64,000 nt of DNA from an uncultured bacterium (GTDB lineage: Bacteria > Bacillota > Negativicutes > Acidaminococcales > Acidaminococcaceae): contig CAJMQS010000002.1 of NCBI GenBank assembly GCA_905215645.1, positions 65,186 through 129,185 of the forward strand, written 5' to 3'. The translations under genes and the position numbers were made by a program. This document shows positions 1 through 64,000 of the stretch, piece after piece. Below the pieces are notes generated by a model, which saw only the letters and a program-made list of their open reading frames with translations, was not told where the DNA came from and made no database searches. How positions within the stretch are numbered: position 1 is the first letter of the stretch; each line of letters begins with the position of its first letter.

Positions 1-119
1 TCCCATGGAAACAGCTCCTTCACAGCAAACTAACATACATAGTATACAGATTATTATACCCTATCCAGATGAAAATTTGTAGAAAAAAGGGGCTGCTGCC
101 TACGCAACAACCCCTTTTC

Positions 120-1871
120 TCATCTTTTCTGCACATCCACGGTAATATTGCTTTCCCCCGTGATGATGAAATCCAAGGGGAATTTTTGTTTGTATTTGCT
201 GCCCTTCAGCAGACCGGTGAGGGCACTGCCCATGCTGCTTCCGCTGCCTGCAGCAGAACGGGCAGCCGCCCGGCGGCTGGGCCGTTCATCTCCATAGGTG
301 GGCATCAGATCCACCACCACTTCGTTATTGGCATCCATATCGTTGAATTCCGTGAGGAAATCCTTGAACTGCCGCTGGGAAGACTGGAACATGGCAGTTT
401 CGTCCTCGCCACTGCCGTCTCCCCCATCCTGTACCCCGTTCCGGCTGTTTTTCTTGGACAGGGCCTTGGTGATCCAAGCCGTAGCATTGCCGCTGCGGAC
501 GATCAAGTTCATGGGGCCGGCCGGCTGTTTATCCGGGATCTTGAAATTGACGGTCCGGGTGATCTCTTCCGACCGATAGGGTTTGAAAGTCAGGGTAATG
601 GGCAGAATCCCCCCCTGTACAGCTGTGGCCGGCGCGGTTGCTCCCAGCATCTCCGCCACTTCACAGCCGGAAGTAGTCTCCACATCCACATTGATGTCCT
701 GGATGGTCACTTTGTCGAACCGGTTGTTCATGAGCATGTCCGTAGCCACATTCAGTTCCGAATCTGTCAATTTCCCGATATCCGTGGCACTGTAGAATAT
801 GTTTTCCCGGCGCAGACGGATGGGACCTTCCTTTTCGCCTTCCGCGGTAATGGTGAACCGGATCCGGGACGTCCCGCCGCCCTTCCGATCCTTGGCCATG
901 CTCACCGTATTGTAAGTGACGCCGTCCACCAAGGTGGGCACCAAGTCCTCATCGGTGATCAGCTGGACATTGCTGCTCTTATGCAGTCCCCGGTCCTTGT
1001 CCGTCACTGAAACGTACATAGGGATGATGGGCGCGTTTTCACCCTCTTTTCCGGCAATGCCGCTGAGCCGGTCCTGACTGATCCGTCCCAGGGTCTTCCC
1101 CAGGGTCCCCACTTTAAAAGCGCTCTGGATATTGGGAACGGAGGCAAAGATCCAGGCATTGGTCATGAAATAATTGGAATCCCCGTGCTGGAGGAAGGGG
1201 TGCCCGAAGGCCAAGATCCGTCCCTCATCGTCGGTCCAGGTCACGGTGCCGATGGCCCCGATGACCATATCCCCCCGGACCAGAGAAACCCCCACGGAAC
1301 TGCCCGGCTCCAGCTGGACACGGTCCAGTTCCTCCGTGCCTCCAGGCACCGCATAGGAAGTAAGCCCGAACGGCGAGAGTTCCTCGTTCAGATGGGCCAC
1401 TCCGTCGGCGGTAAAGCCGCTGACCATGAGCGGCGTGCTCTTGGGCAGGAATACGGAAGGCCGGGGATCGGTTTCGTCAAACAGCCGGAGCATTTCGTTG
1501 ATGGGAGTCAGGAAGCAGTAATTGGGATCGGAAAAAGCCTGGCCATAGGCCACGGCTCCGGCCAGCCGGCCGTCGATGTACACCGGACTGCCGCTCATCC
1601 CCTGGGCGATGCCTCCGCTTTCCTTCAGGAGAGGACCGGAAGCTTTGATCAGGATATTGTACCCGCCGGTTTCCGTGCCGGTGACCCCCAGGACTTCCAC
1701 ATCAAAGGTTTCGATATCCGCTCCCCGGATGACTGTCTTCCCATACCCTTTCATCCCCGGTTTCAGTTCTTCTACAGCAATGGTAGGAATGGCTGCTGCC
1801 GCCAGGGAAACCGCAGCCAACAGCCATCCCAGGGTCAGGAACAGGATCCGTTTCCACTTCAAAGAATGCAT
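120..1871 (-). CDS. SpoIVB-like serine peptidase (S55 family), secreted
   Basis: ORF 120..1940. GxSGSP serine-protease motif (GMSGSPVYIDG) and N-terminal signal/TM segment. Start trimmed to MHSLKWK, preceded by AGGAGG RBS. Confidence 0.55.
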   Translation of the reverse strand: MHSLKWKRILFLTLGWLLAAVSLAAAAIPTIAVEELKPGMKGYGKTVIRGADIETFDVEVLGVTGTETGGYNILIKASGPLLKESGGIAQGMSGSPVYIDGRLAGAVAYGQAFSDPNYCFLTPINEMLRLFDETDPRPSVFLPKSTPLMVSGFTADGVAHLNEELSPFGLTSYAVPGGTEELDRVQLEPGSSVGVSLVRGDMVIGAIGTVTWTDDEGRILAFGHPFLQHGDSNYFMTNAWIFASVPNIQSAFKVGTLGKTLGRISQDRLSGIAGKEGENAPIIPMYVSVTDKDRGLHKSSNVQLITDEDLVPTLVDGVTYNTVSMAKDRKGGGTSRIRFTITAEGEKEGPIRLRRENIFYSATDIGKLTDSELNVATDMLMNNRFDKVTIQDINVDVETTSGCEVAEMLGATAPATAVQGGILPITLTFKPYRSEEITRTVNFKIPDKQPAGPMNLIVRSGNATAWITKALSKKNSRNGVQDGGDGSGEDETAMFQSSQRQFKDFLTEFNDMDANNEVVVDLMPTYGDERPSRRAAARSAAGSGSSMGSALTGLLKGSKYKQKFPLDFIITGESNITVDVQKR

Positions 1872-1984
1872 ATGTCCTCCTGTAAAAAAGAGGGTGTGAA
1901 AAGTGTCTTTCACACCCTCTGTCATGGTCAGTTCATCCATGGCCGAAGCCCCAGCTCAGAAGAGCGGCTCGGCCTGCAGCCTCT

Positions 1985-2299
1985 TTAAGGCTGGATCTGA
2001 GCCACCACCTGGTCTGCCGCGATCTGGCTGCCGGGGGAAACCTCCACAGATACCACTTTCCCGCTGCAGTTGGCGCGGGCGGCAGGAGCCGTACCCGTCA
2101 AGGTCTTGACCGTTACCAGGACAGTCCCTTCCGTTACCTGGGCACCCACGGATACCGTGGAAACCACCTGCCCGGAAAGGCTGCTTTTCTGGGGCTGGAC
2201 CCCTGCTGCCTGGGCGACGCCCAAGGCCAGTAAGACCATCAGCAAGGCTGCTGCCCATATTTTTCTGTTTTTGAGGATTTTGTGTAACATGATCAGCAC
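1985..2299 (-). CDS. small exported protein with lipoyl/hybrid-barrel-like C-terminal motif
   Basis: 104-aa ORF with signal peptide. RBS AAAGAGGTG upstream. No confident family assignment. Confidence 0.4.
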   Translation of the reverse strand: MLIMLHKILKNRKIWAAALLMVLLALGVAQAAGVQPQKSSLSGQVVSTVSVGAQVTEGTVLVTVKTLTGTAPAARANCSGKVVSVEVSPGSQIAADQVVAQIQP

Positions 2300-2354
2300 C
2301 TCTTTTCTTTCGTTTGTTTATTATATACCGAAGAGGAGGGGAGATGCAAGTGGG

Positions 2355-2378
2355 CTGTTGACAGCTGGCCGCTGACAA
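2355..2378. repeat. dispersed short repeat copy A (CTGTTGACAGCTGGCCGCTGACAA)
   Basis: Reverse complement TTGTCAGCGGCCAGCTGTCAACAG matches the copy at 19269-19292 in 22 of 24 positions. Confidence 0.6.
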
Positions 2379-2380
2379 TT

Positions 2381-3814
2381 TTACTTCCTGAACACTCCCA
2401 ATGCCACCCGTACGGGACGCTCGCTGCCGTCGCTGGGATCATTCATAATCTTTCCGTTGACCACCATCTCGCTGGATCCGCCGCCATCGAAGTTCATGGC
2501 CCGATCGGCCCCCAGCTGGACGAAATACCGGCCCAGTTCCGTCAGTGTCATCCCAGCGCTGCTGCGGGACCGTCCGTCTGCCACCACGATCAGCACCGTG
2601 CCGTCTTTCTTGATGCCCACGCCGGTCCGGGGAGCCCGTCCCTGGGCAATGTCCGGGGCAATCTCTTCCGCACTGCTGGTGACTTGGACCTGTCCATCCC
2701 GCACCAGCTGAGGTCCTGCCGATCCTACCGAAGCAGCCCTGTCTGCTTCCGGATTGCCCAGGGTCTGGATCAGGCGAACTTTATCTCCTTTGCGCAGCCC
2801 GTTCAGGAAAGCGGCAGCTGCTCCGTTCCCGGAGAGCACTGTACTGCCGGCCGTCAGGGGCATGCCTCCTGCGCCTTTCCGTATTTCCCGGACCACCCCG
2901 TCTTCCAACCGCACTTCCGTGCCATAGGCGTTGGTATCCGTGGTGTCGTCATAGCCGTCATTGTACAGGATCAATTCATCGGCCAGCCGCATCCGGTCCA
3001 CCCCACCGATGGAATAGCTCCTGCCGTCCGGCCGGGTCACCATCCCTTGATAGGAAAGTCCGGACTGGATGGAAGGAACGCCTCCGGCTGGCAGCACCAG
3101 TCCAGTCCGGGGCGTAGTCTCCATCCCCAGCCACCGGTCCTGGATCTTCAGGTTCCCCACCACCCAGATGTCGCTGTCGAAATAGGAGGCATTCACCAGG
3201 GCCACGGCTCCGGACCGTTTCTGGATCATGGACAGGGTCCCTTTCTGGATGGTCCTGCCGTATCCGGGGATGAAGTCCAGCCGGAAATCGCTGTTGGGAG
3301 CCAAGGTCAGCAGATAAGTCTTGACCCGTCCGGCCCCCAGATCCACAGAACTTTCCCGATAGGTAAGGCCCTTCCCCAACCACTGGGACCGGCTGGCCGC
3401 CGGTCTGGCCTTCCCGCCGGAGGTACTTCCGGAACGGGGAAAATCCACCACCAGCCGCTGGGGATTCTTCAGCAGGAAGATTTTATAGACCGGGACGGTT
3501 TTCCGGAATACGATCACCAGCCGGCTGTTTTTCCCCTGGGGTTCCAAATAGGCTTTCTGGATCCGGGGATCCCGCAGCCGTACCATCTCCGTCCGGTCCG
3601 CCCGGGCCTTTAATTCGATGATCAGCTGATTTCCGGTCACCCGGGAAGTATAAGAAAGCGGCGTATCCAGGTCCATGACCACCCGGGCCCGGTTAGGTGT
3701 GACCCCGCCCCGGAGGGTGCTGACCTTGGCCGCCTGGGCTGCCGGCAGGGAAGCCGTCAGCAGCAGGCCTGCCAGAACGAATCTTGCCATCCATTGTCTG
3801 TAACTATGGTCCAT
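2381..3814 (-). CDS. AMIN-domain protein with phosphodiester-glycosidase (NAGPA-like) domain
   Basis: Signal peptide, N-terminal AMIN-like beta region, C-terminal DUF2233/phosphodiester glycosidase-like region ending in the GGGSS motif. Start uncertain (M1 or M9). Confidence 0.5.
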   Translation of the reverse strand: MDHSYRQWMARFVLAGLLLTASLPAAQAAKVSTLRGGVTPNRARVVMDLDTPLSYTSRVTGNQLIIELKARADRTEMVRLRDPRIQKAYLEPQGKNSRLVIVFRKTVPVYKIFLLKNPQRLVVDFPRSGSTSGGKARPAASRSQWLGKGLTYRESSVDLGAGRVKTYLLTLAPNSDFRLDFIPGYGRTIQKGTLSMIQKRSGAVALVNASYFDSDIWVVGNLKIQDRWLGMETTPRTGLVLPAGGVPSIQSGLSYQGMVTRPDGRSYSIGGVDRMRLADELILYNDGYDDTTDTNAYGTEVRLEDGVVREIRKGAGGMPLTAGSTVLSGNGAAAAFLNGLRKGDKVRLIQTLGNPEADRAASVGSAGPQLVRDGQVQVTSSAEEIAPDIAQGRAPRTGVGIKKDGTVLIVVADGRSRSSAGMTLTELGRYFVQLGADRAMNFDGGGSSEMVVNGKIMNDPSDGSERPVRVALGVFRK

Positions 3815-3870
3815 TGTCGTCTATCGCGTTCCTTTCGTGAAAAGAGGGGTGTTGCCCAGGCAACACCCCC

Positions 3871-4902
3871 TTATTTTCCTTCCAAAATTTCCAGCAGTGC
3901 AGAATCATCCAAAGCCATTCCAGCTCCCCGAGCCACACATTCCCGGGGATTGGCCGCCACCCGGGTCCGTACATGGGTCCCGGCTTCGATGCATTCATCC
4001 ATGCCTTCCAGGAGGGCTCCGCCTCCAGTAAGGACGATCCCTGTTTCCAAAAGATCTGCGGCCAATTCCGGCGGTGTCTTCTCCAAGACGCTGTGGATGC
4101 AGGTCAAGATGGGACCGATGGGCTCTCCCAGGCCTCGTACCGTATCTTGAGAGGAAAGGCGCAGGGAAGTAGGCAATCCTGTGATGTTGTCCCTGCCATG
4201 GATGATCTTGGTGCCCCGGCGGCCCCGGCGGCTGATCGTTCCGATATCCAGCTTGATTTCTTCCGCCAGCGGCCCTTCGATCTGGATATTTAGCATATCC
4301 CGCAGATGACGGATCAGTCCCTCATTGAAGGCTTCTCCCCCCATCCTGAGAGAAGCCGCCTGGATGATCCGCCCCATACTCAGCACCGCCGCACTGGTGG
4401 TGCCGCTCCCGATATCCACCACCATCCGTCCCTTGGGTTCCTGGATGGGCAGCCCGGCACCCAGTGCCGCTGCCAGAGGGCCTTCGATCAGATAGGTCTT
4501 GGCGGCTCCGGCCAGGAGCGCCGCTTCAGTCACGGCCCGCCGTTCCACCCCGGTAACCCCGGTAGGGACACAGACCATGACCCGGGGCTTGAAAAATAGA
4601 TTCCGCCCCACCACTCGGTCCAGCACGGTTTCCAGGAGCCCTACCGACGCATCGAAATCAGCGATAACCCCATTTTCTAAGGGCCAGACCACTTCCCACT
4701 GGCCTTTCCCCGCCATTTCCCGGGCTTTGGAACCGATGGCCGCCGTCTTGCCTGTAACAGGATCCAAAGCCACGACAGAGGGCTCTTCCAAAACAATGCC
4801 TCGGTTCTTCATGAAGACCCGTGTAGAGGCAGTCCCCAGATCGATGCCCACATCCACCGGATTGAACAGCCGGGAAAACAAACTTTTTTCCGTATGTCTC
4901 AT
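3871..4902 (-). CDS. mbl: MreB/Mbl rod-shape-determining actin homologue
   Basis: Actin-fold motifs (DLGTA, GGGALL). Sits downstream of the atp operon and murA, as mbl does in Bacillus. Confidence 0.85.
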   Translation of the reverse strand: MRHTEKSLFSRLFNPVDVGIDLGTASTRVFMKNRGIVLEEPSVVALDPVTGKTAAIGSKAREMAGKGQWEVVWPLENGVIADFDASVGLLETVLDRVVGRNLFFKPRVMVCVPTGVTGVERRAVTEAALLAGAAKTYLIEGPLAAALGAGLPIQEPKGRMVVDIGSGTTSAAVLSMGRIIQAASLRMGGEAFNEGLIRHLRDMLNIQIEGPLAEEIKLDIGTISRRGRRGTKIIHGRDNITGLPTSLRLSSQDTVRGLGEPIGPILTCIHSVLEKTPPELAADLLETGIVLTGGGALLEGMDECIEAGTHVRTRVAANPRECVARGAGMALDDSALLEILEGK

Positions 4903-4908
4903 GGCATA

Positions 4909-6180
4909 TCAGCCAACCCGCTGGATGTCGGCTCCCAGTCCGGTCAGCTTGGCGACCAGATTCTCGTAACCCCGATCGATATGATAGATATCGGTGATTT
5001 CCGTTACGCCGTCAGCCACCAGCCCGGCCAGCACCATGGCTGCCCCAGCCCGCAGGTCCGTGGCCCGGACCTGGCAGCCGTACAGTTTGGGCACCCCTTC
5101 CACAATGGCTGCCCGCCCGCCGCTGGTCCGGATATTGGCTCCCATCCGGAGCAGTTCATCCACATGCATGAAGCGGTTCTCAAAAACAGTCTCCAAGACG
5201 GAACTCTGACCTTTAGCGATGCACATCATCGCCATGACCTGGGCCTGCATATCTGTGGGGAAGCCTGGATAGGGCAGGGTCTTGATGGTGATGGCCTGGA
5301 GCTCTTTAGGCCCCACCACATGGACGCTGCTGATGTCTTCTTCTACAACGGCCCCGGCTTCCCGGAGTTTGGCAATGAGAGGCTTCATGTGTTCGCAGAG
5401 CACATTATCCACCAGGATATCCCCCTGGGTCATAGCACCCGCCACCATGAAGGTCCCTGCTTCGATCCGGTCAGGGATCACTGTATGTTCCCCGCCTTTC
5501 ATGCTTTCCACTCCATCAATCCGGATGGCCGTCGTCCCGGCTCCCCGGACCTTGCCCCCCATCACATTGATGTAGTTGGCCAGGTCTACGATTTCTGGTT
5601 CCTGGGCTGCATTTTCAATGATGGTGGTCCCCTTGGCCATGGAGGCGGCCATCATCAGGTTTTCCGTGGCTCCCACGCTGGGGAAATCCAGATAAATGGT
5701 GGTGCCCACCAGCCCATGAGGTGCAAAAGCCTCGATATACCCATGGCCCTGTTCGATCTTCGCTCCCAAGGCCTCGAAGCCTTTCAGATGGATATCGATG
5801 GGCCGGGTCCCGATGGCACAGCCTCCCGGTTGGGAGATTTTGGCCCGTCCAATCCGCGCCAGGAGGGAGCCCATGACCAGGAAAGAAGCACGCATGGTGC
5901 TCACCAGATCATAGGGAGCTTCCCATCCGGTGATCCGCCGGCTGTCGATTTTCAACGCATGGGGGGTGGAATGATCCACTTTCAGCCCCAAGCATTCCAG
6001 TACCTTGCAGATGGTGCTGACATCTTCCAATTCAGGGACTTCCAAAATCGTGCTGCCTTCCGTCCCCAGGACAGAAGCTGCAATGATGGGCAATACCGCA
6101 TTTTTGGCACCGCTGACCCGTACCGTGCCCTTCAGGTGATGACCACCCTTTACCACCAGTTTCTCCACTCCTGATTCCAC
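4909..6180 (-). CDS. murA: UDP-N-acetylglucosamine 1-carboxyvinyltransferase
   Basis: Full-length MurA similarity (KLVVKGG..., catalytic Cys region). The ORF-track start at 6255 is a GTG with no RBS. The true start is probably GTG near 6168-6180, after AGGAAAGG. Confidence 0.85.
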
Positions 6181-6230
6181 ACCTTTCCTTGCTGGAAGAG
6201 GAGCACTGCTCCTCTTTTTCTCTTCTGTAA

Positions 6231-6671
6231 TCATTGATGATAGCGAATGCCCCACAGCTTGGCATGCCGTTTTTGCTGGTTGCTCAGCTGTTCATCCAGG
6301 TGCAGGCGCATTTCCTTCTGTTCTTTTTCCCGCAGGCTCTTTTTCCTGGCAGCTTCCGCCGGGTCTTCCAGAGCTTGTTTTCTCTTTTTTTCTTCCCAAT
6401 GCTGTTTTTCCCGTTCCGCCTTTTCCCTGCGTTTCCGGGAAATTTCTCTGGCCCTCGCCTCTGCCTGCTGCCGGGGGGTCAGCTGATGCTGATACAGGAA
6501 CTGTGCGCGCCTGATCAGGTACAGCGGGACCACCAGGGGCATGAGCAGAAACGTCCCCAGGACCCAGAGATTCTTGTGTTTCATCCCAATGCTGTGGCTG
6601 TCCAGGAAAACCACCCAGGTCACCAGACAGCAGACCACCAAAGCAATCACATTGGACAAGCCGTACGGCAC
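6231..6671 (-). CDS. hypothetical membrane protein with Lys/Glu-rich coiled-coil tail
   Basis: 146-aa ORF with two TM segments then a [11 protein letters not shown]...-rich tail. Weak RBS. Sits between atpC and murA. Confidence 0.4.
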
Positions 6672-6770
6672 CCCCCTTAATGTCTACGGAACTTCCCACT
6701 TCCAACTTCTCTGTCCATTTTTATAACTAGATTATTATACCATAGAACATTCTGTTTTCCATAGAGGGAA

Positions 6771-6800
6771 ATAAAAAAAGGAACCGCCCGGGCGGTTCCT
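6771..6800 (-). terminator. rho-independent terminator after the atp operon and small ORF
   Basis: Perfect stem GGAACCGCC-CGG-GCGGTTCC, followed on the minus strand by a T7 run. Confidence 0.8.
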
Positions 6801-6803
6801 CCT

Positions 6804-6995
6804 TCAAAAATTCCTCGTATGGGTCCGCAGACGGTCCGCCAGGATATTGTAGTATACTTCCTTTTCCTGAATGGTCTTCCGAAGCTTACGGATCTGTTCT
6901 TCATTGGTGGCTTCTGCCAGCCGCTCGTTGAGTTCGACCAGTTCCAGCCGCAGCTGTCCCATCTTACTGGCAGCCATTTTGCTGATAAAGTCCAC
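6804..6995 (-). CDS. small hypothetical protein downstream of atpC
   Basis: ORF 6804..7022. Best start is GTG at 6995 after GAGGGGGGA with 6-nt spacing. Predicted coiled coil. Confidence 0.35.
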   Translation of the reverse strand: MDFISKMAASKMGQLRLELVELNERLAEATNEEQIRKLRKTIQEKEVYYNILADRLRTHTRNF

Positions 6996-7042
6996 AGCGG
7001 ATCCCCCCTCTGCCTGCTGCAATGACCTTCTGTCCTACCGGA

Positions 7043-7483
7043 CTACTCCCCCACCGGATAAGGCGGCACCTTACCCACCAGAGACGCGGTCTTCAGCCGC
7101 GCTTCCGCCCTGCGCAGGATTTTTTCAGTATGTTCCACGTCCGTCAGGGCATCCGGATGCTCCAGTCTGGCCAATGCTTCCTGCCGGATCTGCTGGTATT
7201 TGGCCACATCGATGTTCTCTGCTTTCTGGGCCCTGGGTGTCAGGATGACCACCTGGTTGTCCTTGACCTCCGCAAATCCCCCTTCTACGTAGACCAGGAT
7301 CACCTGATTGTCCTTATCCTGCAGCTTCAGGGTCCCTTCCCCCAGCACAGCGATCATCGGGCTGTGGTTGGCTAAGATCCCAACGCCCCCATTTACTGTA
7401 TTCAACAAGACATAGGAAATATCCTCCCTCTTGACCAAAAGTTTTTCAGGTGTGAGGACTTCCAATTTCATTAATCTGGCCAT
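7043..7483 (-). CDS. atpC: F-type ATP synthase subunit epsilon
   Basis: MARLMKLEVLTPEK... typical epsilon N-terminus. Operon position. Confidence 0.9.
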   Translation of the reverse strand: MARLMKLEVLTPEKLLVKREDISYVLLNTVNGGVGILANHSPMIAVLGEGTLKLQDKDNQVILVYVEGGFAEVKDNQVVILTPRAQKAENIDVAKYQQIRQEALARLEHPDALTDVEHTEKILRRAEARLKTASLVGKVPPYPVGE

Positions 7484-7484
7484 A

Positions 7485-9883
<2,399 letters not shown>

Positions 9884-9899
9884 CCAGGATCACCTGCCC

Positions 9900-11756
9900 T
9901 TACATGCCGCCTGCAGTGCCAGGCGCAAACATCTTCCCGAAATCATCCAGGGCCTCATCCAGTTCCTCTTTCAGGTCATCAGTCAGTTTCTGTTCTTTTT
10001 CCAGCCGAGTCAGGATGATGGAACAGTGGTTGTTCAGATACCCCAGCATTTCATGCTCATATCGGGTCACGTCTTCCACTGGGATTTCATCCAGGAACCC
10101 ATTGTTCACGGCATAAAGGGAAACCACTTCCTGGGCCATGGAAAGAGGCTGGTACTGCCCCTGTTTCAGCATTTCTGTCACCCGGGCCCCAAGGTCCAGC
10201 TGGGCCTTGGTCTCCCGGTCCAGATCCGAACCGAACTGGGCAAAAGCAGCCAGTTCCCGGTATTGGGCCAGGGACAGACGCAGGGTGCCAGCCACCGTCT
10301 TCATGGCCTTGGTCTGGGCCGCGCCCCCTACCCGGGATACGGAGAGCCCGGAGTTCAGGGCCGGACGGATACCGGAGTTGAACAGGTCGGTTTCCAGATA
10401 GATCTGGCCATCGGTGATGGAAATCACGTTGGTAGGGATGTAGCCGCTCACATCCCCGGCCTGGGTCTCGATGATGGGCAGGGCTGTCATGGAACCGCCG
10501 CCATGGCGTTCGTTCCGGCGGCAGGCTCGCTCCAGCAGACGGGAATGGAGATAGAATACGTCCCCGGGATAAGCTTCCCGTCCAGGGGGACGGCGGAGCA
10601 GCAGACTCATGGCACGATAGGCCACCGCATGCTTGCTCAAGTCATCATAGACAATCAGCACATCTTTGCCCTGATCCATGAAATATTCCCCCACCGCAGC
10701 CCCGGCATAAGGAGCCAGGTACTGCATGGGAGCCGTATCAGCAGCCGTCGCCGCCACGATCATGGTATAGGCGCTGGCGCCGTATTGTTCAAAAGTATGA
10801 TACAGCCGGGCCACGGAAGAAGCCTTCTGTCCGATGGCCACATAGATGCAGATTACATCCTTGCCCTTCTGGTTCAGGATGGTATCGACGGCAATGGCGG
10901 TTTTCCCAGTCCCCCGGTCCCCGATGATCAGTTCCCGCTGGCCACGGCCGATGGGCACCAGGGCATCTACAGCCTTGAGCCCGGTCTGGAGAGGGACATC
11001 TACCGGCTGGCGGGCGGCAATCCCCGGAGCCTGGTGTTCGATGGGGTACTTGACCTGGGTCTTAATGGCCCCTTTGCCGTCCAGGGGCAGTCCCAGCGGG
11101 CTGACGATCCGGCCCAGCATGGCATCTCCCACAGGAATTTCCATGATTTCGCCAGTCCGGCGCACCATGTCGCCTTCCTTGATTTCCGTGGCGCCGCCCA
11201 GCAGCACGATGCCTACTTCATTTTCCCGAAGGTTCTGGACCATGCCATAGACGCCGTCATGGAGAGCCACCAGTTCACCGCTCATGGCGCCGCCCAGGCC
11301 GGAAGCGGTACAGATCCCGTCTCCGACCTTTTCCACCACACCGATTTCTTCCAGGTCCACGTCATTGTGGAAAGACTTGACCCCCTGGGCCAAGGCATCG
11401 GTCATTTTTTCCGTCTGGTCCAGATCCTGGTCACTCAGATGGATGGCCTTCATGATGGCGTCCATCTTCTCCAATTGGCGTTTCATGGTGGCATCAAAAA
11501 TGTGGTCTCCGTACTGGATCAGTACGCCTCCGACCACTTTGGAATCCACCTTTTGTTCCTGCAGTTCCACAGGTTTATGGAATTTCTCTGTCAGCAGTTC
11601 CTGCAGCAGCCCTGCCTCTTCCGTTGTGAGAGGACGGGCCGTGGTGACCGTCACCGGCAGGAGGTCCACCCCTTCAAAAAGGGTCTGGTCCTCCTGGGTC
11701 AGGGTCAGGCGATCCAGGATCTGTTTCCACAGAGCTTCCTTGCTTTTGCTGTTCAT
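9900..11756 (-). CDS. atpA: F-type ATP synthase alpha subunit, with the delta (OSCP) C-terminal domain fused in frame at its N-terminus
   Basis: 618-aa continuous ORF. Residues ~30-105 match the delta C-terminal domain (VTVTTARPL...[25 protein letters not shown]). The remainder is a complete alpha (P-loop GDRGTGKT). No stop codon lies between them. Confidence 0.8.
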
Positions 11757-11795
11757 GGGTTGTTTCTGCCTCCACAGTTCCTTTCCAGGGACTTC

Positions 11796-12293
11796 TCATT
11801 TTTTCTGTTCGGCCAGGGTTTCATCCGTGATCTTGGCGACCAGTTTCTGGTCTTCCGCCGAATCCAGCTTTTCCTGCAGCACCCGGCCGGCAATTTCCGT
11901 ACTCAGGGCAATGATCTGTTCCCGAACATCCAGCAGGGCTTTTTTCTTTTCCAGCTCCACCGTCTGCCGCCCGGAAGCCAGCAGTTCTTCCCTTTCCTTC
12001 TGGGCGTTGGCCAGGGCTTCATCATGGAGTTCCTGGGCCATGGCATTGGCTTTGGAAATAATGTCGTTGGCTTCCTTTTTGGCATTCTTCAGCTGGGTGA
12101 CATATTCCGCCTTCAGTGCCTCCGCTTCCTTCCTGGCATGGTCCGCCTGGTCCATATCCTTGACGATTTTCGTCCGGCGGTCGTCCATAGCCTTCAGGAG
12201 CGGCTTATAGGCGAATTTGGCCAGCACCCAGAGCAAGATGATGAAATTCACCACCTGCGCAATCAGTGTATAGTTGATACTTACCATTCCCAA
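11796..12293 (-). CDS. atpF: F-type ATP synthase subunit b
   Basis: 165 aa, N-terminal TM helix then long charged helix. Operon position. Confidence 0.85.
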   Translation of the reverse strand: MGMVSINYTLIAQVVNFIILLWVLAKFAYKPLLKAMDDRRTKIVKDMDQADHARKEAEALKAEYVTQLKNAKKEANDIISKANAMAQELHDEALANAQKEREELLASGRQTVELEKKKALLDVREQIIALSTEIAGRVLQEKLDSAEDQKLVAKITDETLAEQKK

Positions 12294-12329
12294 CCACTTC
12301 CTTTCTCCCCAAGTTTCCTCCCCAATCTC

Positions 12330-12587
12330 TTATTTCACAAAGGGATTGGCAAATACCAGTACGATGGCGATGACGGAAGCGATGATGGGGATGGATTCGA
12401 CCAGGCCGATACCGATCAGCATATTGACCTGGAAGCTGCCGGCCTGCTCCGGCTGCCGGGCCATGCATTCCAGAGCCTTGGAAGCCACGGCGGAGTCCCC
12501 TTTGGTAGCTGCCAGAGAAGCACCTACGCCAATTAAAGCGGCTCCCAGAATGGAAGCGACGATGATCAGGGTATTGTTGTCTATCAT
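12330..12587 (-). CDS. atpE: F-type ATP synthase subunit c
   Basis: 85-aa two-helix proteolipid with conserved carboxylate (LVESIPII). Confidence 0.9.
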   Translation of the reverse strand: MIDNNTLIIVASILGAALIGVGASLAATKGDSAVASKALECMARQPEQAGSFQVNMLIGIGLVESIPIIASVIAIVLVFANPFVK

Positions 12588-12615
12588 TTTTTACATCCTT
12601 TCTTTTTCCAGACTT

Positions 12616-13323
12616 TTACTTATTGGAATGGACTTGCTTGAAAATCGGGGCCAGGGCAATCACGGTCAGCATGGTAAAGATGAAAGCCTGGAGAAAACCT
12701 ATGATCAGGCTGAAGCCGATCCACAGGTTGGGCACCACCCAGGGTACCAGCATATACAGCACGGCCAGCAGGATTTCCCCTGCCAGGATGTTCCCGAACA
12801 GACGCAGGGCCATGGTCAGCGGTTTGGCCAGCTCTTCGATGATGTTCAGGGGGAGCATCAGCGCAAAGGGGGAGACCAAATGCTTGAAATATTTGGGTCC
12901 CTGCTGGATCACTCCGATGATGTAGGTGGCGATGGCCACAGTGATGGAAAGGCCCAGAGCCACGTTGATGTCGTTGGTGGGAGAAGAAAGATGCACACCC
13001 ACAGAGGGCATCAGCCCCAGTTCATTCCCTACAAAGATATAAAGGAACAGGGTAAGGATAAAGGGGGTGGCCACCCGCCGTCCTTCCACACCAAGGTTGG
13101 CATCCATCAGTTTTTCCAGCCACTCGATGATCATTTCCATCAGATTCTGGATTCCATAGGGAATCTCCTGTACCCGCCGGGTGGCGGCAAAGACCAGTGC
13201 TGCCACGATCAGCATGGTAAGCCAGGACATATAGATTGTCTGCATATTCAGGCTGATCCCCGGCAGGACTTCTGTAGTCCCATAATGGATGACTTCCGAA
13301 CTTGCAGCTTCTGCAATTCCCAT
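12616..13323 (-). CDS. atpB: F-type ATP synthase subunit a
   Basis: Conserved Arg motif (LRLFGNILAGE). Start trimmed to MGIAEAA after AAAGGAAGTG RBS. Confidence 0.85.
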   Translation of the reverse strand: MGIAEAASSEVIHYGTTEVLPGISLNMQTIYMSWLTMLIVAALVFAATRRVQEIPYGIQNLMEMIIEWLEKLMDANLGVEGRRVATPFILTLFLYIFVGNELGLMPSVGVHLSSPTNDINVALGLSITVAIATYIIGVIQQGPKYFKHLVSPFALMLPLNIIEELAKPLTMALRLFGNILAGEILLAVLYMLVPWVVPNLWIGFSLIIGFLQAFIFTMLTVIALAPIFKQVHSNK

Positions 13324-13377
13324 ATTCTTATCACTTCCTTTACAAAGATTCTGCTTTTTATCGGAAACTCTGAACAT

Positions 13378-13794
13378 TCAGGATTTCCGGCATCCAAGAC
13401 GGCAGTATGCCATCTGGATGATCAAGCCCACATTCAGGACCAGGAAACCGGCCAGGACCAGCACCGGCTGCCACCGGTTCCGCAAAGCCAGGACCGTCCA
13501 GCACAAGAGGAAGGCGATGCGGGTAAACATGGTCCGGTGCATGGCAAGAGCCGCTTTGTCCGGTTCCTTCCGCATGCCCCGGTGGATCCCCCACAGGACT
13601 TGGAAGGTATCGGACAGCCCGGCAGCCGCTCCCAGGACTGTTCCCCTGCCATCCCCGCCCAAGATCAGGACCAGGATCAGGAAACAGCCAGCCAGCACCG
13701 CCTGTTTCCAAAAGAGCTTCCGGAGCTGTCCCCCCAGGATCTGGAGGAGATTCCCCTCCTGAGGCGTCCCCGGGCCATTTTTCCAGGGATCCAT
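13378..13794 (-). CDS. atpI: ATP synthase protein I (AtpI/AtpZ-like)
   Basis: Small hydrophobic protein at the head of the atp operon. Confidence 0.6.
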   Translation of the reverse strand: MDPWKNGPGTPQEGNLLQILGGQLRKLFWKQAVLAGCFLILVLILGGDGRGTVLGAAAGLSDTFQVLWGIHRGMRKEPDKAALAMHRTMFTRIAFLLCWTVLALRNRWQPVLVLAGFLVLNVGLIIQMAYCRLGCRKS

Positions 13795-13800
13795 CGACGG

Positions 13801-14967
13801 CTACTTGTTCTGCCCCCCATGGAATTCCGGCATCAGTTCTACAGGATACCCATGGGTATGGAGCAGATAGGTGACGATCCGTTTGGCAGCCTGTCCGTCC
13901 CCATAGGGATTGACGGCTTCCGCCATGGACCGATAGTATTTTTCATCGTTCAGGAGACGGCAAGTGGCAGCATACACATCTTCCTTCCCGGTGCCAATCA
14001 GCTTCACCGTACCGGCAGTGACGGCTTCCGGCCGTTCCGTGGTGCTGCGCAGCACCAGGACCGGTTTGCCCAGGGCAGGTGCCTCTTCCTGGATACCGCC
14101 GGAATCAGTCAGGACAATGTCCACCCGAGCCATCAAGTTGGCAAAAGGTTCATACTCCATGGGTTCCAGCAGATGGACCCGTTCCATCTTGCCCAGGACC
14201 GCTTCGGCCACTTCCCGCACTTTGGGATTCTTGTGCATGGGGAAAATGGCTTCCGCCTGGGGATTGTCCTTCAGGACTTCCTTCAGGGCCTGGTATACAT
14301 GGCGCATGGGGACTCCCAGATTTTCTCTCCGGTGAGTGGTCATGAGGATCAGCTTATGGTCGGAACGGATGGCTTCCTCCAGCTTCGGATTGTGAAAGTC
14401 AAAGGAATCCTTCACCGTAGCTTGGAGGGCATCGATCACCGTATTCCCGGTCACATAGATATTGTCCTCCTTGATATTTTCCTTTAGGAGATTGGCCTTG
14501 GCATTGGCCGTGGGTGCAAAATGGAAATCCGTGATGGCTGCCGTCAGTTTCCGGTTCATCTCTTCCGGGAAGGGAGAATACTTGTTCCCGGTACGGAGCC
14601 CCGCTTCCACATGGCCTACAGGGATCTGCTTGTAGAAAGAAGCCAGCGCCCCTACAAAGGTGGTAGTGGTATCCCCATGGACCAGGACCAGATCCGGCTG
14701 TGCCTGTTCCAGGACTTCCTTCAAGCCCATCAGGGCACGGCTGGTCACATCATACAAAGTCTGGCCTGCGGTCATGATGTTCAGATCATAATCCGGTTTG
14801 ATCTGGAACAGATCCAGCACCTGATCCAGCATTTCCCGGTGCTGGGCCGTCACCGCAACGATGGGTTCCAGCATATCCGGATACTTTTTCATTTCCAGCA
14901 CCAGCGGGCACATCTTAATGGCTTCCGGCCGGGTACCGAAAATCGTCATGACTTTCAATTTGTTCAT
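13801..14967 (-). CDS. wecB: UDP-N-acetylglucosamine 2-epimerase (non-hydrolysing)
   Basis: MTIFGTRPEAIKM..., 388-aa epimerase_2 fold throughout. Confidence 0.9.
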   Translation of the reverse strand: MNKLKVMTIFGTRPEAIKMCPLVLEMKKYPDMLEPIVAVTAQHREMLDQVLDLFQIKPDYDLNIMTAGQTLYDVTSRALMGLKEVLEQAQPDLVLVHGDTTTTFVGALASFYKQIPVGHVEAGLRTGNKYSPFPEEMNRKLTAAITDFHFAPTANAKANLLKENIKEDNIYVTGNTVIDALQATVKDSFDFHNPKLEEAIRSDHKLILMTTHRRENLGVPMRHVYQALKEVLKDNPQAEAIFPMHKNPKVREVAEAVLGKMERVHLLEPMEYEPFANLMARVDIVLTDSGGIQEEAPALGKPVLVLRSTTERPEAVTAGTVKLIGTGKEDVYAATCRLLNDEKYYRSMAEAVNPYGDGQAAKRIVTYLLHTHGYPVELMPEFHGGQNK

Positions 14968-14984
14968 TTTCCTTCGCCCCTATT

Positions 14985-15998
14985 TCATGATCTATCCTGT
15001 AAAATCCCTATTTTCCTAGCACCAATGAAAATCACCGCCAGCAGGAATACCAGCAGTGCAATGGCATAGATCCCCTCCATTTCCGTCAGGAGCACTGCCG
15101 TGAGACAGAGCCCTGCACTGATCAAATACATGAAAATCACTGCCTGCCGCTGGCTGAAGCCCATGGCCAGCAGACGGTGATGGATATGTCCCTTATCCGG
15201 ACTGAAGATCGGCCGCCCGTTTTTGTAGCGGCGGACAATGGCAAATGCCGTATCCATGATGGGAAGCCCCAGCGCAATGGCAGGGACCAAAAGCGCAATG
15301 GTGGCCGCACTCTTCACGGCCCCGAAGATAGAAATGGCCGCCAGCATATAGCCCAGGAACAGGCTCCCGGTATCTCCCATGAAAATGGTGGCTGGGTTGA
15401 AGTTGTACCGGATGAAGCCGATGATGCCTCCGGCCAGGGCTGCCGTCAAAACCGCCACCGGATACAGCCCCTGCTGCAGGGCCACCATGATGATGGTGAC
15501 AGAAGCGATGGCGGATACCCCTGCCGCCAGTCCATCCAGCCCGTCGATCAAGTTCACCACATTGGTGAAGCTGACGATCCAGAACACGGTAAAGGGAATG
15601 GAAAGGTAGTTCAGATAAAAATAGCCGCCCAAGGGATTGTTCAGCCACTCGATCCGGATCCCGAAACACACGGGGACTAGCGCCGCAATGATCTGTCCCA
15701 CCAATTTGACCTTGGCTGCCAGCTGGAACATGTCATCCAGGATCCCTACGATAGCAATCACTGTGCCTCCCAGCAGGATCCCCACCACATCCCGGGTCAG
15801 CTCCATGCTGGCGATGGCAGCCGCCATGAACCCGAGATAAATGGCCAGGCCACCCATCCTGGGCATGATCCGGTGATGGACCTTCCGTGCGTTGGGACGG
15901 TCCACCGCTCCGATCCGGAATGCCAGTTTCTTGACAAAGGGTGTCAGGACCCAGCTGATGATCAGCGATATGCTCAATGCCAGTAAATACGTCTTCAC
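14985..15998 (-). CDS. tagO: undecaprenyl-phosphate N-acetylglucosaminyl 1-phosphate transferase (MraY/WecA family)
   Basis: Polytopic membrane protein. MraY/WecA-family motifs (DD..G, LIDGLDGLA). Confidence 0.85.
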   Translation of the reverse strand: MKTYLLALSISLIISWVLTPFVKKLAFRIGAVDRPNARKVHHRIMPRMGGLAIYLGFMAAAIASMELTRDVVGILLGGTVIAIVGILDDMFQLAAKVKLVGQIIAALVPVCFGIRIEWLNNPLGGYFYLNYLSIPFTVFWIVSFTNVVNLIDGLDGLAAGVSAIASVTIIMVALQQGLYPVAVLTAALAGGIIGFIRYNFNPATIFMGDTGSLFLGYMLAAISIFGAVKSAATIALLVPAIALGLPIMDTAFAIVRRYKNGRPIFSPDKGHIHHRLLAMGFSQRQAVIFMYLISAGLCLTAVLLTEMEGIYAIALLVFLLAVIFIGARKIGILQDRS

Positions 15999-16235
15999 AA
16001 AACAAGCCTTTCTGCGGGATTCCCGCCCAGGGAACTGTTATTTCTTTCCCTTTTTCTATGATTTCATTCTGCTCTTTTACTCATACAGATTTATTATAGT
16101 ACAGTTTGGGAAAATCTACAATTTCTTCCCCCGCTCCTTTGTGACAATTTTACCATATTTTCTCTTTCCCATCCTGCAGTTCCGGTTTACAGCTTGCCTG
16201 TCACGTGCTAAACTGAAGCCATCGGAGGTGTTTCT

Positions 16236-16775
16236 ATGCATGAATTGATCCAGCTGTTCACGGTATTCGCCCGTATCGGAGCAGTCACTTTCGGAGGCGG
16301 CTATGCCATGCTGCCCATTCTCCAGGCTGAAGTCGTAGAAAAATACCATTGGGCTACCGAGGAAGAACTGGCTGACTACTATGCAGTGGGACAGTGCACC
16401 CCCGGCGTCATTGCCGTCAATACGGCCACTTTCATCGGCATGAAGCGGAAAGGGATCCCCGGCGGGCTCATCGCAACACTTGGCGTGGTCTTCCCTTCCC
16501 TGGTGATCATCACACTCATTGCCGCTTTCCTTTCCAATTTTGCGCAGATCCAATTCGTCAAAGATGCCTTCGCCGGGATCAGGGTCTGCGTCTGTGTGCT
16601 GATTTTCAACGCCATCAAGAAACTGGCCAAGGGAGCCCTGGTGGACAAGCTGACCATCCTGCTGTTCCTGGTGGTCATGGGGATCAACCTGTTTTCCAAT
16701 CTTTCTCCGGCCTGGCTGGTGGTCCTTTCCGGGATTGTGGGGCTGGCCGCGAAAAAAGCAGGAGGTGAATTGTAA
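16236..16775 (+). CDS. chrA: chromate transporter ChrA family, short-chain half 1
   Basis: CHR-family signature (GAVTFGGGYAMLP). 179 aa. Overlaps the stop of the next ORF. Confidence 0.8.
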   Translation: MHELIQLFTVFARIGAVTFGGGYAMLPILQAEVVEKYHWATEEELADYYAVGQCTPGVIAVNTATFIGMKRKGIPGGLIATLGVVFPSLVIITLIAAFLSNFAQIQFVKDAFAGIRVCVCVLIFNAIKKLAKGALVDKLTILLFLVVMGINLFSNLSPAWLVVLSGIVGLAAKKAGGEL

Positions 16776-17347
16776 TGGGGCTTCTCTTCCAACTTTTCTA
16801 TGAATTTTTCAAGATCGGCCTTTTCGCCATCGGCGGCGGCATGGCCACCATCCCCTTCCTGACCAAGCTGTCGGCGGCTACCGGCTGGTTCACGGAGACG
16901 GACCTGCTGAACATGATCGCCGTTTCCGAATCCACTCCCGGTCCCATCGGGGTCAATACGGCCACCTATGTAGGGTATCACATCGCCGGCCTACAGGGAG
17001 CCGTGATCGCCACGTTGGGCCTCATCACGCCCTCCATCATCGTAATCATCATCGTCTCCCAATTCCTGAAAAAATTCGGGGACAGCAAATATGTGAAAGC
17101 CGTGATGTATGGTCTGCGGGCTGCTTCGGCCGGCTTGATCGCCGCCGCAGGCTTCCTGGTCGCCCGGGTCACCCTGCTCCATCCAGAAGCCTGGAAGGCG
17201 GGGAACCTGTCCGGTCTCCTGAACCTGCCCTCCATCCTCTTGGCCGTGATTTTGTTCCTGCTCACCAATCGGTATAAAAAGATCCATCCCATCGCTTTCC
17301 TGGCCGCTTCGGCTGTAGTAGGCGTAGTGTTCCATTTTGCAGGGTAA
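16775..17347 (+). CDS. chrA: chromate transporter ChrA family, short-chain half 2
   Basis: Second CHR half (FAIGGGMATIPFL). Its start overlaps the preceding stop. Confidence 0.8.
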   Translation: MGLLFQLFYEFFKIGLFAIGGGMATIPFLTKLSAATGWFTETDLLNMIAVSESTPGPIGVNTATYVGYHIAGLQGAVIATLGLITPSIIVIIIVSQFLKKFGDSKYVKAVMYGLRAASAGLIAAAGFLVARVTLLHPEAWKAGNLSGLLNLPSILLAVILFLLTNRYKKIHPIAFLAASAVVGVVFHFAG

Positions 17348-17364
17348 GGAGGTTTCTGCTCTCC

Positions 17365-18255
17365 TTAGTCCGAGGTGCTGCCCATTGCGTGCAGCACCCC
17401 TTTTTTTACGTACTCCAAGAACTTCTTCAGGGCGGGAGAAGCCTGATCCAGGCAGGGGAGGGCCATCCCCAGTTCCAGCCGGTCCTCGGTGGCAAAGGGC
17501 AGCACCTTCACCTTCCCCTGCCAGCGCCGGCTGCTGAAAGCATTATCCATGGACAGCCCCAGTCCTGCCTCCACCATGGTCCAACAGGTATACATGTTGC
17601 TGGTGGAGAACCGGACATCGGGATGGATATGATATTTGGCCAAAAACAGATCCGTATCCGTTTCCTGCTGAGGCAGGGGTTCGATAAAAGGCTGGCCTTC
17701 CAGGTCCTCCGGCCGGAGGGCCTTCTGCTTTGCCAGAGGATGATTTCCTGGAATCCAGGCCACCAGCCGGTCCTGATACAGAGGGACCCAATCTCCCAGG
17801 TATCCTGGATGGCGGCTGAAGAGACAGCAGCTGAGCCGATGCTCCCGGAGCCCTTCCAAGAGGGTCTGGTTCCCGGCCTCCTGGACATGGACCCGGATCC
17901 CAGGATAATCCTGCTGAAAGGCCCGGAGGATCTCCGGAAGCCAGCAGGAAGCGATGCTGTAATAGCTGCCCACGAACAGTTCTCCCTGTTCCAATCCCAG
18001 GATCCCGGCACTTTCCTCCCGGATCTGCTGGCTCCAATAAAGGAGTTCTCGGATGGCAGGCAGCAGCCGGTTCCCCTCCCGGGTCAGCTGCACCCCTTGG
18101 GACGTGCGGAAAAGGAGAGAGAACCCAAGGTCCCGTTCCAGACTGTCCAGCATCCGGGTAAGTCCCGAGGGAGAATACCCCAGTGTCCGGGCGGCGGCGG
18201 TGATGCTCCCCTGCTCCACTGCCTGGAGCAGGGCTTGGTATTTTTCCGTATCCAT
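17365..18255 (-). CDS. LysR-family transcriptional regulator
   Basis: wHTH (LQAVEQGSITAAARTLGYSPS) plus LysR substrate-binding domain. Start trimmed to MDTEKYQ after GAGGGAGG RBS. Confidence 0.85.
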   Translation of the reverse strand: MDTEKYQALLQAVEQGSITAAARTLGYSPSGLTRMLDSLERDLGFSLLFRTSQGVQLTREGNRLLPAIRELLYWSQQIREESAGILGLEQGELFVGSYYSIASCWLPEILRAFQQDYPGIRVHVQEAGNQTLLEGLREHRLSCCLFSRHPGYLGDWVPLYQDRLVAWIPGNHPLAKQKALRPEDLEGQPFIEPLPQQETDTDLFLAKYHIHPDVRFSTSNMYTCWTMVEAGLGLSMDNAFSSRRWQGKVKVLPFATEDRLELGMALPCLDQASPALKKFLEYVKKGVLHAMGSTSD

Positions 18256-18283
18256 ATCCAGCCTCCCTCTTTTTGCTTTTTGT

Positions 18284-18331
18284 ATTGCGTATTCAGCAAT
18301 AGTATATTGCATATCTTGCGCTTCCTGCAAT
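18284..18331. promoter_or_regulatory. two LysR-type inverted-repeat boxes in a divergent promoter region
   Basis: ATTGC-N7-GCAAT at 18284-18300 and ATTGCA-N14-TGCAAT at 18306-18331. Both lie between the LysR gene and the divergent EamA gene. Confidence 0.45.
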
Positions 18332-18388
18332 GCTTATTTCTTTCTATAATGGAACCAGAAAGAAAAAAACTACAGGGAGGTCTTACCT

Positions 18389-19306
18389 ATGAAACCGGCT
18401 GCCGCCAAAATCCTTATGGCCCTAATCATCCTGACCCGGAGCAGTGCCTTTCTCTTTTCCAAATTCGTCTTGGAAGAACTGACGCCTTTCCAGGCCCTGG
18501 GCTGGCGGTTCACCCTGGCATTCCTGGTCATGGGAGTGCTGCTCCGCCGCCATCTGCTCCGTGCCTGGAAAAAAGATGCCTATCTGGGACCCAAGAGCCT
18601 GGGTCTGGGTCTGCTGCTTTTTGCCGTCATGGGAGCCGAAATGCGGAGCCTGCTCACGGCCGAAATCCACACAGTGGCTTTTCTGGAAAATCTCTCTCTG
18701 GCCTTAGTGCCTCTGTTCCTGGCCCTATGGTACCGGCGCCTGCCCAGTGACCGGATTCTCCAGGGCGTGGGCTTCATCCTGCTGGGGGTAGCCGCCCTCA
18801 CCATCGGCACCGCCGGGTTCACCCTGGCAGGAGGAGAAGGCTGGGCCCTCCTGGCAGCTGTTTTCTATGCAGGCTACATCATTGCCATGGGGAAACTGTC
18901 CCACACCGCAGACCCCCTGGCCCTGGGGACCCTCCACATGGGTTTCATGGGCCTCCTGAGCTTCGGGGCTGCCCTGTTCCTGGAGGGCGGGATCCCGGTG
19001 CCGTCACAGCCGGCCACCTGGCATTCCCTGGCCTTCCAGGTACTGATATGCAGCTGTTTCGGTTTTGCCTTCCAGCCCAAAGCCCAGCAGTACCTGACGG
19101 CGGAAGAAGCCGGTCTGTACTGTGCCATCAATCCCCTGTTCGCCAGCTGCCTGGGCCACTGGTTCCTGGGCGAGACCCTAGGCGCCGCAGGGATCCTAGG
19201 AGCGGTGTATATCCTCACCGGGCTGGGATTCGTGAACTGGAAGGGTCTGTCACAAGAGCGACAGACCTCTGTCAGCGGTCAGCTGTCAACGGCCGCTGAC
19301 CATTGA
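18389..19306 (+). CDS. EamA/DMT-family transporter
   Basis: 10-TM protein with duplicated EamA halves. Divergent from the LysR gene. Confidence 0.8.
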   Translation: MKPAAAKILMALIILTRSSAFLFSKFVLEELTPFQALGWRFTLAFLVMGVLLRRHLLRAWKKDAYLGPKSLGLGLLLFAVMGAEMRSLLTAEIHTVAFLENLSLALVPLFLALWYRRLPSDRILQGVGFILLGVAALTIGTAGFTLAGGEGWALLAAVFYAGYIIAMGKLSHTADPLALGTLHMGFMGLLSFGAALFLEGGIPVPSQPATWHSLAFQVLICSCFGFAFQPKAQQYLTAEEAGLYCAINPLFASCLGHWFLGETLGAAGILGAVYILTGLGFVNWKGLSQERQTSVSGQLSTAADH

Positions 19307-19316
19307 CCGTTGACAG
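19269..19316. repeat. dispersed short repeat copy B (nested inverted repeats)
   Basis: CTGTCAGCGGTCAGCTGTCAACGGCCGCTGACCATTGACCGTTGACAG, at the 3' end of the EamA gene. Confidence 0.6.
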
Positions 19317-19320
19317 AAAA

Positions 19321-19354
19321 AGAGAGGCTGCCTCAGACAGTCTCTCTTTTTTTC
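19321..19354. terminator. bidirectional rho-independent terminator
   Basis: Hairpin AGAGAGGCTG...CAGTCTCTCT, flanked by an A-run and a T7 run. Sits between convergent EamA and MATE genes. Confidence 0.7.
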
Positions 19355-20697
19355 TTTTCCATATATCTCAGCCGCAGGCTCAGGAAAGCGGCGGAGAAGA
19401 AGATCCCTGTAATGAGCCCCAGCCAATAGCCGTCCGGGCCCTTGTGGAGCCCGTGGTCCAAGAACAAGCCGAAGGGCAGGGCAATACCCCAGTAAGCCGC
19501 CAAGGCGGAATAAAAAGTGGCCTTTACATCCTTGTAGCCCCGGAGGACTCCCTGGATGGGAGCCGCAGTGCTGTCAAAAAACTGGAAAGCTACCGCGAAA
19601 GTCAGGAAGTGCATGATGGGATCCATCAGATTGGGATCTGCCGTATAGAGCCGGGCAATCAGCCCTCTGCCCAGGAACAGGCAGCAGCCGAAAAAGGCCC
19701 CGATCAGGATGTTGGACAGCCGTCCCGTATCTGCATATGCTTTGGCCTGGACAAAATCCCGGGCCCCTACATAAGCTCCTACGATAATGGTCAGGGACAG
19801 GGAAAAGCTCAAGGGCACCATGTACAGCATGTTACAGAAGCTCATGGCCGCTTGGTTGGCGGCCACCACCACAGTCCCAAACCGGGATACCAGCAGGCAT
19901 TCCACCCCAAAGAAGCTGGTTTCCAGAAAGATGGCCAGACCCATGGGGATGCCGATGCGCAGATGCTCCCGGATGTGGCGGAAAGAAAAACCGGAGGTCC
20001 GGAATACATGGAAATCCCGGAACACCTGCAGCCGGAGCACCAGCAGGGCAAAAGAAAGGAACAGCAGCCAGCAGGTAATGGCCGTCCCTACCCCGGCTCC
20101 CGGGCCGCCCAAAGCCGGAGCTCCCAGTTTGCCGAAAATGAAGATGTAGTTCATGCAGGCATTCACCGGCATGGTCAGGATGAAAAGCCGCATGGTCACC
20201 TGGGTATATCCCATGGTGTCTACAAAAGAACGAAGGATATTGGCACAAAACAGCGGCAGGATGCCCCAGGCCACAAAGCCCAAGTACCGGAAGGCCACGC
20301 TCCGGACTTCCGGAGCCAGGCTCATGGTGTCCAAAATCCTGGGCAGTAGCTGGGAACCGGCGCCGATCACCGTCACGGCCAGGGCGCAGGCCAAAACCAG
20401 ACCGCTGACCACCGCGCCGGAAATCTTTTGGAACTGCCGAGCCCCCCGATAGTTGGCTACGATGGGCGTCAGGGCCTGGAGGATGCCATTGAGTCCGGTG
20501 AACACCGGCATCCACACATTGGTGCCGATGGCCACCCCGGCCAGCTGGACGGTGCCCGCATGGCCGCTCATCACCGTATCGAAAAGGCTCATGCCTGTGA
20601 TGCAGAGCTGGGTGATCAGGATAGGGACCATGACCCCTAGGATTTTCTTCAGCCGGGAACGGAAGGTGCCGGTCCTGGCAAGCGTCATTTCAGTCAA
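19333..20697 (-). CDS. MATE-family efflux transporter
   Basis: 454 aa, 12 TM. MATE duplicated-repeat pattern. Confidence 0.85.
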   Translation of the reverse strand: MTEMTLARTGTFRSRLKKILGVMVPILITQLCITGMSLFDTVMSGHAGTVQLAGVAIGTNVWMPVFTGLNGILQALTPIVANYRGARQFQKISGAVVSGLVLACALAVTVIGAGSQLLPRILDTMSLAPEVRSVAFRYLGFVAWGILPLFCANILRSFVDTMGYTQVTMRLFILTMPVNACMNYIFIFGKLGAPALGGPGAGVGTAITCWLLFLSFALLVLRLQVFRDFHVFRTSGFSFRHIREHLRIGIPMGLAIFLETSFFGVECLLVSRFGTVVVAANQAAMSFCNMLYMVPLSFSLSLTIIVGAYVGARDFVQAKAYADTGRLSNILIGAFFGCCLFLGRGLIARLYTADPNLMDPIMHFLTFAVAFQFFDSTAAPIQGVLRGYKDVKATFYSALAAYWGIALPFGLFLDHGLHKGPDGYWLGLITGIFFSAAFLSLRLRYMEKKKRETV

Positions 20698-20708
20698 CCA
20701 ATCAACTC

Positions 20709-22739
20709 CTACTTCATAAATTCGATATGCCTCTTCACATAGCCGTACATGATGTAGTTGGCCAAGGCATCTTTTTCTTCCGTATCCGGTTTCTCTTCAT
20801 CCAAAGTAGCTACGAAGCTCCGGTCGGCGGAATAGTAATAGGCCTTGCCCCCAAAATACCCCAGGGCGTAGGGATGGGGTACTGGCTGGAGCAGATCCCG
20901 GCCCAAGAATTCTGGAGGCACCGGCTGTCCTAGTAGGGTCAGCAGGGTGGGTGCCAGATCTTCCTGGCTGGCATAGGCAGTCTCGTCCAGATCTGCCAGA
21001 GGCGCCAAGTTCTTGGAAATGAAGATGACCGGGATCGGCGCCACGCTTTGTTTGTCCTGAGGATTGCTCACCAGGGTCTTGTATTCCCCGCCAGAATGGG
21101 GATTGTGGTCCGCCGTCACGATGAACAGGGTACGGTCATCCATGAGTCCCTGTTTCGAAGCTTCCTCGAAGAAATGCTGGATGGTCTTATCCACCCAGTA
21201 CATGCCGCAAACGGTCGCCGTCCCATTGTCCCGGACATCCTCCGGCATCTCCGCATAGGTATAGCCATAATAGGGATAGGGCTGGTGCATATCCAGGGTC
21301 TTGCACACCAGGAACAGTTTCTGGTCCCGGTGTTCCGCCAGTGTCTTCAGGGCCACATCGTACATCACATCATTGTGGAATCCCCAGCCGCTGGCTCCCT
21401 TATACCCCATATTGCCCAGGTCTTCCTTGGCCAGATAGTGCTCCATGCCGAACTGGGCCGGATATTCTCGGTATTCATTGGCATAATACCGGCTGGAAGC
21501 GTTGATGAAATAGCCTTCATAGCCGGCCTGCTGCAGGCTCCGGAAGAGAGAAGGCTGTTTGTCCCCTGGCAGATCTTTGTCATAGACCAGCTGGGACCGG
21601 AAAGTAGCATTGAGCCCCTGGGTAGTGGGCACAGCCGAAGAATAATAATGATCGATCCGAGGATATTTCCGGATCAGGGAATCCAGATAGGGAGTAGCAT
21701 CTGCCGGGATATTGGGATTGTAGTGATGGATATAGTCCCGGTGGACGCTTTCCAGGATCAGCATGACCACCCGGTCATAGGCCGGCCGTTTCCGGGGAAC
21801 CGCCTGGGGTTTCGGCAGGATCCCCAATTCTGTCAGCGCCGCCTGGTCCTGCTCCGTCAAGGTCCGTTCCTGATATTTCCAGGGGTCATGGACCACCTTA
21901 TCCGTCTTGAAGAAGGCTTTCTGGAAAAAGTTCACATTGATGGGATAAGCCACCATGGCCCGGGTGGGTTTCCGGCTTTTCTCCATATCCATTTCAATAT
22001 CTAGCCCTTCCACACTGTTGGCTGTCTGATAGATGCCTTCCGCCAACAGCAGATACGCCCCATTGAGCCCCATGGCCAGGATCACCACGCAGAGCAGGGA
22101 CCAGGGCAGATTGGGCTCCTGCCGCCGGGGACGGCTGACCCGGAACAGAGGGATGAAAGCCAGAAGCACCGCTCCGATCAGGCCCAGCTGCCAGTTTTCC
22201 GTGGTACTGAGGATCCCCTTGGCAGCATAGATGTTCAAGTTGTCGAACAAGACGCTCTCCACATGCATGGAGGTATTCCAAAAATAGATCCCATCTCCCA
22301 GGATCAGGATACAGGTCACATAATAGACCAGGAAATAAATGGCTTTCAGGATCCGGTTGGGCCAGTGGTGGTAGCACATGGCCGCCAGGAGCACCAGAAC
22401 GATATTATTGAAGAGCCCGGCCAACACGGAAAGTGTCGTCATGAAGCCCGGATCCAGCTCCAGGTAGGACACCATGAACAGGGCATCCGCCAGATACAGG
22501 ACCCCGGCGACCACCACGGGGAAATACCGTTTCACCCGATCCCGGATGCGCCGCCGCTGGGCGTACAGGAAGAGCACCACCCAGGAAAGCAGCAGGTCCC
22601 GGCAGAAATAGTTCAGGGTATGGTACCAGAATTCAGCCCAGGGAAAGGGCACGATGTCTTTCAAAAAATTCCAGCGGTAATAGGCTTCCGCTGCAAAACA
22701 CAGGAGCAGGACCACTCCGTAAATCACTTTCTTTTTCAC
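20709..22739 (-). CDS. LTA-synthase-family protein (membrane-anchored sulfatase / phosphoglycerol transferase)
   Basis: N-terminal polytopic membrane domain plus extracellular sulfatase/alkaline-phosphatase-superfamily domain (HNPHSGG). Confidence 0.75.
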   Translation of the reverse strand: MKKKVIYGVVLLLCFAAEAYYRWNFLKDIVPFPWAEFWYHTLNYFCRDLLLSWVVLFLYAQRRRIRDRVKRYFPVVVAGVLYLADALFMVSYLELDPGFMTTLSVLAGLFNNIVLVLLAAMCYHHWPNRILKAIYFLVYYVTCILILGDGIYFWNTSMHVESVLFDNLNIYAAKGILSTTENWQLGLIGAVLLAFIPLFRVSRPRRQEPNLPWSLLCVVILAMGLNGAYLLLAEGIYQTANSVEGLDIEMDMEKSRKPTRAMVAYPINVNFFQKAFFKTDKVVHDPWKYQERTLTEQDQAALTELGILPKPQAVPRKRPAYDRVVMLILESVHRDYIHHYNPNIPADATPYLDSLIRKYPRIDHYYSSAVPTTQGLNATFRSQLVYDKDLPGDKQPSLFRSLQQAGYEGYFINASSRYYANEYREYPAQFGMEHYLAKEDLGNMGYKGASGWGFHNDVMYDVALKTLAEHRDQKLFLVCKTLDMHQPYPYYGYTYAEMPEDVRDNGTATVCGMYWVDKTIQHFFEEASKQGLMDDRTLFIVTADHNPHSGGEYKTLVSNPQDKQSVAPIPVIFISKNLAPLADLDETAYASQEDLAPTLLTLLGQPVPPEFLGRDLLQPVPHPYALGYFGGKAYYYSADRSFVATLDEEKPDTEEKDALANYIMYGYVKRHIEFMK

Positions 22740-22749
22740 TGGCAGCCTC

Positions 22750-23694
22750 TCAGGAAATGAATTCTAAGGATTTGGGCAGGAGCACCAGGGACAGGGGCGA
22801 ATTGACCACCGCATCCCCATCCAGTTCTGCCGCAAATTTTTTCACATTGCAGCGGATATCCACCTGCTGGGCCGGATAGATTTCCACGCTTTTGTCCAGG
22901 GTCAGCATGTCTGCCGCAATCAGGGCTGTGTAGCGGAGAAAATCCACACACCTGCCCTTGGTGAAGAGGCAGACATGCATGGTGGGATTGGACAGGGACC
23001 CGCCGTTGACCAGGGAAAAACGTCCGGCATAATACCGGCTCTTGGTCACGATGACAGAACTGGCCTGATGCCAGACCCCATCCCCGTTGATCATCACCTG
23101 GAACCGGTACTTCCAGTTGTGGAGAAGCATCTCGTTCCCCAGCACCCGTCCGCTCTGCCGTACATAGGCCAGGGTGGACAGATACTTTTTCTCTTTGGGT
23201 GTCACCTGCTGCACCACCATGGAATCCACTCCGATCCCGGCCACTGTCAAGAAGATCCGATCGTTGGCCCGTCCCAGGCAGACCGGCGTGGTGATTCCTT
23301 TGGAAACCCGATACATCCAATTGTGGACATCGGTTTTCTGCATCAGTTCCTTGGCCACCAGATTCACCGTCCCTGCTGGATAGATGCTCACATAGGGCCA
23401 GTAATCCTGGTCCACACATTCTTCCACCAGGGCCCGCAGGGTCCCGTCCCCACCGGCCACGATGACCCACTGGATCTTTTCTGCACAGATTTTTTTCCCC
23501 ACCGCCTGGGTCTCCGCAAAAGTCCCCACCGTCACGTACTGGAAGCGCTCTGCCCCATACAGCCGCATGAGCTGCCGGGCGATGCTTTCCACATTGTTAT
23601 GGATCCCGTTGAAAAAATTCTGCTTTCCAGAATTGCGGTTATGGACCAGGAGGACCTTTTGGAAAGCGTTGATGTCTACTTTATGACGCAGCAT
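22750..23694 (-). CDS. diacylglycerol-kinase-family lipid kinase (YegS/DagK/BmrU)
   Basis: DAGK_cat motif (VIVAGGDGTL). 314 aa. Confidence 0.8.
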   Translation of the reverse strand: MLRHKVDINAFQKVLLVHNRNSGKQNFFNGIHNNVESIARQLMRLYGAERFQYVTVGTFAETQAVGKKICAEKIQWVIVAGGDGTLRALVEECVDQDYWPYVSIYPAGTVNLVAKELMQKTDVHNWMYRVSKGITTPVCLGRANDRIFLTVAGIGVDSMVVQQVTPKEKKYLSTLAYVRQSGRVLGNEMLLHNWKYRFQVMINGDGVWHQASSVIVTKSRYYAGRFSLVNGGSLSNPTMHVCLFTKGRCVDFLRYTALIAADMLTLDKSVEIYPAQQVDIRCNVKKFAAELDGDAVVNSPLSLVLLPKSLEFIS

Positions 23695-23716
23695 GATGAT
23701 CTCCTATGATTTCCTT

Positions 23717-24115
23717 TTACTTAGCATAAATCCATTGCTTCCTGGAAAAATAATTCCAAATGGTCACCAGCGCAGAAGCTGCCACCTTTGATTCCATCAC
23801 CGGGAAGCCCAGCCCCCCGACAAAGATCCGCATCAGCAGCACGTTGAACAGGAGCCCCAAGGTGGAAACTACCAGGACCAAGGAAAACTCCTTGCTTTTG
23901 CTGTACCGCACACCGCTGGTGAAAACCCAGATATTCGTAGCCACGTAGTGGCATACCGTAGAGCAGAGATACGCCGCAGCCGTTGCCAGGAGATAGTTCC
24001 ACCCCCAGCAGCGGTTGAACAGATAGACCAGCCCCCACTCAAACAAAGCAGCCGTGCCCCCGATACAGAGATAACAGAGGACACGGATCTTTTCATTCTT
24101 TGATTTTTGCAGCAT
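23717..24115 (-). CDS. GtrA-family membrane protein
   Basis: 132-aa 4-TM protein with GtrA-like pattern. Adjacent to lipid kinase / LtaS genes. Confidence 0.65.
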   Translation of the reverse strand: MLQKSKNEKIRVLCYLCIGGTAALFEWGLVYLFNRCWGWNYLLATAAAYLCSTVCHYVATNIWVFTSGVRYSKSKEFSLVLVVSTLGLLFNVLLMRIFVGGLGFPVMESKVAASALVTIWNYFSRKQWIYAK

Positions 24116-24116
24116 T

Positions 24117-24362
24117 TCAGTGCCCCATCAGCTGGTAGAGCAGCATCAGCACCACCCCGGGAACGCCGAAGAAACCGGCCACCAGAGCGGAGATGAAATG
24201 GATGGGGATCGTGACGCCGAAGATCCCTCCCAGCAGGTTGAACAGCCACAGCAGGACCACCCCGCAGATGCCGTTCCACAACAGCTTCAGAGACAGAGAG
24301 AACATATTGATGACCAGGAACAGGACAACCAGCGCTGCCCCTCCTACCAGCCATATTTCCAT
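24117..24362 (-). CDS. bofA: pro-sigma-K processing inhibitor BofA
   Basis: 81-aa 2-TM protein. Conserved C-terminal ...IPIHFISALVAGFFGVPGVV... resembles BofA. Sits right after recR, as in the Bacillus dnaX-yaaK-recR-yaaL-bofA block. Confidence 0.65.
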   Translation of the reverse strand: MEIWLVGGAALVVLFLVINMFSLSLKLLWNGICGVVLLWLFNLLGGIFGVTIPIHFISALVAGFFGVPGVVLMLLYQLMGH

Positions 24363-24430
24363 GGTATTCGACCGCCTTTCCAGAATTTCCCGTTTTGCTG
24401 CCCGGAGAAAAGCCCAGTTCTCCAGAAGTG

Positions 24431-25027
24431 TCAGATTTCCCGCCGGTTCTCCAGGGCCTTGTACAGAGTCAGTTCATCGGCGTATTCCAAATCACCGCCC
24501 ACCGGAAGCCCGTGGGCGATCCGGCTCACCTTGATCCCTGTGGGACGGATCAGCCCAGCCAGATAATTGGCCGTGGCCTCTCCTTCTACATCTGAATTGG
24601 TGGCGATGATGACTTCCTGCACATCTCCCTTTTGGAGCCGGAGCAGCAGTTCCCGGATCTTCAGCTGATCCGGTCCCACACCGTCCAAAGGGGACAGGAC
24701 GCCGTGGAGTACATGGTACAGTCCCTGATAGCCCCGGGTCCGTTCCATGGCAGCCACGTCCTGTGGCTGTTCCACTACGCACACCAGGCTCCGGTCCCGT
24801 TCCTTGTCCTGGCAGATTTCGCACAGATCCCCTTCGCACAGATCGAAGCACTGGCGGCAGAGATGGACATGGTCCTTCACATCCAGCAGGGCGTTGGCCA
24901 GGGCCTCCACATCTTCCCGTTTCATATCCAGCACGTGGTAGGCCAGACGGAGAGCCGATTTGGAGCCGATCCCCGGCAGCTTCCGCAGCAGTTCGTGGAG
25001 CCGCGCCAGAGGTTTTACCATCCGCAT
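24431..25027 (-). CDS. recR: recombination protein RecR
   Basis: HhH (LPGIGSKSALRLA), C4 zinc finger (CxxC...CxxC), Toprim. Confidence 0.95.
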   Translation of the reverse strand: MRMVKPLARLHELLRKLPGIGSKSALRLAYHVLDMKREDVEALANALLDVKDHVHLCRQCFDLCEGDLCEICQDKERDRSLVCVVEQPQDVAAMERTRGYQGLYHVLHGVLSPLDGVGPDQLKIRELLLRLQKGDVQEVIIATNSDVEGEATANYLAGLIRPTGIKVSRIAHGLPVGGDLEYADELTLYKALENRREI

Positions 25028-25042
25028 GCCTGGACCCGTCCT

Positions 25043-25375
25043 TTAGAACATCCCAGGCAGTTTCAAGCCGCCAGTGACTTTGCCCAGTTCTTTTTCCGTC
25101 ATTTCATCCACTTTTTTCATGGCATCATTCACGGCCGTGACGATCAAATCCTGGAGCATTTCCACATCATCCGGGTCCACTGCATCCGGGGAAAGGGTCA
25201 GGCTGACCAGGTTCTTGTTGCCATTGACCACAGCTTTGACGGCTTCTCCGCCGGCAGTGCCTTCCACTTCCCGTTCCTTCAGTTCTTCCTGGAGTTTGGT
25301 CATCTCGCTCTGCATTTTCTGGACTTTCTTCAGCATGCCCTGCATGCCGTTCATTGCCATTCCACCTTTGAACAT
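25043..25375 (-). CDS. ybaB: nucleoid-associated protein YbaB/EbfC
   Basis: 110-aa YbaB family (MQGMLKKVQKMQ...). Sits between dnaX and recR. Confidence 0.9.
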   Translation of the reverse strand: MFKGGMAMNGMQGMLKKVQKMQSEMTKLQEELKEREVEGTAGGEAVKAVVNGNKNLVSLTLSPDAVDPDDVEMLQDLIVTAVNDAMKKVDEMTEKELGKVTGGLKLPGMF

Positions 25376-25411
25376 TCTGTTTCCTCCTCATATCCTCAAA
25401 AGGATTTTTCT

Positions 25412-27418
25412 TTATTCTTTATACACTTCACCGCCGAAGACCTGCATGGCTTTTTTCACGCCTTCCGGGAGTTCCCCCTGCTTCACAGGTTCTGGGGCGG
25501 GATTTGCTGCAGCTGCTGCCGGCTGGGGTTCCTGCCTGCCCGAAGGCAGGGAAGGTGCCACATCAGCCGGCGGTTCGTCCGGCAGCGGGATGTCCTCTGC
25601 CGGCGGGGGCGGCGGTACCGGCGCCGGCTCCGCCGGAGCAGGGGCCGGTACCCGGAATTTGTGCAGGGTGATTTCTCCTTCCTGCTGGACTACCTGGAGC
25701 CGGACAGCCTCCCCTGTGGTTTCTTTCAGGATGTCCTGGATCAGGGTCTTGAAAGCCGGATCCTCTAATCGTTCCTTTTCAAAGGAAGAATTGACAGCCA
25801 GGAGCAGTTCCCGGTCCTGACAGTCGGCCACCCGGGCCATTTCCGCATAGACCAAAAAGGTCCGTTTCCGCCGCCGTTTCAACCCCTGGAGCACCCTCTG
25901 CCAGAGCTGTTCACCCAAAGCCCGGCCGCTGCCGTCGAAGCAGGATTCCCGGCCAGCAGCAGATCCGACCGCTGCCGGTCCGGGGCGGGAAACCGGATCC
26001 GGACGGGAAACCTGGATCACTTCTGCCGGAGCAGCCGGCTGGCTGGACCGTTTTTCTTCTCTTCGGACTGCAGCTGCCATCCGGGCAAAGGCATCCCGGG
26101 GATCTCCAGGATGCTGTCCAGCTGCCTGGACCGGCCGCGCAGCGGCCGGGACAGGTTCCCGGCGAACCGGAGAAGCAGGGCGTGCCGCTGGCGCCGGCTG
26201 GACGGCTATAGGAGCCGAAACGGGCTGGACGGAGACAGCCTGACGGACTGCCGGTGCTGCCGGAAGTCCCCCTTGTTCCAAGGCCGCCACCTGTTTTTCC
26301 AAGCTTTCGATCCGGGCCAAGAGAGCCGCTTCGGTATTCCCTCGATTCTGGCACAGATCGAACAGGCACAATTCTCCCACGATCTTTTTCCGCAGGGAAT
26401 ACTTGCTTTCTTTCACGGCTTCATGGAGCCGTTCCACAGCAGCGATGATCTGGCTGGAAGTAAAAAGAGATGCCGTCTGTTCCAAAGCTTCCCGGGTATC
26501 CGTCAGATAGATTTCCTGGTATTCCCGGTCTGCCTGGAACAGTAGCAGCGCTCGGAAGTACTCCATCATCTCTCCCAGAATCTGCTCCATTTCCTTTCCC
26601 TGTTCCAGCAGCCGGTCCAGGGTATCCAGGGCACCGGGCAGGTCTTTCTGCCCGATCCGGACGATCAGTTCCCGGAGTTTTTCCCGTCCCACCAGGCCCA
26701 GGACCTGGCGGACGGTCTCTTCCGTCACCTTGTCCGCCATGATGCTGCACTGATCCAAAAGGCTCAGGGCATCCCGCAGGCCTCCATCCGCCTGGATGGC
26801 CATCAGGCGCAGTGCCTCCGGTTCCGCCTGGATATGGCTGCCCTTGGCCACTTTTGCCAAATGGGCGGCGATCTCATCCACCGTAGCTCGGCGGAAATCG
26901 AACCGCTGGCACCGGGACAGGATGGTATTGAGGATTTTCTGGGGTTCCGTAGTCGCCAGGATGAATACCACATGTTCCGGCGGTTCTTCCAAGGTCTTCA
27001 GCAGGGCATTGAACGCATCGGTGGTGATCATATGGACTTCATCGATGATATAGACTTTATACCGGCTGGAAACCGGTGCAAAATAGACCTGTTCCCGGAT
27101 TTTCCGGATTTCATCGATGCCCCGGTTGGAGGCCGCATCGATTTCGATCACGTCTCCTGAGGTCCCCTCCGTGATTTCCCGGCAGTTCTCACAATGGTTG
27201 CAGGGATGGGGCGTGGGCCCCTCTGCACAGTTGAGAGCTTTGGCCAGGATCCGCGCCGTACTGGTCTTTCCGGTGCCCCGAGGGCCGGCAAACAGATAAG
27301 CATGGGAAATCCTCCCTGTTTCCAAGGCATTGGTCAGGGCTTTCTTGATGGGAGCCTGTCCCACCAGATCATCGAAATCCTGGGGACGCCAGGTACGGTA
27401 TAATGCAACGTAAGCCAT
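25412..27418 (-). CDS. dnaX: DNA polymerase III subunits tau/gamma
   Basis: AAA+ clamp-loader motifs (GPRGTGKT, zinc module CxxC...C), long Pro/Ala-rich linker. Start trimmed to MAYVALYRTWRPQ. Confidence 0.95.
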   Translation of the reverse strand: MAYVALYRTWRPQDFDDLVGQAPIKKALTNALETGRISHAYLFAGPRGTGKTSTARILAKALNCAEGPTPHPCNHCENCREITEGTSGDVIEIDAASNRGIDEIRKIREQVYFAPVSSRYKVYIIDEVHMITTDAFNALLKTLEEPPEHVVFILATTEPQKILNTILSRCQRFDFRRATVDEIAAHLAKVAKGSHIQAEPEALRLMAIQADGGLRDALSLLDQCSIMADKVTEETVRQVLGLVGREKLRELIVRIGQKDLPGALDTLDRLLEQGKEMEQILGEMMEYFRALLLFQADREYQEIYLTDTREALEQTASLFTSSQIIAAVERLHEAVKESKYSLRKKIVGELCLFDLCQNRGNTEAALLARIESLEKQVAALEQGGLPAAPAVRQAVSVQPVSAPIAVQPAPAARPASPVRREPVPAAARPVQAAGQHPGDPRDAFARMAAAVRREEKRSSQPAAPAEVIQVSRPDPVSRPGPAAVGSAAGRESCFDGSGRALGEQLWQRVLQGLKRRRKRTFLVYAEMARVADCQDRELLLAVNSSFEKERLEDPAFKTLIQDILKETTGEAVRLQVVQQEGEITLHKFRVPAPAPAEPAPVPPPPPAEDIPLPDEPPADVAPSLPSGRQEPQPAAAAANPAPEPVKQGELPEGVKKAMQVFGGEVYKE

Positions 27419-27510
27419 CTTTCCCATCCTTTCTGTTTTGATCCTTTGCTATTATACCTTGTTTTCGGCTGGGACTTCAACTAGATTCTGAAAATCTCCT
27501 AAAAAACATC

Positions 27511-27539
27511 TTGACAACAGATTGTAAATTCGATATACT
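27511..27539 (+). promoter_or_regulatory. sigma-A promoter for the tRNA-Ser (and likely SRP RNA) transcript
   Basis: TTGACA-N17-TATACT about 65 bp upstream of tRNA-Ser. Confidence 0.7.
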
Positions 27540-27604
27540 GTTACTCGCGGTTGTCGTTTAGACGGCTGTACAAACTGAATAGCTGTACATCAGCAATTCA
27601 ACCT

Positions 27605-27695
27605 GGAGAGTTGTCCGAGTGGTTGAAGGAGCACGCCTGGAAAGCGTGTATACGGGATAACCGTATCGAGGGTTCGAATCCCTCACTCTCCGCCA
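27605..27695 (+). tRNA. tRNA-Ser (anticodon GGA)
   Basis: Cloverleaf with long variable arm, anticodon loop CTGGAAA, T-loop GGTTCGAATCC, 3' CCA encoded. Confidence 0.9.
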
Positions 27696-27706
27696 TTTTA
27701 TCCAAT

Positions 27707-27733
27707 CAGCCGCGTTGTGCGGCTTTTATTTTT
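27707..27733 (+). terminator. weak terminator-like hairpin after tRNA-Ser
   Basis: AGCCGC-GTTGT-GCGGCT followed by TTTTATTTTT. Confidence 0.5.
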
Positions 27734-27859
27734 CCGGCGGACTGCAAGAGTGGGTCCTGCGCAATGGAGGCCCGTGAACCTTGTCAGGTCCGGAAGGAAG
27801 CAGCAATAAGCGGATACCCCCATGTGCCGCAGGGGTGCCTGCCCTTGCAGCCCGCCGGG
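27734..27859 (+). ncRNA. ffs: signal recognition particle RNA (small 4.5S-type SRP RNA)
   Basis: Universal domain-IV sequence GTCAGGTCCGGAAGGAAGCAGC. 5' CCGGCGGACTGCAAG pairs with 3' CTTGCAGCCCGCCGG. Terminator hairpin plus T7 follows. Confidence 0.8.
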
Positions 27860-27921
27860 AAAATAAAGGAAAAAGAGCTGTCGCCCTTTGGGCGGCGGCT
27901 CTTTTTTTAGCAGCGGATGAT

Positions 27922-28347
27922 TCATTCCCCAAACGTTTTTTTGTAGCACTCGTCCAGCACCTGCAGGAACATGGGGACCTGTTTATCCTCGGCCGCCGTA
28001 TATTCAGACAGCTGGAAAGCCCGGGTGCTGCTGAACATGCCGCTCTTGTTTTCCAGGCGCATGATCCGGCTGGGCTGGCCGCCCTGGGCCGGCACATAGA
28101 AATAAAGCCGCTCGTCCCCCCGGTTCCCTCCTGGTTTCAGGAAGTCCAGAGGATATCCCACTCTGCCGTCCGTAAAGATGTACTTGGTGTCTTTTTCCTT
28201 ATCCCGTTTGAAATCATCCTGGATCAAGATGAGATCTTTATCCGGACGGTCAATGGACGGGAAAGCATGGATGTGGTAAGCCCCCGCCACAGCCGGTACG
28301 GAAAGCATCCCCGCCAGCAGCATCCCCAACAGCATGTTCTTTTTCAT
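27922..28347 (-). CDS. exported hypothetical protein (signal peptide)
   Basis: Start MKKNMLLGMLLAG after AGGGAGGGG RBS. No family recognised. Confidence 0.5.
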   Translation of the reverse strand: MKKNMLLGMLLAGMLSVPAVAGAYHIHAFPSIDRPDKDLILIQDDFKRDKEKDTKYIFTDGRVGYPLDFLKPGGNRGDERLYFYVPAQGGQPSRIMRLENKSGMFSSTRAFQLSEYTAAEDKQVPMFLQVLDECYKKTFGE

Positions 28348-28474
28348 AAAACCCCTCCCTACAGACATTTTTATAGGGAAATTATATCATATCTGTCCCG
28401 GACAAGGAAACGTTCCCGGCAATGGGGTATGTGTCAACAAGTTGTTGATTTCTTCCCTGCACACAAGAAGGCCC

Positions 28475-29875
28475 TTAAAACACTTCTAACACCTTCCCCG
28501 GGTTCAGGATATCCAGCGGGTCCAGGGCCCGCTTGATGGTTTCCATCATGTACAGCTCTCCCGGGTCCGCCAATCGGGCCAGCTGCTTCACTTTCTTAGC
28601 TCCGATGCCGTGTTCTCCGCTGAGCTTCCCGCCCAGAGCATAAATGTATTGATAGGCCTTTTCATGGAAGGCGTCTAGGGCCTGTTCCCATTCTCCATCG
28701 GACAGTTCTCCCTTTAACATGGCGAAATGGAGATTCCCGTCCCCGGCATGGGCCAAGGTGAACACCCGGAAGGGATACTTTTTTGCTTCGGCGGACAGTT
28801 CGTCGATGGCCTGGGCGATTTTGTCCAGGGGCACCACAAAGTCGTCGCTGGTCATCACCTTGCTCAGCACCCGGGCAGATTCCAAGCAGTTCTTCCGCAG
28901 GGTCCACACCCGGTCGTCGGCCATGGATACATCAGACGCCCCATGGCTCCGGCAAAGTCCATCCAGCTTGATCAGTTTCTTATCCAGTTCATCTTCATCG
29001 AAGCATTCCAGGGTCAGAATCACATAGGAACCATCCTCATAATGGCCCAGATCCAGCTGGGAATAATCACTGGAAGCCCGGACGAAGGCGTTGTCCATGA
29101 ATTCCACACTGGTGGGGTCCAGCCCTTCCCGGAGCAGTACAGGGACGATGCCCGTGGCTTTGGCTTGGTCGGTGAAGATGGCCAATACATCGGCTTTATA
29201 GGGAGCCTGGGGCAGCAGCTTCAAAGTCACTTCCGTGATGATGCCCAGGGTGCCTTCGCTACCGATCACCAGTTGATCCAAGCAGTAGCCGGTGGTATTC
29301 TTTTTGCTCCGGGTGCCCAGACGGGCGATCTGGCCATTGGGCAGCACCACTTCGATGGCGTGGACCTGGTTCCGGGTAGTACCGTAACGGACGGCTTTGT
29401 CACCGCCGGCGTTGGTAGCCAAGTTGCCTCCGATCAGGCAGCTGTCAGCGCTGCAGGGATCCCCGGCATAAAAAAGTCCCTGTTCCCGGGCAGCCTGCTG
29501 GACCGCTGCCGTACGGGCCCCAGCCTGGGCCACCAGGTACATCTCCTCCGGATCCACCTTCAGGATCTTGTCCATCCGTTCCATCAGGAGCACCAGGCCT
29601 CCGCACACAGGAATGGCCCCATCGGATACACTGGTGCCTCCGCTCCGGGGCGTCACCGGGAACTGTTCCCGGTTGGCCAGTTTCAGGATGGAGGAAATCT
29701 CTTCCGCGGAACTGGGAGCCGCCACTGCTTCCGGCAGATGGAACTTCCGGGGATCGGTTTCTTCATCGGTTTTGTACTGTTCCAGATGATCCGGATCGGT
29801 CCAGACATACTTCTCTCCTACAATGCTGCGCAGTTCAGCCAGGACTTTCTCGGTAATGGGTTGATACGTTTTCAT
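28475..29875 (-). CDS. FAD-binding oxidase (GlcD / D-lactate dehydrogenase family)
   Basis: FAD_binding_4 plus FAD-oxidase C-terminal domains (GGTSVSDG..., HAGDGNLH). Confidence 0.8.
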   Translation of the reverse strand: MKTYQPITEKVLAELRSIVGEKYVWTDPDHLEQYKTDEETDPRKFHLPEAVAAPSSAEEISSILKLANREQFPVTPRSGGTSVSDGAIPVCGGLVLLMERMDKILKVDPEEMYLVAQAGARTAAVQQAAREQGLFYAGDPCSADSCLIGGNLATNAGGDKAVRYGTTRNQVHAIEVVLPNGQIARLGTRSKKNTTGYCLDQLVIGSEGTLGIITEVTLKLLPQAPYKADVLAIFTDQAKATGIVPVLLREGLDPTSVEFMDNAFVRASSDYSQLDLGHYEDGSYVILTLECFDEDELDKKLIKLDGLCRSHGASDVSMADDRVWTLRKNCLESARVLSKVMTSDDFVVPLDKIAQAIDELSAEAKKYPFRVFTLAHAGDGNLHFAMLKGELSDGEWEQALDAFHEKAYQYIYALGGKLSGEHGIGAKKVKQLARLADPGELYMMETIKRALDPLDILNPGKVLEVF

Positions 29876-29926
29876 GCTTCTTTCCTTCCTTTGCGGCCGC
29901 CATGCCTGCAGCCTCCACAGTTTTTA

Positions 29927-29963
29927 TACAGTAAAAAGGGGCTGCTGCATGCGCAGCAGCCCC
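29927..29963 (-). terminator. rho-independent terminator after tRNA-Ser(CGA)
   Basis: GGGGCTGCTGC-ATGC-GCAGCAGCCCC, followed on the minus strand by a T-run. Confidence 0.8.
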
Positions 29964-29968
29964 ATGGC

Positions 29969-30056
29969 TGGCGGATGGGGAGGGATTCGAACCCTCGGTA
30001 CCTTGCGGTACACTTGATTTCGAGTCAAGCACCTTCGACCACTCGGACACCCATCC
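29969..30056 (-). tRNA. tRNA-Ser (anticodon CGA)
   Basis: Reverse complement gives a cloverleaf with long variable arm, anticodon loop CTCGAAA, GGTTCGAATCC T-loop, CCA. Confidence 0.9.
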
Positions 30057-30079
30057 ATGAGAATTCTATTATACCATAC

Positions 30080-30559
30080 TTACCGCCGTGCTTTCAAAAA
30101 ATCCTGTAAAATTTCCCGACACTCCTGTTCCAGTACCCCAGCGGTGACGGCTGTCCGGAAATTCAGGGAAGCATGGGCGGGCAGATTGAACTGGGAACCA
30201 CAGGCGCCGGCCGCACTGTCCCAGGCCCCGTACACCACCCTTCCCAGGCGGGCGTTCCAGATGGCGCCGGCACACATGGGGCATGGTTCCAAAGTCACAT
30301 ACAGGGTGGCATCGCTGAGCCGCCAACGCTGGAGCAGCCGGCAGGCCTGCTGGATCACCAAGAGTTCAGCATGGGCCGTGGCATCCCGGTCCTGCTCCCG
30401 GCGGTTATGGTCCCGGGCCAGCACCTGGCCCTCCCGGACCAGGACGGCTCCCACAGGGATTTCTCCCTCCCGGGCCGCCTGCCTGGCTTCCTCCAGGGCC
30501 ATTTCCATGAAACGCATATCAGTCTGCCCGGCAAGGGAGTTCCTCTTGGTCGAATCCAT
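30080..30559 (-). CDS. tadA: tRNA-specific adenosine deaminase
   Basis: CDA fold (HAE...PCxMC). Start trimmed to MDSTKRN after AGGAGA RBS. Confidence 0.9.
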   Translation of the reverse strand: MDSTKRNSLAGQTDMRFMEMALEEARQAAREGEIPVGAVLVREGQVLARDHNRREQDRDATAHAELLVIQQACRLLQRWRLSDATLYVTLEPCPMCAGAIWNARLGRVVYGAWDSAAGACGSQFNLPAHASLNFRTAVTAGVLEQECREILQDFLKARR

Positions 30560-30646
30560 AGCTATCTCTCCTTTGTTCAAAGCCAGCAAAGCTATCTTCC
30601 ATCGGCGTATGACGTATGACGGGCCGCCGGCCATGCCGCAGCCCTC

Positions 30647-31570
30647 CTATTCTCTCTTTGTCAGCTTGTGCAGGTCGTAAGGCGTATCCTGGTACACCAC
30701 ATTCAGCCAGTTCAGATAGAACAGATGGGCATAGCTGCACCATTTGAACAGAGGTTCCTGGGTGGTGTCATCGGTGGGATAATAGTGTTTGGGCAGGGAA
30801 GGGTCCAGTCCTTTTTCCCGGTCCCGGACGTATTCGTCCCGAAGGGTCATCCGATCGTATTCGAAATGGCCCATGACGAAGATCCGGCGCAGGTCTTCCG
30901 TAGCACAGATGTTGATGCCGTTCTCCACACTGCGGCTGAGGACCTGAAGATCCGGAGTGCTGTAGACTTTGGCGTCATCCACCGTAGTATAGCGGGACTG
31001 GGGAATGAAGTACCGGTCATCGAAGCCCCGGAGCAGAGGATGGTTCCGGACCGTGAGCCCGTAGGGATAGATGCCGCAGAGTTTCTGGGGGAACATGATC
31101 TTCGGCACATCATAGTAATAGTACAGACCGGCCTGGGCACCCCAACAGTAGTGGAGGACGGAATATACATGGCTCCGGGCCCATTCCAAGTATTCTTCGA
31201 TTTCTCCCCAGTATTCCACATCCTCGAATTCCAGTTTTTCCACCGGGGCCCCGGTTACGATGAGACCGTCATAATACCGGTCCTGGATATCGCTGAATTC
31301 CAGGTAAGCGGATTCCAGATAGGAATTGTCCGTATGGGTCCCTACCCGGCTCACCGGCCGACAGAAATCGATTTCCAGCTGCAGGGGGGAATTGCCCAAA
31401 AGCCGCAGCAGCTGCACTTCCGTCGGCTTTTTCAACGGCATCAGGTTCAGGATCAAGATTTTCAAAGGACGGATATCCTGGGTCAGGGCCCGGTCGTTGT
31501 CGATGGTGATGATATTTTCTTCACGCAGTTTTTCCTTGGCAGAAAGATGGCTGTCGATTTTAATTGGCAT
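30647..31570 (-). CDS. metA: homoserine O-acyltransferase (MetA family)
   Basis: MPIKIDS... N-terminus and full-length MetA similarity. Confidence 0.9.
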   Translation of the reverse strand: MPIKIDSHLSAKEKLREENIITIDNDRALTQDIRPLKILILNLMPLKKPTEVQLLRLLGNSPLQLEIDFCRPVSRVGTHTDNSYLESAYLEFSDIQDRYYDGLIVTGAPVEKLEFEDVEYWGEIEEYLEWARSHVYSVLHYCWGAQAGLYYYYDVPKIMFPQKLCGIYPYGLTVRNHPLLRGFDDRYFIPQSRYTTVDDAKVYSTPDLQVLSRSVENGINICATEDLRRIFVMGHFEYDRMTLRDEYVRDREKGLDPSLPKHYYPTDDTTQEPLFKWCSYAHLFYLNWLNVVYQDTPYDLHKLTKRE

Positions 31571-31589
31571 AATGCTCACTCCTTAATTT

Positions 31590-31886
31590 TCTCTAACAAA
31601 AAAAGCTCCCGCCCCCTGCAGGGACGAAAGCATCGTGGTACCACCCGGCTTCGCCTGGCGAACCAGGCCTCTCGAGCACGCGAAAATTCGGATGCTCCAG
31701 TGCTGTAACGGGCACTCCCGGATGACCTACTGCTGTTCAATCATCTGCTCCAAGGCCATGTTCCCTTTCTCCGCCGCTCTTCCTTTCACCCCAGTGGAAG
31801 CTCTCTGTGCCGGCCTGCAAAAAGTACTCTTCTTTTCATCGCAGGTATCTCTATCAAATTGCTTTCAATTTAGCACAGAAAATTCC
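31590..31886 (-). ncRNA. T-box riboswitch leader (probably Met-specific) with promoter and terminator, controlling metA
   Basis: On the minus sense: promoter TTGACG-N17-TAAATT; F-box CCGTTA (plus 31705-31712); T-box GGGTGGTACCACG (plus 31634-31648); then terminator hairpin and T7 before the metA RBS. Confidence 0.7.
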
Positions 31887-31977
31887 ATTCGTCAAGCCCT
31901 CCCTCCCCTTGCATTTCCAGGAAATTGGTCTTATACTGGGAACAGCATTAATGTTGTTTTAACAACGGAGGAAAATC

Positions 31978-32640
31978 ATGGATACTGCATTCCTGGCCAA
32001 AACGGCCTTATTTAAAAATGTCCCCCCAGCTGAAATCGAAGTCCGGATGCACTGTCTGGGCGGTGTGGTCCGGTCTTATCAAAAAGGCTCCTACATCCAC
32101 TATGCAGGAGATGTGGTCCATACGGTCAGCATGGTCCTTTCCGGGAAAGTCATCATTGAAAACGATGATCTGTGGGGAAACCGGAACCTGCTGGGACAGA
32201 TTGGTCCCGGAGAACTGTTTGCAGAAGCCTATGCCTGTGCGGAAAATGAGCCCCTGCTGATCAACGTACTGGCAGCGGAAGATACCACGGTCCTGATGAT
32301 GGATCTTTCCAAGGTCTTCCATACTTGTTCCCGCAGCTGTCCCCAGCACCAGCAGATCAGCGACAACCTGCTCCACATCCTGGCCCGGAAGAATCTTTCT
32401 CTTTCCCGGCGGATCCTCCACACTTCTTCCAAATCCATCCGGGGACGGGTCCTTTCTTACCTTTCCTTCCTGGCCGCCCAGCAGAAACGGAAGATCATCA
32501 CCGTCCCCTTCAACCGGCAACAGATGGCTGACTACCTGAGCGTGGACCGGAGTGCTCTCAGCAACGAACTGAGCAAGATGCAGAAAGAGGGCATCCTGGA
32601 ATACCACAAGGAAAGCTTCAAGCTGCTGAAAGAGGAGTAG
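31978..32640 (+). CDS. Crp/Fnr-family transcriptional regulator
   Basis: cNMP-binding-like beta-roll plus C-terminal HTH (RQQMADYLSVDRSALSNELSKM). Confidence 0.85.
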   Translation: MDTAFLAKTALFKNVPPAEIEVRMHCLGGVVRSYQKGSYIHYAGDVVHTVSMVLSGKVIIENDDLWGNRNLLGQIGPGELFAEAYACAENEPLLINVLAAEDTTVLMMDLSKVFHTCSRSCPQHQQISDNLLHILARKNLSLSRRILHTSSKSIRGRVLSYLSFLAAQQKRKIITVPFNRQQMADYLSVDRSALSNELSKMQKEGILEYHKESFKLLKEE

Positions 32641-32642
32641 AA

Positions 32643-32667
32643 GCGGTCAACGGTCAGCGGCCAATGG
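32643..32667. repeat. dispersed short repeat copy C
   Basis: GCGGTCAACGGTCAGCGGCCAATGG, immediately after the Crp/Fnr stop. Confidence 0.5.
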
Positions 32668-32723
32668 AAGCCGGCAATCCTGTCGGCATTGAATGAAATC
32701 GAATGAAAAGGAGGACTGGCGTT

Positions 32724-33392
32724 ATGAAACAGGCTGAACTCACGGGAAAAATCCTGCCGGGGATCCCAGTGGAGGTGCATCCTTTTCCGCCTTTCCTGCC
32801 TGCGGGGGCCCGGGTACTGATCCTGGGGACTTTTCCTCCCGCAGCAGAAAAACGGGCTATGGATTTCTATTACCCCAATTTCCAGAATGACATATGGCGG
32901 ATCATGGGAATGGTATATTTCAAAGACCCGTACCATTTCCGGAAAGGACAAGCCAAGGCTTTTGATGCTGCAAAGATCAAGGTCTTCCTAAGCCAAGCCG
33001 GGATTGCCCTGGGGCCCACGGTGCTCCGGGCCCAGCGGCAAAAGGGCAATGCCTCGGACAAATTCCTCCATGTGGTGGAAGAAGCACCGCTGGCTGCCAT
33101 GCTCCAGCAAATCCCCAGCTGCCGTCAGCTGATCACCACCGGAGAAAAAGCTACAGAAATCGTCCTCCATCAATGTACCGATCCCCCCAAGCTGCCTCGG
33201 ACCGGGACCTCCCTTCCCATTGTCCTGGATGGACAGGAACTGCTCCTGACCCGTCTGCCTTCCACCTCCCGGGCCTATCCCATGAAGCTGGAGAAGAAGG
33301 CGGAGATGTATGGGGCGGTGCTGCTCCAAGCAGCACCGCCAGTCAGCAGTCAACGATCAACTGTCAGCGGCCAAAAGAAAAAAGCAGATTGA
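32724..33392 (+). CDS. uracil-DNA glycosylase superfamily protein (Mug/TDG-like)
   Basis: GTFPP motif and UDG-like fold. Start MKQAELT after GGAGG RBS. Confidence 0.65.
   Translation: MKQAELTGKILPGIPVEVHPFPPFLPAGARVLILGTFPPAAEKRAMDFYYPNFQNDIWRIMGMVYFKDPYHFRKGQAKAFDAAKIKVFLSQAGIALGPTVLRAQRQKGNASDKFLHVVEEAPLAAMLQQIPSCRQLITTGEKATEIVLHQCTDPPKLPRTGTSLPIVLDGQELLLTRLPSTSRAYPMKLEKKAEMYGAVLLQAAPPVSSQRSTVSGQKKKAD
33340..33377. repeat. dispersed short repeat copy D
   Basis: CAGTCAGCAGTCAACGATCAACTGTCAGCGGCCAAAAG, at the 3' end of the UDG-family gene. Confidence 0.5.
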
Positions 33393-33401
33393 GCATGCCG
33401 C

Positions 33402-34484
33402 TCAATCTGCTTTTTTGATATCCACAACGACAATCTCCGGTCTGGGACCCGTACGGATAGGGACGCCCCAGAGGCCATAGCCACTGGATACCGTGGCCAG
33501 CATCCCTTCCACCATTTCCGACCCGTAATCCAAAAAGTACATTTTCCGGGTGATCAGCCGGTTGGGAGCCATCTGACCAGCATGGGTGTGGCCGGCAAAA
33601 TACAAATCATATCCCTGCTCTGCCGCTTCTTGGATCCGCCGTGGCTCGTGTTCCATAAACACATTGAACTTTCCCTGTTCCGGATGATAGGATGCTCTCC
33701 GATCCCCGAACAGGTAATCATCCATTCCCGTCAGATTCAACCAAGGATTCACAGCCTTGTTCTCATCCACGGCAAAACGGATGCCTTCCGATTCCAGAAG
33801 GGACCGTTCCACCGCTTCCGTGCCCATCCTTTTGTCATGGTTGCCGTAAACGGCGTACACCCCGTCCCGGCTCTGGTTCCGGGCCAACGGAGCCAAGCTG
33901 TCTTCCTGCTGGACAAAAGGAAGGTCCCCGTCCACCATATCCCCTCCCAGAAGGACCAGGTCGGGCTCCAGGCCGTTGATCCTCCGGACCAGGGTTTCTC
34001 CGTAGGAAGTCCCAAAAAGACCGCCGAAATGGAGATCCGACACAAAGACGATCCGGTAAGGACCGGGAATGGGTTTATCCGTTACATACTCCATTTTCCG
34101 GACCACCGGATGGAGGGCCTGCCAGCAGCCGCCTAAGACCAAACAGACAATGACGGCAGCAAGGACCTGCGCTGCCCGGGGCGCCAGCAGCGGCCAGCGG
34201 CCTAGTTTCCCCGCCAAAAGGGCAGGCAGGAACAGGATCAGTCCCAGCACGGAATAATAGAGGAAGCCCATCCAGAGCCCGCCGGCCCAGGCCAAAAAAC
34301 GGATGGCCGGCCGGGGCAGGGCATGGAGGTACACATTGCTGAGGACGAAACACAGAGGCAGCAGCAGGAATATCCCCAGGGTCCAGAAGGGACGCAAAAA
34401 AGAAAGGCCTGTCCGGTACATGGCCCAGATGGCCGCGGAACCGCCCAGGCCCACAAGGAGCAGGGTTGCAAAAAAAGGTTTCAC
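33402..34484 (-). CDS. membrane-anchored metallophosphoesterase (calcineurin-like)
   Basis: N-terminal TM helices plus metallophosphatase motifs (DLHFG, GGDMVD, GNHD, GHTH). Confidence 0.8.
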   Translation of the reverse strand: MKPFFATLLLVGLGGSAAIWAMYRTGLSFLRPFWTLGIFLLLPLCFVLSNVYLHALPRPAIRFLAWAGGLWMGFLYYSVLGLILFLPALLAGKLGRWPLLAPRAAQVLAAVIVCLVLGGCWQALHPVVRKMEYVTDKPIPGPYRIVFVSDLHFGGLFGTSYGETLVRRINGLEPDLVLLGGDMVDGDLPFVQQEDSLAPLARNQSRDGVYAVYGNHDKRMGTEAVERSLLESEGIRFAVDENKAVNPWLNLTGMDDYLFGDRRASYHPEQGKFNVFMEHEPRRIQEAAEQGYDLYFAGHTHAGQMAPNRLITRKMYFLDYGSEMVEGMLATVSSGYGLWGVPIRTGPRPEIVVVDIKKAD

Positions 34485-34499
34485 ACCAACATCATTCCT

Positions 34500-34892
34500 T
34501 TAAAAAAATGTTTTTCCCGCCCAGAAAGCAAGGCTGGCTGCCAATAGGCCCAGTGTATTCTGGAGCAGCAGATAGAAAAACCCCGTAATATGTTCCCCAT
34601 GGAGAAAGAAGTGCAGTCCTTCTTTGATGAAAGAAGAAAACGCCGTAAAACCGCCGATGAATCCCCAGTACAGCAGCATGGCCCACTTGGGATGGGGCAA
34701 CTTGGTATACAGGAACGCAGCGCAAAAGCCCACCAGGATGCATCCAAAAGTATTCACAAAGACCATTTCCCAGGGAAAATCACTTCCCCAGACTCCCTTC
34801 AGGGCAGCTGCCACCAGGTATCTCCCCACAGAACCCAATGCACCGCCCAGAGCCACATAGAACAGCAGTGATACATCTACTTTCCACATCAT
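34500..34892 (-). CDS. crcB: fluoride ion channel CrcB/Fluc
   Basis: Duplicated GG(A/F)LGS(V/F)GRY and GF(C/I)GGFTAFSSF motifs. Start MMWKV after GAGGGGGA RBS. Confidence 0.85.
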   Translation of the reverse strand: MMWKVDVSLLFYVALGGALGSVGRYLVAAALKGVWGSDFPWEMVFVNTFGCILVGFCAAFLYTKLPHPKWAMLLYWGFIGGFTAFSSFIKEGLHFFLHGEHITGFFYLLLQNTLGLLAASLAFWAGKTFF

Positions 34893-35156
34893 AAACTTTT
34901 CCCCCTCATGCAATTTACAGTAAGATCACGCCTCCCAGCTACACCCTTTTTCCTTGTATTTGAAAAAACGGGCGCTGCAACCAATCTCAGCGTCCTTCTA
35001 TTTATATAATAGTAAAAACCTGTGATTTTGTCAATTCATTTGATTATCTCTCAGAATAAAGGACTTCCTGTCTTTTCCCTGTCTTTCCTGCCTTTTAGGG
35101 ACTTTTCCCCAGGAAACATTGCGTCCATCCTTGGACAACGGTATAATGACAGTATT

Positions 35157-36533
35157 ATGAAAGAAAACAAGATACCATTCCAACTCAAAGAGAATATCGA
35201 ACTGACCATTACCGGGCTGGGCAGTTCCGGGGAAGGGGTGGGCAAAGTCAGCGGCTTTACCTTCTTCGTCCCCGGTGCTTTGCCGGGAGAACGGATCCAG
35301 GCCCAGGTGACCCTGCTGAAAAAAAGCTATGGCCAGGCCCGGCTGCAGAAGCTGCTGGTACCCTCTCCGGACCGGGTGGAACCGCCCTGTCCCGTCTATG
35401 CCCAGTGCGGCGGCTGCCAGCTCCAGCACCTTTCCTATCCTGCCCAGCTGGCCCTGAAACGCCAGACCGTAGTGGACGCCATGGAACGGATCGGCCATTT
35501 CACCAAACTCTGTGTCCAGGATACCCTGGGGGCAGATGATCCTTGGCACTACCGGAATAAGATGCAGGTCCCTGCCGCCCAGGAACGGAACCATACCCTG
35601 GCCATCGGCTGCTATGCCCAAGGGACCCACCGGGTCATCGATGTGAAGGACTGTCTGATCCAGCAGCAGGCCAACAATCAGATTGTCCAGACCGTCCGGT
35701 CTTGGATGGAAAAATACCGGATCCCCGCTCTGGAAGAGGATGCCCGCCGGGGCATCGTCCGGCACATTATGGGCCGAGTGGGAGTCCAGACGGGAGAAGT
35801 GATGGCTGTATTGGTGACCAACGAGCCCCAAGTCCCCCATCTGAAGGACCTGACCGCCATGCTCCGCCAGGAAATCCCCGGCTTCACCACCCTGGTCCAG
35901 AACATCAATACCCGGCACACCAATGTAATCATGGGCCCGAAGAACAAAGTCATCTGGGGCCCCGGTGTGATCCACGACCGTCTGGGCAAATTCACCTTTG
36001 CCATTTCTCCCCATTCTTTTTTCCAGGTGAACACCCTCCAAGCGGAAAAGCTCTATGAAACAGCCCTCCAGTATGCGTCCCTCACGGGAAAGGAGAAAGT
36101 CATCGACGCCTACTGTGGTACCGGCACCATCACCCTGTTCCTGGCCCAGAAAGCCCAGCGGGCCCTGGGCATCGAAATCGTGGCTCCGGCCATCCGGGAT
36201 GCTCGGCAGAACGCCCGGGACAACCATGTGGCCAATGTGGACTTCCTATGCGGAGATGCAGCCAAAGAAATGCCGGAACTGGTCCGCCAGGGCAGCCGTC
36301 CGGATGTGGTAGTATTGGATCCGCCCCGGGCTGGCTGTGAACAGCGGGTACTGGACGCCATTGCCAGGGTCCGTCCCCAGCGGGTGGTATACGTTTCCTG
36401 CAATCCAGCTTCCCTGGCCCGGGATGCGGCTATTTTGCGGGACAAAGGCTTCGTGGTCCGGAAAGTCCAGCCCGTGGACATGTTCCCCCACACCAGCCAT
36501 GTGGAAACAGTCTGCCTGCTGACCTTGAGATAA
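35157..36533 (+). CDS. rlmD: 23S rRNA (uracil-C5)-methyltransferase RlmD/RumA family
   Basis: TRAM domain, 4-Cys Fe-S cluster, SAM-MTase motifs (DAYCGTGT, VLDPPRAG). ATG at 35157 sits 11 nt after a TATAAT. Confidence 0.85.
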   Translation: MKENKIPFQLKENIELTITGLGSSGEGVGKVSGFTFFVPGALPGERIQAQVTLLKKSYGQARLQKLLVPSPDRVEPPCPVYAQCGGCQLQHLSYPAQLALKRQTVVDAMERIGHFTKLCVQDTLGADDPWHYRNKMQVPAAQERNHTLAIGCYAQGTHRVIDVKDCLIQQQANNQIVQTVRSWMEKYRIPALEEDARRGIVRHIMGRVGVQTGEVMAVLVTNEPQVPHLKDLTAMLRQEIPGFTTLVQNINTRHTNVIMGPKNKVIWGPGVIHDRLGKFTFAISPHSFFQVNTLQAEKLYETALQYASLTGKEKVIDAYCGTGTITLFLAQKAQRALGIEIVAPAIRDARQNARDNHVANVDFLCGDAAKEMPELVRQGSRPDVVVLDPPRAGCEQRVLDAIARVRPQRVVYVSCNPASLARDAAILRDKGFVVRKVQPVDMFPHTSHVETVCLLTLR

Positions 36534-36569
36534 GAGGAGTAGGACATATTTTGAAGGAGTGATCCATCC

Positions 36570-38132
36570 TTGCTGCAGATTTCTGAAACTGCCAAAGAAA
36601 AAATCCGCGGCCAATTCCCGATTTTCCAGGAAGCGGCCCATGCTTTTTATGCCAAAGAACTGCCTCCGGGCAAATACAAGGGGACTTCCGGGAAATTCGG
36701 CTCCTATGGAGAACGGGGCGCCAACAGCAGCATGCTCCGGCTCCGTTTTTCCGGCGGAGCCATCAGCCAGGCCCACATGGCTTTCCTGGCCCAGGCTATC
36801 GATAAATACCAGGTGACCCTAGCCCACTTCACCACCGGGGAAGCCCTCCAGCTCCACCATCTAGGGGAACAGACAGTCCTGAATCTCTATCAAGACTGCT
36901 TCAACCAAGGCATCTACTGTGCCGGTGCCGGCGGGGACAATCCCCGGAACATCACGGCCAGCCCTCTCCATGGAGTGGAAAAAGGCGAACCCTTTGACAT
37001 GACCCCGGCCATCCGGGCTGCTTCCAGCTTTGTCATCAACCTGATCCCGGAACTGAAGCTGCCCCGGAAGTACAAGATCAGCTTTCCCAACGGGATCGAC
37101 AACGAAGGCCATGCCACCTTCAAAGATCTAGGTTTTGTAGCCCGTCCAGACGGCACTTTCGACGTGTATGCCGGCGGCGGTTTCGGCGTCAACGGCAGCC
37201 GGTTCGGGGTCCTCATCGATACCCAGGTGGATCCCCGGGACCTGTCCTGGTACATCCTGGGCTATGCCCGGGACGTGTACATGAAATACGGAGACTATCA
37301 GCATCGGGGTACAGCCCGTTCCCGGTTCATCCTGGCCAAAATGGGTGAAGATCCTTTCCGGCAGGCTGTCCGGGACGCAGCAGCCCGTTGCCGGGAAGAA
37401 GGGATTCCCCGGCTGGAACTGGAACCCATCCCGCCCCTGGCCAAAACTGGAAAAGACGATTCCGTCCTGACGGATCCCCGGATCCGCAGCCAGAAACAAG
37501 AAGGGCTGTACTATGTAGAATACAAACCCCTGGGCGGTGTGCCGGATATCCAGGTGTTCCAGCAGCTGCTGAAAGAAGCCTCGCAGATGGAAGGAGCCCA
37601 GCTGCGGCTGAACGCGGACGAAACTTGCTACATCATCAACCTGACAGCGGAAGAAGCCCGGAAGATCGCAGCCCTGACAAAAAAAGACACAGCTCATACC
37701 GCCTTTGAACATTCCGTCAGCTGCATCGGTGCTACCGTTTGCCAGCAGGGACTGTGCGATTCCCACGGGACCCTGGCCCGGATTGCAGCATTCCTGAAAG
37801 AACAGGGCGTGGATACCCGGTATCTGCCCAAATGCCATTTTTCCGGCTGCCCTTCCACCTGTACCGTCCAGTCCCTGGCAGCGTTGGGTTTCCGGGGCGC
37901 TTTCACCCTAGTGAATGGAGAACGGGCCAGTGCCTTCCAGATATACGCCGGCGGAAACTATGCCTACGGAAAAGAAAAGATCAGCGAGCCCCTGGCCCTC
38001 ATCGCCACCGCCCGACTGCCCCGCTTTTTCCTGGATCTGAACCAGATCCTACTGGATGCCAAGCAGCCTTTCTCCCAATGGTATCCGGATCATGAGGATG
38101 AGTTTTTGGAACTACTGAAGAAATATGCGTAA
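36570..38132 (+). CDS. nitrite/sulfite reductase-family protein (ferredoxin-like half domain plus siroheme/4Fe-4S domain)
   Basis: NIR_SIR and NIR_SIR_ferr domain pattern with Cys cluster (CIGATVC...C...CPSTC). TTG start after GAAGGAG. Confidence 0.65.
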   Translation: MLQISETAKEKIRGQFPIFQEAAHAFYAKELPPGKYKGTSGKFGSYGERGANSSMLRLRFSGGAISQAHMAFLAQAIDKYQVTLAHFTTGEALQLHHLGEQTVLNLYQDCFNQGIYCAGAGGDNPRNITASPLHGVEKGEPFDMTPAIRAASSFVINLIPELKLPRKYKISFPNGIDNEGHATFKDLGFVARPDGTFDVYAGGGFGVNGSRFGVLIDTQVDPRDLSWYILGYARDVYMKYGDYQHRGTARSRFILAKMGEDPFRQAVRDAAARCREEGIPRLELEPIPPLAKTGKDDSVLTDPRIRSQKQEGLYYVEYKPLGGVPDIQVFQQLLKEASQMEGAQLRLNADETCYIINLTAEEARKIAALTKKDTAHTAFEHSVSCIGATVCQQGLCDSHGTLARIAAFLKEQGVDTRYLPKCHFSGCPSTCTVQSLAALGFRGAFTLVNGERASAFQIYAGGNYAYGKEKISEPLALIATARLPRFFLDLNQILLDAKQPFSQWYPDHEDEFLELLKKYA

Positions 38133-38144
38133 TATTATGGTTTA

Positions 38145-38200
38145 AACAAACAATCCGTCAAAGCTCTTCAATGTCGGCAGAGTTTTGACGGATTATTTGT
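38145..38200. terminator. long-stem bidirectional terminator hairpin
   Basis: Inverted repeat ACAAACAATCCGTCAAAG ... TTTTGACGGATTATTTGT (18 bp arms, 2 mismatches). Sits between convergent genes. Confidence 0.75.
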
Positions 38201-38240
38201 TTATATGATAAAGGAGACTTGATTGCAAAATAAGTCAGAG

Positions 38241-40175
38241 TCACTTATCATTCTCATCCATATTTTCCAGTAATTTTCCAGACTTAATGAGTCCATACGC
38301 TTTTTGGATATCTTCCTGTATAGGGCGCAACCCCTCTAGTGTCGGGATTATACTGCGAATCGTATCGTATGCTTTCTGTGTATATCTGCCCAACCTCACA
38401 TTCCCCCTCAAATCCACAGCCTGTGCTGCATAAAGTGCTTCCATGCCCACAAGATACCGTAGATTATCGACCAGGTGCAGAGCTTTCGTTGTAACAAGAG
38501 GCAAGTTGCTGGCGTGATCTTCAATATAGCCTTCGATAGCAAAAAAATCAACAGAGGAAGGCGTTATGAGGAATCGATTTTCCGCATCTAAAGCAGAAAA
38601 AGCATCCTGAATCTGGGAATACCCATAGGATTCTCCATTTCTCGGTGCTAAAAAGCGGGTTAGACCTGTAAAATCAGGGTCTGCCATTTTTATCATGCGG
38701 TAATTAATCGTCCTGGACAGATGCCCCAAAGCGATAGAAAGCATCTCCACGGCTACAGCCAAGGAAGTCGTTTCAAAGTTGGATGTTACATACAGTTCCT
38801 GGGTTTCCGGGATAATACAAGGATTATCAGACGGTGAATTAATCTGGATTGCAAGGAACTTCTTAACCACTTCCAACGCATCTGTCACCGTTCCTGTAAT
38901 GGTAAAGCCTCCCCGGAAACTCAGGGAATCCTGAAGCGCTCGTTTGGAGTCCTTATCATACAGATAGCTGTCTTCCAAAAATTTCCGGCAACGGGCAGCA
39001 CACTTTTTCTGTCCTGGAAGCCCTCTCAGAGTATTGACATCCTGGCGCATGGCCTCGATGTTACCATTCAACCCTTCATAATCCAGACAATAAACCAAAT
39101 CAGACATAAAAAGTAAATCTTCAACTTCCTTTACCAAGATGGCTGTTGTACCTTCCCCCTGAGAATTGGAAAGCATAACCGTATGGGCATCTTTCAGCTG
39201 CCAATGATAAGGTTCCAGTCCTTCCTGTTCCATGGCCTCTCTGGCGCTTGTCTGCTGTCCCTTATAGTATACCTGGTTTTCTCCTGCAAAAGCCATCCCG
39301 ATATGGGTAATGGTCGTAATATCAGCTTCCCCAACTGATCCACGCCGGGGAACGCAAGGAGTAATTCCACGGTTCAGGAATTCTTTATATAAGTCAACCA
39401 GTTCGTCACTTGCACAAGAAGCCCCGATAAGCAGCGTATTCAGTCGGATGGCCATCATAGCTCGTACTTCTTCTATCGTATTGTAAGGTGGATATCCCAA
39501 TGCATGACTATAAATGACTTTTCTGTTTTCTTTTTCGATAAGGTTTTCTTTTACATCTCTGTCTTTATTCCACCCAACGCCTCGATTATACCCATAGATT
39601 GGCTTCCCATCATGGGCCAACCGTTCCATCGTCTCGCGGCCTCGTTTTACCCGGTTCCATGCTTCTGGTTCAATAGCTACAGGATATCCTTCATAGGCAA
39701 TGAGGTTCAAATCATGAAGCGTAAGATTATGCCCATTTAAAAGAATTGGTTCCATTCTCTGACTCCTTTCCACTATTTCAATTGTTTGTCTCGTCGTATC
39801 CAGCCTGACGGTATCTCCCCTTCGCACTTTTCTGTAAAAATAAGGATCCACCCTATCCACCATAGGGACACCCATGATGATTGCAGTGGAAACCAATACC
39901 GTATCCGGTTCTTCTACAATAAAAGCCCGCGGAGCCGTTCCATGCTTTTCCAATTGATAGAGCCCGTCCATCTGGACAACAGAGCTACCTTTGCCACCCG
40001 GAAATACCAGTATCTTATCTTTGATGCTGATTCCATTAAGACAGTGATCTCGTTCCATAACTACACCGTCTTCAGGACGCACATGATAAAAAAGAATTTG
40101 ATCTGAGGAAATAAGGATTTCACCCTCAGCCGTACCTTTGGCTATTTCTCTGCACGCAAACACATTCATCATCAT
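38241..40175 (-). CDS. fusion protein: aconitase-X small 'swivel' subunit (DUF126) plus HAL/PAL-family lyase-like domain lacking the MIO triad
   Basis: N-terminal ~135 aa carry KILVFPGGKGSSV...PRAFIV (AcnX swivel signature). The rest keeps the HAL fold (GSVG..., QDSLSFRG, SDNPC, EGYIEDHASN), but the Ala-Ser-Gly MIO precursor reads Glu-Ala-Asp. Start after GGGAAAGG. Overlaps the upstream AcnX-L gene by ~4-10 nt. Confidence 0.65.
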   Translation of the reverse strand: MMMNVFACREIAKGTAEGEILISSDQILFYHVRPEDGVVMERDHCLNGISIKDKILVFPGGKGSSVVQMDGLYQLEKHGTAPRAFIVEEPDTVLVSTAIIMGVPMVDRVDPYFYRKVRRGDTVRLDTTRQTIEIVERSQRMEPILLNGHNLTLHDLNLIAYEGYPVAIEPEAWNRVKRGRETMERLAHDGKPIYGYNRGVGWNKDRDVKENLIEKENRKVIYSHALGYPPYNTIEEVRAMMAIRLNTLLIGASCASDELVDLYKEFLNRGITPCVPRRGSVGEADITTITHIGMAFAGENQVYYKGQQTSAREAMEQEGLEPYHWQLKDAHTVMLSNSQGEGTTAILVKEVEDLLFMSDLVYCLDYEGLNGNIEAMRQDVNTLRGLPGQKKCAARCRKFLEDSYLYDKDSKRALQDSLSFRGGFTITGTVTDALEVVKKFLAIQINSPSDNPCIIPETQELYVTSNFETTSLAVAVEMLSIALGHLSRTINYRMIKMADPDFTGLTRFLAPRNGESYGYSQIQDAFSALDAENRFLITPSSVDFFAIEGYIEDHASNLPLVTTKALHLVDNLRYLVGMEALYAAQAVDLRGNVRLGRYTQKAYDTIRSIIPTLEGLRPIQEDIQKAYGLIKSGKLLENMDENDK

Positions 40176-41395
40176 CCACATACCTTTCCCAAAATAGCCT
40201 CATAAATACATTGTTCCACATCCTGAACCGTCAGTGTCACACCTGCACTCGTCATATAATAGGCTGCTTTAGGCGAATCTGTAACACCTAACAAGCCTTT
40301 GAGAAAATGCCAGCAATTGACTTCATCCACACAAGTATGAGGAATTAACTTACCACCCAATCGCTGGATCTGGGCCTGCAGGCCATTTTTATCTGCCTGT
40401 TCAATGACTTCAACGGAAGTCAGGATATAAATGGGGACAGCCGCTGGCTTAGTAAGCAGACGACCTACCCGTTCCACCTGGGAATACGTATAATGCGGAC
40501 AGCCCAAGATGCAGAAAGATATTTTTTGGCCGGATACTGGATGCTCTTTGGCTCGCAGATCATCCAAATCACCTTGTGTTATCCTAACCGTACGTAGCGG
40601 AGCTTGATTTCCAAAAGCATCCTTTTCATCTCGCACCAAAGGAGTCACCCCTGGCACGGCATAAATATCATAATTGCCAGAAACATTTAAAGAAGCCCCT
40701 AAAGCAATCAGTGCTTCCACAGGAATCAATTGAGGCAAGCCGAAGAAAACTGGATTTCCTCGTCCTATTTTCTTTCCAAGCATTCCTAACAGAGCAAAAT
40801 CTCCCTCTTTCTCTACCCTGGCATCTACTTCAACCGCTACGGTCCCAAATCGGTTCTTTTCAAAGAGCATCCCATATTCTGGCACGCATCCAGTGATGGC
40901 CGCACATAAAGCACTGGCAGCACTTTCTCGATTGGTTTTTGCTCCCAGGACGGCGTTCACGAAAATTGTTGCACTAGTTTCAGAGAATGCACACACTTCA
41001 TTTTTTCTCGGCTTGTTGCTGTATAGGTAAGGAGTACAACAATAAGTCATCGTAGCACCAAGTTCTCTATACACTTGATCTACCCGTTCCATATGAGTCT
41101 TTGCTGTATCCGATAGGATCGACGCAAATGTGCCCACAGAGTATCCTGGATTGACCGTTGGAGAGAGCCTGCAGACTGCTCCGGCCGACAAAAGACGGCT
41201 GGCAAACCATAAATCCGCCTCCTGTGCACTCAGTGAAACATGTGCTTTTTGGATAGGGACCATACGAGGTGCATCAAAGCATTTAGCAATTCCGACCTGG
41301 ATTTCCATGGCAAGGGCTACGCCCTTACCGTAAACACCATCCAGCATTTTTTGCTGCTCATCGGACAGGATCATTCCTCCAACCTCCCTGTTCAA
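40172..41395 (-). CDS. aconitase-X catalytic (large) subunit, DUF521/AcnX family
   Basis: N-terminal LSDEQQKMLDGVYGKGVALAMEIQV motif typical of AcnX large subunits. 407 aa. Start overlaps the stop of the upstream gene (ATGA). Confidence 0.6.
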   Translation of the reverse strand: MNREVGGMILSDEQQKMLDGVYGKGVALAMEIQVGIAKCFDAPRMVPIQKAHVSLSAQEADLWFASRLLSAGAVCRLSPTVNPGYSVGTFASILSDTAKTHMERVDQVYRELGATMTYCCTPYLYSNKPRKNEVCAFSETSATIFVNAVLGAKTNRESAASALCAAITGCVPEYGMLFEKNRFGTVAVEVDARVEKEGDFALLGMLGKKIGRGNPVFFGLPQLIPVEALIALGASLNVSGNYDIYAVPGVTPLVRDEKDAFGNQAPLRTVRITQGDLDDLRAKEHPVSGQKISFCILGCPHYTYSQVERVGRLLTKPAAVPIYILTSVEVIEQADKNGLQAQIQRLGGKLIPHTCVDEVNCWHFLKGLLGVTDSPKAAYYMTSAGVTLTVQDVEQCIYEAILGKVCG

Positions 41396-42312
41396 TTATG
41401 CTTATCCACAGAAAGGTTCCCCGCTTCCTTATCATATCCAGAGTAAAACCCTCTTCCCGATTTCATGCCCAATTGGCCTCGCTCAATCATTTCTTTTAGT
41501 TTTGCGGGAGGTTTATCCCGTTCTTCTCCACTTGCCTCATAATACGATATTTCGATATTATAGATTGTATCGAGTCCAATAAGGTCCATAAGCTGGAATG
41601 GGCCGATATTGGTATTCCATTCCATTTTCCAGCCACGATCAAACTCTGCTGGATCCACATATCCATCAGCCCAAAGATGGAGACATTCCCGTTTGACAGC
41701 ACGCCATACACGATTGATTGAATAGCCTTTAATTTCTTTTTCAGTAATAACTGGTTCGAACCCCAATGTGTGATAATGGGCTATAGCCGCTTTCTTTGTT
41801 TTTTCTGAAGTGCTGGCATTCCACATCATTTCAAGATAATTATTGCGGATCGGATCATCATGATCAACGGAAAAGGTACACTTCCTGCGTTCCGGAGAAA
41901 CACGTGCATAAATATCACTCATAAGCAATGATGAAGTATTGGAATTGAGCAAACATCCAGGTGGACAAATTTTATCCAGCTGTTCAAATATATCTTGTTT
42001 CAAAGCTAATTTTTCAGGGACATTCTCCACAACAAGTTCTGCATCCTGACAGGCTTCTTCCAGACTCCTTGCATAACGGATACGGTTCTTTACCCCATTG
42101 GCTTCTTCTGCATTCAGTCTGCCTTCCTGGATAAAGTAAGTCAGCCATTTCTCCACCTTTGCCTGACAAGTCAAAATAGATTTTTCGGTCCGACTGTAGC
42201 CCGTAACTTGTTTTCCATACAAAGCATTCCGAAAAGCAATCATGGAACCTTGCGTTCCAATTCCCACAATCGTTACATTTTTAATTTTATCAACTCCAAT
42301 AGGTATTGCCAT
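41392..42312 (-). CDS. 3-hydroxyacyl-CoA dehydrogenase-family oxidoreductase (3HCDH / L-carnitine dehydrogenase-like)
   Basis: Rossmann N-terminus (VTIVGIGTQGSMIA) and C-terminal GPFQLMDLIGLD motif of the 3HCDH family. Strong RBS. Confidence 0.7.
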   Translation of the reverse strand: MAIPIGVDKIKNVTIVGIGTQGSMIAFRNALYGKQVTGYSRTEKSILTCQAKVEKWLTYFIQEGRLNAEEANGVKNRIRYARSLEEACQDAELVVENVPEKLALKQDIFEQLDKICPPGCLLNSNTSSLLMSDIYARVSPERRKCTFSVDHDDPIRNNYLEMMWNASTSEKTKKAAIAHYHTLGFEPVITEKEIKGYSINRVWRAVKRECLHLWADGYVDPAEFDRGWKMEWNTNIGPFQLMDLIGLDTIYNIEISYYEASGEERDKPPAKLKEMIERGQLGMKSGRGFYSGYDKEAGNLSVDKHN

Positions 42313-42360
42313 AAATCTTCATCCTTTCCTTCCTGAACCTGTAAATAAATACTTATTAAA

Positions 42361-42903
42361 TTAAAAAGTCCTTTCGATGATATTTCCATCGGCCGGGATT
42401 GCTATGTAGCGGACTTTTGTATTTTCTACAAGTTCTCCATAAAAAGCAATGTAATAGGGACGATAGATGGAACGCAGCTGTAAAACCTCCAAGGTGACAT
42501 AACTTCCAATTTGTCGTCTGATCATCCGTCCAGCCAATCTTTTGGCATTTTCAATCAGCTTGTCCTGGGGAATTTCTGTCGTTTGCACCTGTGCCGGATC
42601 TGTAATTTGCAGAGATTGCGTCTTTATTGGTTTTTCTAAATAAGCTGGCGTTCCTCTGGTTCCTTCTGCCAGCATGAGGATTTTCTGTTTCCGGGGAAGA
42701 GATTCCTTTTGGGTAAAGATTTTCCGTAGAAAAGTGTCCATATATGTCATTTCAAAAGTAATTTCCTTACTTTCGATATACATCAATTTCAAGTTTATTT
42801 TCTTTTTCCCCAGAAGAAGGCGCCCCAGGAAATTGCCTCTTTTCTCGGCCACTTCCATAGCTTCTTCTTCGTTCATCGTCTTGGGTACCACTTGTATTTT
42901 CAT
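42361..42903 (-). CDS. hypothetical protein (no recognisable family)
   Basis: 180-aa ORF with GGGGGAG RBS, inside the operon. Confidence 0.45.
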   Translation of the reverse strand: MKIQVVPKTMNEEEAMEVAEKRGNFLGRLLLGKKKINLKLMYIESKEITFEMTYMDTFLRKIFTQKESLPRKQKILMLAEGTRGTPAYLEKPIKTQSLQITDPAQVQTTEIPQDKLIENAKRLAGRMIRRQIGSYVTLEVLQLRSIYRPYYIAFYGELVENTKVRYIAIPADGNIIERTF

Positions 42904-42933
42904 ATATCTCCCCCTGTTAGGAATTTTCTCTCC

Positions 42934-44577
42934 TCAGGCTTTTCTTTTGCTGAATTCCCGTACTTCAAACCAGTAGCGGGCGAATACACCAAATGTGATC
43001 AGCATGGCAATGCCCGGTGCCAAAATACCTACAAGAGCATCGACCTGATGGACCATGCCATAACCGAAGATGATCGCCAAAACAGCATAGAGAGCGACCA
43101 AAGCTCCATCTACACCGAACCATTCCACCGGCTCAATCTGCTGTTCTCCAGAGGAACCAACAGAGTCATCACAATATACTTTTCCAAATCGGTTGCCAAT
43201 CACATAGGTGATAAAAGAAATAGGCAAGGCAATGAGGAGAGCATCCACCTTTCCTCCCAGGATATCAATGGAAATCGGATAATAATTAAAGTAAATCCAA
43301 GATAGAGAGCCAAAAATCATGCTGGACAAGCCACCCACATCTGTTTTTCTGGAATCTGAAAGGATTGCACCCAATACCGGAACAAAAAGGCCACACATAG
43401 ACAAACTGTTGATGAAAAGGAATGCATCATACACAAGGGGAAAGCTGAACGCCGTTCCGAGTCCGATGATACCGAATATAATACAGCTGATTCTTGTAAT
43501 GTTGATACTTTGTCTGTCCGACAGAGGATGTTTACGATAGACATTGATGATGTCCCGGGATACAATTTCTCCTCCAATCAAGAAATACGAATCGATTGTA
43601 GAAATAATGGCACCCATGATTCCGAAAACAAAAAGGCCTCTTAGCACAACCGGTAAATTAGAAAGGACCAGCTGCACATAGGCGACTTCCGGCTGGATTT
43701 CCAGTCCAGGATGGATCGTACGGATAAGCATTGCCGTAGTGATCAGAACCATGTCGAAAGAAAGCCAGATGGAGAAACACATCAGCATAGCCCGTTTTCC
43801 CGTACGAGGTGAATTAGCTGCGGTAAAGCGCTGATAAAAAGATGGATCCTTATATACATTGATACACAATACGACAAGGCAGATAGCCCGTCCAACTGGA
43901 GTCCCGCCCAATGGGGTCAACATTTGAGGAGCAACTTGGCTTAATACCTGGTTGATACCTGCAAATCCTCCTACTCCAAAGTAAACTTGGGGAAAAGCGG
44001 CGCAGACAGATGTAATCATCAGAAAAAAGAAAATCATATCCGTTGCAGCTACACCCATAAGTCCGCCTAAACAAGTGATACCAGTGGAAATAATAACCAC
44101 AGCAGCTGCAACCAAAAATTTATTTGCATTCCAGGCAGCCACGCCCACATAGCCAGTCGCTGCGATTTCTGCAATAGAAAGACATGATACAACGAGGATA
44201 ACAGCTCCAATCAAAGAAGCGGTTCTTCCATAATATCGATTGATCAGTTCCGTCATTGTCGTATTCACTTTTACGGAAATACGAGGTGCTACCCAAAGTG
44301 CCAGAGGAAAGCGGACCAGATGAGCACAAATGGACCAAATAAAGAAAGCTGAGACACCCATCGTCGTTGCATAGCCAATGGTCCCAATGACACCAGCCCC
44401 TCCGTACCAGGATGCTACAAGCGTCCCGACTGCCAGAGACCAGGGAATCGACTTATTTGCTTGATAGAAACTATCCATATTCCGAGAAGTTTTGCTAAAA
44501 TGTTTTCCTACTAGGAATATGCCGATGACACACAACAGAACGGTAAGATTGTCAAGAAACGTTAACATACCCTTCAC
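42934..44577 (-). CDS. sodium:solute symporter (SSS family)
   Basis: 547 aa, ~13 TM, SSS-type topology and motifs. Confidence 0.75.
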   Translation of the reverse strand: MKGMLTFLDNLTVLLCVIGIFLVGKHFSKTSRNMDSFYQANKSIPWSLAVGTLVASWYGGAGVIGTIGYATTMGVSAFFIWSICAHLVRFPLALWVAPRISVKVNTTMTELINRYYGRTASLIGAVILVVSCLSIAEIAATGYVGVAAWNANKFLVAAAVVIISTGITCLGGLMGVAATDMIFFFLMITSVCAAFPQVYFGVGGFAGINQVLSQVAPQMLTPLGGTPVGRAICLVVLCINVYKDPSFYQRFTAANSPRTGKRAMLMCFSIWLSFDMVLITTAMLIRTIHPGLEIQPEVAYVQLVLSNLPVVLRGLFVFGIMGAIISTIDSYFLIGGEIVSRDIINVYRKHPLSDRQSINITRISCIIFGIIGLGTAFSFPLVYDAFLFINSLSMCGLFVPVLGAILSDSRKTDVGGLSSMIFGSLSWIYFNYYPISIDILGGKVDALLIALPISFITYVIGNRFGKVYCDDSVGSSGEQQIEPVEWFGVDGALVALYAVLAIIFGYGMVHQVDALVGILAPGIAMLITFGVFARYWFEVREFSKRKA

Positions 44578-44585
44578 TTCCTTTT

Positions 44586-46112
44586 CTAAAATTGCAGTTT
44601 ACCTACGACGGTTTCCACCACATCTATATATTTTCTCTCTTTGATTTGAGCAGACACACTTTCAATCAAGGGAGTAAGCGGAGCATCTGTTTCCAAGACA
44701 GGAACAACTTGTCGTAAAAGCTGATATACCTTCCCTGTAGCAGAAGATGGAGCAAGCATGTCATAGCAATCAAGTGCCTGCCCATCACAGATCAATTCAA
44801 TGGCAATGATATAGCTCCCCATTTGTATTAAATCGTACGCTTTTTTTGCTGCATTATATCCCATACTGATATAATCTTCTTGGTTCGCACATGTAGTTAA
44901 ATTATCCACCACAGCTGGATGAGAAAGGATTCTCATTTCTCCCAGCAGACCTGCAGCAGTATATTGGATCATCATAAGGCCATCATTATATTCCGCATTC
45001 TTGTTTAAGAAAGCAGGAAGTTCACTGACAAGACGATTCAATAGCCTATCGATACGGCTTGCAGTCATTTTACATAAATCGGTCATTGCGATTGCAAGGA
45101 AATCAGATGCCATTCCCAGATAAGAACCATCTGCATTACAACCCATCAAAGCAACAGCTTTCCCGTTATTTTCTTCAAAAATCAAAGGATTATCCACCGA
45201 AGAATTCAATTCAATGGCCAAAGACTGCAATCCATCTTTGACCGCTTTTTTTACGGCCCCATGCAGTTGGGGAATACAACGGATGGACAATGCATCCTGC
45301 ACACGATGGCCACGATATTTTTCTACAATCTCACTGTCCTGCAAAATGGCCCGCACGTTACTGGCAGTCCTGACTTGATCCACATGTGGCCGCGCTTCCA
45401 TAATACGGTCATCCATAGCCATCAAAGTCCCTTTGAGCACTTCCAGGCTAAAGGCACCGCTGATATCTGCTGTCAACGCCAGAGTTACTGCATCATACAG
45501 TGCAAGTGCAGCAAAAGCAGTTACAGAAGTCGTTCCAGAAACAATAGTCAATCCCTCTTTGGAAGAAAGAACAATTGGCTCAAGTCCAGCCTGAAACAAG
45601 GCTTCTTCCCCACTTAACAGTTTTCCCTTGTACCAAGCTTTTCCTTCCCCAATAAGGACCATACCAATGTGGGCTTCAAGAGAAATATATCCAACGGAGC
45701 CATGTCCTGGAACTCTTGGAACAACGTTCCGATTTAACATTTCTTTTAAAAGTTCCAGTGTTTCCAATCTGATTCCCGTATGTCCAGATCCAAAATGCAA
45801 CAGCATTACAAACATCATAGCTCTGGTACATTCTTCATTGATTGGCTCTCCCACAGCACAGGTATGGGCAAGGATATGATTCCTCTGGATATGGATCCGG
45901 TCTTCTTCCGGAATGAATTTTCTCCAATTGTCGCCCAATCCTGTCGTCACACCATAAATTGGAATTCCTCCTTTGCTGAATTCATCTACAAAATCTCGGC
46001 ATTTTTGAACTCGTTGGATATATTCATCTGAAAATGCAACTTGACTGTGATATCTTGCCACAGAAACTACATCTTCCAATGTATTCTTTCCATCCAGTAT
46101 AATGATTTTCAT
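44586..46112 (-). CDS. HAL/PAL-family (aromatic amino-acid lyase fold) protein lacking the MIO-forming Ala-Ser-Gly triad
   Basis: Conserved HAL blocks (GHGSVG..., QDALSIRCIPQLHGA, VDNPL, NQEDYISMG), but the MIO tripeptide position reads Tyr-Ile-Ser. The ORF-track start at 46136 is a TTG. ATG at ~46112 (MKIIILDGK) follows GAAAGGAA. Confidence 0.7.
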   Translation of the reverse strand: MKIIILDGKNTLEDVVSVARYHSQVAFSDEYIQRVQKCRDFVDEFSKGGIPIYGVTTGLGDNWRKFIPEEDRIHIQRNHILAHTCAVGEPINEECTRAMMFVMLLHFGSGHTGIRLETLELLKEMLNRNVVPRVPGHGSVGYISLEAHIGMVLIGEGKAWYKGKLLSGEEALFQAGLEPIVLSSKEGLTIVSGTTSVTAFAALALYDAVTLALTADISGAFSLEVLKGTLMAMDDRIMEARPHVDQVRTASNVRAILQDSEIVEKYRGHRVQDALSIRCIPQLHGAVKKAVKDGLQSLAIELNSSVDNPLIFEENNGKAVALMGCNADGSYLGMASDFLAIAMTDLCKMTASRIDRLLNRLVSELPAFLNKNAEYNDGLMMIQYTAAGLLGEMRILSHPAVVDNLTTCANQEDYISMGYNAAKKAYDLIQMGSYIIAIELICDGQALDCYDMLAPSSATGKVYQLLRQVVPVLETDAPLTPLIESVSAQIKERKYIDVVETVVGKLQF

Positions 46113-46169
46113 CTTCTTATTCCTTTCTCTTATCAAATCATCTATGAAAGTCTATCTTTATAAATTTAT

Positions 46170-46185
46170 TGCAAATACCTTGCCA
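46170..46185 (-). promoter_or_regulatory. sigma-54 (-24/-12) promoter
   Basis: Minus-sense TGGCAAGGTATTTGCA gives GG-N10-GC with TGGCA / TTGCA elements, ~57 nt upstream of the HAL-like gene ATG. Confidence 0.7.
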
Positions 46186-46229
46186 AAATCATGAAATGTG
46201 TTTCAGAGTTAAAAAATATATCTTTTATT

Positions 46230-46247
46230 TTCTGGTTTATACCAGAA
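46230..46247. promoter_or_regulatory. palindrome TTCTGGTTTATACCAGAA, candidate enhancer (UAS) site for the sigma-54 activator
   Basis: Perfect 6-bp arms, about 45 bp upstream of the -24 element. Confidence 0.3.
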
Positions 46248-46328
46248 ATCTACAAATAATGTCATTTCAAAGTCCTTTATTATGAAAAAAGCAGTTGCCC
46301 ATCACCATTTTAGAGAATGCCTTATAGC

Positions 46329-46370
46329 AAAAAAATCTGGCTGCCAAAATCTCTGGCGCCAGATTTTTTA
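46329..46370 (-). terminator. terminator of the sigma-54 activator gene
   Basis: AATCTGGC...GCCAGATT hairpin, including the TCTGGCGCCAGA palindrome, followed by a T7 run on the minus strand. Confidence 0.6.
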
Positions 46371-48053
46371 TTCTTTTTCTTCCTTAATTCCAAACTTTCG
46401 TAAATGATATTGAAAATTCTGCCGTGACAAATGCAATTTAGCTGCTGCCTTTGTCACATTTTTCCCACAAGCCTGGTACGTTTCCCAAAGGATACTTTTT
46501 TCATATTCATTGACAAGTTCTGTCAGCCCCTTTTCATTTTTATTAGGAACCTCCGTAACAAGAGGTTGGGGATGTTGTTGCAACACGGAATCTTTTTTAG
46601 CATGACGAAGGAAGTAATAAGGAAAATCACTCTCATCAAGGGTCCCATCTTTAGAAAGACTCATTGCATAGCCCAGAATGTGGAAAAGTTCCCGTACATT
46701 CCCGGGCCACTGATGCTCTCTAAGCCGTTGCCAAAATCCGGGCGTAATTTTCCGAATAGGCATTCCAGCATACTGAGGATAATTATCAATAAAGAAATGG
46801 ACAAGCTCGGGCAGATCCTCCAGTCGATTCCGCAAAGGGGGGATTTCAATAATAACAGAAGCCAGGCGAAAGAACAAATCCTGCCGCATCTTTCCATTCT
46901 GGCTCATTACATATGCGTCCTCATTGGTTGAAGAAATGACCCGGACATCAACAGGAATATACTTTGTACTGCCAATGCGCTGCAGAGTATGCTCCTGCAG
47001 AACTCTGAGCAATTTCGCCTGCATAGCAGAGCTCATTGAATTGACTTCATCCAAAAAAAGTGTTCCATGATTTGCTGCTTCAATCAGTCCGATTTGATCC
47101 GAACTTCCAGTAAAAGCCCCCTTCACTGTCCCGAAAAGCATACTCTCTATTAAAGATTCTGGAAAAGCTGCACAGTTGACAGCAATGAATTTTTCTCGGC
47201 GTCGAGAGCTGTATTGATGGATGCTCTGTGCAAATATCTCCTTCCCGCTGCCCGTTTCTCCTTGTATTAAAATATTGATATCCCGTTCTGCCATCCGCTT
47301 TGCTAACTGGATGGTATTTTGCAAAGCTCCTGAAGAACCAATCAAATCATCGAATGTGTAGTGGACTTCCTTGCTCACCGCAAATCGTTCCGTCATATGC
47401 CGAGTCAGGATTTCTTCTATTTGCTTCAATTCAGAAATCTGAGATTTGACTGCGTTCATATCCTGCTCAACAGAAACAGCTCCTAGAATAGACCCATCTT
47501 CTCGGAATACAGGATATCCTTCTGTCACTGTCATCAGATCCTTGCCCGTTGTCGATTTGTACCGATCATATCGATGATGGACGTTACTCAGATTCCTAAG
47601 GACTGTTAAAATAGCACTATAATTTGGGTCAACATGAAAAATATCCAACAAATTTTGTCCTTCGACAGATTCCTTAAGAGAGATTCCCAGAAGATGCTTG
47701 CTTGCTTTATTGAAAAATTGAATGGTTCCATCTTGGGCATATAGCTGAATCACATTGGGAGATTGATCAAGAACTGCTTCCATGAGTTTTTCCCGGACCG
47801 ACTCTTGCCGAAGCAATAAACAGATTCCGTAAAATACTTGAAAAGATATATACGAAAAGCGTCTTTCAAGCCACTGGACTTCTCCCGCTTCTGGTCGGAA
47901 TACCATACTGCTCACTTCAGAAAGTTTCTGACCGATTAAATTTCTGCAAACCATTCTGATTTCCGAATTTTCTCCTAATTTACTGCCAAATTCTACTTGT
48001 CGTACAAATCCTCCTTCACTCAAAAGTAATGCGATATCAAAAATCACCTCCAT
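46368..48053 (-). CDS. sigma-54-dependent transcriptional activator (sensor/PAS + AAA+ + Fis-type HTH)
   Basis: GETGSGKE Walker A, GAFTGS sigma-54 contact motif, arginine finger region, C-terminal HTH (AAKLHLSRQNFQYHLRKFGI). Start after GGGAGGGAG RBS. Confidence 0.85.
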   Translation of the reverse strand: MEVIFDIALLLSEGGFVRQVEFGSKLGENSEIRMVCRNLIGQKLSEVSSMVFRPEAGEVQWLERRFSYISFQVFYGICLLLRQESVREKLMEAVLDQSPNVIQLYAQDGTIQFFNKASKHLLGISLKESVEGQNLLDIFHVDPNYSAILTVLRNLSNVHHRYDRYKSTTGKDLMTVTEGYPVFREDGSILGAVSVEQDMNAVKSQISELKQIEEILTRHMTERFAVSKEVHYTFDDLIGSSGALQNTIQLAKRMAERDINILIQGETGSGKEIFAQSIHQYSSRRREKFIAVNCAAFPESLIESMLFGTVKGAFTGSSDQIGLIEAANHGTLFLDEVNSMSSAMQAKLLRVLQEHTLQRIGSTKYIPVDVRVISSTNEDAYVMSQNGKMRQDLFFRLASVIIEIPPLRNRLEDLPELVHFFIDNYPQYAGMPIRKITPGFWQRLREHQWPGNVRELFHILGYAMSLSKDGTLDESDFPYYFLRHAKKDSVLQQHPQPLVTEVPNKNEKGLTELVNEYEKSILWETYQACGKNVTKAAAKLHLSRQNFQYHLRKFGIKEEKE

Positions 48054-48262
48054 CGCTATTCTCCCTCCCTGCTTTTATCCTTTGCTTAGTATACCATGGA
48101 ATTCCGCAATGAAAAAAGCTGTATTCTATTACGGCATTCTCCAGTAGCAATGAATCCCCCTTTGTTCATCTTTTTTTCTCTTTTCTGCCCCACTTTTTCT
48201 TCAACTTCGTCTTATGATGTATACTCAGTATTGTATGCATCAAAGAAAGGCAGGAAAAAGGA

Positions 48263-49204
48263 ATGCGATTCCTTTGGAACTTCATCAAATACTTGGTTCT
48301 CCTGACCCTGCTGCTGCTTTTTGGAGCAGGTGTCTATGCTGGGAATACGGCTTACCAGCAATTGTTCACCCAGCCCTGGGACAAACTGCTGGCCATCGAA
48401 AATCATCGGAACGATCTGGATACCATCCATGGCCTGGAACGGAAATACGGCTGGGAGCGGGTACAGGTCCATTCCAAAGACGGGACACGGCTCCAGGGCA
48501 CTTATATCGAAAATCCAGCAGGAGGCCATGATACCGTCATCCTACTCCATGGGCTGTATCAGAACCGGACCATGTGCGTCCCTTATGCCCGGGTCTATCT
48601 GGAGAAAGGCTATAATGTACTGATGCCGGATATCCGGGGCCACGGGGAAAGCAGCGGCAGCACCAATGACTGGGGCATCCACGATGTGGAAGATATGGAC
48701 AGCTGGGTAGCCCTGCTCCGTCAGAAAGACCCCAAGGCGTCCATCGGTTTCCACGGGATCTCTTTAGGCGCCGCCATGAGCTTGATCTACGCGGGGAGCC
48801 CCCAGGGCCGGGAAATGAAATTCTATGTAGCGGACAGTTCCTATGGCAATGTGTTGGAACTGGGACAGGAAAAGCTCATGAATTATACGGATGACCAGCG
48901 GCTGCTGCTGGGGATGGAAGTCCTGGACCCCTTCTTCCAAGCTTCTTTGTACTATCATACCCGGAAGACCCTCCGGGATGTGGATCCGGCTTCCTGTGTC
49001 CAGCGGATGACCACACCGGTCCTGTTCCTCCATGGAGATGTGGACCGGCTGATTCCGCCCCACATTGCAGAAAACCTCCTGAACCGCTGCACCAGTGCCA
49101 ACAAGAAACTGATCTATTTCGAAGGCTCCGGCCACGCCAATGAAATCATGGACAATCCCAGAGGATATGCCCGAGCTGTAGGAGAATTTTTGGAGAGCCT
49201 GTAA
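48263..49204 (+). CDS. membrane-anchored alpha/beta hydrolase
   Basis: N-terminal TM helix, GxSxG (GISLGA), Asp/His triad region (HGDVD...GSGHA). Confidence 0.7.
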   Translation: MRFLWNFIKYLVLLTLLLLFGAGVYAGNTAYQQLFTQPWDKLLAIENHRNDLDTIHGLERKYGWERVQVHSKDGTRLQGTYIENPAGGHDTVILLHGLYQNRTMCVPYARVYLEKGYNVLMPDIRGHGESSGSTNDWGIHDVEDMDSWVALLRQKDPKASIGFHGISLGAAMSLIYAGSPQGREMKFYVADSSYGNVLELGQEKLMNYTDDQRLLLGMEVLDPFFQASLYYHTRKTLRDVDPASCVQRMTTPVLFLHGDVDRLIPPHIAENLLNRCTSANKKLIYFEGSGHANEIMDNPRGYARAVGEFLESL

Positions 49205-49212
49205 GACAAGAG

Positions 49213-49490
49213 GGGGTGTTGCACGCAACGTGCAACACCCCCGGTCTCATGAGCCGCATAGCGGCTCGGTCTCGGGTCTCGAGCCGAATGAGAAATTTGC
49301 AAGCAAATTTTTTGAATGTACAAACCCTAATCTGCTAACGATAAGATATTCGTTTCTATATCCAGCACGATACTGGTTCTACACCTTCAAAAGAACCTGG
49401 CCATGGGGACAGGTTCTATCCAACGGCTCGAGACTCACGACTCGAGACCCGAGACCTCAAAAAGAGGCTGTTGCGCATGCAACAGCCCCC
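49213..49490. repeat. ~280-bp composite palindromic intergenic element (hairpin / inverted repeat / AT-rich core / inverted repeat / hairpin)
   Basis: Hairpin GGGGGTGTTGCAC-GCAAC-GTGCAACACCCCC at 49213-49242; inverted repeats GGTCTCGGGTCTCGAGCCG at 49268-49286 and 49424-49456; palindrome AAATTTGCAAGCAAATTT at 49293-49310; hairpin GAACCTG...CAGGTTC; terminal hairpin GGCTGTTGC-GCAT-GCAACAGCC at 49466-49487. Confidence 0.6.
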
Positions 49491-49492
49491 TT

Positions 49493-50413
49493 TCACGGTT
49501 CTGGCAGCACGGCGCACCAGAACAGGATGGTGAACATGCTGAGCAGGGTGGACAGGACCGTCAGCTTGGTGGCAAAAGGAGCATCACTGCCGTACCGGGC
49601 GGCAAAGATGGCCGTGGTGGCTCCTGCCGGCATCCCTGTCATCAATACAGCGATCCCGGTGGCCACCGCATCCAGCCCCAAGACGGCACTGACGCCCCAG
49701 GCCAGCGCCGGCAGCAGGAGCAGGCGCAGGATGCTGTACAGGATGCTGTCCCGGTTGAAAATGGTCCAAAGCGGCACATCTGCCAGGATGGTCCCTACGA
49801 TAAACATGGTAATGGCTGCATTGCAGCTGCCGATGTACCGGATGGTCATGTCGATGAAAGCCGGGGGACGCCACTGGGTCAGGATCAGCAAGATCCCGAT
49901 GTACACGGCAATCAGGCAGGGGTGGGTCAGGACCTTTTTCAGCACTTCCTTCCGGCTTTCCTGCCGGGCCATGAAATAGCTGGTCCCCACCGACCACATG
50001 ACCATCCGCAGCGGGATCAGGAACACAGAAGCATAAAAGAGTCCCAGATCGCCATAGACGCCCTCTGCCACTGGATACCCCAAAAATCCGCTGTTGGATA
50101 CCAGCGTTCCATACTGGAGCACTTTTTTCTGGGTATCCGGATACCGGTTGAAGAGAAAATGGTTCATGCCCATAAAGATCACCTGGAGCATGGCCCCCGC
50201 CGCCAAGATCCGTCCGCAGGTCAGGAAGATATTCCCTTCAAAAGGCATCAGACAAGATTTGAGGATGTTGCAGGGAATGATCACATTGACGCAGACGTCT
50301 GTGAGACAGCGTTTCCCCGGTTCATCCACGATATTCTTTTTCCGCAGGAAAAGCCCTGTCAGGAGCAGCAGGAGCAGGGAAAGCTGCAGATTCCCCAAGC
50401 GCAGGATATCCAT
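49493..50413 (-). CDS. AEC-family (auxin efflux carrier / malate permease-like) transporter
   Basis: 10-TM AEC topology. Start MDILRLG after AGGAGG RBS. Confidence 0.75.
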   Translation of the reverse strand: MDILRLGNLQLSLLLLLLTGLFLRKKNIVDEPGKRCLTDVCVNVIIPCNILKSCLMPFEGNIFLTCGRILAAGAMLQVIFMGMNHFLFNRYPDTQKKVLQYGTLVSNSGFLGYPVAEGVYGDLGLFYASVFLIPLRMVMWSVGTSYFMARQESRKEVLKKVLTHPCLIAVYIGILLILTQWRPPAFIDMTIRYIGSCNAAITMFIVGTILADVPLWTIFNRDSILYSILRLLLLPALAWGVSAVLGLDAVATGIAVLMTGMPAGATTAIFAARYGSDAPFATKLTVLSTLLSMFTILFWCAVLPEP

Positions 50414-50424
50414 GTCACCGCCTC

Positions 50425-51255
50425 CTAAACCAATTTTTTCATCACCCACCGGGCTGCCAGATCATAGAGCCCTGTGGGCAGAAGGGTATGGAGTGCCAAC
50501 AGCAGGTAGGCATCCTTGCCGCACAGATAGCGGGCCTGGGGCTGGGCTGCATTCACCGTCAGGAAGATGGTCTTGGCCACATCTGCCGGACTGGTAAGCC
50601 ATTTTTTGTCATAGAGCCGGTGGATCCCCCGGGCAGCCTGTTCCGCCAGTCTGGCATAGGGTCCCCGCCGGGCAGAAGCCGCCAGATGATCCGCTGCGAT
50701 ATGGCCCCAGGGTGTCCGGACCAGACCCGGTTCCACGATGCTCACCCAGATGCCTTGGCCGGCCGTTTCCATCCGCAGGGCGTCGCTCAAGGCTTCCAGC
50801 GCATATTTGCTGGCATGGTACCAGCCTCCGAAAGGTCCGGTCAGCCTGCCTGCAATGGAAGAGATCATGATCACCCGGCCCCGGTGCTGCCTGCGGAAAA
50901 GAGGAAGCACCATCTGGGTCAGCCGGATGGCTCCAAATACATTCACATCCAGCTGCCGCTGGGCTTCTGTAAGAGGGACATCTTCCACCGCTCCATAGGA
51001 TCCGTACCCCGCATTGTTAATCAGGATATCCAGTGTCCCCTGCTGGTTCAGGATCTGCTGCAGGGCATTCTGACAGGAATATTCCTTGGTTACATCCAAC
51101 ACGAGAGGAATCACTCCATATTTAGATAACTCCTGGAGCTTTTCCAGCCGACGGGCAGCTCCATAGACTACGTGGCCGGTTTTGGCCAGAAGGATGGCCG
51201 TCTCCCGGCCGATTCCGCTGCTGGCTCCCGTTACCAGCACCACTTGCTGTTCCAT
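50425..51255 (-). CDS. short-chain dehydrogenase/reductase (SDR)
   Basis: TGASSGIG cofactor motif and YxxxK catalytic motif. Confidence 0.85.
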   Translation of the reverse strand: MEQQVVLVTGASSGIGRETAILLAKTGHVVYGAARRLEKLQELSKYGVIPLVLDVTKEYSCQNALQQILNQQGTLDILINNAGYGSYGAVEDVPLTEAQRQLDVNVFGAIRLTQMVLPLFRRQHRGRVIMISSIAGRLTGPFGGWYHASKYALEALSDALRMETAGQGIWVSIVEPGLVRTPWGHIAADHLAASARRGPYARLAEQAARGIHRLYDKKWLTSPADVAKTIFLTVNAAQPQARYLCGKDAYLLLALHTLLPTGLYDLAARWVMKKLV

Positions 51256-51268
51256 ACCGTCCCCTCCT

Positions 51269-51844
51269 CTACTTTTCTTTCCGTACTTCCGGATACGGCC
51301 GGATGGCCGGCTGATCCTTTCCGTGAGGGGCCAGGTTCTTTCCCATCCAGATCATATGGTACCAGCGATTGAACTTATACCCACAGTTCTTGAAGATGCC
51401 CACCGGTTCAAATCCCAAATGGGCGTGGAACTGAGCGCTGTTGAAATCCAGGTATTCGTCCGGCTGTTCCGGGTAGCCGATACAGGCATACACATCCAAG
51501 ATGCCCATTGTCCGGAGCGCTTCCAGCAGTGCATGATAAAGCTGTTTCCCCACACCCTTTTTCCGCAGGGTACGGTCCACATAGATGCTCAGTTCTGCCG
51601 ACCAGTCATACGCCGGCCGCCCCACAAAAGGTCCTGCATACGCATAGCCAAGGACGCGGCCATCCTGTAACGCCACAAAATAAGGATAGCGTTCCTTCGT
51701 ATGGGAAATGCGCCGACAAAATTCTTCTACACTGGGAACCTGGTATTCAAAGGTAATCACCGTGGATTCCACATAGGGCGCATAGATGGCGCGGATGGCA
51801 GCCGCATCGCTGCAGACAGCTTCCCGGATGATCATATCTTGCAT
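51269..51844 (-). CDS. GNAT-family N-acetyltransferase
   Basis: Acetyl-CoA binding motif (LRKKGVGKQL). 191 aa. Confidence 0.8.
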   Translation of the reverse strand: MQDMIIREAVCSDAAAIRAIYAPYVESTVITFEYQVPSVEEFCRRISHTKERYPYFVALQDGRVLGYAYAGPFVGRPAYDWSAELSIYVDRTLRKKGVGKQLYHALLEALRTMGILDVYACIGYPEQPDEYLDFNSAQFHAHLGFEPVGIFKNCGYKFNRWYHMIWMGKNLAPHGKDQPAIRPYPEVRKEK

Positions 51845-52035
51845 GGGTATCCCCCCCTGTTTCTATCGTTGATGGTTTTATTATAGGACATTTCCCGGAC
51901 AGGGCGCAAATTTTTCCCATTCTAGGGCCCATTCTTGACGCAATCTCCCTCTTTGGACTGGCTTTCTTTCAAAAAATAAGTTATGATGGAAGAAAGGATA
52001 CAGAAAGTTCAGGTTTCTAAGGGGAGGTCTTTGCA

Positions 52036-52866
52036 TTGATCAGTCATATCGCTGCCATTTCATTCAGTCCCACCGGCCAGACCGAAAAACTGGTCCGTTC
52101 TTTCAGCCAACAGTTGGCCCAACGCTTCGAGCAAGAAGGCGTGACCCAGTCTTTCCATTCTTTCACGCTGCCCCAGGACCAGGATGCCCTGCAGTTTTTC
52201 GGGCCCAACACCCTGGTGATTTTTGGTATGCCCACCTATGCAGGACGTATTCCCAACAAGGCCCTGCCTTTCGTACAGAAGCTGTTTTCCGGGGATTCCA
52301 AGGAGCGGACCCCGGCCGTAGCGCTGGTCACTTTTGGCAACCGGAATTATGACAGCTCTCTCACTGAACTCCGGGATGAACTGGAAAAAAAGGACTTCCG
52401 GGTGTTTGCCGCCGGTGCCTTTGCCGCGCCCCATGCCTTTGCCGCCATCGGGAAGGAACATCCCACCCAAGCGGATAAAGAAAAATTCCAGCAGCTGCTG
52501 GACCGGGTGGAAGAACGGCTCCGGAGCGGAGAGCCTCTGGAAAGAGTGAGTATCAACGGGGATGCTCCCGTGGCTCCCTACTACATCCCCCTGGGGGAAG
52601 ACGGGCAGCCTGCCAAGTTCCTGAAAGCCAAGCCTCAAACGGACCTGGACAAATGCGACCATTGCGGAAAATGCGCCGCCGTATGTCCTATGGGGTCCAT
52701 CGATCCGAAAAATACCGATGAAGTCCCCGGCATCTGCATCAAATGCCAGGCCTGCATCAAATATTGCCCCAAAGGAGCCAAGTATTTCGATGATCCCCGT
52801 TTCCTGTCCCACAAAGCCATGTTGGAAAAGAATTACCAGCGGACGGCAGAATCAGAGATATTTTAA
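52036..52866 (+). CDS. flavodoxin-like protein with C-terminal 2x[4Fe-4S] ferredoxin domain
   Basis: N-terminal flavodoxin-like fold plus CDHCGKCAAVCP / CIKCQACIKYCP clusters. Confidence 0.75.
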   Translation: MISHIAAISFSPTGQTEKLVRSFSQQLAQRFEQEGVTQSFHSFTLPQDQDALQFFGPNTLVIFGMPTYAGRIPNKALPFVQKLFSGDSKERTPAVALVTFGNRNYDSSLTELRDELEKKDFRVFAAGAFAAPHAFAAIGKEHPTQADKEKFQQLLDRVEERLRSGEPLERVSINGDAPVAPYYIPLGEDGQPAKFLKAKPQTDLDKCDHCGKCAAVCPMGSIDPKNTDEVPGICIKCQACIKYCPKGAKYFDDPRFLSHKAMLEKNYQRTAESEIF

Positions 52867-52868
52867 AA

Positions 52869-52907
52869 GGAAGTGGCTGTTGCACAAAACGCGCAACAGC
52901 CACTTCC
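52869..52907. terminator. bidirectional terminator hairpin (CTGTTGCAC...GCAACAG family)
   Basis: GGAAGTGGCTGTTGCAC-AAAACGC-GCAACAGCCACTTCC perfect 16-bp stem. Sits between convergent genes. Confidence 0.75.
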
Positions 52908-53438
52908 TTACTTCATCCAATACACCCGATGTTCCTTCCGCAGGGGAGCGATGGGGATATCTCCTTCCACATATCCCACCACGCAGTGGCCAATGCCTTC
53001 GTACTCGCCAGTGACACCCAGAGTCTTCAGCAGAGCCTTGCCTTCCGGCCGTTCGAATTCTTCCTTGGCCCGGTGGATCCAGCAGCTGCCCAGCCCCAGG
53101 GAATGGGCTGCCAGCATCAGGTTCCCCATGACCAAAGAACCATCGTACACCGCTGTAGGTCTGGTCTTATCTGCCAGGACGATGAGCACCGCCGGTGCTC
53201 CATAGAAAGGATCGAAATCCGGATCCCAGCCTCCGATTTCACAGTTCAGCTTGCTCAGCCGCTTCACCATGGCCGGATTGGTGATGGCCAAGATGATGGT
53301 ATCCTGAGTGCCTTTTCCGCTGGGGGCATAGAGCCCAGCCTTGATGATTTCCTTCAGGTCCGCTTCCGGCACCGGATCCGGTTTGAAGCTGCGGATGCTC
53401 CGGCGCAGCTGCATGGCTTCCAGTACTTCATTGTTCAT
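52908..53438 (-). CDS. nitroreductase-family protein
   Basis: MNNEVLEAMQLRRSIRSF N-terminus typical of the NfsB/NfnB family. Start after GGAGAGG RBS. The ORF-track extension to 53711 lacks an RBS. Confidence 0.8.
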   Translation of the reverse strand: MNNEVLEAMQLRRSIRSFKPDPVPEADLKEIIKAGLYAPSGKGTQDTIILAITNPAMVKRLSKLNCEIGGWDPDFDPFYGAPAVLIVLADKTRPTAVYDGSLVMGNLMLAAHSLGLGSCWIHRAKEEFERPEGKALLKTLGVTGEYEGIGHCVVGYVEGDIPIAPLRKEHRVYWMK

Positions 53439-53616
53439 GATATCCTCTCCTTTACTGATCTGTTCTGCTGTCATGATACCATACCTATTGTTCCTTGGCG
53501 CCTTTCTTCCCGAAAAGTTCAAAACTTTTTCCTTTGACAATCTTCTCTGAATGTGACATGCTAAGAAGATAGGATAGGGAACAAACAGATGTTGATCTGA
53601 AAAGGAGGCAATTTTT

Positions 53617-54528
53617 ATGGCATTGTTAGCAAAAATCCGTGCGGCTGGTCTCTCCCTGCTGCTGGTCCTGTCCGCCGGTTCTCTGGTCCAGGCGGCTGCC
53701 CCGGTGGACAAAGCCGTGGTGAAGGATATGGTCCGCTCTCAGAGCATCATGGCCAAAGAAAAATATGTCCAATATGAGATGAAGGGCACCCTGTTCAGCC
53801 CCATCGGGGTAGGGAACCTGATCCTCACCGGAAATGCGGTGGAAGAAACGGACAAAAAATCCACCCGGATGGAAAAACTCAGCGGCGATCTCCATGGGTC
53901 CGGAGAACTGACTCTGCTCACCGGCCAGCAGACCATGAGCCAGCCCATCGATGCTTATTTCTTTGCAGAAAAGGGCCAGCTGACCCAGTACGTCAACAGC
54001 GGCAAAGGCTGGGCCAAGGCAGTCCGTCCCTACACCCTGCCTCTGCTGCCCAACCCGGACAGCAAAAAAGCTGAAAAGGAACTGCTGACGTACCTGTCTT
54101 CCGCTAAGGTGGCCAAGGACACCAGCCGGGAAAAGACCCTGGAAATCACCCTGGATGGCCAGAAGCTGGCCAACAAAATGGCCCAGGATCCGGAATTCAA
54201 AAAGCAGAAGGATGCCGAACGGATCCAAGCCCTGGTGGCCCAGGTGAAGGACGTCCCCTACACGGTGGTATTGGATAAAAAGACCTACCGGGTGAAACGA
54301 CTGGGCATGGATCTGACTCCAGTGCTCCAGACCACCGGCGGCTACTTCCTGGATGCTGCTGCCAAGGCCAAGAAGATCACGCCGGAACAGCAGCAGATGT
54401 TCACCAGTCTGCTGGGCAGTTCCACCCTGGTGTTCGCCTTCCAGTTCGACTACCAGCAAGGCAAAGAAGTGACCCTGCCGGCGGCGGTGGAAAAGGCAGC
54501 AGCTGACAGTCAGAAGTCGGAAGCCTGA
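53617..54528 (+). CDS. exported hypothetical protein (signal peptide, Lys-rich)
   Basis: GGAGG RBS. Cleavable signal LVQAAAP. No family recognised. Confidence 0.5.
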   Translation: MALLAKIRAAGLSLLLVLSAGSLVQAAAPVDKAVVKDMVRSQSIMAKEKYVQYEMKGTLFSPIGVGNLILTGNAVEETDKKSTRMEKLSGDLHGSGELTLLTGQQTMSQPIDAYFFAEKGQLTQYVNSGKGWAKAVRPYTLPLLPNPDSKKAEKELLTYLSSAKVAKDTSREKTLEITLDGQKLANKMAQDPEFKKQKDAERIQALVAQVKDVPYTVVLDKKTYRVKRLGMDLTPVLQTTGGYFLDAAAKAKKITPEQQQMFTSLLGSSTLVFAFQFDYQQGKEVTLPAAVEKAAADSQKSEA

Positions 54529-54592
54529 AGTCGGGAGCCTTAAGATAGGGGCTGTGAAAAAATGAGAAATCATTTTTTCACAGCCCCTTCTT

Positions 54593-55105
54593 TCATCCCA
54601 CCAGTACCCCCAGCTTTTCCAGGGCCTTGTGGATGGCTTCCATCTCTTCTTCTGTTTCGGTTTCCACCAGATGGGTGTGGACCCCATTGGACATGCTGGA
54701 CAAAAGAGGCGCCTTCGTCTTCTTCATCCGCTGGATATAGAGCTGCACATCCCGCCGGGATTTCAGATTCAGTTCTCCCTCCATGAAACCATATACCTCA
54801 TGTTCCACCACCACATTGTGGACAATCCCCCCGTTGTCCACAATGGCATCGAGCTCCGCCTCCACCAGCTCTGGACCATGTTTGCACAGGAAAGATTCCT
54901 GACATCCGTGTTTATGGAAAGCGTGGAGCTGGTAGCCCCGGGGTGTGGATATGACCGGCGTCCCGCTGGCCCGCAGCAGTGCGATATCTCCTACGATGAT
55001 CTGTCGGCTGACCTGACAGACCCTGGCCATCTCCGTTCCCGTAACCGGTTTGGACGCTTGCTGCAGCATTTTTAGGATCGTATCTCTGCGTTCTTTGTTT
55101 TCCAT
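54593..55105 (-). CDS. niaR: niacin-responsive transcriptional repressor NiaR (HTH plus 3H domain)
   Basis: N-terminal HTH (RRDTILKMLQQASKPVTGTEMA) plus 3H domain with conserved His pattern. Start after GGGGG RBS. Confidence 0.7.
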   Translation of the reverse strand: MENKERRDTILKMLQQASKPVTGTEMARVCQVSRQIIVGDIALLRASGTPVISTPRGYQLHAFHKHGCQESFLCKHGPELVEAELDAIVDNGGIVHNVVVEHEVYGFMEGELNLKSRRDVQLYIQRMKKTKAPLLSSMSNGVHTHLVETETEEEMEAIHKALEKLGVLVG

Positions 55106-55157
55106 ATGCAACCCCCCTGACGTATACATCTTCCGTTGACTGCTATCCATTATAAAT

Positions 55158-55175
55158 GAATTTTTCTAAAAATTC
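55158..55175. promoter_or_regulatory. 18-bp perfect palindrome GAATTTTTCTAAAAATTC in the niaR/MATE divergent region (candidate operator)
   Basis: Perfect dyad seen directly in the sequence. Position is consistent with an autoregulatory or shared operator. Confidence 0.35.
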
Positions 55176-55281
55176 CACATTTCCCGACTTTTTCTTTCTC
55201 TCTTGTAATGACCATGCCCCTATGTTAGCATAAAGAAATAAAAAATCCTATGGCAAATTCACAGGGAGGTACTGTTTTGTG

Positions 55282-56613
55282 ATGCAGGAATATAAAAGCA
55301 GATGGTCGGTTTTCGCCATGTCTCTTCCAATCTTTATCGAAATCGGTCTCCAGATGATGGTCCCCAACATGGACCAGTTCATGCTCAGCCATTATTCCCA
55401 AGATGCGGTGGCAGCTGTGGGAAACGACAATATGATCGTGAATATGATCATCCTGACCCTGTCCGTCCTTTCCCAGGCGGCCACCATCCTGATTGCCCAT
55501 TACCGAGGTGCGGGAGATATGGGAAAAGCCAGCCAGGTCTGTTCTGTTTCCCTGGGCCTGAATCTTGGCCTGGGAGCCTTGATCAGCCTGGTACTGTTCT
55601 GTTTTCCTGGCCTCTTCCTAGGGATCTTAGGTGTCCCGGGAGAGATTTGGACTGAGGCCCAGCTGTACTTGCGCTGGATTGGGCTTTTTGTCATCGTGCA
55701 AAGCGCGTATATGGCTTTCATCGCCTTTCTCCGCGGCTTCGGCCTGCTCCGGGAAACCATGCTCTGCTCCACCATCATGAACCTGCTGAACATCGGGGGA
55801 AACATGATCCTGATCCACGGCCTGGGGCCCATCCCCTCCCTGGGAGTGGCCGGAGTATGCATTTCCACCAATACAGCTAAGACCCTGGGACTGCTGCTGG
55901 TGGTACACATTCTCCACAAAAAGACCCCCCTGCGACTTTCTTTCGCCCATCTCCGCCCGTTTCCCCGCAAGACCCTGGGCAAACTGCTGTACCTGGGCAT
56001 CCCTTCCGCCGGGGAAACCTTTTCCTACCAGCTGTCCCAGACCACCATCATGACCTTCGTGAACCTGTTCGGCATTGCCGTGATCACCACCAAAGTCTAC
56101 GCCTATATCATCGCCATGATCAGCTACCTCTATTCCCAGGCCCTGGCCATGGCCACCCAGATCCTGGTCAGCTATTTCAAAGGAGCGGACAATAACGGAG
56201 AGGTGGACAAACGGGTCAAATTCACCATCCTGATTTCCATGCTCCTTTCCGGCAGCCTGGCCGTCCTGGTCTACACCCACAGCGATGCTGTCTTCTCTCT
56301 CTTTACGGAGGATCCGGAAGTCCATGCCCTGGGCAAGATGATCCTTTTCGTAGATATCTTCCTGGAAATCGGCCGGGCTGTGAATATGTGCATGGTCATG
56401 GCCCTGAATGCAGCTGGAGATGTGAAAGCGCCCATTACTATCGGGATCATTTTCATGTGGTGCGTTTCGGTCCTGGGCAGCTGGTATTTCGGCGTCCATC
56501 TGCTTTGGGGCCTAGTGGGCATCTGGATTGCCATGGCTATGGATGAATGCGGCCGCGGTCTGGTGTTCTTCTGGCGCTGGCATCAGGGAATCTGGCGGAA
56601 AGCCCTGATTTGA
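55282..56613 (+). CDS. MATE-family efflux transporter
   Basis: 444 aa, 12 TM, MATE repeats. Divergent from niaR. Confidence 0.8.
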   Translation: MQEYKSRWSVFAMSLPIFIEIGLQMMVPNMDQFMLSHYSQDAVAAVGNDNMIVNMIILTLSVLSQAATILIAHYRGAGDMGKASQVCSVSLGLNLGLGALISLVLFCFPGLFLGILGVPGEIWTEAQLYLRWIGLFVIVQSAYMAFIAFLRGFGLLRETMLCSTIMNLLNIGGNMILIHGLGPIPSLGVAGVCISTNTAKTLGLLLVVHILHKKTPLRLSFAHLRPFPRKTLGKLLYLGIPSAGETFSYQLSQTTIMTFVNLFGIAVITTKVYAYIIAMISYLYSQALAMATQILVSYFKGADNNGEVDKRVKFTILISMLLSGSLAVLVYTHSDAVFSLFTEDPEVHALGKMILFVDIFLEIGRAVNMCMVMALNAAGDVKAPITIGIIFMWCVSVLGSWYFGVHLLWGLVGIWIAMAMDECGRGLVFFWRWHQGIWRKALI

Positions 56614-56650
56614 TCCTGCCCCATCTCCTGCTGCGCCTTATCCCATACAG

Positions 56651-56682
56651 AAAACCCCGGACAGTCCATGTCCGGGGTTTCT
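56651..56682. terminator. bidirectional terminator
   Basis: CCCCGGACA-GTCCA-TGTCCGGGG with flanking A and T runs. Sits between MATE and gdh. Confidence 0.75.
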
Positions 56683-56722
56683 GCTGTGCCGTCTGGGCAC
56701 AGGTTCCGTTTGTAGGGTTCTA

Positions 56723-57961
56723 TTAGATAATGCCTCTCAGTTTCAGGGGTTCTGCCAGCGCATTCAGAGCTACGATGTAAGCACCTACCCGCATGGTGGT
56801 GTTGTATTTCTTGGCTGCATCATACACATTCGCGAAGGCCTTGACCATCATTTGTTCCTGTCTGTCGATGACTTCTTCTTCCGTCCAGAAGTATCTGTAC
56901 AGGTTCTGTACCCATTCAAAGTAGGATACGGTTACGCCGCCGCCGTTGGCCAGCACATCGGGAACCACAGGGATGCCTCTCTTTTCCAGGATGGCATCTG
57001 CATCTGCGTCCGTCGGACCGTTGGCTGCTTCCACGATCATCTTTGCTTTGATCTTGTCAGCGTTCTTGCCAGTGATCTGCAGTTCCAGAGCAGCAGGGAT
57101 CAGCACGGTGACATCCTGTTCCAGCACTTCTTCGTTGCTGATGGCTTTTGCGCCAGGATAGCCTTTGATCACGCCGCCGTTGTTCTGGGCATATTCTTCC
57201 ACTTTATACGGATCGAAGCCATTGGGATCATAGATACCGCCGCTGATATCGCTCAGGGCTACAATCTTCAGGCCTTTGTCAGCCGCACATTTGGCGGTCC
57301 AGGAACCTACGTTGCCGAAGCCTTGGATAGCCAGGGTAGCATCTTCCGGTTTGATGCCTTCTCTCTTCAGCAGTTCCAGAGCAGCCGTTACGACGCCCCG
57401 GCCCGTTGCAGAAGTCCGTCCCAGAGACCCGCCCATGCTGACGGCTTTTCCGGTGATGAAACCAGGAGTATACTGGCAGTTGATCTTGGAGAATTCGTCC
57501 AGCATCCAAGCCATGATCTGGGCATTGGTGTTCACGTCCGGAGCAGGGATGTCTTTCTTTTCCCCAATGATCGGAGCAATCCGGTCAATGTAACCACGAG
57601 TGATTCTTTCCAGTTCACCCTTGGAGACTTTCCGAGGATCTACGATGATGCCGCCCTTGCCGCCGCCGTAAGGCAGTCCAGCGATGGCGCATTTCGTGGT
57701 CATCCAGAAACCCAGGGTCTTTACTTCGTCCATGGAAACGTTCTGATGATACCGCACGCCGCCCTTCACAGGCCCCAGTACCGTGCTGTTCTGGGAACGG
57801 TAGCCGGTGAATACTTCTACATGGCCGTCATCCATCTTTACAGGGATGCTGACTTCCAGAGTACGTTCAGGTTGGGAGATAACAGCCTCAGCGTTGGGAT
57901 CCAGATTAATCAGTTTGCTTGCTTTTTCCATAGGGATTTTTGCCATTTCAAACAGACTCAT
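56723..57961 (-). CDS. gdhA: glutamate dehydrogenase (Glu/Leu/Phe/Val dehydrogenase family)
   Basis: GGGKGG catalytic-lysine region and Rossmann GFGNVG motif. 412 aa. Confidence 0.9.
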   Translation of the reverse strand: MSLFEMAKIPMEKASKLINLDPNAEAVISQPERTLEVSIPVKMDDGHVEVFTGYRSQNSTVLGPVKGGVRYHQNVSMDEVKTLGFWMTTKCAIAGLPYGGGKGGIIVDPRKVSKGELERITRGYIDRIAPIIGEKKDIPAPDVNTNAQIMAWMLDEFSKINCQYTPGFITGKAVSMGGSLGRTSATGRGVVTAALELLKREGIKPEDATLAIQGFGNVGSWTAKCAADKGLKIVALSDISGGIYDPNGFDPYKVEEYAQNNGGVIKGYPGAKAISNEEVLEQDVTVLIPAALELQITGKNADKIKAKMIVEAANGPTDADADAILEKRGIPVVPDVLANGGGVTVSYFEWVQNLYRYFWTEEEVIDRQEQMMVKAFANVYDAAKKYNTTMRVGAYIVALNALAEPLKLRGII

Positions 57962-58167
57962 TTGTAACGCCTCCTAAAATTGTATCTATTGAACCCTTAC
58001 AAAACCCTTACGATTGCATTATAGCACGATTCAGAAATAACTGTTTATTTTTTTGTATTTTGTATACAATTAATCAAGTGCGGCTTTCCTTGCATTTTTT
58101 GTGGAATTTCGTTATGATTGGAACAAACAGCAGTTTGATTTTCTTTCCAAAGGAGGTATTTTCCTGT

Positions 58168-60015
58168 ATGGACAAGATTGCAGTCCTAAAAAAGTATTTT
58201 GGATACACTTCTTTCCGTCCGGGACAGGAGGTCCTGATCGATGCCCTGCTCCAGGGCCGGGATGTACTGGGGATCATGCCCACCGGGGCCGGCAAATCTC
58301 TCTGCTACCAGGTCCCGGCCCTGCTTTTTCCTGGGATCACCCTGGTCATCTCGCCGCTGATCTCTCTGATGCAGGATCAGGTCCAGGCACTGGAAACGGC
58401 TGGGATCAAAGCAGCCTACATCAACAGCGCTCTTTCCGGCCGGGAATTCTATACCACCCTGGAACAAGCCCGTGCCGGAGCCTATAAGATGATCTATGTA
58501 GCACCTGAGCGATTGGAAACCGAGCTGTTCCGGGATTTTGCCAAAGAGGCGGATATCTCCATGGTGGCCGTGGACGAAGCCCATTGCATCTCTCAGTGGG
58601 GGCAGGACTTCCGTCCCAGTTACACCCGGATCCTGGATTTCCTGGAATTCCTTCCGGAGCGCCCCGTGGTAGGCGCTTTTACAGCCACTGCTACGGAACA
58701 GGTACGGGATGACATCCTGCAAAGCCTGGAGCTGCATCATCCCCGGATCCTTGTCACTGGATTCGACCGGGCCAATCTGTATTTCGGCGTGGAACATTCT
58801 CAGGATAAGGATGCCTGGGTCTTCCGGTATCTGAAGGACCATCCGGAGGACAGCGGCATCATCTACTGTTCTACTCGGAAAAATGTAGACAGCCTATATG
58901 ACAGCCTGCGTGGCAAAGGGATCCCTGCAGCCCGGTATCATGCTGGCATGAGCCAGGAAGAACGGCAGAAAGCCCAGGAGGATTTCCAGTACGACCGGGC
59001 CCAGGTCATCATCGCCACCAACGCCTTCGGCATGGGGATCGACAAATCCAACGTCCGCTATGTGCTCCACTACAACATGCCCTCCTGCCTGGAAAACTAT
59101 TATCAGGAAGCCGGACGGGCCGGCCGTGACGGAGAACCATCCCAATGCATCCTGCTGTTTTCTCCCCAGGATGTGGTCATCCAGCGCTTCCTGCTGGAAC
59201 ACAAAGAATCCAGCGAAGTCTTGGAAGAAGTGGAAGAAGCCAATCTCCGGAAGCTCTACGCCATGGAACATTATTGCCAGACCACCAGCTGTCTGCGCCA
59301 GACCCTTCTCCATTATTTTGGAGAAGCCGCTCCCGCCCGCTGCAATCACTGTTCCACCTGCAATGGAGAATACGATGAAATCGACATGACGGAAGAAACC
59401 AAGAAAATCGTCAAATGCATCCACGAAGCCCGGCGTCCTTACGGGATCACCCTGATTGCCAATACCCTGGCAGGAAGCCGCTCCACCCGGGTGGAGGAAA
59501 CGGGCCTTGCCCGGCTGCGGATGTTCGGTTCCCTCCACCAGTATTCCCTGAAAGAAATCAAAGAAATGATCCAGAACCTGCTGGACCAAGGCTATCTGCT
59601 GATTACCCGGGACAGATACCCGGTGCTGAAGATTGCAAAAAAAATCTGGGAGCTCCAGGATGCCTCCATCCGGGTGCTGCTCCGGAAGGAAGTGAGCTCC
59701 CTGCCTGATGGCAAACCCGGACGGAAAAAGAAGAAAGTCCTTCCGGAGCTGGAACTGCCGGAAGGCTTCACCCAGGAAATGGGTGCTGAACTGTTCGGCC
59801 GGCTCAAAGCCCTGCGGAAACAGCTGGCAGAAAAGGCCATGGTGCCGCCCTTTGTGGTGTTCGGGGACCGGACCCTCCATGAGATGTGCCGTCGGCTTCC
59901 CCGGACCCATGAGGAATTCCTCCAGGTCACCGGGGTAGGACAGCATAAGGATGAAAAATACGGAGATGTCTTTCTGGAAGCCATCAACGGATTCTGCAGA
60001 GAAAAAGAGGTGTGA
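58168..60015 (+). CDS. recQ: ATP-dependent DNA helicase RecQ
   Basis: DEAH helicase motifs (PTGAGKSLCYQ, DEAHC), RecQ-Ct zinc module (4 Cys), C-terminal HRDC. Start MDKIAVLKK after AGGAGG. Confidence 0.9.
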   Translation: MDKIAVLKKYFGYTSFRPGQEVLIDALLQGRDVLGIMPTGAGKSLCYQVPALLFPGITLVISPLISLMQDQVQALETAGIKAAYINSALSGREFYTTLEQARAGAYKMIYVAPERLETELFRDFAKEADISMVAVDEAHCISQWGQDFRPSYTRILDFLEFLPERPVVGAFTATATEQVRDDILQSLELHHPRILVTGFDRANLYFGVEHSQDKDAWVFRYLKDHPEDSGIIYCSTRKNVDSLYDSLRGKGIPAARYHAGMSQEERQKAQEDFQYDRAQVIIATNAFGMGIDKSNVRYVLHYNMPSCLENYYQEAGRAGRDGEPSQCILLFSPQDVVIQRFLLEHKESSEVLEEVEEANLRKLYAMEHYCQTTSCLRQTLLHYFGEAAPARCNHCSTCNGEYDEIDMTEETKKIVKCIHEARRPYGITLIANTLAGSRSTRVEETGLARLRMFGSLHQYSLKEIKEMIQNLLDQGYLLITRDRYPVLKIAKKIWELQDASIRVLLRKEVSSLPDGKPGRKKKKVLPELELPEGFTQEMGAELFGRLKALRKQLAEKAMVPPFVVFGDRTLHEMCRRLPRTHEEFLQVTGVGQHKDEKYGDVFLEAINGFCREKEV

Positions 60016-60048
60016 GACAACCCATAGGTTGTTCCACACCTCTTTTTT
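60004..60048. terminator. bidirectional terminator overlapping the recQ stop
   Basis: AGAGGTGTG...CACACCTCT stem plus T6. Confidence 0.75.
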
Positions 60049-61255
60049 AGCGAAACTGTCCATAGATCTTTCCGAAATCGATCCCGCCGATGATCTTTCC
60101 TTGGTAAGCCTTGGGCAGGGCTTCTACCACTCCCGCCAGATGGGAAGAAGTGATCCCGCACTGGATGCTGAGCCAGGCTTCCAGGAAGGCCGCCAGATGG
60201 TCGCAGCCCTTCAGCACCCGGCCGTCTACCGGGCTGTACGCATCCTTGTTGTACTGTTCCGGGATATCTCCCTCCAGCAGCCGGATCTTTCCGTTTTCCC
60301 AGATCCGGTTCTCAAACTCATGGATCGTAAAATTCAGGATGTCTTCATGCCAGCTGGCGGGGAGCAAAGGCAGCAGGATCTCTTCCATCTGCCGCTGTTC
60401 GATGTCCTTGATCAGTTCCTCCAGTCCTTCGATGGAGCGCTTGATAGGAGAAATGATGTCCCGGGTCAGGACTTCCGGCAGATCGTGCCACAGCCCTCCC
60501 AAAAAATCATTCACCAGCCGGGCTTTACAGGCCCCCATGGCTTCTCCGCAAAAATATCCCATGATGGCTACGATCAGCACATGGCCCATGACAGAAGTCT
60601 CCGGCACCCGAGGAGACTGGGACCAGCGCTTCTGGAACCGCAATTTGCCGATTAGATCCACGAACTTCCGGGTTTTCCCGTTCATGGCGATTTTCTGGAC
60701 TCCGGCCAGATTGTAATGGTCTTCGATTTCATCGGCGATCCGCTCCCGGATCTCTTCCACCCCGAAGATTCCCTGATTCATATGATAGATAATCCGGAAT
60801 TCCCACTCTGTAGCTAGATAATGAGCAGCCCGGATCAGCTGCTTTTCCAGAGGATGGCTGTCTCCATCCAGGTACTGCTGCATTTTGTCCATAAAAGCAC
60901 TGCCCTTTAAGGACGGGACCCGGCGGACCAGTTCCTTGTAGACCCATTGGTTCAGCTGATGGCCGCTTTTCCTCATGAGTTCGTGGAATACCGGCGGTTT
61001 GATATCCGTCAGCACCACCCGGTGGAGGAATTCGAAGATGCCCCCTTCCACCAGCACCTGCCAGTCCAGGCTGGCCCCATGGTCCTGTTCCTCATACCGG
61101 GCCAGCACATAGAGGATCATCATCTTATGGGCCTGCTTATCCAGTTCCGTAAAGCCCTGGGGCCGGATATGATCGTTCCAGCGCTGGATATAGGCCGCTT
61201 CAAAAATAAACTGGATCAGATCCCGGGGCAGTGGGATCCTTTTCTCTTGAGCCAT
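60047..61255 (-). CDS. tandem HD-domain phosphohydrolase (YfbR-like 5'-deoxynucleotidase-type repeats)
   Basis: Two repeats of an I/LxRW ... H ... HD-like ... LPEV pattern. Start MAQEKRIPLP after AGGAGG RBS. Confidence 0.55.
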   Translation of the reverse strand: MAQEKRIPLPRDLIQFIFEAAYIQRWNDHIRPQGFTELDKQAHKMMILYVLARYEEQDHGASLDWQVLVEGGIFEFLHRVVLTDIKPPVFHELMRKSGHQLNQWVYKELVRRVPSLKGSAFMDKMQQYLDGDSHPLEKQLIRAAHYLATEWEFRIIYHMNQGIFGVEEIRERIADEIEDHYNLAGVQKIAMNGKTRKFVDLIGKLRFQKRWSQSPRVPETSVMGHVLIVAIMGYFCGEAMGACKARLVNDFLGGLWHDLPEVLTRDIISPIKRSIEGLEELIKDIEQRQMEEILLPLLPASWHEDILNFTIHEFENRIWENGKIRLLEGDIPEQYNKDAYSPVDGRVLKGCDHLAAFLEAWLSIQCGITSSHLAGVVEALPKAYQGKIIGGIDFGKIYGQFR

Positions 61256-61360
61256 GCAAGCACCTCCTCGGACAAGTTGCCACAATCTATCATATTCCAT
61301 GGGAAATATATCCTGATTGTATCATATTTATTTCATTCCAGCCAAGGGAGTCCCTGCAGG

Positions 61361-62233
61361 CTATTTCTTCCCAGCCGCCAGTGCCAAATTCCGCAGCAGT
61401 ATCTTTTTCCCCCGCCAGGCAAAGGAACGGTCTCCGTAGGCTTCACGGAACTGCCGGTTGGTCATCGTTTCCAGCTTCTCTTTTTCCAGGCGAGGGATCC
61501 TGTCTTGGTGGAATTCCGGCAGCGGAGTTTCCTTTGCCCGGGCATTGTAGGGACAGCATTTCTGGCATTCATCACAGCCGAAAACCAGCGGAGTTTTCTG
61601 GATGATGGCGGTTTCCTCCGCCGTCAGTTCCCCCTTTTTCTGGGTCAGGTAGGATTTGCAGCGGCGGTACTCATACTGCCCGGACTGAAAACAATTCCCC
61701 GGACAGTTCCTGCTGCAGGCGCCACAGTGGAGGCATTCCCTGTGCCGAGGCGTATCCGGCACCAAGGGCAGGGTGGTCAGGACCGCCCCTACAAAACACC
61801 AGGAACCGTACGTATCGTTGATCAGGCAGCCATTATCCCCCAGGAATCCAATCCCGGCTTGGACCGCCAAGTCCCGTTCCGCCAAAGGCGAAGTATCCAC
61901 AATGGCCATCTGCTGGCTTGCCGGGGCCTGCCCCTGGAGCCAGCCGGCAATTTTCTCCAGATACAGCGGGACCACTTTGTGGTAATCGGTCAGCTGACAG
62001 TAGAGGGAAAGATTGCTTTCCTCCACCGGCGCCAGGAAATAGGGAAAGAGCACCACTACAGCTGCCCGGCAGCCAGGGAGGAGCCGGGCCAGATCGTACC
62101 GTTCAGGGCCTTTGCCAGCTGCCAGGGGACACACTTCCGGCAGGGGATCAGGCACCGGCAGCCGTCCAGGGGCGATTCCCACTTCCGTCAATCCCAGCCC
62201 CCGGCAGAAAGCTTTCAAATTCTCTTTGTCCAT
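61361..62233 (-). CDS. queG: epoxyqueuosine reductase
   Basis: DUF1730 plus 2x[4Fe-4S] (CLHCGACSRNCP, CDECQKCCP). Start MDKENLKAF after GGGGGAAG RBS. Confidence 0.8.
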   Translation of the reverse strand: MDKENLKAFCRGLGLTEVGIAPGRLPVPDPLPEVCPLAAGKGPERYDLARLLPGCRAAVVVLFPYFLAPVEESNLSLYCQLTDYHKVVPLYLEKIAGWLQGQAPASQQMAIVDTSPLAERDLAVQAGIGFLGDNGCLINDTYGSWCFVGAVLTTLPLVPDTPRHRECLHCGACSRNCPGNCFQSGQYEYRRCKSYLTQKKGELTAEETAIIQKTPLVFGCDECQKCCPYNARAKETPLPEFHQDRIPRLEKEKLETMTNRQFREAYGDRSFAWRGKKILLRNLALAAGKK

Positions 62234-62277
62234 GGTATCTTCCCCCTTACTGCATAGGGTCATTATACCATAGTCCC

Positions 62278-63588
62278 TTATAAAAACTCCTTCACATGTG
62301 CATTGATCACCTGGCCCATGATCTGTTTCATGGCCACATCTCCATGGAGTCCATCCAAGGCCATTTCCGTGGGGAGCTCCGGCCCCATGGCTTCAAAAGG
62401 TGCGGCCACGTCGATATGAGGCTGGGTGCGGATGTAGGCATTCACCTTCCGGAAGGACTCCTGCCAATCTCGGTCCGTCGGTTCATCAAAGGCCTTTCGG
62501 ATATTCCCTGGATTGATGGGAGCCAAAGTCAGCAGCACCGGTGTGATCCCGTTTTCCCGGCACAGGGCCTGCATCGTCTTCAAGTCGGCAATGACTTCGT
62601 CCGGATCCGTCCCATCCCGCAGGCTGTTGGAACCGCCCATGATCAGGAGGGTTTTCAAGCGGAAGGGCAGGACATCCCGCCTGAACCGTTCCACCATCAT
62701 TTCACTGGTATCTCCGCTTTCTGACAGATTGACCGTGGGCACCGTGAGGTAATGGGCATAGCTGTAAGCAGCATCTGCCGGGCTGAAGGAAAGGTGCCCG
62801 CCCCCGTGGGAAATGCTGTCCCCGTAGATTCCCACTTCCACCTGTCCGGAAGGTTCCAGGGAAACCTTTTCCGGCAGGCTCCATTCTCCCAGCGGACGGC
62901 CCCTGCCGTCCATCCCTCGGACCCGCCAGTAATAGGTCCCGATCCGGGGCTCTTTGTCATAGAGATCCGTCAAGGAGGTAGTTTCCGCATAGACCCGGTG
63001 CCGTGAAGGCAGGATTCCTTCCGTCTGTTCCGGCATCTGGTCAAGGACTTCCACTTCATACTGCTGGGCACCGGGCAGGGCGGTATACGAATAGACCGGA
63101 TACAGCAGATCCATCCCATTTTCCCCTTCGGTGCGGCTCCGGGGCACAGGAGCGTCCCGCAGTTCCCGTACCAGGGTCGTCTGCAGTTCTTTCGGCTGGG
63201 AATAGCTGCTGATGGGATTTCCATCCAAATCATAAGCCCGTACCCGCCAGAAAAGAGGCAGGCCGTCATCCAGGGAAGGCAGTTTGCCTTCATCCAGCAG
63301 GATCCGGTTGGTATAGATCTCTCCATCCCGGTAGACCGCTCCTTCCACCGGCTGTTCCGGATCCAGTTCCTCCGGGACCTGGGAAAAGATTTCCAGTTCA
63401 TACCGGACCGCCTGGAGATTTTCCGGCCACTGGAGCAGCCCCAGACTGAGCCCGCCCTGATTGTACCGTACCAGATAGCGGGGAACCCGATGCTGCAGGG
63501 GATTGTCCATCTGTCCCAAGAAGATCCCCGGCAGCATGGCTCCGATCAATAGCCAGCGCCAATACCCTTTTAAACTTTGCTGCAGCAT
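62278..63588 (-). CDS. secreted SGNH/GDSL-family hydrolase with N-terminal beta-sandwich domains
   Basis: Signal peptide. GDSISHGG block I, GGSN block III, DGLH block V. Start MLQQSLKG after AGGAGGGG. Confidence 0.7.
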   Translation of the reverse strand: MLQQSLKGYWRWLLIGAMLPGIFLGQMDNPLQHRVPRYLVRYNQGGLSLGLLQWPENLQAVRYELEIFSQVPEELDPEQPVEGAVYRDGEIYTNRILLDEGKLPSLDDGLPLFWRVRAYDLDGNPISSYSQPKELQTTLVRELRDAPVPRSRTEGENGMDLLYPVYSYTALPGAQQYEVEVLDQMPEQTEGILPSRHRVYAETTSLTDLYDKEPRIGTYYWRVRGMDGRGRPLGEWSLPEKVSLEPSGQVEVGIYGDSISHGGGHLSFSPADAAYSYAHYLTVPTVNLSESGDTSEMMVERFRRDVLPFRLKTLLIMGGSNSLRDGTDPDEVIADLKTMQALCRENGITPVLLTLAPINPGNIRKAFDEPTDRDWQESFRKVNAYIRTQPHIDVAAPFEAMGPELPTEMALDGLHGDVAMKQIMGQVINAHVKEFL

Positions 63589-63669
63589 CCTGCTCCCCTC
63601 CTTTTTCGTACGCCCATCATAACAGGTGTCTATGAAAAAGGAAGCACAAAGCTGTGAAGTTTTTGGCAC

Positions 63670-63706
63670 AAAAAAAGGCTGGTGCCTGGGCACCAGCTCT
63701 TTTTTT
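63670..63706 (-). terminator. terminator after gatB
   Basis: GCTGGTGCC-TG-GGCACCAGC with A7/T7 flanks. Confidence 0.8.
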
Positions 63707-64000
63707 ATTCACCCTTGATGGTCTTGATGATCAGCTTGTTCACCATGCCCGGGTTGGCTTTGCCCCGGGATTTCTTCATGACCTGGCCTACCAGGAAGCC
63801 GATGGCCTTGTCCTTGCCGGCTTTGTAGTCGGCTACAGACTGGGGATTGGCAGCGATGGCTTCGTCCACCATAGCTTGGATGGCCCCTTCGTCGCTGACC
63901 TGTTCCAGGCCCAGCTTCTTCACCAGATCTGCCGGAGCTTCATCCTTCTTCAGCATTTCTGCAAAGACTTTCTTGGCCAGTTTGCTGGACAGCACACCTT
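63705..64000 (-). CDS. gatB: Asp-tRNA(Asn)/Glu-tRNA(Gln) amidotransferase subunit B, C-terminal GatB/YqeY domain (gene continues beyond the window)
   Basis: ...LAKKVFAEMLK...ANPQSVADYKAGKDKAIGFLVGQVMKKSRGKANP... matches the GatB C-terminus. The ORF runs off the window edge. Confidence 0.7.
   Translation of the reverse strand, partial: GVLSSKLAKKVFAEMLKKDEAPADLVKKLGLEQVSDEGAIQAMVDEAIAANPQSVADYKAGKDKAIGFLVGQVMKKSRGKANPGMVNKLIIKTIKGE

What the first reader, a model, noticed from the sequence alone, without database searches (positions are those of the whole stretch)
9900..11756. ATP synthase delta subunit appears N-terminally truncated and fused in frame to the alpha subunit
The atp operon is otherwise canonical (atpIBEF...AGDC), but there is no separate atpH.

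The ORF that begins 40 nt after atpF encodes only the equivalent of the delta/OSCP C-terminal domain ([13 protein letters not shown]...[25 protein letters not shown]). It then runs without a stop codon into a complete alpha subunit, 618 aa in total.

The ~100-residue delta N-terminal helical bundle is missing. That domain normally binds the alpha N-terminus. A covalent delta(C-domain)-alpha fusion could make the N-domain dispensable, but it would place a stalk-binding domain on all three alpha copies. This is either an unusual F1 architecture or a sequencing or assembly error that removed the delta N-terminal region and its stop.
Basis: seen in the sequence. Interest (0 to 1): 0.55.

Follow-up and report, generated by a model that had tools for sequence, protein, structure and literature searches.

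The report
Natural delta–alpha fused ATP synthase subunit
This Acidaminococcus gene really does join the stalk-binding half of ATP synthase subunit delta to subunit alpha, a conserved natural design already noted in a 2025 paper, which may let the enzyme carry up to three side stalks and make ATP from a very weak ion gradient.

Summary
On the minus strand, 9900-11756 is one 618-aa ORF. It holds only the C-terminal, b-binding domain of delta/OSCP (residues 33-100), a short linker, and a complete alpha subunit.

It is not a sequencing error:
- The identical protein is indexed in 46 collection blocks of independent assemblies.
- All 10 Acidaminococcus species representatives carry an in-frame ORF of 617-627 aa.
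- More divergent Acidaminococcaceae lineages carry the same fusion with near-constant spacing.
- The delta part is under purifying selection.

It is not new. Ueno et al. (Nat Commun 2025) built this same deltaΔN-alpha fusion in Bacillus PS3 and obtained up to three peripheral stalks and a-subunits, with H+/ATP about 5.8. They also noted that A. fermentans has this fusion naturally. The window protein aligns in one stretch with their engineered chain (PDB 9JC1).

Best reading: each alpha carries its own b2 docking site, so the native enzyme probably has more than one stalk and a high ion/ATP ratio. This has not been tested in the native enzyme.

What I add:
- Genus- and family-wide conservation of the fusion.
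- No conserved internal ribosome-binding site.
- Some split alleles.
- Other multi-domain delta variants in unrelated operons.

The parts
9900..11756 (-). Fused deltaΔN-alpha ORF, 618 aa (about 67 kDa)
   Evidence: The identical protein recurs in many independent assemblies. Orthologous in-frame ORFs of 617-627 aa are in 10 Acidaminococcus species.
11769..11773 (-). Shine-Dalgarno-like GGAGG upstream of the fused ORF's ATG
   Evidence: GGAGG is conserved at the same distance in 10 aligned Acidaminococcus loci.
11661..11756 (-). Residues 1-32: N-terminal helical segment (invariant LWKQI motif in the genus). It probably corresponds to the last helix and hinge of the delta N-domain. Its role is unknown.
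   Evidence: NF004401 aligns residues 7-98 to delta positions 87-173. AlphaFold predicts helices 3-14 and 21-26 with pLDDT 68-76. Median dN/dS is 0.21. The segment is present in all fused lineages and absent from the engineered construct.
11457..11660 (-). Residues 33-100: delta/OSCP C-terminal domain, which binds the b2 stalk
   Evidence: Pfam OSCP positions 103-170 of 172. The sequence aligns to Bacillus PS3 delta residues 110-172 and to the engineered chain 9jc1_I. The predicted fold is beta-alpha-beta-beta-beta-alpha. Median dN/dS is 0.16.
11415..11456 (-). Residues 101-114: natural linker between the delta C-terminus and the alpha N-terminus
   Evidence: There are no indels among 11 Acidaminococcus sequences. 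The spacer from the QLEK motif to the DLEE motif is 36 residues in the window (counted from the sequence; script 65 stopped before printing this value). It is 36 residues in 8 other lineages and 35 in one. The natural linker is 3 residues longer than the engineered GGSGGS linker.
11352..11414 (-). Residues 115-135: alpha N-terminal helix, retained
   Evidence: TIGR00962 matches from its position 4 at residue 115. Median dN/dS is 0.30.
9900..11351 (-). Residues 136-618: alpha crown barrel, nucleotide-binding domain and C-terminal domain
   Evidence: Median dN/dS is 0.08.
11796..12293 (-). atpF (b subunit, 165 aa), the expected partner of the delta C-domain
   Evidence: PF00430 and TIGR01144.
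12330..12587 (-). atpE (c subunit, 85 aa)
   Evidence: PF00137. Alignments to solved c-rings.
12616..13377 (-). atpB (a subunit)
   Evidence: PF00119.
13378..13794 (-). atpI-like ORF (138 aa)
   Evidence: Assigned by position in the operon. There is no Pfam hit here. The homologue in L020 has a weak ATP-synt_I hit.
8975..9883 (-). atpG (gamma)
   Evidence: PF00231.
7485..8960 (-). atpD (beta, 491 aa, with a genus-specific N-terminal extension of about 21 residues)
7043..7483 (-). atpC (epsilon)
   Evidence: PF02823 and PF00401.

Best explanation
Shown: this is a real, conserved gene of Acidaminococcus, and more widely of Acidaminococcaceae. The delta subunit has lost its N-terminal helical bundle. 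Its C-terminal b-binding domain is translated as the N-terminal extension of alpha.

Shown by a published analogue: in an ordinary F-ATP synthase, one delta N-domain sits on the three-fold axis of the alpha3beta3 crown and limits the enzyme to one stalk. Removing it and tethering a delta C-domain to every alpha gives three equivalent docking sites for b2 dimers. Each b2 dimer brings its own a-subunit. In the engineered Bacillus PS3 enzyme, each c-subunit then exchanges an ion at every a-subunit it passes. The ion/ATP ratio is multiplied, and ATP can be made at about half the usual ion-motive force.

Inferred: the native enzyme here also carries more than one stalk and more than one a-subunit, up to alpha*3 beta3 gamma epsilon a3 b6 c_n. 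It therefore works as a high-ratio, low-threshold ATP synthase.

From established knowledge of the family's physiology (not tested here): this suits bacteria that live on small ion gradients made by decarboxylases. Acidaminococcus uses glutaconyl-CoA decarboxylase. Phascolarctobacterium and Succiniclasticum use methylmalonyl-CoA decarboxylase.
For: The fusion is real and selected:
- The identical 618-aa protein is indexed in 46 collection blocks and seen on 159 contigs.
- In-frame ORFs of 617-627 aa are in all 10 Acidaminococcus species representatives, at 55-99% identity over the first 153 residues.
- There are no indels in the first 165 alignment columns. Median dN/dS is 0.16 for the delta C-domain and 0.27 for the linker.
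- The same architecture occurs in at least 8 more divergent lineages, one of them named 'Acidaminococcaceae bacterium'. The spacer is 35-36 residues in the nine lineages that were measured.

It matches the engineered multi-stalk enzyme:
- Residues 37-611 align in a single stretch to PDB 9jc1 chain I, residues 8-577. That chain is the engineered deltaΔN-alpha fusion.
- 9jc1 is also the best hit for the N-terminal 136 residues by sequence and for the predicted structure.

Published function of the analogue (Nat Commun 2025;16:5410, PMC12229609):
- It has up to three stalks and three a-subunits by cryo-EM, and about 2 on average.
- Its H+/ATP ratio is 5.8 against 3.0 for wild type.
- The authors state that A. 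fermentans (UniProt D2RLW6) has the same fusion with the delta N-domain missing, and is 'highly likely' multi-stalk.

Natural precedent: the Chloroflexus aurantiacus F1Fo has two stalks and two a-subunits, linked to a shortened delta N-domain (PMC12002316).

No conserved Shine-Dalgarno sequence precedes the internal Met98 or Met102. The canonical alpha start position is not a conserved start codon.
Against: - No native Acidaminococcus enzyme has been purified or imaged. I found no such paper in the held library.
- Stalk number in vivo depends on the supply of a and b, on c-ring size and on assembly. None of these can be read from the sequence.
- The natural protein has an extra conserved 32-residue N-terminal segment that the engineered construct lacks. 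This segment could cap the crown asymmetrically and limit the number of stalks.
- Two split alleles exist in relatives: an 11-nt deletion in L005 and an A6-to-A5 frameshift on 18 contigs. If real, the covalent link may not be indispensable.
- I could not search a complete genome for a second, canonical atpH.
Confidence: 0.55

Rival explanations
1. The fusion is real but the enzyme keeps one stalk. All three alphas carry a delta C-domain, yet only one is occupied by b2 and a. The limit could be the supply of a and b, c-ring geometry, or the conserved N-terminal 32-residue segment. On this reading the fusion only replaces the lost delta N-domain as the anchor.
For: Single-stalk particles were also seen for the engineered enzyme, whose average was about 2 stalks rather than 3. 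The operon has single copies of atpB and atpF. An extra conserved N-terminal segment is present in the natural protein and absent from the engineered one.
Against: In the engineered enzyme, extra sites were filled from an unmodified operon without raising a or b expression. A long-conserved design that leaves two of three docking domains empty has no evident advantage over the canonical delta.
Confidence: 0.3
2. Mixed products. Internal translation initiation near Met98 or Met102, or proteolysis in the linker, yields free alpha as well as the fusion (or a free short delta). The complex then contains one delta C-domain and one stalk.
For: Met98 and Met102 are invariant in the genus. In the window itself a GGAG lies 3 nt before the Met98 codon. 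A split arrangement occurs in L005, with a short delta and an alpha that has an overlapping GTG start.
Against: The GGAG is not conserved: most species have GGAA, with free synonymous variation. Its spacing is too short for Met98 and too long for Met102. The invariant methionines lie within the predicted C-terminal helix of the delta domain. Linker length is strictly conserved, which is not expected for a segment that is merely cut. The engineered uncleaved fusion is functional.
Confidence: 0.12
3. Artefact or pseudogene: a sequencing or assembly error removed the delta N-terminus and the stop codon.
For: Frameshifted fragments of this gene are common in error-rich assemblies.
Against: The same in-frame ORF is in isolate genomes and metagenome-assembled genomes (MAGs) of 10 species and in dozens of independent assemblies. 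It is under purifying selection. The same fusion in A. fermentans is noted in the literature.
Confidence: 0.01

Closest known systems
Natural deltaΔN-alpha fusion of Acidaminococcus fermentans (UniProt D2RLW6; also G4Q3K6 and A0A1I2C5T3), noted by Ueno et al., Nat Commun 2025;16:5410
   Same: It is the orthologous gene in the same genus, with the same operon order, the same missing delta N-domain and the same in-frame junction. The A. fermentans ORF (L008) is 618 aa and 91% identical overall, and it falls in the same 90% cluster.
   Different: The window comes from another species. It is 94% identical in nucleotides to A. massiliensis Marseille-P2828 and 86% to A. fermentans. The paper reports only the gene fusion and an AlphaFold database model, with no biochemistry on the natural enzyme.
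Engineered deltaΔN-alpha fused Bacillus PS3 FoF1 (PDB 9JC1)
   Same: The domain order is the same: delta C-domain, short linker, then full alpha including its N-terminal helix. The two align in one stretch, residues 37-611 against 8-577. In the engineered enzyme, every alpha carries a b2 docking site.
   Different: The natural protein has an extra conserved 32-36 residues at the N-terminus and a natural linker 3 residues longer than GGSGGS. Epsilon is intact here (146 aa) but truncated in the construct. Stalk number and ion/ATP ratio were measured only for the engineered enzyme.
Chloroflexus aurantiacus two-stalk F1Fo (alpha3 beta3 gamma epsilon delta2 a2 b4 c10; PNAS 2025, PMC12002316)
   Same: It is a natural F-type enzyme in which a reduced delta N-domain goes with more than one stalk and more than one a-subunit.
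   Different: Delta is a separate protein there. It keeps a four-helix N-domain that dimerises on top of F1, which gives two stalks. There is no fusion to alpha.
Mycobacterial b-delta fusion (NCBIfam NF009961, 'F0F1 ATP synthase subunit B/delta')
   Same: It is another gene fusion that involves delta within the peripheral stalk. The delta part here gives a weak match to the C-terminal end of that model.
   Different: The fusion partner is b, not alpha. The delta N-domain is retained and the enzyme has one stalk (established knowledge).
A/V-type rotary ATPases with two or three EG peripheral stalks
   Same: They have several stalks attached around a three-fold head.
   Different: The stalk proteins are unrelated. 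Thermus V/A-ATPase has two stalks but only one a-subunit (stated in PMC12002316). Extra stalks there do not multiply the ion paths.

Membership tests
F-type ATP synthase alpha subunit (TIGR00962 atpA equivalog) | Full-length match above the curated cutoff, with crown barrel, nucleotide-binding domain and C-terminal domain | tested here: met
   The score is 779.7 bits against a cutoff of 484.45, with residues 115-611 matching model positions 4-502. PF02874, PF00006 and PF00306 are all present.
F-type ATP synthase delta/OSCP (TIGR01145 / PF00213), full-length | N-terminal helical bundle (about 100 residues) that binds the alpha N-termini, plus the C-terminal b-binding domain | tested here: not met
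   Only profile positions 103-170 of 172 are matched. TIGR01145 scores 41.8 against a cutoff of 57.5. A profile of full-length deltas matches only its positions 102-176 and nothing else in the window.
delta/OSCP C-terminal domain | Sequence match and a fold of a four-stranded sheet with two helices | tested here: met
   PF00213 scores 50 bits against a cutoff of 22.3. The sequence aligns to solved delta and OSCP C-domains. The predicted secondary structure is beta-alpha-beta-beta-beta-alpha with pLDDT 73-85.
Natural deltaΔN-alpha fusion (Acidaminococcus type, Ueno et al. 2025) | Delta C-domain and alpha in one reading frame, delta N-domain absent, no separate atpH between atpF and atpA | tested here: met
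   The window protein is in the same 90% cluster as the A. fermentans protein.
Natural deltaΔN-alpha fusion (Acidaminococcus type) | No canonical atpH elsewhere in the genome | not testable with these tools
   Only the 64-kb window could be searched, and it has none.
Multi-stalk F-type ATP synthase (engineered PS3 9JC1; C. aurantiacus) | More than one b2 stalk and more than one a-subunit per complex | not testable with these tools
   This needs purification and cryo-EM or subunit quantification of the native enzyme. Only the sequence prerequisite, a docking domain on every alpha, is met.
Multi-stalk F-type ATP synthase | Ion/ATP ratio a multiple of c-ring size divided by 3 | not testable with these tools
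   This was measured only for the engineered enzyme (5.8 against 3.0).

The most novel reading that the evidence does not exclude
The deltaΔN-alpha fusion arose once and is ancestral to Acidaminococcaceae. In vivo it builds a two- or three-stalk F-ATP synthase with two or three a-subunits, possibly Na+-coupled. Its ion/ATP ratio would be two to three times that set by the c-ring. This would be a family-wide adaptation to energy conservation from decarboxylase-generated gradients. The conserved 32-residue N-terminal segment, and in Acidaminococcus the 21-residue extension of beta, would form a new symmetric cap on the crown. Multi-C-domain deltas in unrelated operons would be independent natural routes to the same end.
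Probability: 0.4. Interest if true: 0.8.

Novelty: already known. Interest (0 to 1): 0.45.

Why it matters
The ion/ATP ratio of F-type ATP synthases was long thought to vary only with c-ring size. A natural enzyme that multiplies the ratio by adding stalks and a-subunits would change how we calculate the energy budgets of anaerobes living near the thermodynamic limit. It would also give engineers a natural template for low-threshold ATP synthesis.

The gene fusion in this genus has been pointed out in print. The native enzyme, however, has not been examined in any paper of the held library. The data here add three points: the design is conserved across a whole family, it is under selection, and its linker geometry is fixed. 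That makes Acidaminococcus or Phascolarctobacterium good targets for a direct structural test.

Tried and rejected
- **Sequencing or assembly error:** rejected.
- **Short 'separate delta' proteins as evidence for an unfused state:** the first homology search returned P0004, P0005 and P0006. P0005 comes from an error-rich contig with frameshifts throughout the operon. P0006 is a frameshifted copy of the in-frame L012 type. P0004 (L005) has an 11-nt deletion in a single MAG scaffold and remains unresolved.
- **Internal ribosome-binding site before Met98, Met102 or Met118:** not conserved, and Met118 itself is not conserved.
- **Second delta gene or a stray delta N-domain in the window:** none found.
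- **Exhaustive representative search to count full-length fused proteins:** this failed. Full-length proteins are hidden inside alpha clusters and only fragments surface. The counts of lineages are therefore lower bounds, and most lineages have no taxon name.
- **AlphaFold model of residues 1-260 from a shallow alignment:** only residues 1-95 were usable (mean pLDDT 57). I drew no conclusion about how the domain sits on the crown.
- **Ion specificity from the c subunit:** inconclusive.

Full report
**1. What is in the sequence**

The minus strand of 7043-13794 carries an F-type atp operon. Its order is an atpI-like ORF, atpB, atpE, atpF, a 618-aa ORF (9900-11756), atpG, atpD and atpC.

The 618-aa ORF starts with ATG, 39 nt after the atpF stop. 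A GGAGG lies upstream at 11769-11773.

Its domain matches are as follows:
- Pfam places only the last 68 positions of the 172-position OSCP model on residues 33-100.
- The three alpha domains fall on residues 136-606.
- The NCBIfam atpA equivalog matches residues 115-611 from its position 4, far above its cutoff.
- The full-length delta equivalog stays below its cutoff and matches only with its C-terminal third.

A profile built from twelve full-length deltas, run against all six frames of the window, hits only this ORF and only with profile positions 102-176.

**2. It is not an error**

- The identical protein is indexed in 46 blocks of the assembly collection. Four places were shown, from ENA and Logan assemblies, with the same flanking genes.
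- NCBI lists the protein as 'MULTISPECIES: F0F1 ATP synthase subunit alpha [Acidaminococcus]', seen on 159 contigs.
- A scan of one genome per species found 10 Acidaminococcus species. They include isolates of A. fermentans, A. massiliensis and A. hominis. In each, the match covers query residues 1-153 in one ungapped segment.
- Translated onward, every one of these is an uninterrupted ORF of 617-627 aa starting at a homologous ATG.
- The window is 94% identical in DNA to A. massiliensis. It is 100% identical to two of the gut metagenome contigs found.

**3. It is under selection, and the geometry is fixed**

Across the 11 sequences the first 165 alignment columns contain no gap. Median pairwise dN/dS values:

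| Region | Residues | Median dN/dS |
|---|---|---|
| N-terminal segment | 1-32 | 0.21 |
| Delta C-domain | 33-100 | 0.16 |
| Linker | 101-114 | 0.27 |
| Alpha N-terminal helix | 115-135 | 0.30 |
| Alpha core | 136-611 | 0.08 |

**4. It extends beyond the genus**

An exhaustive HMMER search with residues 1-111, followed by a profile search, recovered many fragments. Each reads from a short N-terminal segment through a delta C-domain into the alpha crown barrel. They are 31-47% identical to the first (window) sequence of the query alignment in BLASTP.

- One fragment is annotated 'Acidaminococcaceae bacterium' and lies after atpB-atpE-atpF.
- Another belongs to a low-GC human-gut lineage with the same operon context.
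- The spacer between the delta C-terminal motif (DA[ST]xxRQLEK) and the alpha DLEE(V/I)G motif is 36 residues in the window, counted from the sequence. It is 36 residues in eight further lineages and 35 in one.
- Scores fall abruptly from this group to ordinary 180-aa deltas.

This pattern points to one old fusion event that has been kept since. Full-length members do not surface in these searches because they cluster with ordinary alphas. The breadth I report is therefore a lower bound.

**5. What is known**

A literature search led to Ueno et al., Nat Commun 2025;16:5410. They reasoned that the delta N-domain, sitting on the pseudo-three-fold axis, limits F-ATP synthase to one stalk.

- They deleted delta residues 2-104 in Bacillus PS3 and fused residues 105-178 to the N-terminus of alpha.
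- The enzyme then carried about twice as much a and b. Cryo-EM showed one, two or three stalks, each with its own a-subunit.
- The H+/ATP ratio was 5.8 against 3.0, and ATP was made at about half the usual proton-motive force.
- In the Discussion and Supplementary Fig. 9 they state that the A. fermentans operon has this same fusion with the delta N-domain missing (UniProt D2RLW6; also G4Q3K6 and A0A1I2C5T3). They call a multi-stalk native enzyme 'highly likely' and say the natural diversity 'awaits further experimental verification'.

I found no later paper on the native enzyme in the held library. A natural two-stalk, two-a-subunit F1Fo is known from Chloroflexus aurantiacus, where a shortened delta N-domain dimerises.

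**6. Direct comparison with the engineered chain**

- Against all PDB sequences, the best hit of the N-terminal 136 residues is 9jc1 chain I, 'ATP synthase delta subunit, ATP synthase subunit alpha'.
- The whole protein aligns to that chain in one stretch, residues 37-611 against 8-577. The natural linker is three residues longer than the artificial GGSGGS.
- An AlphaFold model of residues 1-260 is reliable only for residues 1-95. There it shows two short helices followed by the beta-alpha-beta-beta-beta-alpha delta C-domain.
- The three 9jc1 fused chains are the top structural hits for that model.

**7. Mechanism and rivals**

*Shown:* every alpha made from this gene carries a b2-binding domain, and no delta N-domain is encoded nearby.

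*Shown in the analogue:* such an enzyme binds up to three stalks and a-subunits, and this multiplies the ion/ATP ratio.

*Inferred:* the native enzyme does the same.

The main rival is a single-stalk enzyme in which two docking domains stay empty. The natural protein does have a conserved 32-residue N-terminal segment that the engineered one lacks, and this might restrict occupancy.

A second rival is internal initiation or cleavage. The GGAG before Met98 in the window is not conserved, since most species have GGAA. The canonical alpha start position is not a start codon in most species, and Met118 is not conserved. I cannot exclude proteolysis.

From established physiology, not tested here: Acidaminococcus conserves energy with the Na+-pumping glutaconyl-CoA decarboxylase. 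Phascolarctobacterium and Succiniclasticum live on succinate decarboxylation. A low-threshold, high-ratio synthase would fit such organisms.

**8. Verdict**

The case is already published for this genus, so it is not novel. It remains biologically interesting because the native enzyme is untested.

- conservation across the genus and the family;
- invariant spacing between the delta and alpha parts;
- purifying selection on the delta part and the linker;
- no conserved internal ribosome-binding site;
- split alleles in two lineages;
- a genus-specific extension of beta;
- delta variants with several C-domains in unrelated operons.

Noticed in passing
L023:2271-3509; L024:1871-2311; L026:514-1056 (proteins P0011, P0013, P0017, P0020; P0014, P0015, P0018; P0039, P0048): Other delta variants sit at the atpH position of atp operons. 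Some are full-length deltas followed by one or two extra tandem C-terminal domains (262-412 aa). Others are proteins of 146-180 aa made of two C-terminal domains with no N-domain. These could be independent natural ways to offer more than one b2 docking site. I did not find them in the literature I searched.
   Followed up: partly
L019:8001-9832, L020:4352-6183, L021, L022, compared with L018:403-1050: In the low-GC gut lineage, an A6 run in GTTGAAAAAATCGG is A5 on 18 contigs from several samples. This splits the fusion into a 147-aa piece (delta C-domain, alpha N-helix and first strand) and a 463-aa alpha whose ATG overlaps the stop (ATGA). Other contigs have the in-frame A6. It could be a real allele, a phase-variable tract or a recurrent homopolymer error.
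   Followed up: partly
L005:6001-7855: An A. fermentans-like MAG scaffold (about 86% nucleotide identity to the window by blastn) has an 11-nt deletion in the linker and ATT instead of the ATG start. The result is a 129-aa short delta and a 507-aa alpha with an overlapping GTG start. There is only a single contig, so I cannot tell a real variant from an assembly error.
   Followed up: partly
window 12330-12587 (-), atpE: The c subunit is unusual, and the pattern is conserved across the genus.
- The helix-1 glycine motif GxGxGxG reads S-L-A-A-T-K-G.
- Asp occupies the position of Gln32 in Ilyobacter tartaricus and Glu32 in Fusobacterium nucleatum.
- Glu-Ser of the ion site is kept, but the positions of Thr67 and Tyr70 are both Ile.
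- The low-GC lineage has Asn at position 32.
Ion specificity (Na+ or H+) and ring size cannot be read from this, but both bear on the ion/ATP ratio.
   Followed up: partly
window 8889-8960 (-), start of atpD: Beta has an N-terminal extension of about 21 residues ([26 protein letters not shown] start). It is conserved as protein in the eight other Acidaminococcus loci (nine with the window) where the script found the beta N-terminus. It is absent from Bacillus PS3 beta and from the low-GC fused lineage. It would lie on top of the crown, where the delta N-domain normally sits.
   Followed up: partly
window 11661-11756 (-), residues 1-32 of the fused protein: A conserved N-terminal helical segment (LWKQI invariant in the genus) has no counterpart in the engineered fusion. 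Equivalents exist in every fused lineage. Its function is unknown. One possibility is a cap or a contact between the three copies.
   Followed up: partly
window 13378-13794 (-): The 138-aa ORF at the atpI position has no Pfam match here. The homologue in the low-GC lineage has a weak ATP-synt_I hit.
   Followed up: no
window 9822-12536 (+) and 12274-14487 (+): Very long ORFs (904 and 737 aa) run antisense to the atp genes. They are mechanical products of the composition, and no evidence suggests they are genes.
   Followed up: no
window 31617-31848 (-); 27748-27847 (+); 27605-27692 (+); 29972-30056 (-): Rfam matches at gathering threshold: a T-box leader, the small SRP RNA and two tRNAs.
   Followed up: no

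Follow-up and report, generated by a model that had tools for sequence, protein, structure and literature searches.

The 64,000-nucleotide stretch of DNA analysed here (the window; uncultured bacterium, GCA_905215645.1 CAJMQS010000002.1:65186-129185) carries a co-directional gene set on its minus strand. From 5′ to 3′, the set encodes a sigma-54 activator; an HAL-family protein, HAL1; an SSS transporter; a 180-residue protein; a 3HCDH-family dehydrogenase; the large subunit of an AcnX enzyme (AcnXL); and a fusion of the AcnX small subunit (AcnXS) to a second HAL-family protein, HAL2. ORF calls and profile searches recovered all of the reading frames and domains listed in an earlier note on this DNA, where it had placed them. 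Its co-directional set stands, but the seven structural genes it counted are six plus the activator. The tight packing with overlaps that it described holds in part: overlap is possible only at the 3HCDH/AcnXL junction, where it depends on a TTG start at 41395, and at the AcnXL/fusion junction, and gaps of 17–48 nt separate the genes elsewhere.

The activator (561 residues; 46368..48053, minus strand) comprises an N-terminal region, a PAS domain, an AAA+ domain with the GAFTG motif (read in the translation), and an HTH. It matches Pfam Sigma54_activat at 213 bits (E 2.7e-63), together with PAS and AAA_lid_14, and its nearest NCBIfam family is PrdR (349 bits; cutoff 795). A terminator-like hairpin lies 3′ of the activator gene (46332..46367, minus strand; a 10-nt perfect inverted repeat, then a T run), and is also kept in A. 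massiliensis. The sigma-54 (−24/−12) promoter, TGGCAAGGTATTTGCA (46170..46185, minus strand), precedes the HAL1 start codon (ATG) by 58 nt; its pattern occurs twice in the window, versus 0.43 occurrences expected by chance. Comparison with A. massiliensis identifies this promoter as the sole long conserved block in an otherwise diverged spacer, and each of the four activator-linked operons of three other genomes (L012, L014, and L015, the last with two operons) has an equivalent motif in the interval from activator to first gene. The −24 GG and −12 GC, the GAFTGA-type activator directly upstream, and the conservation across genomes bear out the earlier proposal; sigma-54 control of the operon is supported by promoter conservation. 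Presumably, the PAS-containing activator turns on this promoter.

HAL1 (508 residues; 44586..46112, minus strand) matches Pfam Lyase_aromatic (PF00221) at 508 bits (E 2e-152), and scores 474 bits against the NCBIfam hutH equivalog, under the cutoff of 539. It is 37–41% identical to true HutH and 30% identical to ergothionase (193 bits). Its MIO site reads GSVGY---ISLEAH, a three-residue deletion from which ASG(D) is gone, and it carries the substitutions Tyr280Leu and Asn195Ser (P. putida HAL numbering) along with Tyr at the position of ergothionase Lys384. HAL1 has neither the ergothionase-length MIO-less loop nor close similarity to T. denticola ergothionase (Td_ETL), and it represents an independent MIO-less lineage. 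The next two genes encode a divergent sodium:solute symporter (544 residues; 42934..44568, minus strand; SSF, 59.6 bits, E 3e-16), whose nearest NCBIfam model, PanF, scores 69 bits, far under its cutoff, and the 180-residue protein (42361..42903, minus strand), an ORF of a rare orphan family with no Pfam or NCBIfam match. The transporter co-travels with HAL1 and the 180-residue protein in other genomes.

HAL2 occupies residues ~146–646 of the 646-residue fusion protein (38241..39746, minus strand), and is ergothionase-like by homology to the T. denticola enzyme (6S7J; 531 bits, 48.7% identity). It scores 400 bits against Lyase_aromatic (PF00221) and 312 bits against the hutH equivalog, again under 539. 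The MIO site reads GSVGE-ADITT, with a loop equal in length to that of ergothionase; Tyr280 and Asn195 are both Leu, and Asp replaces Lys384. According to a preprint (bioRxiv 10.1101/2025.08.13.670108, citing Maurer 2019), Lys384 of ergothionase binds the thiolate and is reported to be essential. Characterised lyases have Lys, Asn, or Gln at this position, and Asp is without characterised precedent; the HAL2 residue is charged, and tandem lyase paralogues in related genomes have Asn.

Alignment to HutH and ergothionase confirms that the Ala-Ser-Gly MIO triad is missing from both lyases, as had been noted from the sequence. Tyr280 is Leu in every MIO-less group, HAL1 included, and Asn195Ser is common to HAL1 and the ergothionases. 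Tyr53, the catalytic residue, is retained in both proteins, as are the Gln and Arg that bind carboxylate and the positions that align with His83 and Glu414, which are cited as imidazole-nitrogen ligands. Because both align with the cytoplasmic Td_ETL from residue ~3, neither leaves room for a signal peptide. The assignment of the two proteins as bearing the hallmarks of MIO-independent trimethylammonia-lyases is supported by these residues.

The AcnX large, catalytic subunit (400 residues; 40172..41374, minus strand) matches Pfam AcnX at 345 bits (E 6e-103) and T. kodakarensis AcnX (7CNR) at 194 bits. The earlier note called both a large and a small subunit. Both are present, but the latter is not a separate gene: ORF 38241-40181 encodes AcnX_swivel_put and Lyase_aromatic in one protein, in which the small, swivel domain forms residues 1–140 (39762..40181, minus strand; AcnX_swivel_put, 87 bits; 82 bits to 7CNR_B). 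At least 21 metagenomic contigs and A. massiliensis also carry the fusion, and several lineages have AcnXS::lyase fusions, including separately fused homologues elsewhere; it is judged real for this reason. The large subunit keeps three Cys, in YCCTPY, GCPH, and HTCV, along with equivalents of Glu129, Ser130-131, Lys361, Tyr365, and Asn79 (SETS, PKAAYY), and the small domain keeps the catalytic Ser base in GKGSSV. These are the residues expected of a functional member of the Fe-S (de)hydratase superfamily. Missing at the aligned positions are the cis-3-hydroxyproline ring-nitrogen ligands (Thr72 to Val, Asp203 to Ser; residues per PMC8184944) and the phosphate-binding loop Gly48-Val49-Ser50 of the type IIb mevalonate-5-phosphate dehydratase (a four-residue deletion, with Asn53 to Ser); the hydroxyproline-dehydratase NCBIfam equivalog scores 170 bits, under its cutoff of 700.

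The dehydrogenase (306 residues; 41392..42312, minus strand) contains the N- and C-terminal 3HCDH domains (3HCDH_N and 3HCDH; 112 and 68 bits), is predicted to be NAD-dependent, and falls under every NCBIfam equivalog cutoff. Its best solved relative is the diketoreductase 4DYD, whose substrates we take to be CoA-free. No gene for a CoA ligase or CoA transferase is present within the island described below.

The whole cluster lies inside an accessory genomic island of 10,022 bp (38133..48154, no strand), delimited by a drop in GC and by strain comparison. GC is 40–45% inside the island and 53–60% in the flanks. In cluster-less strains, homology to the window ends at 38132 and restarts at 48155/48156; in strains whose flanking hydrolase protein is identical, the genes for NIR_SIR and the hydrolase are neighbours, with a 56-bp terminator spacer between them. 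The ~10-kb island is presence/absence polymorphic among strains of one gut Acidaminococcus species. Members of this genus use glutamate as their main energy source. The terminator hairpin that closes the operon (38144..38202, minus strand; a 19-nt inverted repeat read in the sequence) also falls within the island.

A neighbourhood survey of 80 genomes sorted loci by their central lyase, which is Lys-type in 65 and non-Lys (Asp, Asn, or Val) in 15; HAL2 belongs with the non-Lys group by its signature: Cys113, His190, Leu194, Ser308, Gly377, Glu/Gln407, and Tyr441. Most of the Lys-type loci contain a molybdoenzyme trio and a BCCT transporter, often in one tight operon, which we interpret as the known ergothioneine pathway; both are absent from the island. 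The 3HCDH gene adjoins the lyase in 15/15 non-Lys loci versus 1/65 Lys-type loci. AcnX L/S genes are present in nine of the 15, and the other six have no AcnX within 10 kb; only seven of the 65 Lys-type loci have an AcnX gene, at 25–29% identity. Core 3HCDH-AcnXL-AcnXS-lyase modules also were found, through AcnX, at three further loci (L105, L106, and L108). Related clusters encode OpuAC and an ABC permease, which are betaine-type transporters, and urocanase in operons. These transporters, and BCCT in the Lys-type operons, point to a betaine substrate; together with the ergothionase-like residues, they agree with the earlier suggestion that a trimethylammonium betaine is cleaved by an MIO-independent lyase.

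The best explanation, to which we give slightly better than even chances, is that the island is a substrate-inducible catabolic module, low in GC and proposed to be horizontally acquired, for a histidine-type N-alpha-trimethyl betaine distinct from ergothioneine, with the lyases handing on to AcnX and 3HCDH. The earlier note did not recognise a pathway here, and the searchable literature likewise yielded no description of this enzyme combination. The sequence evidence suggests that the substrate is probably a histidine-type betaine other than ergothioneine, likely hercynine or a ring- or side-chain-modified relative. The SSS transporter would import the betaine, and two unrelated MIO-less HAL-fold lineages, as family and residues suggest, would remove trimethylamine with Tyr53 as base, leaving an imidazolyl-C3 acid. 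The [4Fe-4S]-type AcnX (de)hydratase, tied to the second lyase by the small-subunit fusion, and the NAD-dependent 3HCDH would then interconvert 2-enoate, hydroxy acid, and oxo acid forms.

Two orders appear about equally likely. In order (a), the lyase-hydration-oxidation sequence of the earlier note, the betaine would give a urocanate-type enoate, then a 3-hydroxy acid, and finally a 3-oxo acid. Counting against it are its beta-keto acid end product and the lack of a conserved downstream enzyme; moreover, with urocanate already an intermediate of the Hut pathway, AcnX and 3HCDH would seem unnecessary. In order (b), an oxygenated betaine would give the oxo acid, then the hydroxy acid, then urocanate, which the Hut pathway would carry on to glutamate. 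Urocanate is suggested as the end point because AcnX homologues repeatedly adjoin urocanase and Hut genes, once with no lyase gene in the part of the locus seen, and because several loci have a lyase and dehydrogenase with AcnX not nearby. We know of no natural oxygenated betaine of the sort that order (b) needs.

Must the lyases and the AcnX-3HCDH pair share a pathway? The pair might act independently, making urocanate from an imidazolyl hydroxy acid such as imidazole-lactate, or an oxo acid such as imidazole-pyruvate, that the cell imports, so that the operon would simply pool urocanate-making enzymes. Several loci fit this description: C. symbiosum has activator-3HCDH-AcnXL-AcnXS-transporter without a lyase; in Roseburia, urocanase and amidohydrolases accompany AcnX, and the part of the locus seen contains no lyase gene; C. 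malenominatum has AcnX within a full hut operon; and genes for a LarA-like racemase and a D-2-hydroxyacid dehydrogenase lie close to AcnX homologues. We nevertheless consider this unlikely. Dehydrogenase and lyase occur together in all of the non-Lys loci and the three AcnX-found lyase loci versus a single Lys-type locus, although Lys-type lyases are predicted to yield urocanate too. Self-contained four-gene modules exist, AcnXS::lyase fusions are recurrent, and the two characterised AcnX enzymes have 3-hydroxy rather than 2-hydroxy acids as substrates (PMC8184944). It is harder still to credit that the HAL-like proteins are scaffolds, binding proteins, or agents of other chemistry, leaving AcnX and 3HCDH as sole catalysts. 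This is the most improbable of the alternatives: the prosthetic group is indeed lost, and the HAL1 lineage is uncharacterised, but the proteins keep Tyr53 and the Gln and Arg for carboxylate binding, proven trimethylammonia-lyases have identical substitutions, and the sequences are strongly conserved across many genera.

The identity of the substrate poses a separate choice. A non-imidazole betaine (of proline or hydroxyproline, carnitine, or a tryptophan or tyrosine betaine) would suit an AcnX relative, since types I and IIa dehydrate hydroxyproline, and would suit the dehydrogenase as well, since carnitine dehydrogenase belongs to the 3HCDH family; PrdR, moreover, is the activator's nearest named family. 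The loss of both AcnX nitrogen ligands (PMC8184944), set beside the conserved His83 and Glu414 positions of the lyases, disfavours the proline betaines and carnitine of the earlier note. Carnitine dehydrogenase models (NCBIfam) score just 75–87 bits, and related clusters hold urocanase and Hut genes rather than proline genes, which together make such a substrate very unlikely. Fe-S enzymes can desulfurise thio-heterocycles, and ergothionase is the closest solved relative of HAL2, so the cluster might instead represent known ergothioneine catabolism, in which ergothionase acts first and AcnX is a desulfurising enzyme in thiourocanate processing. This reading, slightly more doubtful again, must contend with all 65 Lys-type loci, which differ in context. 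Ergothioneine, another of the earlier candidates, is an unlikely substrate because the thiolate-binding Lys384, reported to be essential in the preprint cited above, is replaced in HAL2 by Asp and in HAL1 by Tyr, and because Lys-type homologues occupy a different operon, with molybdoenzyme and BCCT genes, which A. massiliensis also has at a separate locus (L064).

The favoured reading, a module for a non-thiolate histidine-type betaine, can be set against known systems. The gut ergothioneine route of Feng et al. (JACS, 2025) reportedly consists of ergothionase and thiourocanate desulfhydrase. HAL2 resembles T. denticola ergothionase in fold, MIO-less loop length, Tyr53, and Tyr280Leu (at the 48.7% identity given above), and would be expected likewise to release trimethylamine by 1,2-elimination. 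It differs in Lys384 to Asp, in its own signature (Cys113, His190, Leu194, and others), and in its fusion to the AcnX small subunit. The surroundings differ also: AcnX and 3HCDH under sigma-54 control in the island, versus the molybdoenzyme trio and BCCT with BTAD-type regulators at Lys-type loci.

The Shewanella lyases Swoo_3913 and SO_3299 (bioRxiv 2025/2026) are histidine-betaine and N(pi)-methyl-histidine-betaine trimethylammonia-lyases, which convert sulfur-free betaines to urocanate-type 2-enoates and trimethylamine. They share with the island lyases the MIO-less state and a non-Lys residue at 384 (Asn and Gln in Shewanella). However, the Shewanella pair works in the periplasm and serves respiration through coupling to flavocytochrome c or urocanate reductase, whereas the island lyases leave no space for a signal peptide and are partnered with a hydratase and a dehydrogenase; the ORF and domain survey found no gene for urocanate reductase or flavocytochrome c within the island.

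The island AcnX shares with characterised enzymes the large/small architecture, three Cys as in 7CNR, the Ser base, and the binders of carboxylate and 3-hydroxyl. It differs in lacking the phosphate loop and the hydroxyproline nitrogen ligands, and in its lyase-fused small subunit; with both landmark sets missing, it fits the description of the uncharacterised IIc–IIf subclasses, a match by description. Finally, order (a) would follow the logic of the aspartase/fumarase/malate dehydrogenase and methylaspartase/mesaconase routes: amine elimination, Fe-S hydration of a 2-enoate, and NAD oxidation. The enzyme families are unrelated, however, and the island substrate would be a monocarboxylic heteroaryl acid.

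The cluster is a predicted trimethylammonia-lyase catabolic system in which AcnX and the dehydrogenase form a novel branch and the MIO-less lyases include a second lineage. It comprises seven ORFs (38241–48053), all on the minus strand, and profile searches run on each of them bore out every family that the earlier note had named. From the upstream end they encode: a sigma-54 activator with PAS, AAA+, and HTH domains (46368–48053); HAL1, the first of two MIO-less HAL-family lyases (44586–46112); a divergent SSS transporter (42934–44568); a 180-residue protein without an assigned family (42361–42903); a 3HCDH-type dehydrogenase (41392–42312); the AcnX large subunit (40172–41374); and a 646-residue protein (38241–40181) in which the AcnX small (swivel) subunit is joined to a second HAL-family domain, HAL2. 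The small subunit had been taken for a gene of its own; because of the fusion, the structural genes number six, not seven. The fusion is genuine rather than a product of misassembly: 21 or more contigs have it, as does Acidaminococcus massiliensis, and homologues are fused separately in other lineages. (A related Acidaminococcus MAG, L013, has the two genes side by side but unfused.)

Among solved structures, HAL2 is closest to ergothionase from T. denticola, at 531 bits and 48.7% identity; true histidine ammonia-lyases score about 230 bits. HAL2 shares with ergothionase a MIO-less loop shortened by one residue, but Asp occupies the position of ergothionase Lys384. This Lys binds the ergothioneine thiolate and is reported to be essential (Shewanella preprint, bioRxiv 10.1101/2025.08.13.670108); in two Shewanella preprints, a sulfur-free substrate goes with an uncharged residue 384, Asn for hercynine and Gln for N(pi)-methyl-hercynine. 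HAL1 belongs to a separate lineage (37–41% identity with true HutH, 30% with ergothionase), and its ASG(D) segment is deleted. Tyr280 is replaced by Leu in all MIO-less groups (MIO-containing neighbors keep the Tyr and Asn), and Asn195Ser is common to HAL1 and the Lys-type ergothionases. Tyr53 is kept in both HAL1 and HAL2, as are the residues aligning with His83 and Glu414, which are cited as imidazole ligands. From the family match, the Lys384 change, the common substitutions, and the retained positions, we predict that both act as trimethylammonia-lyases on imidazole betaines and that strictly speaking neither qualifies as an ergothionase. The earlier proposal of MIO-independent betaine lyases thus holds at the sequence level. 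Of the substrates offered with it, ergothioneine, proline betaines, and carnitine are unlikely, given the Asp of HAL2 and an AcnX that lacks the Thr72 and Asp203 of hydroxyproline dehydratase.

The AcnX large subunit scores 194 bits to archaeal mevalonate-5-phosphate dehydratase versus 97 bits to hydroxyproline dehydratase. With residue roles taken from PMC8184944, it retains the three Cys ligands, Glu129, Ser131, Lys361, Tyr365, and Asn79, with Thr in place of Ser130; the small-subunit domain retains the catalytic Ser. However, both sets of landmarks are lost: the phosphate-binding loop Gly48–Ser50 of mevalonate-5-phosphate dehydratase is deleted, and Thr72 and Asp203 of hydroxyproline dehydratase are Val (small-subunit domain) and Ser (large subunit). 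This combination points to a catalytically capable enzyme that interconverts a 3-hydroxy acid and a 2-enoate by (de)hydration, and that is probably neither of the two characterized AcnX enzymes.

Scanning a single genome for each species yielded 80 loci, in which each lyase and its neighbors were classified. The central lyases of 65 loci carry Lys at position 384 and are 43–53% identical. Most of these Lys-type loci have a xanthine-dehydrogenase-like trio and a BCCT transporter alongside, often as one tight operon (Fer2–FAD–Mo subunit–lyase–BCCT) and often with a BTAD regulator. We interpret these operons as the gut ergothioneine route already published, for which the cited texts name ergothionase and a reductive thiourocanate desulfhydrase; given its tight operon conservation, we infer that the molybdoenzyme trio is this desulfhydrase. 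A HAL1-like MIO-less paralogue (SVGY---LS ... IPQYTQA) accompanies many such ergothionase/molybdoenzyme/BCCT operons (L064 and L065, from Acidaminococcus, and L028, L031, L032, L037, L040, L049, L062, L070, and L077), which hints at a companion lyase in the known route, possibly acting on hercynine.

The remaining 15 loci have Asp, Asn, or Val at position 384, with lyases at least 54% identical that share a signature: Cys113, His190, Leu194, Ser308, Gly377, Glu/Gln407, and Tyr441. A 3HCDH gene adjoins the lyase in all 15, versus one of the 65 Lys-type loci, and both AcnX subunit genes stand beside it in nine. Three further loci, reached through AcnX homologues, have the 3HCDH–AcnXL–AcnXS–lyase core, one of them as a bare four-gene module amid housekeeping genes. 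A. massiliensis carries both systems (non-Lys L012, Lys-type L064). In Pseudoflavonifractor, the genes are split over two sigma-54 operons, 3HCDH–AcnXL–AcnXS–lyase(Asp)–lyase(Asn) and SSS–180-residue protein–HAL1–Fe-S protein; the operon in the window is therefore a merger of two modules.

Other genes recur around these loci. Grouped at 45% identity, the xanthine-dehydrogenase-like large subunits form four sets and a singleton; one set, with three members (L022, L025, and L026), occurs only next to non-Lys lyase/3HCDH clusters, and may perform a ring-modifying step of an extended pathway. A protein of about 335 residues, with some 260 amino-terminal residues of no assigned family and a carboxyl-terminal double [4Fe-4S] domain (L007, 4572–5579), has homologues in L014–L018, L022, L025, and L026; it recurs between HAL1 and 3HCDH or adjoining molybdoenzyme genes, and is missing from the window's island. 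Distant AcnX pairs in Dethiosulfatibacter and relatives (L010/L050, L046, L058, L074, L078, and L083) lie near Lys-type ergothionase/molybdoenzyme genes, with an MttB-family methyltransferase in most loci and BCCT in some. These pairs were set aside as evidence, in view of their 25–29% identity to the window's AcnX and their Lys-type lyase setting.

In which direction does the pathway run? The earlier note put elimination by the lyase first, then hydration and oxidation; here this would take a betaine by way of a urocanate-type enoate and a 3-hydroxy acid to a 3-oxo acid. Such lyases do produce 2-enoates, and the recurring AcnXS::lyase fusions suggest consecutive steps in that order. The neighbors of AcnX elsewhere favor the urocanate end, whereby an oxygenated betaine would pass through an oxo acid and a hydroxy acid to urocanate and the Hut pathway. 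Homologues of AcnX (about 50% identity) share a Blautia operon with urocanase and an OpuAC betaine-binding protein; they are also part of a full hut operon in C. malenominatum; in Roseburia, their neighbors are urocanase and amidohydrolases, and the stretch covered contains no lyase gene; and in C. symbiosum they belong to a lyase-free activator–3HCDH–AcnX–transporter operon. Six of the 15 non-Lys loci have lyase and 3HCDH with no AcnX nearby, and the lyase by itself would yield urocanate from hercynine. We regard the two consecutive orders as about equally probable. The lyase-free arrangements might also be read as AcnX and 3HCDH working independently of the lyases, all of the enzymes supplying urocanate, but this ranks below either consecutive order because 3HCDH is almost exclusive to the non-Lys lyases. 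Near some AcnX homologues, LarA-like (Lar_N) genes (two unrelated settings: L103, 14700–15929; L107, 7698–8933) and D-2-hydroxyacid dehydrogenase genes (L103 and L104) hint at 2-hydroxy acids.

The proposed sigma-54 promoter fares well in comparison with other genomes. The HAL1 ATG is 58 nt downstream of the element TGGCAAGGTATTTGCA (46170–46185, minus strand), which is itself preceded by a terminator hairpin that closes the activator gene. The A. massiliensis cluster proteins are 90–98% identical to those of the window; the spacer has diverged, but the element TTTTGGCAAG(G/A)TATTTGCAAT is unbroken. In Lawsonibacter and Pseudoflavonifractor, TGGCA-N6-TTGC(A/T) occurs in the matching spacer, on the correct strand, for all operons preceded by a homologous activator. 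Predicted sigma-54 control is thus well supported by sequence conservation. Internal terminators and sigma-70 promoters within the operon are no more numerous than expected by chance. (A perfect inverted repeat upstream of the promoter, TTTCTGGT-N4-ACCAGAAA at 46229–46248, was dropped as a candidate activator-binding site for want of conservation in A. massiliensis.)

The cluster is an accessory island that varies among strains. Its GC content is 40–45%, versus 53–60% outside, and metagenomic contigs with the identical flanking hydrolase come in cluster-bearing and cluster-free forms. In the latter (L093, L095, L098, and L100), a NIR_SIR gene adjoins the hydrolase gene across a 56-bp terminator spacer. 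Homology to the window ends at 38132 and restarts at 48155/48156, defining an island of 10,022 bp (38133–48154); neither a tRNA or integrase gene nor a direct repeat marks either end. When strains with the island are compared with those lacking it, the NIR_SIR flank proves less conserved (92–94% identity) than the hydrolase flank (98.4%), which suggests that the recombination tract extends into NIR_SIR. The rest of the 64-kb window holds only housekeeping genes, hut and rpoN not among them; the closest genome in the one-genome-per-species scan is A. massiliensis. A T-box leader (31617–31848, minus strand), a small SRP RNA (27748–27847, plus strand), and two tRNA-Ser genes (27605–27695, plus; 29969–30056, minus) are unremarkable and have no connection with the island.

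To our knowledge, AcnX has only two known functions. It is possible, if on balance doubtful, that here a third one, a urocanate-type imidazolyl-acid (de)hydratase complexed with a trimethylammonia-lyase, joins 3HCDH in a new gut bacterial route from a histidine betaine to trimethylamine and urocanate; the betaine may be uncatalogued, such as a beta-oxygenated hercynine, and HAL1 would represent another family of MIO-less betaine lyases, one that arose independently. Trimethylamine from gut bacteria is the precursor of TMAO, and the lyase–AcnX–dehydrogenase module is spread across Acidaminococcus, Oscillospiraceae, Lachnospiraceae, Blautia, and rumen bacteria. Residue 384 (Lys versus Asp, Asn, or Val) and operon context jointly allow prediction of substrate class, reaching hundreds of proteins now annotated as histidine ammonia-lyase. 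Moreover, a single species includes both carriers and non-carriers of the island, a natural experiment by which phenotype can be tested directly.

Our literature search found no paper that links AcnX with ammonia-lyases or betaines. The AcnX described here matches the uncharacterized subclasses IIc–IIf, as the source paper describes them, and the module offers a handle for testing these subclasses. In the literature covered, the partners of cofactor-less HAL-fold lyases are only reductases or a desulfurizing enzyme.

Follow-up and report, generated by a model that had tools for sequence, protein, structure and literature searches.

An AcnX small subunit fused to a MIO-less trimethylammonia-lyase domain in Acidaminococcaceae points to a possible route for breakdown of a histidine-derived betaine

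Introduction

How did the small subunit of an AcnX enzyme come to be joined to a protein of the histidine ammonia-lyase (HAL) fold, and what might the two do together? The question is raised by a gene in a 64,000-nucleotide stretch of DNA from an uncultured member of the Acidaminococcaceae, the whole of which is referred to here as the window. A sequence-only reading of this gene described it as a fusion of an AcnX swivel subunit to a HAL-like domain that lacks the residues needed to form MIO, and raised the idea that the lyase-like part might be a noncatalytic scaffold. Both halves belong to known families; their combination acts as a “Rosetta stone” that links an AcnX subclass to cofactor-less, trimethylamine-releasing lyases, a small family whose recognition is recent. 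The analysis presented below went beyond this reading in describing a fusion of adjacent genes, the loss of a thiolate-binding lysine, and a second MIO-less paralogue in the same operon. It is rather probable, with the substrate and the order of steps inferred, that the merged gene belongs to a σ54-controlled operon that degrades a non-thiolated histidine-derived betaine with release of trimethylamine.

One reading frame, two domains

The gene and its parts are as follows:

38241 to 40181, minus strand: acnX-S::trimethylammonia-lyase fused gene, a single stop-free open reading frame with two Pfam domains
39768 to 40169, minus strand: AcnX swivel domain, residues ~5–138, with PF01989 and NF003046 matches
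39747 to 39767, minus strand: linker R139-S-Q-R-M-E-P145, the translated former intergenic spacer
38244 to 39746, minus strand: MIO-less trimethylammonia-lyase domain of clade A of the ergothionase family, residues 146–646, PF00221
40172 to 41395, minus strand: AcnX-L, the 407-residue AcnX large subunit of [4Fe-4S] type, PF04412 (345 bits)

The gene is a fusion of an AcnX small subunit to a HAL-fold domain, as profile matches to PF01989 and PF00221 on one open reading frame confirm. Each motif quoted in the sequence-only reading was found (KILVFPGGKGSSV, PRAFIV, GSVG, QDSLSFRG, SDNPC, and EGYIEDHASN), and the predicted structure consists of two folded domains with a disordered linker between them. 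Counted from Met1, the frame encodes 646 amino acids, and the likely true start is Met3 (40175, the start chosen in the earlier reading) or Met4 (40172), the latter equivalent to the start of the Acidaminococcus massiliensis orthologue P0001. The ATG of Met3 shares letters with the stop codon of AcnX-L as ATGA. The two genes overlap by 4 nt from Met3 and by 10 nt from Met1, and the ATGA arrangement makes translational coupling of the fused gene to AcnX-L, as originally proposed, probable.

The swivel domain and its AcnX partner

The view that the N-terminal region resembles an AcnX swivel was borne out by profile searches. Pfam AcnX_swivel_put (PF01989) matched residues 32–108 with 87 bits (cut-off 27), and NCBIfam DUF126 (NF003046) matched residues 8–138 with a score of 114.7, which lies under its equivalog cut-off of 163. 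The domain, predicted with a pLDDT of 75–90, was aligned to the small subunit of Thermococcus AcnX (TkAcnX; 7cnr_B, E 2.9e-22) and to AF0055, and residue roles were mapped from published work (PMC8184944). The catalytic Ser66, within GKG-S66-S67-V68, corresponds to Tk Ser62(S) and At Ser70, and Tyr32 occupies a substrate-contact position. These alignments show an intact AcnX small subunit at the N-terminus, with its catalytic serine in place. Its partner, encoded directly upstream with the Fe–S ligands, was mapped in the same way on 7cnr_A (E 2.4e-56) and retains Cys120, Cys299, Cys355, Glu139, Lys376, and Tyr380, which by this alignment correspond to the three cluster cysteines of the [4Fe-4S]-type Thermococcus enzyme and to its Glu, Lys, and Tyr. 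Type II AcnX is defined by a domain 4 that is a free-standing polypeptide; the swivel is free-standing in most relatives and is here covalently joined to a lyase. With no separate AcnX-S gene in the operon, AcnX-L must still depend on the fused form. The catalytic serine of an AcnX enzyme comes from the small subunit, which has to dock on the large one to deliver it, and the fusion would in this way tether the lyase to the AcnX enzyme, as the earlier reading had supposed.

The AcnX parts lack the landmark residues of the two characterised AcnX enzymes, both of which work as dehydratases (PMC8184944). TkAcnX, a heterodimeric Type II phosphomevalonate dehydratase (PDB 7CNR), has the same three cluster cysteines, Glu/Lys/Tyr set, and swivel serine, but its small subunit is not joined to a lyase, and its phosphate-binding loop, Ala47–Ser50, is missing here. 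This four-residue deletion removes the Gly48-Val49-Ser50 loop characteristic of the phosphomevalonate dehydratases (AcnX Type IIb), and Asn53 is replaced by Ala; the roles of the loop and of Asn53 are described in PMC8184944. Together the two changes indicate that the substrate here would not be mevalonate 5-phosphate. Assignment as a hydroxyproline dehydratase was likewise rejected: in that type the proline ring and its nitrogen are bound by Asp203, Thr72, and Trp35 (PMC8184944), for which Ser, Val68, and Tyr32 stand here, and NF051439, with a cut-off of 700, gave scores of 43 and 170. The AcnX described here probably belongs to one of the uncharacterised bacterial subclasses IIc–IIf. Related AcnX pairs in Clostridium adjoin a hydroxy-acid dehydrogenase and a carboxylate transporter.

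The lyase domain

Pfam Lyase_aromatic (PF00221) covers residues 153–609 with 400 bits (cut-off 27) over the full length of the profile. The closest solved structure is the Treponema denticola ergothionase 6s7j, to which the domain aligns without gaps (E 4e-158, 48–49% identity), and a Foldseek comparison with it gave a target TM score of 0.93. The MIO position reads G284-E285-A286-D287, in which E285-A286-D287 aligns with E-G-D of the ergothionase, so the claim that MIO cannot form stands. Trimethylamine being a good leaving group, the ergothionase family can dispense with MIO. In a family alignment of more than 100 members, Tyr196, His226, Leu420, Arg423, Asn453, and Glu554 are conserved; the catalytic Tyr196, the carboxylate ligands Arg423 and Asn453, and the imidazole ligands His226 and Glu554 are invariant, with roles assigned as in the two preprints cited below for Lys384. 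The domain thus shares with 6S7J its fold and family, an acidic E-x-D triad in place of MIO, the catalytic Tyr, the Arg/Asn and His/Glu ligands, and a Leu where HAL has Tyr280. A histidine ammonia-lyase (HutH) can be set aside: there is no ASG triad, HAL Tyr280 is Leu420, and the TIGR01225 score is 311.7 against a cut-off of 539.

The domain differs from 6S7J in its fusion to an AcnX small subunit and at an active-site position, where Asp526 stands in the column of ergothionase Lys384 (T. denticola numbering). Lys384 binds the thiolate of ergothioneine and is reported to be essential for ergothionase activity, and characterised histidine-betaine lyases carry Asn or Gln at this position (bioRxiv 10.1101/2025.08.13.670108; 10.64898/2026.04.22.720169). 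The column holds D, N, or V in all 28 of 28 sequences of the clade to which this domain belongs (clade A), and K in all members of what are termed K-type lyases. The alignment thus places the C-terminal domain in the MIO-less trimethylammonia-lyase family as a complete member, with Asp526 in place of Lys384. A likeness may be drawn, from their descriptions, to Shewanella Swoo_3913 and SO_3299 (the latter acting on N-π-methyl-histidine betaine), MIO-less HAL-family enzymes that have a non-basic residue (Asn, Gln) where ergothionase has Lys, and that free trimethylamine from non-thiolated histidine betaines. The Shewanella lyases are periplasmic and are coupled to flavocytochrome urocanate-type reductases for respiration, whereas the lyase described here is cytoplasmic, has Asp at the Lys position, and has AcnX and a dehydrogenase as its partners.

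Origin of the fusion

In unfused relatives the lyase gene lies directly downstream of AcnX-S, with intergenic spacers of 3–35 nt, and operons of matching gene order occur in Oscillibacter, Pseudoflavonifractor, Blautia, and an 81%-identical Acidaminococcus relative, in which a stop codon and a change of frame still separate the two genes. DNA alignment with one unfused locus (L008) accounts for the difference at the junction by a change of TGA to CAG together with a 1-nt deletion, that is, by loss of the AcnX-S stop codon and a shift of frame. The former Shine-Dalgarno sequence, GGAAAGGAG, is kept at 39763 to 39771, as is the lyase’s own start codon, now Met143 (39753 to 39755); residues 139–142 between the domains have pLDDT below 50. 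Comparison of these sequences indicates that the fused gene is a recent in-frame merger of adjacent genes from a conserved operon. The counterparts in Oscillibacter and Pseudoflavonifractor (L001, L010) share the σ54 activator, dehydrogenase, AcnX-L, AcnX-S, and D-type lyase at 55–71% identity. They differ in that 4 nt separate the AcnX-S gene (137–138 amino acids) from the lyase gene, after which comes a second lyase, of N type, and in that XDH and molybdenum-cofactor genes are adjacent. For a swivel at the N-terminus of a longer polypeptide, the hydroxyproline-type AcnX offers a precedent, also by fusion with the downstream neighbour, but there the swivel is joined to its own large subunit and here to a different enzyme.

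The stop or frameshift that might have separated the domains was not seen. The same fused protein is present in the A. massiliensis genome (93% identity), with which the window is collinear at ~91% nucleotide identity, and a 90% cluster of the fused protein comprises 80 member sequences on 46 contigs. A sequencing or frameshift artefact can be dismissed on the strength of this independent genome, the 46 contigs, and the defined junction mutation. The suggestion that the fusion might be found elsewhere also proved correct, with similar, independent fusions in at least three other lineages (Lachnospiraceae, P0003, and P0004, the last by a 16-nt deletion), a lower bound given that clustering at 50% collapses the whole clade to one unfused representative and a search of representatives yields no count of fusion lineages.

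Operon context and regulation

The operon runs in the order lyase-2, SSF transporter, unk180, dehydrogenase, AcnX-L, and AcnX-S::lyase-1, preceded by a regulatory region and an activator gene:

41392 to 42312, minus strand: NAD dehydrogenase of the 3-hydroxyacyl-CoA-dehydrogenase family, 306 aa, PF02737 and PF00725
42361 to 42903, minus strand: unk180, a conserved 180-aa protein, always after the SSF transporter
42934 to 44577, minus strand: sodium:solute symporter (SSF) family transporter, PF00474
44586 to 46136, minus strand: lyase-2, a second MIO-less HAL-family paralogue, 516 aa, PF00221 (508 bits)
46170 to 46185, minus strand: σ54-type -24/-12 promoter-like element, TGGCAAGGTATTTGCA, 34 nt upstream of lyase-2
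46368 to 48053, minus strand: σ54-dependent transcriptional activator (PAS + AAA+ + HTH), PF00158 (213 bits) with PAS and HTH matches

The best solved relative of the dehydrogenase is the diketoreductase 4dyd (E 8.6e-38), and the SSF transporter is presumed to import the substrate. Lyase-2, which was aligned to 7tqr and scores under the HutH cut-off, has the sequence GSVG-Y-ISLEAH, a three-residue deletion at the MIO loop, and Leu for HAL Tyr280. Pfam and NCBIfam profile searches gave no match for unk180, homologues of which are present in six clade-A loci and in none of the K-type loci. The candidate promoter element has one mismatch and lies in the right intergenic region and orientation; its position is the sole argument for it, as the count of such motifs across the whole window is not above chance. 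Homologous activators stand at the head of the operon in Oscillibacter, Pseudoflavonifractor, and Lawsonibacter. A terminator scan downstream of the fused gene found nothing convincing, and the window contains no Hut genes, BCCT transporter, or XDH-family molybdoenzyme.

The company kept by each lyase type was compared in a census of 80 species-representative loci, 19 of clade A (D, N, or V at the Lys384 column) and 61 of K type. A 3-hydroxyacyl-dehydrogenase-like gene is found at 17 of the 19 clade-A loci versus 1 of 61 K-type loci, AcnX-L at 13/19 versus 3/61, and an SSF transporter at 9/19 versus 1/61. AcnX-S, like AcnX-L, adjoins most of the lysine-less lyases. The K-type loci have BCCT (52/61) and the XDH family (49/61), a partnership of ergothionase that comes from this census and has no formal criterion behind it; in its place, the operon in the window has the 3HCDH-type dehydrogenase, AcnX, and the SSF transporter. 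Six of the 19 clade-A lyase and dehydrogenase pairs have no AcnX beside them, so AcnX is not obligatory for such pairs, and whether position 526 holds D, N, or V showed no established correlation with AcnX being present. In several genomes, clade-A lyase and dehydrogenase pairs have Hut genes beside them, urocanase among them. The loci surveyed thus link the lysine-less lyase clade by gene neighbourhood to the dehydrogenase and to AcnX, with Hut genes joining them in several genomes. Literature searches for AcnX, DUF521, or DUF126 with ergothioneine or hercynine found nothing. Identity of this AcnX with the published “thiourocanate desulfhydrase” was judged unlikely, as an XDH-family molybdoenzyme takes the place of this AcnX at K-type loci, among them those of Blautia, Dethiosulfatibacter, and A. 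massiliensis (its second locus), and in 49 of 61 species.

A proposed pathway and its alternatives

In the proposed pathway, the operon would import a histidine-derived N-trimethyl betaine without a thiolate, such as hercynine or a modified hercynine, from which the lyase domain, as a tetramer, would eliminate trimethylamine. The dehydrogenase and the AcnX-L/AcnX-S hydro-lyase would work on carbons 1–3, interconverting 3-oxo, 3-hydroxy, and 2-enoate forms, and the carbon would finish as urocanate and then glutamate. The fusion would tie up to four AcnX-S domains, and hence AcnX-L, to the lyase tetramer; with the old ribosome-binding site and Met143 still present, lyase may be produced in free form as well. 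The favoured order begins with a β-hydroxylated betaine, which would be cleaved to a 3-oxo acid, reduced by the dehydrogenase, and dehydrated by AcnX to urocanate. This order is tentative, and its weak point is the need for a β-hydroxylated histidine betaine, for the natural abundance of which no documentation was found.

Two alternatives concern what the lyase itself does. Were it a plain ergothionase, the operon would be a further locus for the degradation of ergothioneine, in which AcnX would act on thiourocanate, perhaps as a desulfhydrase. The close relationship to 6s7j speaks for this, as does the occurrence of a K-type lyase and an XDH-type enzyme in some clade-A clusters as well; yet Asp replaces the lysine reported as essential, a position at which all of clade A has D, N, or V, the genomic partners of K-type lyases differ in the manner described above, and A. 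massiliensis already holds a separate, complete K-type locus, all of which makes a plain ergothionase improbable. The scaffold idea would have the module catalytically dead and useful solely for oligomerisation of the AcnX dehydratase. Absence of the MIO triad speaks for it, but a MIO-less state is normal in the ergothionase and histidine-betaine trimethylammonia-lyase family, the catalytic Tyr is kept in the alignment to 6s7j together with the residues that bind carboxylate and imidazole, and orthologues stand alone as enzymes in most genomes; a degenerate HAL is thus very hard to credit.

The remaining alternatives accept an active lyase and differ from the proposed pathway in the direction of the chemistry or the meaning of the fusion. 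In a reverse, β-oxidation-like order, the lyase would release trimethylamine from hercynine, or from an N-methylated form of it, to leave a urocanate-type 2-enoate, AcnX would hydrate this enoate to a 3-hydroxy acid, and the dehydrogenase would form a 3-oxo acid to be cleaved or decarboxylated. Such an order requires no exotic substrate, agrees with the chemistry of the enzyme families, and makes the lyase and AcnX steps consecutive, as would suit their physical fusion and the gene order. It would, however, divert urocanate from co-located Hut genes and produce NADH in fermenters, no enzyme using a β-keto acid recurs in the clusters, and hydration is the opposite of what both characterised AcnX enzymes do (PMC8184944); it is unlikely, though worth keeping in mind. 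The dehydrogenase-only clusters are left unexplained by it and are not fully accounted for by either order. As to the fusion, there is an appreciable chance, short of an even one, that it is selectively neutral, an accident of close genes with no functional complex, in which the short linker may hinder AcnX assembly and internal initiation at Met143 gives a working lyase. Most relatives are unfused, the clade’s single representative among them, the Shine-Dalgarno and ATG persist inside the frame, and recurrent fusion may simply reflect the 3–35 nt spacing rather than selection for a complex. Against neutrality stand four independent fusions, the retention of the Acidaminococcus fusion across two lineages ~9% apart in nucleotides, and the dependence of AcnX-L on the fused form for its small subunit.

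With the betaine-degrading operon retained as the preferred reading, substrate channelling by the fusion, suggested at the outset, is possible, and most relatives work unfused. A fuller version envisages an anaerobic route of gut Firmicutes, in which MIO-less trimethylamine-lyases of new specificity, an orphan [4Fe-4S] AcnX subclass, and a 3-hydroxy-acid dehydrogenase would convert a modified histidine betaine to urocanate and trimethylamine, and in which the Acidaminococcus lyase tetramer and AcnX heterodimer would form one covalently tethered complex that passes on a labile intermediate. As a whole, this version is speculative and unlikely to hold in every part.

Biological significance

The fusion points to a pathway, so far undescribed, by which a histidine-derived betaine would be broken down, and it flags the lyases in which Lys384 is replaced by Asp, Asn, or Val as a group of their own. 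The operons occur in common gut genera of humans and animals, including Acidaminococcus, Oscillibacter, Pseudoflavonifractor, Blautia, and other Lachnospiraceae. If the trimethylamine is released from a dietary betaine, the operons would provide an additional source of TMAO precursor, one that would escape surveys built on ergothionase or CutC. If the proposal is true, it would give bacterial Type II AcnX its first physiological role outside hydroxyproline metabolism.

The AcnX-S::lyase fusion gene

The proposal from the sequence-only reading that an AcnX swivel (small) subunit is fused to a HAL-fold protein was borne out, and all the motifs quoted in it occur in one uninterrupted minus-strand frame of 646 aa (40181 to 38241). 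Pfam assigns an AcnX swivel domain to residues 32-108 (87 bits against a cut-off of 27) and an aromatic-amino-acid-lyase domain to residues 153-609 (400 bits), and the NCBIfam DUF126 model spans residues 8-138, confirming the swivel-like character of the N-terminal region. Assembly error is ruled out as the origin of the fusion, since the genome of Acidaminococcus massiliensis encodes a fused protein, 93% identical, whose cluster comprises 80 sequences on 46 contigs. The window is collinear with A. massiliensis at ~91% nucleotide identity across the island and both flanks, and its source is therefore a close relative of that species. Public databases label the fused protein merely "aromatic amino acid lyase." The gene also overlaps that of the AcnX large subunit (AcnX-L), as had been noticed earlier: the TGA stop of the latter is shared with the third ATG of the fusion frame as ATGA, which makes translational coupling of the two plausible.

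Features of the island, its border and related loci
46368..48053, σ54 activator with PAS domain, co-directional with and preceding the operon
46170..46185, σ54-type -24/-12 element, one mismatch, preceding the six-gene operon
44586..46136, minus strand, lyase-2, a second MIO-less HAL-family paralogue in the same operon
42361..42903, minus strand, conserved 180-aa protein
40172..41395, AcnX-L (PF04412, 345 bits), upstream of the fusion gene
36570..38132, plus strand, protein of the nitrite/sulfite reductase family, with 4Fe-4S and ferredoxin-like half domains of NIR_SIR type
L007 ~6577..7695, L089 15999..16970 and L090 5092..6009 (loci compared), polyferredoxin-like protein

The six operon genes run from 46136 to 38241 with spacings of -4 to 48 nt. 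Together with the σ54 regulator they coincide exactly with an island of low GC content (~38200..48100; 0.40-0.45 against 0.53-0.60 in the flanks), which was probably acquired horizontally and which A. massiliensis carries in the same place at ~91% nucleotide identity. The nitrite/sulfite-reductase-family gene adjoins the island but lies within the high-GC flank, outside the operon. The 180-aa protein had no Pfam or NCBIfam match.

Origin of the fusion

The gene order dehydrogenase, AcnX-L, AcnX-S (137-138 aa), lyase is found in Oscillibacter, Pseudoflavonifractor, Blautia and others, where the last two genes either lie 3-35 nt apart or overlap out of frame with each other. An uncultured Acidaminococcus whose lyase is 81% identical still has separate genes: its AcnX-S terminates in KRS-TGA, and 3 nt further on the lyase begins in another frame. 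Relative to this arrangement the window junction has TGA changed to CAG and one base lost, and the two frames are thereby joined. The linker, Arg139-Ser-Gln-Arg-Met-Glu-Pro145, is the former spacer, now translated, and a predicted model shows two confident folded domains with disorder at 139-142. The fusion frame retains the former Shine-Dalgarno sequence GGAAAGGAG (39763..39771) as well as the original ATG of the lyase (Met143), and internal initiation could therefore yield free lyase.

Fusions of this kind recur elsewhere and are polyphyletic, involving an Asp-type lyase in Acidaminococcus, an Asn-type lyase in Lachnospiraceae, a further, separate subclade in the homologue P0003, and in P0004 a 16-nt deletion that takes out the stop, a genome copy 99% identical being unfused. 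At 50% clustering the entire clade collapses to one unfused representative, and the fused state is thus a recently derived minority. The representative library (P0143, P0151, P0156) shows other N-terminal fusions in the HAL family, in which a cyclic-nucleotide-binding domain precedes the lyase domain in proteins of 682-696 aa, and one protein of 1206 aa with a C-terminal FAD/NAD-binding domain.

The lyase domain

The best solved relative of the lyase half is the Treponema denticola ergothionase (6s7j; E 4e-158, 48-49% identity), which aligns without gaps over residues 146-638 and on which the predicted model superposes with a TM-score of 0.93. Ergothionase and recently described histidine-betaine lyases make up the HAL-family branch that lacks MIO, in which trimethylamine is the leaving group and an electrophilic cofactor is thus unnecessary (bioRxiv 10.64898/2026.04.22.720169, 10.1101/2025.08.13.670108). 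The earlier statement that the domain cannot form MIO is right: the position reads Gly284-Glu285-Ala286-Asp287, Glu-Ala-Asp replacing the Glu-Gly-Asp of ergothionase. The suggestion of a non-catalytic module did not hold, because the MIO-less state is the norm in this family and because catalytic Tyr196, the carboxylate ligands Arg423 and Asn453, the imidazole ligands His226 and Glu554, and Leu420 in place of HAL Tyr280 are kept in the window lyase and more than 100 relatives.

In the Treponema enzyme the ergothioneine thiolate is bound by Lys384, a residue whose replacement was reported to abolish ergothionase activity; this column holds Asn in the characterised histidine-betaine lyase Swoo_3913 and Gln in the N-π-methyl-histidine-betaine lyase SO_3299 (bioRxiv 10.1101/2025.08.13.670108, 10.64898/2026.04.22.720169). 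The window protein has Asp526 here and different gene neighbours, and ergothionase proper was rejected as its identity. Lyase-2 reads GSVG-Y-ISLEAH, with a three-residue deletion at the Ala-Ser-Gly-Asp site; HAL Tyr280 is replaced by Leu and Phe-His by Ala-Asp, and the Lys384 column holds Tyr.

Two genomic modules

The Lys384 column was tabulated against neighbouring genes at 80 loci from species-representative genomes, plus metagenomic loci. Clade A, defined as lyases that share 54% identity or more with that of the window (28 sequences, 19 non-redundant loci), has Asp, Asn or Val in this column; K-type lyases, which bear Lys, occupy 61 loci, Treponema orthologues included. A 3-hydroxyacyl-CoA-dehydrogenase-family gene adjoins the clade-A lyase at 17 of 19 loci, the other two being truncated contigs, whereas only one of the 61 K-type loci has it. 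AcnX-L and AcnX-S adjoin 13 of the 19, against AcnX-L at three K-type loci, all distant homologues. SSF transporters (9/19) and the 180-aa protein (6/19, no K-type locus, always directly after the SSF transporter) also accompany clade A, as does a polyferredoxin-like protein ~320 aa long (range about 305-323 aa) with several 4Fe-4S motifs (9/19, no K-type locus), which is missing from the window. The lyase-2 clade is separate; its members occur in clade-A clusters and also adjoin Lys-type ergothionases in Peptoniphilus, Sedimentibacter and the second A. massiliensis locus.

K-type loci, exemplified by Blautia celeris, Dethiosulfatibacter and the second locus of A. massiliensis, instead carry a BCCT transporter (52/61), a xanthine-dehydrogenase-family molybdoenzyme trio (about 46-50/61) and a BTAD/TPR regulator (31/61). 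Their make-up is stereotyped, as in L061 (the second A. massiliensis locus), L069 and L005: BCCT transporter, Fer2/FAD/MoCo trio, XdhC and genes for molybdenum cofactor are joined in many cases by Hut end-pathway genes. The A. massiliensis locus also has formiminotransferase-cyclodeaminase and FTHFS genes. Gut anaerobes reportedly use an "ergothionase + reductive thiourocanate desulfhydrase" route, said to be described by Feng et al. in JACS in 2025. The K-type module would fit this route, with its molybdoenzyme as a promising candidate desulfhydrase. Because the gene partners differ, the window island is a distinct module.

The AcnX subunits

Residue roles follow Watanabe et al. 2021 (PMC8184944). 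Swivel-domain Ser66, in G-K-G-S-S-V, aligns with catalytic Ser62(S) of the Thermococcus phosphomevalonate dehydratase (TkAcnX) and Ser70 of the cis-3-hydroxyproline-acting AtAcnX; AcnX-L Cys120, Cys299 and Cys355 align with TkAcnX cluster ligands Cys110, Cys283 and Cys342, and Glu139, Lys376 and Tyr380 are present. The pair thus retains, by these alignments, the general catalytic machinery of an AcnX hydro-lyase of the [4Fe-4S] type. Relative to TkAcnX, however, the phosphate-binding loop is deleted and Asn53 is Ala, and Asp203, Thr72 and Trp35 of the cis-3-hydroxyproline enzyme are Ser, Val and Tyr. Neither characterised activity was retained as the identity of the pair, the specificity landmarks of both being missing, which on sequence places it among the bacterial Type-II subclasses called uncharacterised (PMC8184944).

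AcnX pairs ~50% identical to the window pair occur in Clostridium peptidivorans (L086) and C. pascui (L087), in the order GntR, TRAP transporter, AcnX-L, AcnX-S, LarA-type racemase and D-2-hydroxyacid dehydrogenase. These clusters likewise pair a hydro-lyase with a hydroxy-acid dehydrogenase for an imported organic acid; they represent a further uncharacterised AcnX pathway, whose substrate is probably a hydroxy-dicarboxylic acid. The metagenomic protein P0351 (ENA, 541 aa) joins an AcnX-L homologue, 59% identical to that of the window, to its own swivel domain; its large-small order is opposite to the small-large of known Type-I AcnX. Dethiosulfatibacter aminovorans (L005 13001..17831) has two tandem distant AcnX-L/AcnX-S pairs adjoining an MTTB-family (quaternary-amine) methyltransferase, with a Lys-type ergothionase a few kb away.

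Proposed pathway

Beyond the observed family memberships, kept catalytic residues, Lys384 loss, genomic linkage and junction, we infer that lyase, AcnX and dehydrogenase share one chemical backbone. The trimethylammonia-lyase would convert an α-betaine to a 2-enoate, AcnX would interconvert 2-enoate and 3-hydroxy acid, and the 3HCDH-family dehydrogenase 3-hydroxy and 3-oxo acids. Both characterised AcnX enzymes dehydrate 3-hydroxy acids (PMC8184944), and among solved structures the dehydrogenase is closest to a diketoreductase whose substrate is a non-CoA β-keto ester. Retention of the His and Glu imidazole ligands suggests a histidine-derived substrate whose carbon would end as urocanate and then glutamate. 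Both the substrate type and this fate are also suggested by clade-A lyase and dehydrogenase pairs that lie among urocanase, imidazolonepropionase and formiminotransferase-cyclodeaminase genes at L089, or adjoin urocanase and an OpuAC betaine-binding protein at L090.

In the order that we tentatively favour, the lyase would cleave a β-hydroxylated histidine betaine to an enol, equivalent to a 3-oxo acid; the dehydrogenase would reduce this with NADH to a 3-hydroxy acid, and AcnX would dehydrate the latter to urocanate. It is preferred because AcnX is an optional partner and the dehydrogenase an obligate one, because AcnX would keep its known direction, because NADH would be consumed, in a fermenter, and because Hut genes lie alongside. 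The reverse order, which resembles β-oxidation in running from enoate formation through hydration to oxidation, would not call for an unusual substrate and has the two fused enzymes act in succession, but it leaves the dehydrogenase-only clusters unexplained and its downstream enzyme is not visible; we consider it only slightly less probable.

Significance

In the literature covered, three relevant papers being outside it, nothing was found that ties AcnX, DUF521 or DUF126 to ergothioneine, hercynine or trimethylamine-lyases. The fusion assembles known parts into a new variant, and the module of dehydrogenase, AcnX and Lys-less lyase appears to be uncharacterised. Genera common in the gut carry this module, which may be a source of trimethylamine that has so far been overlooked.

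Follow-up and report, generated by a model that had tools for sequence, protein, structure and literature searches.

Can a protein of the histidine ammonia-lyase (HAL) fold still act as an enzyme once the residues that build the family's cofactor have gone, and if so, on what? In the aromatic amino-acid ammonia-lyases and aminomutases (HAL, PAL, TAL, PAM and TAM), an Ala/Ser/Thr/Cys-Ser-Gly triad cyclises to form MIO. The question arises from a 64-kb stretch of DNA from an uncultured gut bacterium of the Acidaminococcaceae (64,000 nucleotides, hereafter the window), which carries a HAL-fold open reading frame at 44586..46112. The plus-strand translation of 44586-46112 is full of stops; the gene reads on the minus strand, from an ATG at 46112 with AAGGA ahead of the start, and encodes a 508-aa protein, HAL-A (WP_297862154.1), that Pfam, PDB searches, alignments and a tree identify as an MIO-less HAL-fold lyase of what we call the type A lineage. 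A preliminary description had recognized a HAL-fold protein here, and the open reading frame is indeed real: Lyase_aromatic (PF00221) matches it end to end (2e-152, residues 11-468), and all four HAL blocks that had been quoted, GHGSVG, QDALSIRCIPQLHGA, VDNPL and NQEDYISMG, are present. The fold is homologous over the full length (phmmer E of 1e-96 against the HAL structure 7tqr), and Foldseek with an AF2 model of HAL-A gives TM scores of 0.87 to HAL structures and 0.81-0.83 to ergothionase. The AF2 monomer has pLDDT values <50 in exactly the active-site loops, and its active-site geometry is therefore unusable. HAL-A lies under both HutH equivalog cutoffs, scoring 474.1 bits with TIGR01225 (cutoff 539.15) and 481.1 with NF006871 (cutoff 524).

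The remnant of the MIO loop, GSVGYISLEAH, is encoded at 45669..45701 on the minus strand, and translation and alignments show that its Tyr is invariant in the lineage. Earlier, this segment had been read as Tyr-Ile-Ser standing in place of Ala-Ser-Gly. The absence of Ala-Ser-Gly holds, but the in-register replacement does not: the HAL-A loop, GSVG-Y-ISLE-AH, is three residues shorter than the HAL loop, GSVG-ASG-DLAPL-AH (GSVGASGDLAPLAH), and HMMER and MAFFT alignments to Pseudomonas putida HAL place Tyr142 of HAL-A opposite Ala142 with three residues deleted. Thus, the loop has been shortened rather than swapped triad for triad. The same alignments contain no ASG, TSG or SSG in register within HAL-A, which answers the concern that the triad had simply been misplaced. 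In addition, the MIO-packing positions Asn195, Tyr280 and Phe329 (P. putida HAL numbering) are Ser, Leu and Ala. With no triad, a loop shortened by three residues and all three packing positions replaced, HAL-A, as judged from its sequence, cannot make MIO, and the canonical MIO mechanism is ruled out, as the preliminary description had held. A GFP-like chromophore formed from Gly-Tyr-Ile was also considered and was rejected on chemical grounds, there being no Gly after the Tyr.

The remainder of the active site is retained. At positions 53, 83, 277, 283, 313, 382 and 414 the alignment reads Y, H, Q, R, N, M and E, the same as HutH, so that HAL-A keeps the catalytic Tyr53 together with the residues that bind the carboxylate (Q277, R283 and N313) and the imidazole (H83, M382 and E414), all in P. 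putida HAL numbering. Tyr53, whose codon lies at 45954..45956 on the minus strand, aligns with the conserved base of the HAL and ergothionase families, and in homologs of HAL-A this catalytic Tyr abstracts the beta-proton. The 18 HAL-A orthologs (64-81% identity) retain GSVGY..LE.H together with Y53, H83, Q272, R278, N308 and E412, all given in HAL-A's own numbering. The retained active-site residues are invariant in these orthologs and in 21 distant type-A members, and from 35% to 92% identity neither Tyr53 nor any substrate-binding residue varies. The Tyr loop itself is found in ~113 of the 120 best database matches, the remainder of which look like pattern mis-hits. Since the 18 orthologs keep the Tyr loop together with the catalytic residues, the conservation pattern argues that the MIO-less loop of HAL-A is neither chance nor decay.

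HutH (P. putida 1b8f; Thermoplasma 7tqr) is the nearest relative of HAL-A in both sequence and fold, with identical imidazole and carboxylate pocket residues. Unlike HutH, HAL-A lacks Ala-Ser-Gly, carries the three-residue deletion and the N195S, Y280L and F329A changes, and has relatives with betaine-transporter neighbors. HAL-fold lyases that work independently of MIO are already established, namely ergothionase (PDB 6s7j), the histidine-betaine lyase Swoo_3913, and SO_3057 and SO_3299. These enzymes split trimethylamine off ergothioneine, histidine betaine and N(pi)-methyl histidine betaine, and they require the trimethylammonium group. The Treponema denticola ergothionase TdETL (6s7j), like the Burkholderia sp. 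HME13 enzyme, resembles HAL-A in having the HAL fold without MIO; TdETL and HAL-A have in common the catalytic Tyr, the carboxylate-binding Gln, Arg and Asn, the imidazole-binding His and Glu, and the N195S and Y280L changes, and the chemistry expected of HAL-A is the same base-catalysed elimination of trimethylamine. However, relative to HAL the TdETL loop is one residue shorter and reads Glu-Gly-Asp, whereas that of HAL-A is three residues shorter and carries the invariant Tyr. Furthermore, TdETL Lys384, which is essential and binds the ergothioneine thiolate, is Tyr in HAL-A, Gly382 is Met and Phe329 is Ala.

With 29% identity to TdETL and 37% to HutH, HAL-A is, by sequence comparison, a member of a separate MIO-less lineage of the HAL fold. 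A neighbor-joining tree places it in a clade apart from that of TdETL, and a type-A profile run against the PDB scores 565 bits with HAL and 375 bits with TdETL. Ergothionase was not the top match in PDB searches with this profile, nor in those with P0227, a protein that carries an SSG triad. Type-A proteins, widespread in Firmicutes of the gut and of sediments, are common in Blautia, where single sequences occur on 539 and 725 contigs, and are also present in Oscillibacter, Acidaminococcus, Clostridium symbiosum and acetogens; everywhere, their database name is "histidine ammonia-lyase." The ortholog of HAL-A in Acidaminococcus massiliensis is 92% identical to it. No characterised type-A member was found in the literature covered. 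C. symbiosum has one type-A lyase and one TdETL-like lyase with Lys384, each beside its own BCCT transporter. The identities, the separate clade and the presence of both types in C. symbiosum together indicate that the HAL-A system is probably distinct from the ergothionase system.

As had been noted, HAL-A leads the operon downstream of a sigma-54 promoter: the −24/−12 element TGGCAAGGTATTTGCA is located at 46170..46185 on the minus strand, 58 nt upstream of the HAL-A ATG, and the exact pattern TGGCA-N6-TTGCW has two matches in the 64 kb, compared with 0.43 expected. Upstream of the operon, on the same strand, lies the gene for a sigma-54-dependent activator with PAS, AAA+ and HTH domains (46368..48053; Pfam Sigma54_activat 2.7e-63, PAS 3e-7), whose best NCBIfam match is PrdR-like, under its cutoff. 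A terminator scan between the activator gene and the promoter called no minus-strand terminator; by eye, a long-loop hairpin with a T-run after it can be made out there, and we attach no claim to it. The genes downstream of HAL-A are all on the minus strand. A sodium:solute symporter (SSF; 42934..44577; Pfam SSF 3.3e-16), PutP/PanF-like in NCBIfam, is the presumed substrate importer, and it is followed by a 180-aa protein (42361..42903) that matches no Pfam or NCBIfam model and that gene context marks as the constant partner of the SSF transporter. Next come a 3-hydroxyacyl-CoA dehydrogenase (3HCDH) family enzyme (41392..42312; Pfam 3HCDH_N 3.6e-32, 3HCDH 1e-18), which is under all equivalog cutoffs and has the non-CoA diketoreductase 4dyd as its best solved relative, and the large, catalytic subunit of aconitase X (AcnX; 40172..41395; Pfam AcnX 5.6e-103). 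The final gene (38241..40181) is a fusion of the AcnX swivel, or small-subunit, domain (Pfam AcnX_swivel 6.6e-25) to a second HAL-fold domain, HAL-B (Lyase_aromatic 1.6e-119).

HAL-B, and not HAL-A, is the true ergothionase relative in this operon. It is an ergothionase-family MIO-less lyase with a GSVG-EAD loop, 49% identical to ergothionase (PDB 6s7j, E 1.9e-158), with Asp in place of Lys384. The second HAL-fold gene that had been reported alongside HAL-A thus exists, but the two are not alike, HAL-B belonging to a different lineage. Nor is the pairing unusual, as had been supposed, because several HAL-fold paralogs per cluster, up to four, are common in related loci.

To place HAL-A in its genomic setting, we surveyed 82 loci of its relatives, none of which has ASG in the lyase. 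Of these, 47 have a homologous sigma-54 activator gene no more than 9 kb to either side of the lyase. BCCT betaine transporters are present at 31 loci and the SSF transporter with its 180-aa partner at 34, the latter two usually adjoining each other in a position interchangeable with that of BCCT. Urocanate-pathway genes also recur near the lyases (HutU at nine loci, HutI at eight and formiminotransferase at six), and in Brevibacillus and Aneurinibacillus the type-A lyase takes the place of HutH in a hutG-hutU-hutI operon. Many genomes have a type-A gene accompanied by a transporter and a regulator only; the Sporomusa termitida unit consists of activator, lyase and BCCT and nothing more. Within our 64-kb window, tblastn found no hut genes, BCCT transporter, MttB, Mo enzyme or Fer4 protein.

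Taken with the active-site pattern, these contexts lead us to propose, as the likely reading, that HAL-A is a cytoplasmic MIO-independent C-N lyase acting on an alpha-N,N,N-trimethyl amino acid taken up by the cell, most probably a histidine-derived betaine, from which it eliminates trimethylamine. The most likely substrate is hercynine, followed by a ring-modified relative such as ergothioneine. The suggestion in the preliminary description, an MIO-independent lyase whose substrate carries a good leaving group, agrees with the known precedents and with the BCCT and hut neighbors of HAL-A relatives. Under this proposal, expression would be driven from the sigma-54 promoter by the dedicated PAS-domain activator, and uptake of the substrate would be through the neighboring SSF transporter together with its 180-aa partner. 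Gln277, Arg283 and Asn313 (P. putida HAL numbering) would hold the carboxylate, and His83, Met382 and Glu414 the imidazole, while Tyr53, on a mobile lid loop, would take the beta-proton. The quaternary ammonium could then depart without electrophilic activation, from a cavity presumably created by the three-residue deletion in the MIO loop and the shrunken packing residues (N195S, Y280L and F329A), where the invariant Tyr142 may provide a cation-pi contact. The predicted product is urocanate or a substituted urocanate.

By analogy, the histidine betaine trimethylammonia-lyase Swoo_3913 of Shewanella woodyi and the N(pi)-methyl-histidine-betaine lyase SO_3299 of S. oneidensis, which are MIO-less HAL-fold enzymes that form urocanate-type products from histidine betaines and have a neutral residue at the Lys384 position, are probably the closest match to the activity of HAL-A. 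They differ from it in other respects. Both are periplasmic and are coupled to flavocytochrome reductases for respiration, whereas HAL-A, for which no leader was noted, comes from a fermentative Firmicute, where its operon has a sigma-54 promoter and a transporter. In addition, the Swoo_3913 loop, GSVGLSDILLASH, is of TdETL-type length, while HAL-A belongs to the Tyr-loop lineage.

Some observations sit less easily with hercynine as the substrate. Urocanate formation is argued mainly from relatives that are 48-50% identical, and the window has no hut genes of its own. Moreover, a plain route from hercynine through urocanate to the Hut pathway does not explain the downstream AcnX and 3-hydroxyacid dehydrogenase, and orthologs of HAL-A have xanthine-oxidase neighbors, an enzyme type for which desulfurisation of thiourocanate is reported.

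These neighbors bear on whether HAL-A might instead be a strict ergothionase, converting ergothioneine to thiourocanate and trimethylamine as a TdETL analog from a second lineage. In Sedimentibacter-type loci, orthologs (64-66% identity) lie directly downstream of a xanthine-oxidase-family gene, together with BCCT and HutU, and Lachnospiraceae type-A genes lie between hutU/hutI/ftcD and a xanthine-oxidase-family enzyme; a gut homolog of xanthine oxidase is reported to cut the C-S bond in ergothioneine catabolism. However, at the Lys384 column all type-A sequences share Tyr with the ordinary HutH 7tqr, and the residue equivalent to TdETL Gly382 is Met. C. symbiosum, for which ergothionase activity has been reported, has its TdETL-like Lys384 enzyme besides the type-A gene. 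In Oscillibacter, the partner of the Mo enzyme is a type-B lyase that has the Lys, and the Mo enzymes beside type-A and type-B lyases are only ~30% identical to each other. We therefore regard strict ergothionase activity as quite unlikely.

An alternative that we also judge unlikely is that HAL-A acts on a non-imidazole betaine, either by ring-opening of a proline or hydroxyproline betaine or on one derived from tyrosine or tryptophan. AcnX would then hydrate the enoate and the 3-hydroxyacid dehydrogenase would oxidise the product, a sequence resembling beta-oxidation on the free acid. Such a route would suit an operon in which the lyases occur with AcnX and a 3HCDH-family enzyme: AcnX enzymes convert 3-hydroxy acids to 2-enoates and back, the nearest solved relatives here being Thermococcus AcnX and cis-3-hydroxyproline dehydratase, and the dehydrogenase is closest to a diketoreductase that does not use CoA. 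Some of the context also favors proline-type betaines, namely the PrdR-like activator, the PutP/PanF-like SSF transporter and the Blautia clusters, which hold genes for MttB-family methyltransferases and the reductase Ldh_2, which are known to accompany the metabolism of proline-type betaines and hydroxyproline. Against it, His83, Met382 and Glu414 are invariant across type A and would be idle if the substrate were proline betaine, type-A lyases repeatedly have hut genes next to them, and AcnX and 3HCDH occur at only ~12 of the 82 loci, where both follow the HAL-B (Asp/Asn) paralog and not HAL-A. Loss of the family-defining cofactor and the second HAL-fold gene in the operon could also point to a dead pseudo-enzyme or a structural partner, such as a subunit with HAL-B or AcnX, or a ligand sensor. 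The preliminary description had left this option standing, but we consider it very improbable: Tyr53 and the substrate-binding residues are invariant, the type-A gene is in many genomes the sole enzyme of an activator-lyase-transporter unit, and its MIO-less relatives are efficient enzymes.

Returning to cleavage of a histidine-derived betaine, this would have consequences beyond the present locus. Gut-bacterial trimethylamine is the precursor of TMAO. If type-A proteins cleave histidine-type betaines, an entire class of enzymes is misnamed by annotation pipelines, the gut's genetic potential to break down ergothioneine and hercynine and to form trimethylamine is underestimated, and loss of the cofactor has occurred at least twice in the HAL fold with the active site otherwise retained. 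A 2026 analysis limited ergothionase to a few genera, arguing from BLAST with one Burkholderia sequence. More tentatively, and on balance doubtfully, type A may be a second, independently evolved MIO-less lineage that here, with HAL-B and AcnX, feeds an undescribed free-acid route degrading histidine-betaine enoates, with AcnX as the hydratase followed by the 3-hydroxyacid dehydrogenase, and that forms an overlooked bacterial source of trimethylamine.

The AcnX fusion offers a concrete handle on the downstream pathway. No literature linking aconitase X with ammonia-lyases was found, and a role for AcnX as a thiourocanate desulfhydrase was dropped, the desulfurising enzyme being reported as a xanthine-oxidase homolog. 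The AcnX large subunit is nearer to Thermococcus AcnX 7cnr (2e-56) than to the bacterial cis-3-hydroxyproline dehydratase (6e-27); two of its cysteines, in CTPY and GCPH, have counterpart cysteines in 7cnr, and a third, in HTC, aligns with the 7cnr "dsC" Cys. The fusion of the AcnX swivel domain to HAL-B recurs in a protein cluster of 80 members.

The gene for HAL-A, a 508-aa protein of the histidine ammonia-lyase (HAL) fold, lies at 44586–46112, as first described, but on the minus strand, since the plus-strand translation carries stops. The ORF starts at ATG 46112, preceded by AAGGA; its translation contains all of the HAL blocks named in the preliminary description and matches Pfam Lyase_aromatic end to end (2e-152). 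The closest solved structures are histidine ammonia-lyases, including those from Thermoplasma (7tqr, E 1e-96) and P. putida (1b8f, E 4e-78), with ergothionase 6s7j from Treponema denticola (TdETL) far more distant (E 7e-56). HAL-A is 37% identical to HutH and 29% to TdETL, and its AlphaFold model (pTM 0.84) superposes with TM 0.87 on HAL and TM 0.81–0.83 on ergothionase. Its score falls below the curated HutH cutoffs. The protein is exactly WP_297862154.1 from an uncultured Acidaminococcus, a record named "histidine ammonia-lyase," and the A. massiliensis ortholog is 92% identical.

Alignment of the MIO loop (GSVG-Y---ISLE-AH in HAL-A versus GSVG-ASGDLAPL-AH in P. putida HAL) confirms the absence of the Ala-Ser-Gly (ASG) cofactor precursor but reveals a three-residue loop deletion rather than the in-register Tyr-Ile-Ser replacement initially proposed. 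In P. putida HAL numbering, HAL-A retains Tyr53 as catalytic base, Gln277, Arg283, and Asn313 as carboxylate ligands, and His83, Met382, and Glu414 as imidazole ligands. The residues that pack on or assist MIO are changed (Asn195 to Ser, Tyr280 to Leu, Phe329 to Ala), the first two changes being shared with TdETL. The retained residues are invariant in 18 of 18 orthologs (64–81% identity) and in 21 of 21 distant lineage members (34–46% identity), and the residue pattern is under selection. Known MIO-less HAL-fold trimethylammonia-lyases include the ergothionases of Burkholderia and T. denticola, the histidine-betaine lyase Swoo_3913, SO_3057, which acts on ergothioneine, and SO_3299, which acts on N(pi)-methyl histidine betaine. 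These enzymes require a trimethylammonium group on the substrate; since trimethylamine departs readily, they can do without MIO. The concept of a MIO-less betaine lyase is already known; the literature reached contained no demonstration of a substrate for the HAL-A lineage.

The Tyr-loop (GSVG-Y) group to which HAL-A belongs, here termed type A, accounts for about 113 of the 120 best database matches, the others looking like pattern mis-hits. Among 50%-identity representatives, the loop occurs in many separate clusters, with ASG in more distant ones. TdETL-like sequences (type B) have a loop one residue shorter than that of HAL, reading E-G/A-D, and Swoo_3913 has the type-B loop length. With a type-A profile, HutH still reaches 565 bits and ergothionase only 375. 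In a neighbor-joining tree without bootstrap support, type-B sequences form a deep, separate clade and most type-A sequences lie beside the MIO-bearing HutH group, with a few Tyr-loop sequences splitting off separately near the base of that group. The HAL-A lineage is distinct and occurs widely.

Loci around HAL-A relatives were sampled from species genomes (80) and assemblies (six), and all neighboring ORFs were clustered, with counts taken over 82 loci. ASG was absent from every relative in the sampled loci. A sigma-54 activator is found in 47 of the 82, an SSF transporter with a 180-aa protein outside all known families in 34, a BCCT betaine transporter in 31, a Cys-rich 2x[4Fe-4S] protein in 21, AcnX in 12, a xanthine-oxidase-family Mo enzyme in about 10, HutU in 9, HutI in 8, and glutamate formiminotransferase in 6. 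Beside orthologous lyases, BCCT and the SSF/180-aa pair swap places, and in Sporomusa termitida the entire unit consists of the activator, a lyase 73% identical to HAL-A, and BCCT. Brevibacillus (L054:8497-16976) and Aneurinibacillus (L059:106-8558) harbor the operon MFS–type-A lyase–AraC–hutG–hutU–hutI, where the MIO-less lyase occupies the position of HutH. Such hut-linked members are only 48–50% identical to HAL-A, and in the HAL-A orthogroup (at least 64% identity) the only loci with HutU close by are those of Sedimentibacter and Blautia. The gene neighborhoods speak for a substrate that is an imported quaternary-ammonium compound and, for the type-A lineage as a whole, for urocanate as the product. 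Of the two alternatives originally offered, residue pattern, precedent, and genomic context support an MIO-independent lyase, and the same evidence makes a pseudo-enzyme unlikely.

Five tightly packed genes follow HAL-A on the minus strand. They encode an SSF transporter, a soluble 180-aa protein (42361–42903) with no Pfam or NCBIfam match, a 3HCDH-family dehydrogenase whose closest structure is a non-CoA diketoreductase, an AcnX large subunit, and a 646-aa fusion (38241–40181) of the AcnX swivel (small-subunit) domain to a second HAL-fold lyase, HAL-B. The CTPY, GCPH, and HTC cysteines of the large subunit align with those of Thermococcus AcnX (7cnr), to which it is nearer than to bacterial cis-3-hydroxyproline dehydratase. 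The 180-aa protein, usually adjoining SSF in related loci, was not seen in those where BCCT stands in for SSF. The AcnX-fused HAL-B is more surprising than HAL-A: it is closely related to TdETL (49% identity, E 1.9e-158), with Asp in place of the thiolate-binding Lys384. Across the related loci, the partners of type-B lyases follow residue 384: AcnX and 3HCDH where it is Asp or Asn, Mo enzymes where it is Lys. The swivel–lyase fusion, found again in an 80-member protein cluster, ties AcnX to a MIO-less lyase in function; Oscillibacter encodes the two parts in separate, neighboring genes.

As to whether HAL-A acts on hercynine or ergothioneine, C. symbiosum (L087:6264-17150) contains both lyase types side by side. 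Its type-A lyase, which shares 47% identity with HAL-A, is grouped with a sigma-54 activator, BCCT, and an 85-aa protein; its TdETL-like lyase, which retains Lys384 and shares 44% identity with TdETL, is grouped with BCCT, a LysR regulator, and a protein of the OCD/mu-crystallin family. Each lyase has its own BCCT, which leaves the TdETL-like gene as the obvious ergothionase in this species and the type-A gene as a separate system. Lys384 binds the thiolate in TdETL and is Asn in the histidine-betaine enzyme; the corresponding residue is Tyr in HAL-A, as in ordinary HutH 7tqr. Because type A has HutH-like Met382 and Tyr386 and is separate from the TdETL-like ergothionase, we infer that hercynine ranks ahead of ergothioneine. 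On the side of ergothioneine, a gut xanthine-oxidase homolog is reported to break the C–S bond by reduction during ergothioneine catabolism, the organisms named being Blautia producta and C. symbiosum. A Mo enzyme adjoins a type-B lyase with Lys384 retained in Oscillibacter, and HAL-A orthologs (64–66% identity) directly follow one in Sedimentibacter-type loci, the Mo enzymes of these two groups being only ~30% identical to one another.

AcnX enzymes convert 3-hydroxy acids and 2-enoates into one another, and the AcnX/3HCDH module therefore suggests that a lyase product may be hydrated and then oxidized; we assign no substrate to it. Blautia clusters, in which Ldh_2 takes the place of 3HCDH and MttB-family methyltransferases are added, leave a non-imidazole (proline-type) betaine as a rival to hercynine as the HAL-A substrate. 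One such cluster (L001:113-13030) contains two type-A lyases, two AcnX large and small subunit pairs, the methyltransferases, the Ldh_2 reductase, thioredoxin, and thioredoxin reductase, with a urocanase gene ~9 kb away.

Three-subunit Mo enzymes beside MIO-less lyases (L006, L029-L031, L050, L063, L064, L076, L077, L084) fall into three groups with ~30% identity between groups, which may differ in reaction. The ~320-aa Cys-rich protein near type-A lyases (21 loci, among them L044:9012-9956 and L006:11564-12571) has a C-terminal 2x[4Fe-4S] ferredoxin domain and an N-terminal ~250 aa without a family match; it is not present in the window.

The sigma-54 promoter TGGCAAGGTATTTGCA lies 58 nt 5' of the HAL-A ATG, with a PAS/AAA+ activator gene upstream of it. 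The regulator and operon form a 10-kb block (38200–48100) whose G+C content, 38–45% versus 52–58% in the flanks, suggests that this island was acquired horizontally. The other exact TGGCA-N6-TTGCW match in the window is at 6968–6983 on the plus strand (TGGCAGCCATTTTGCT).
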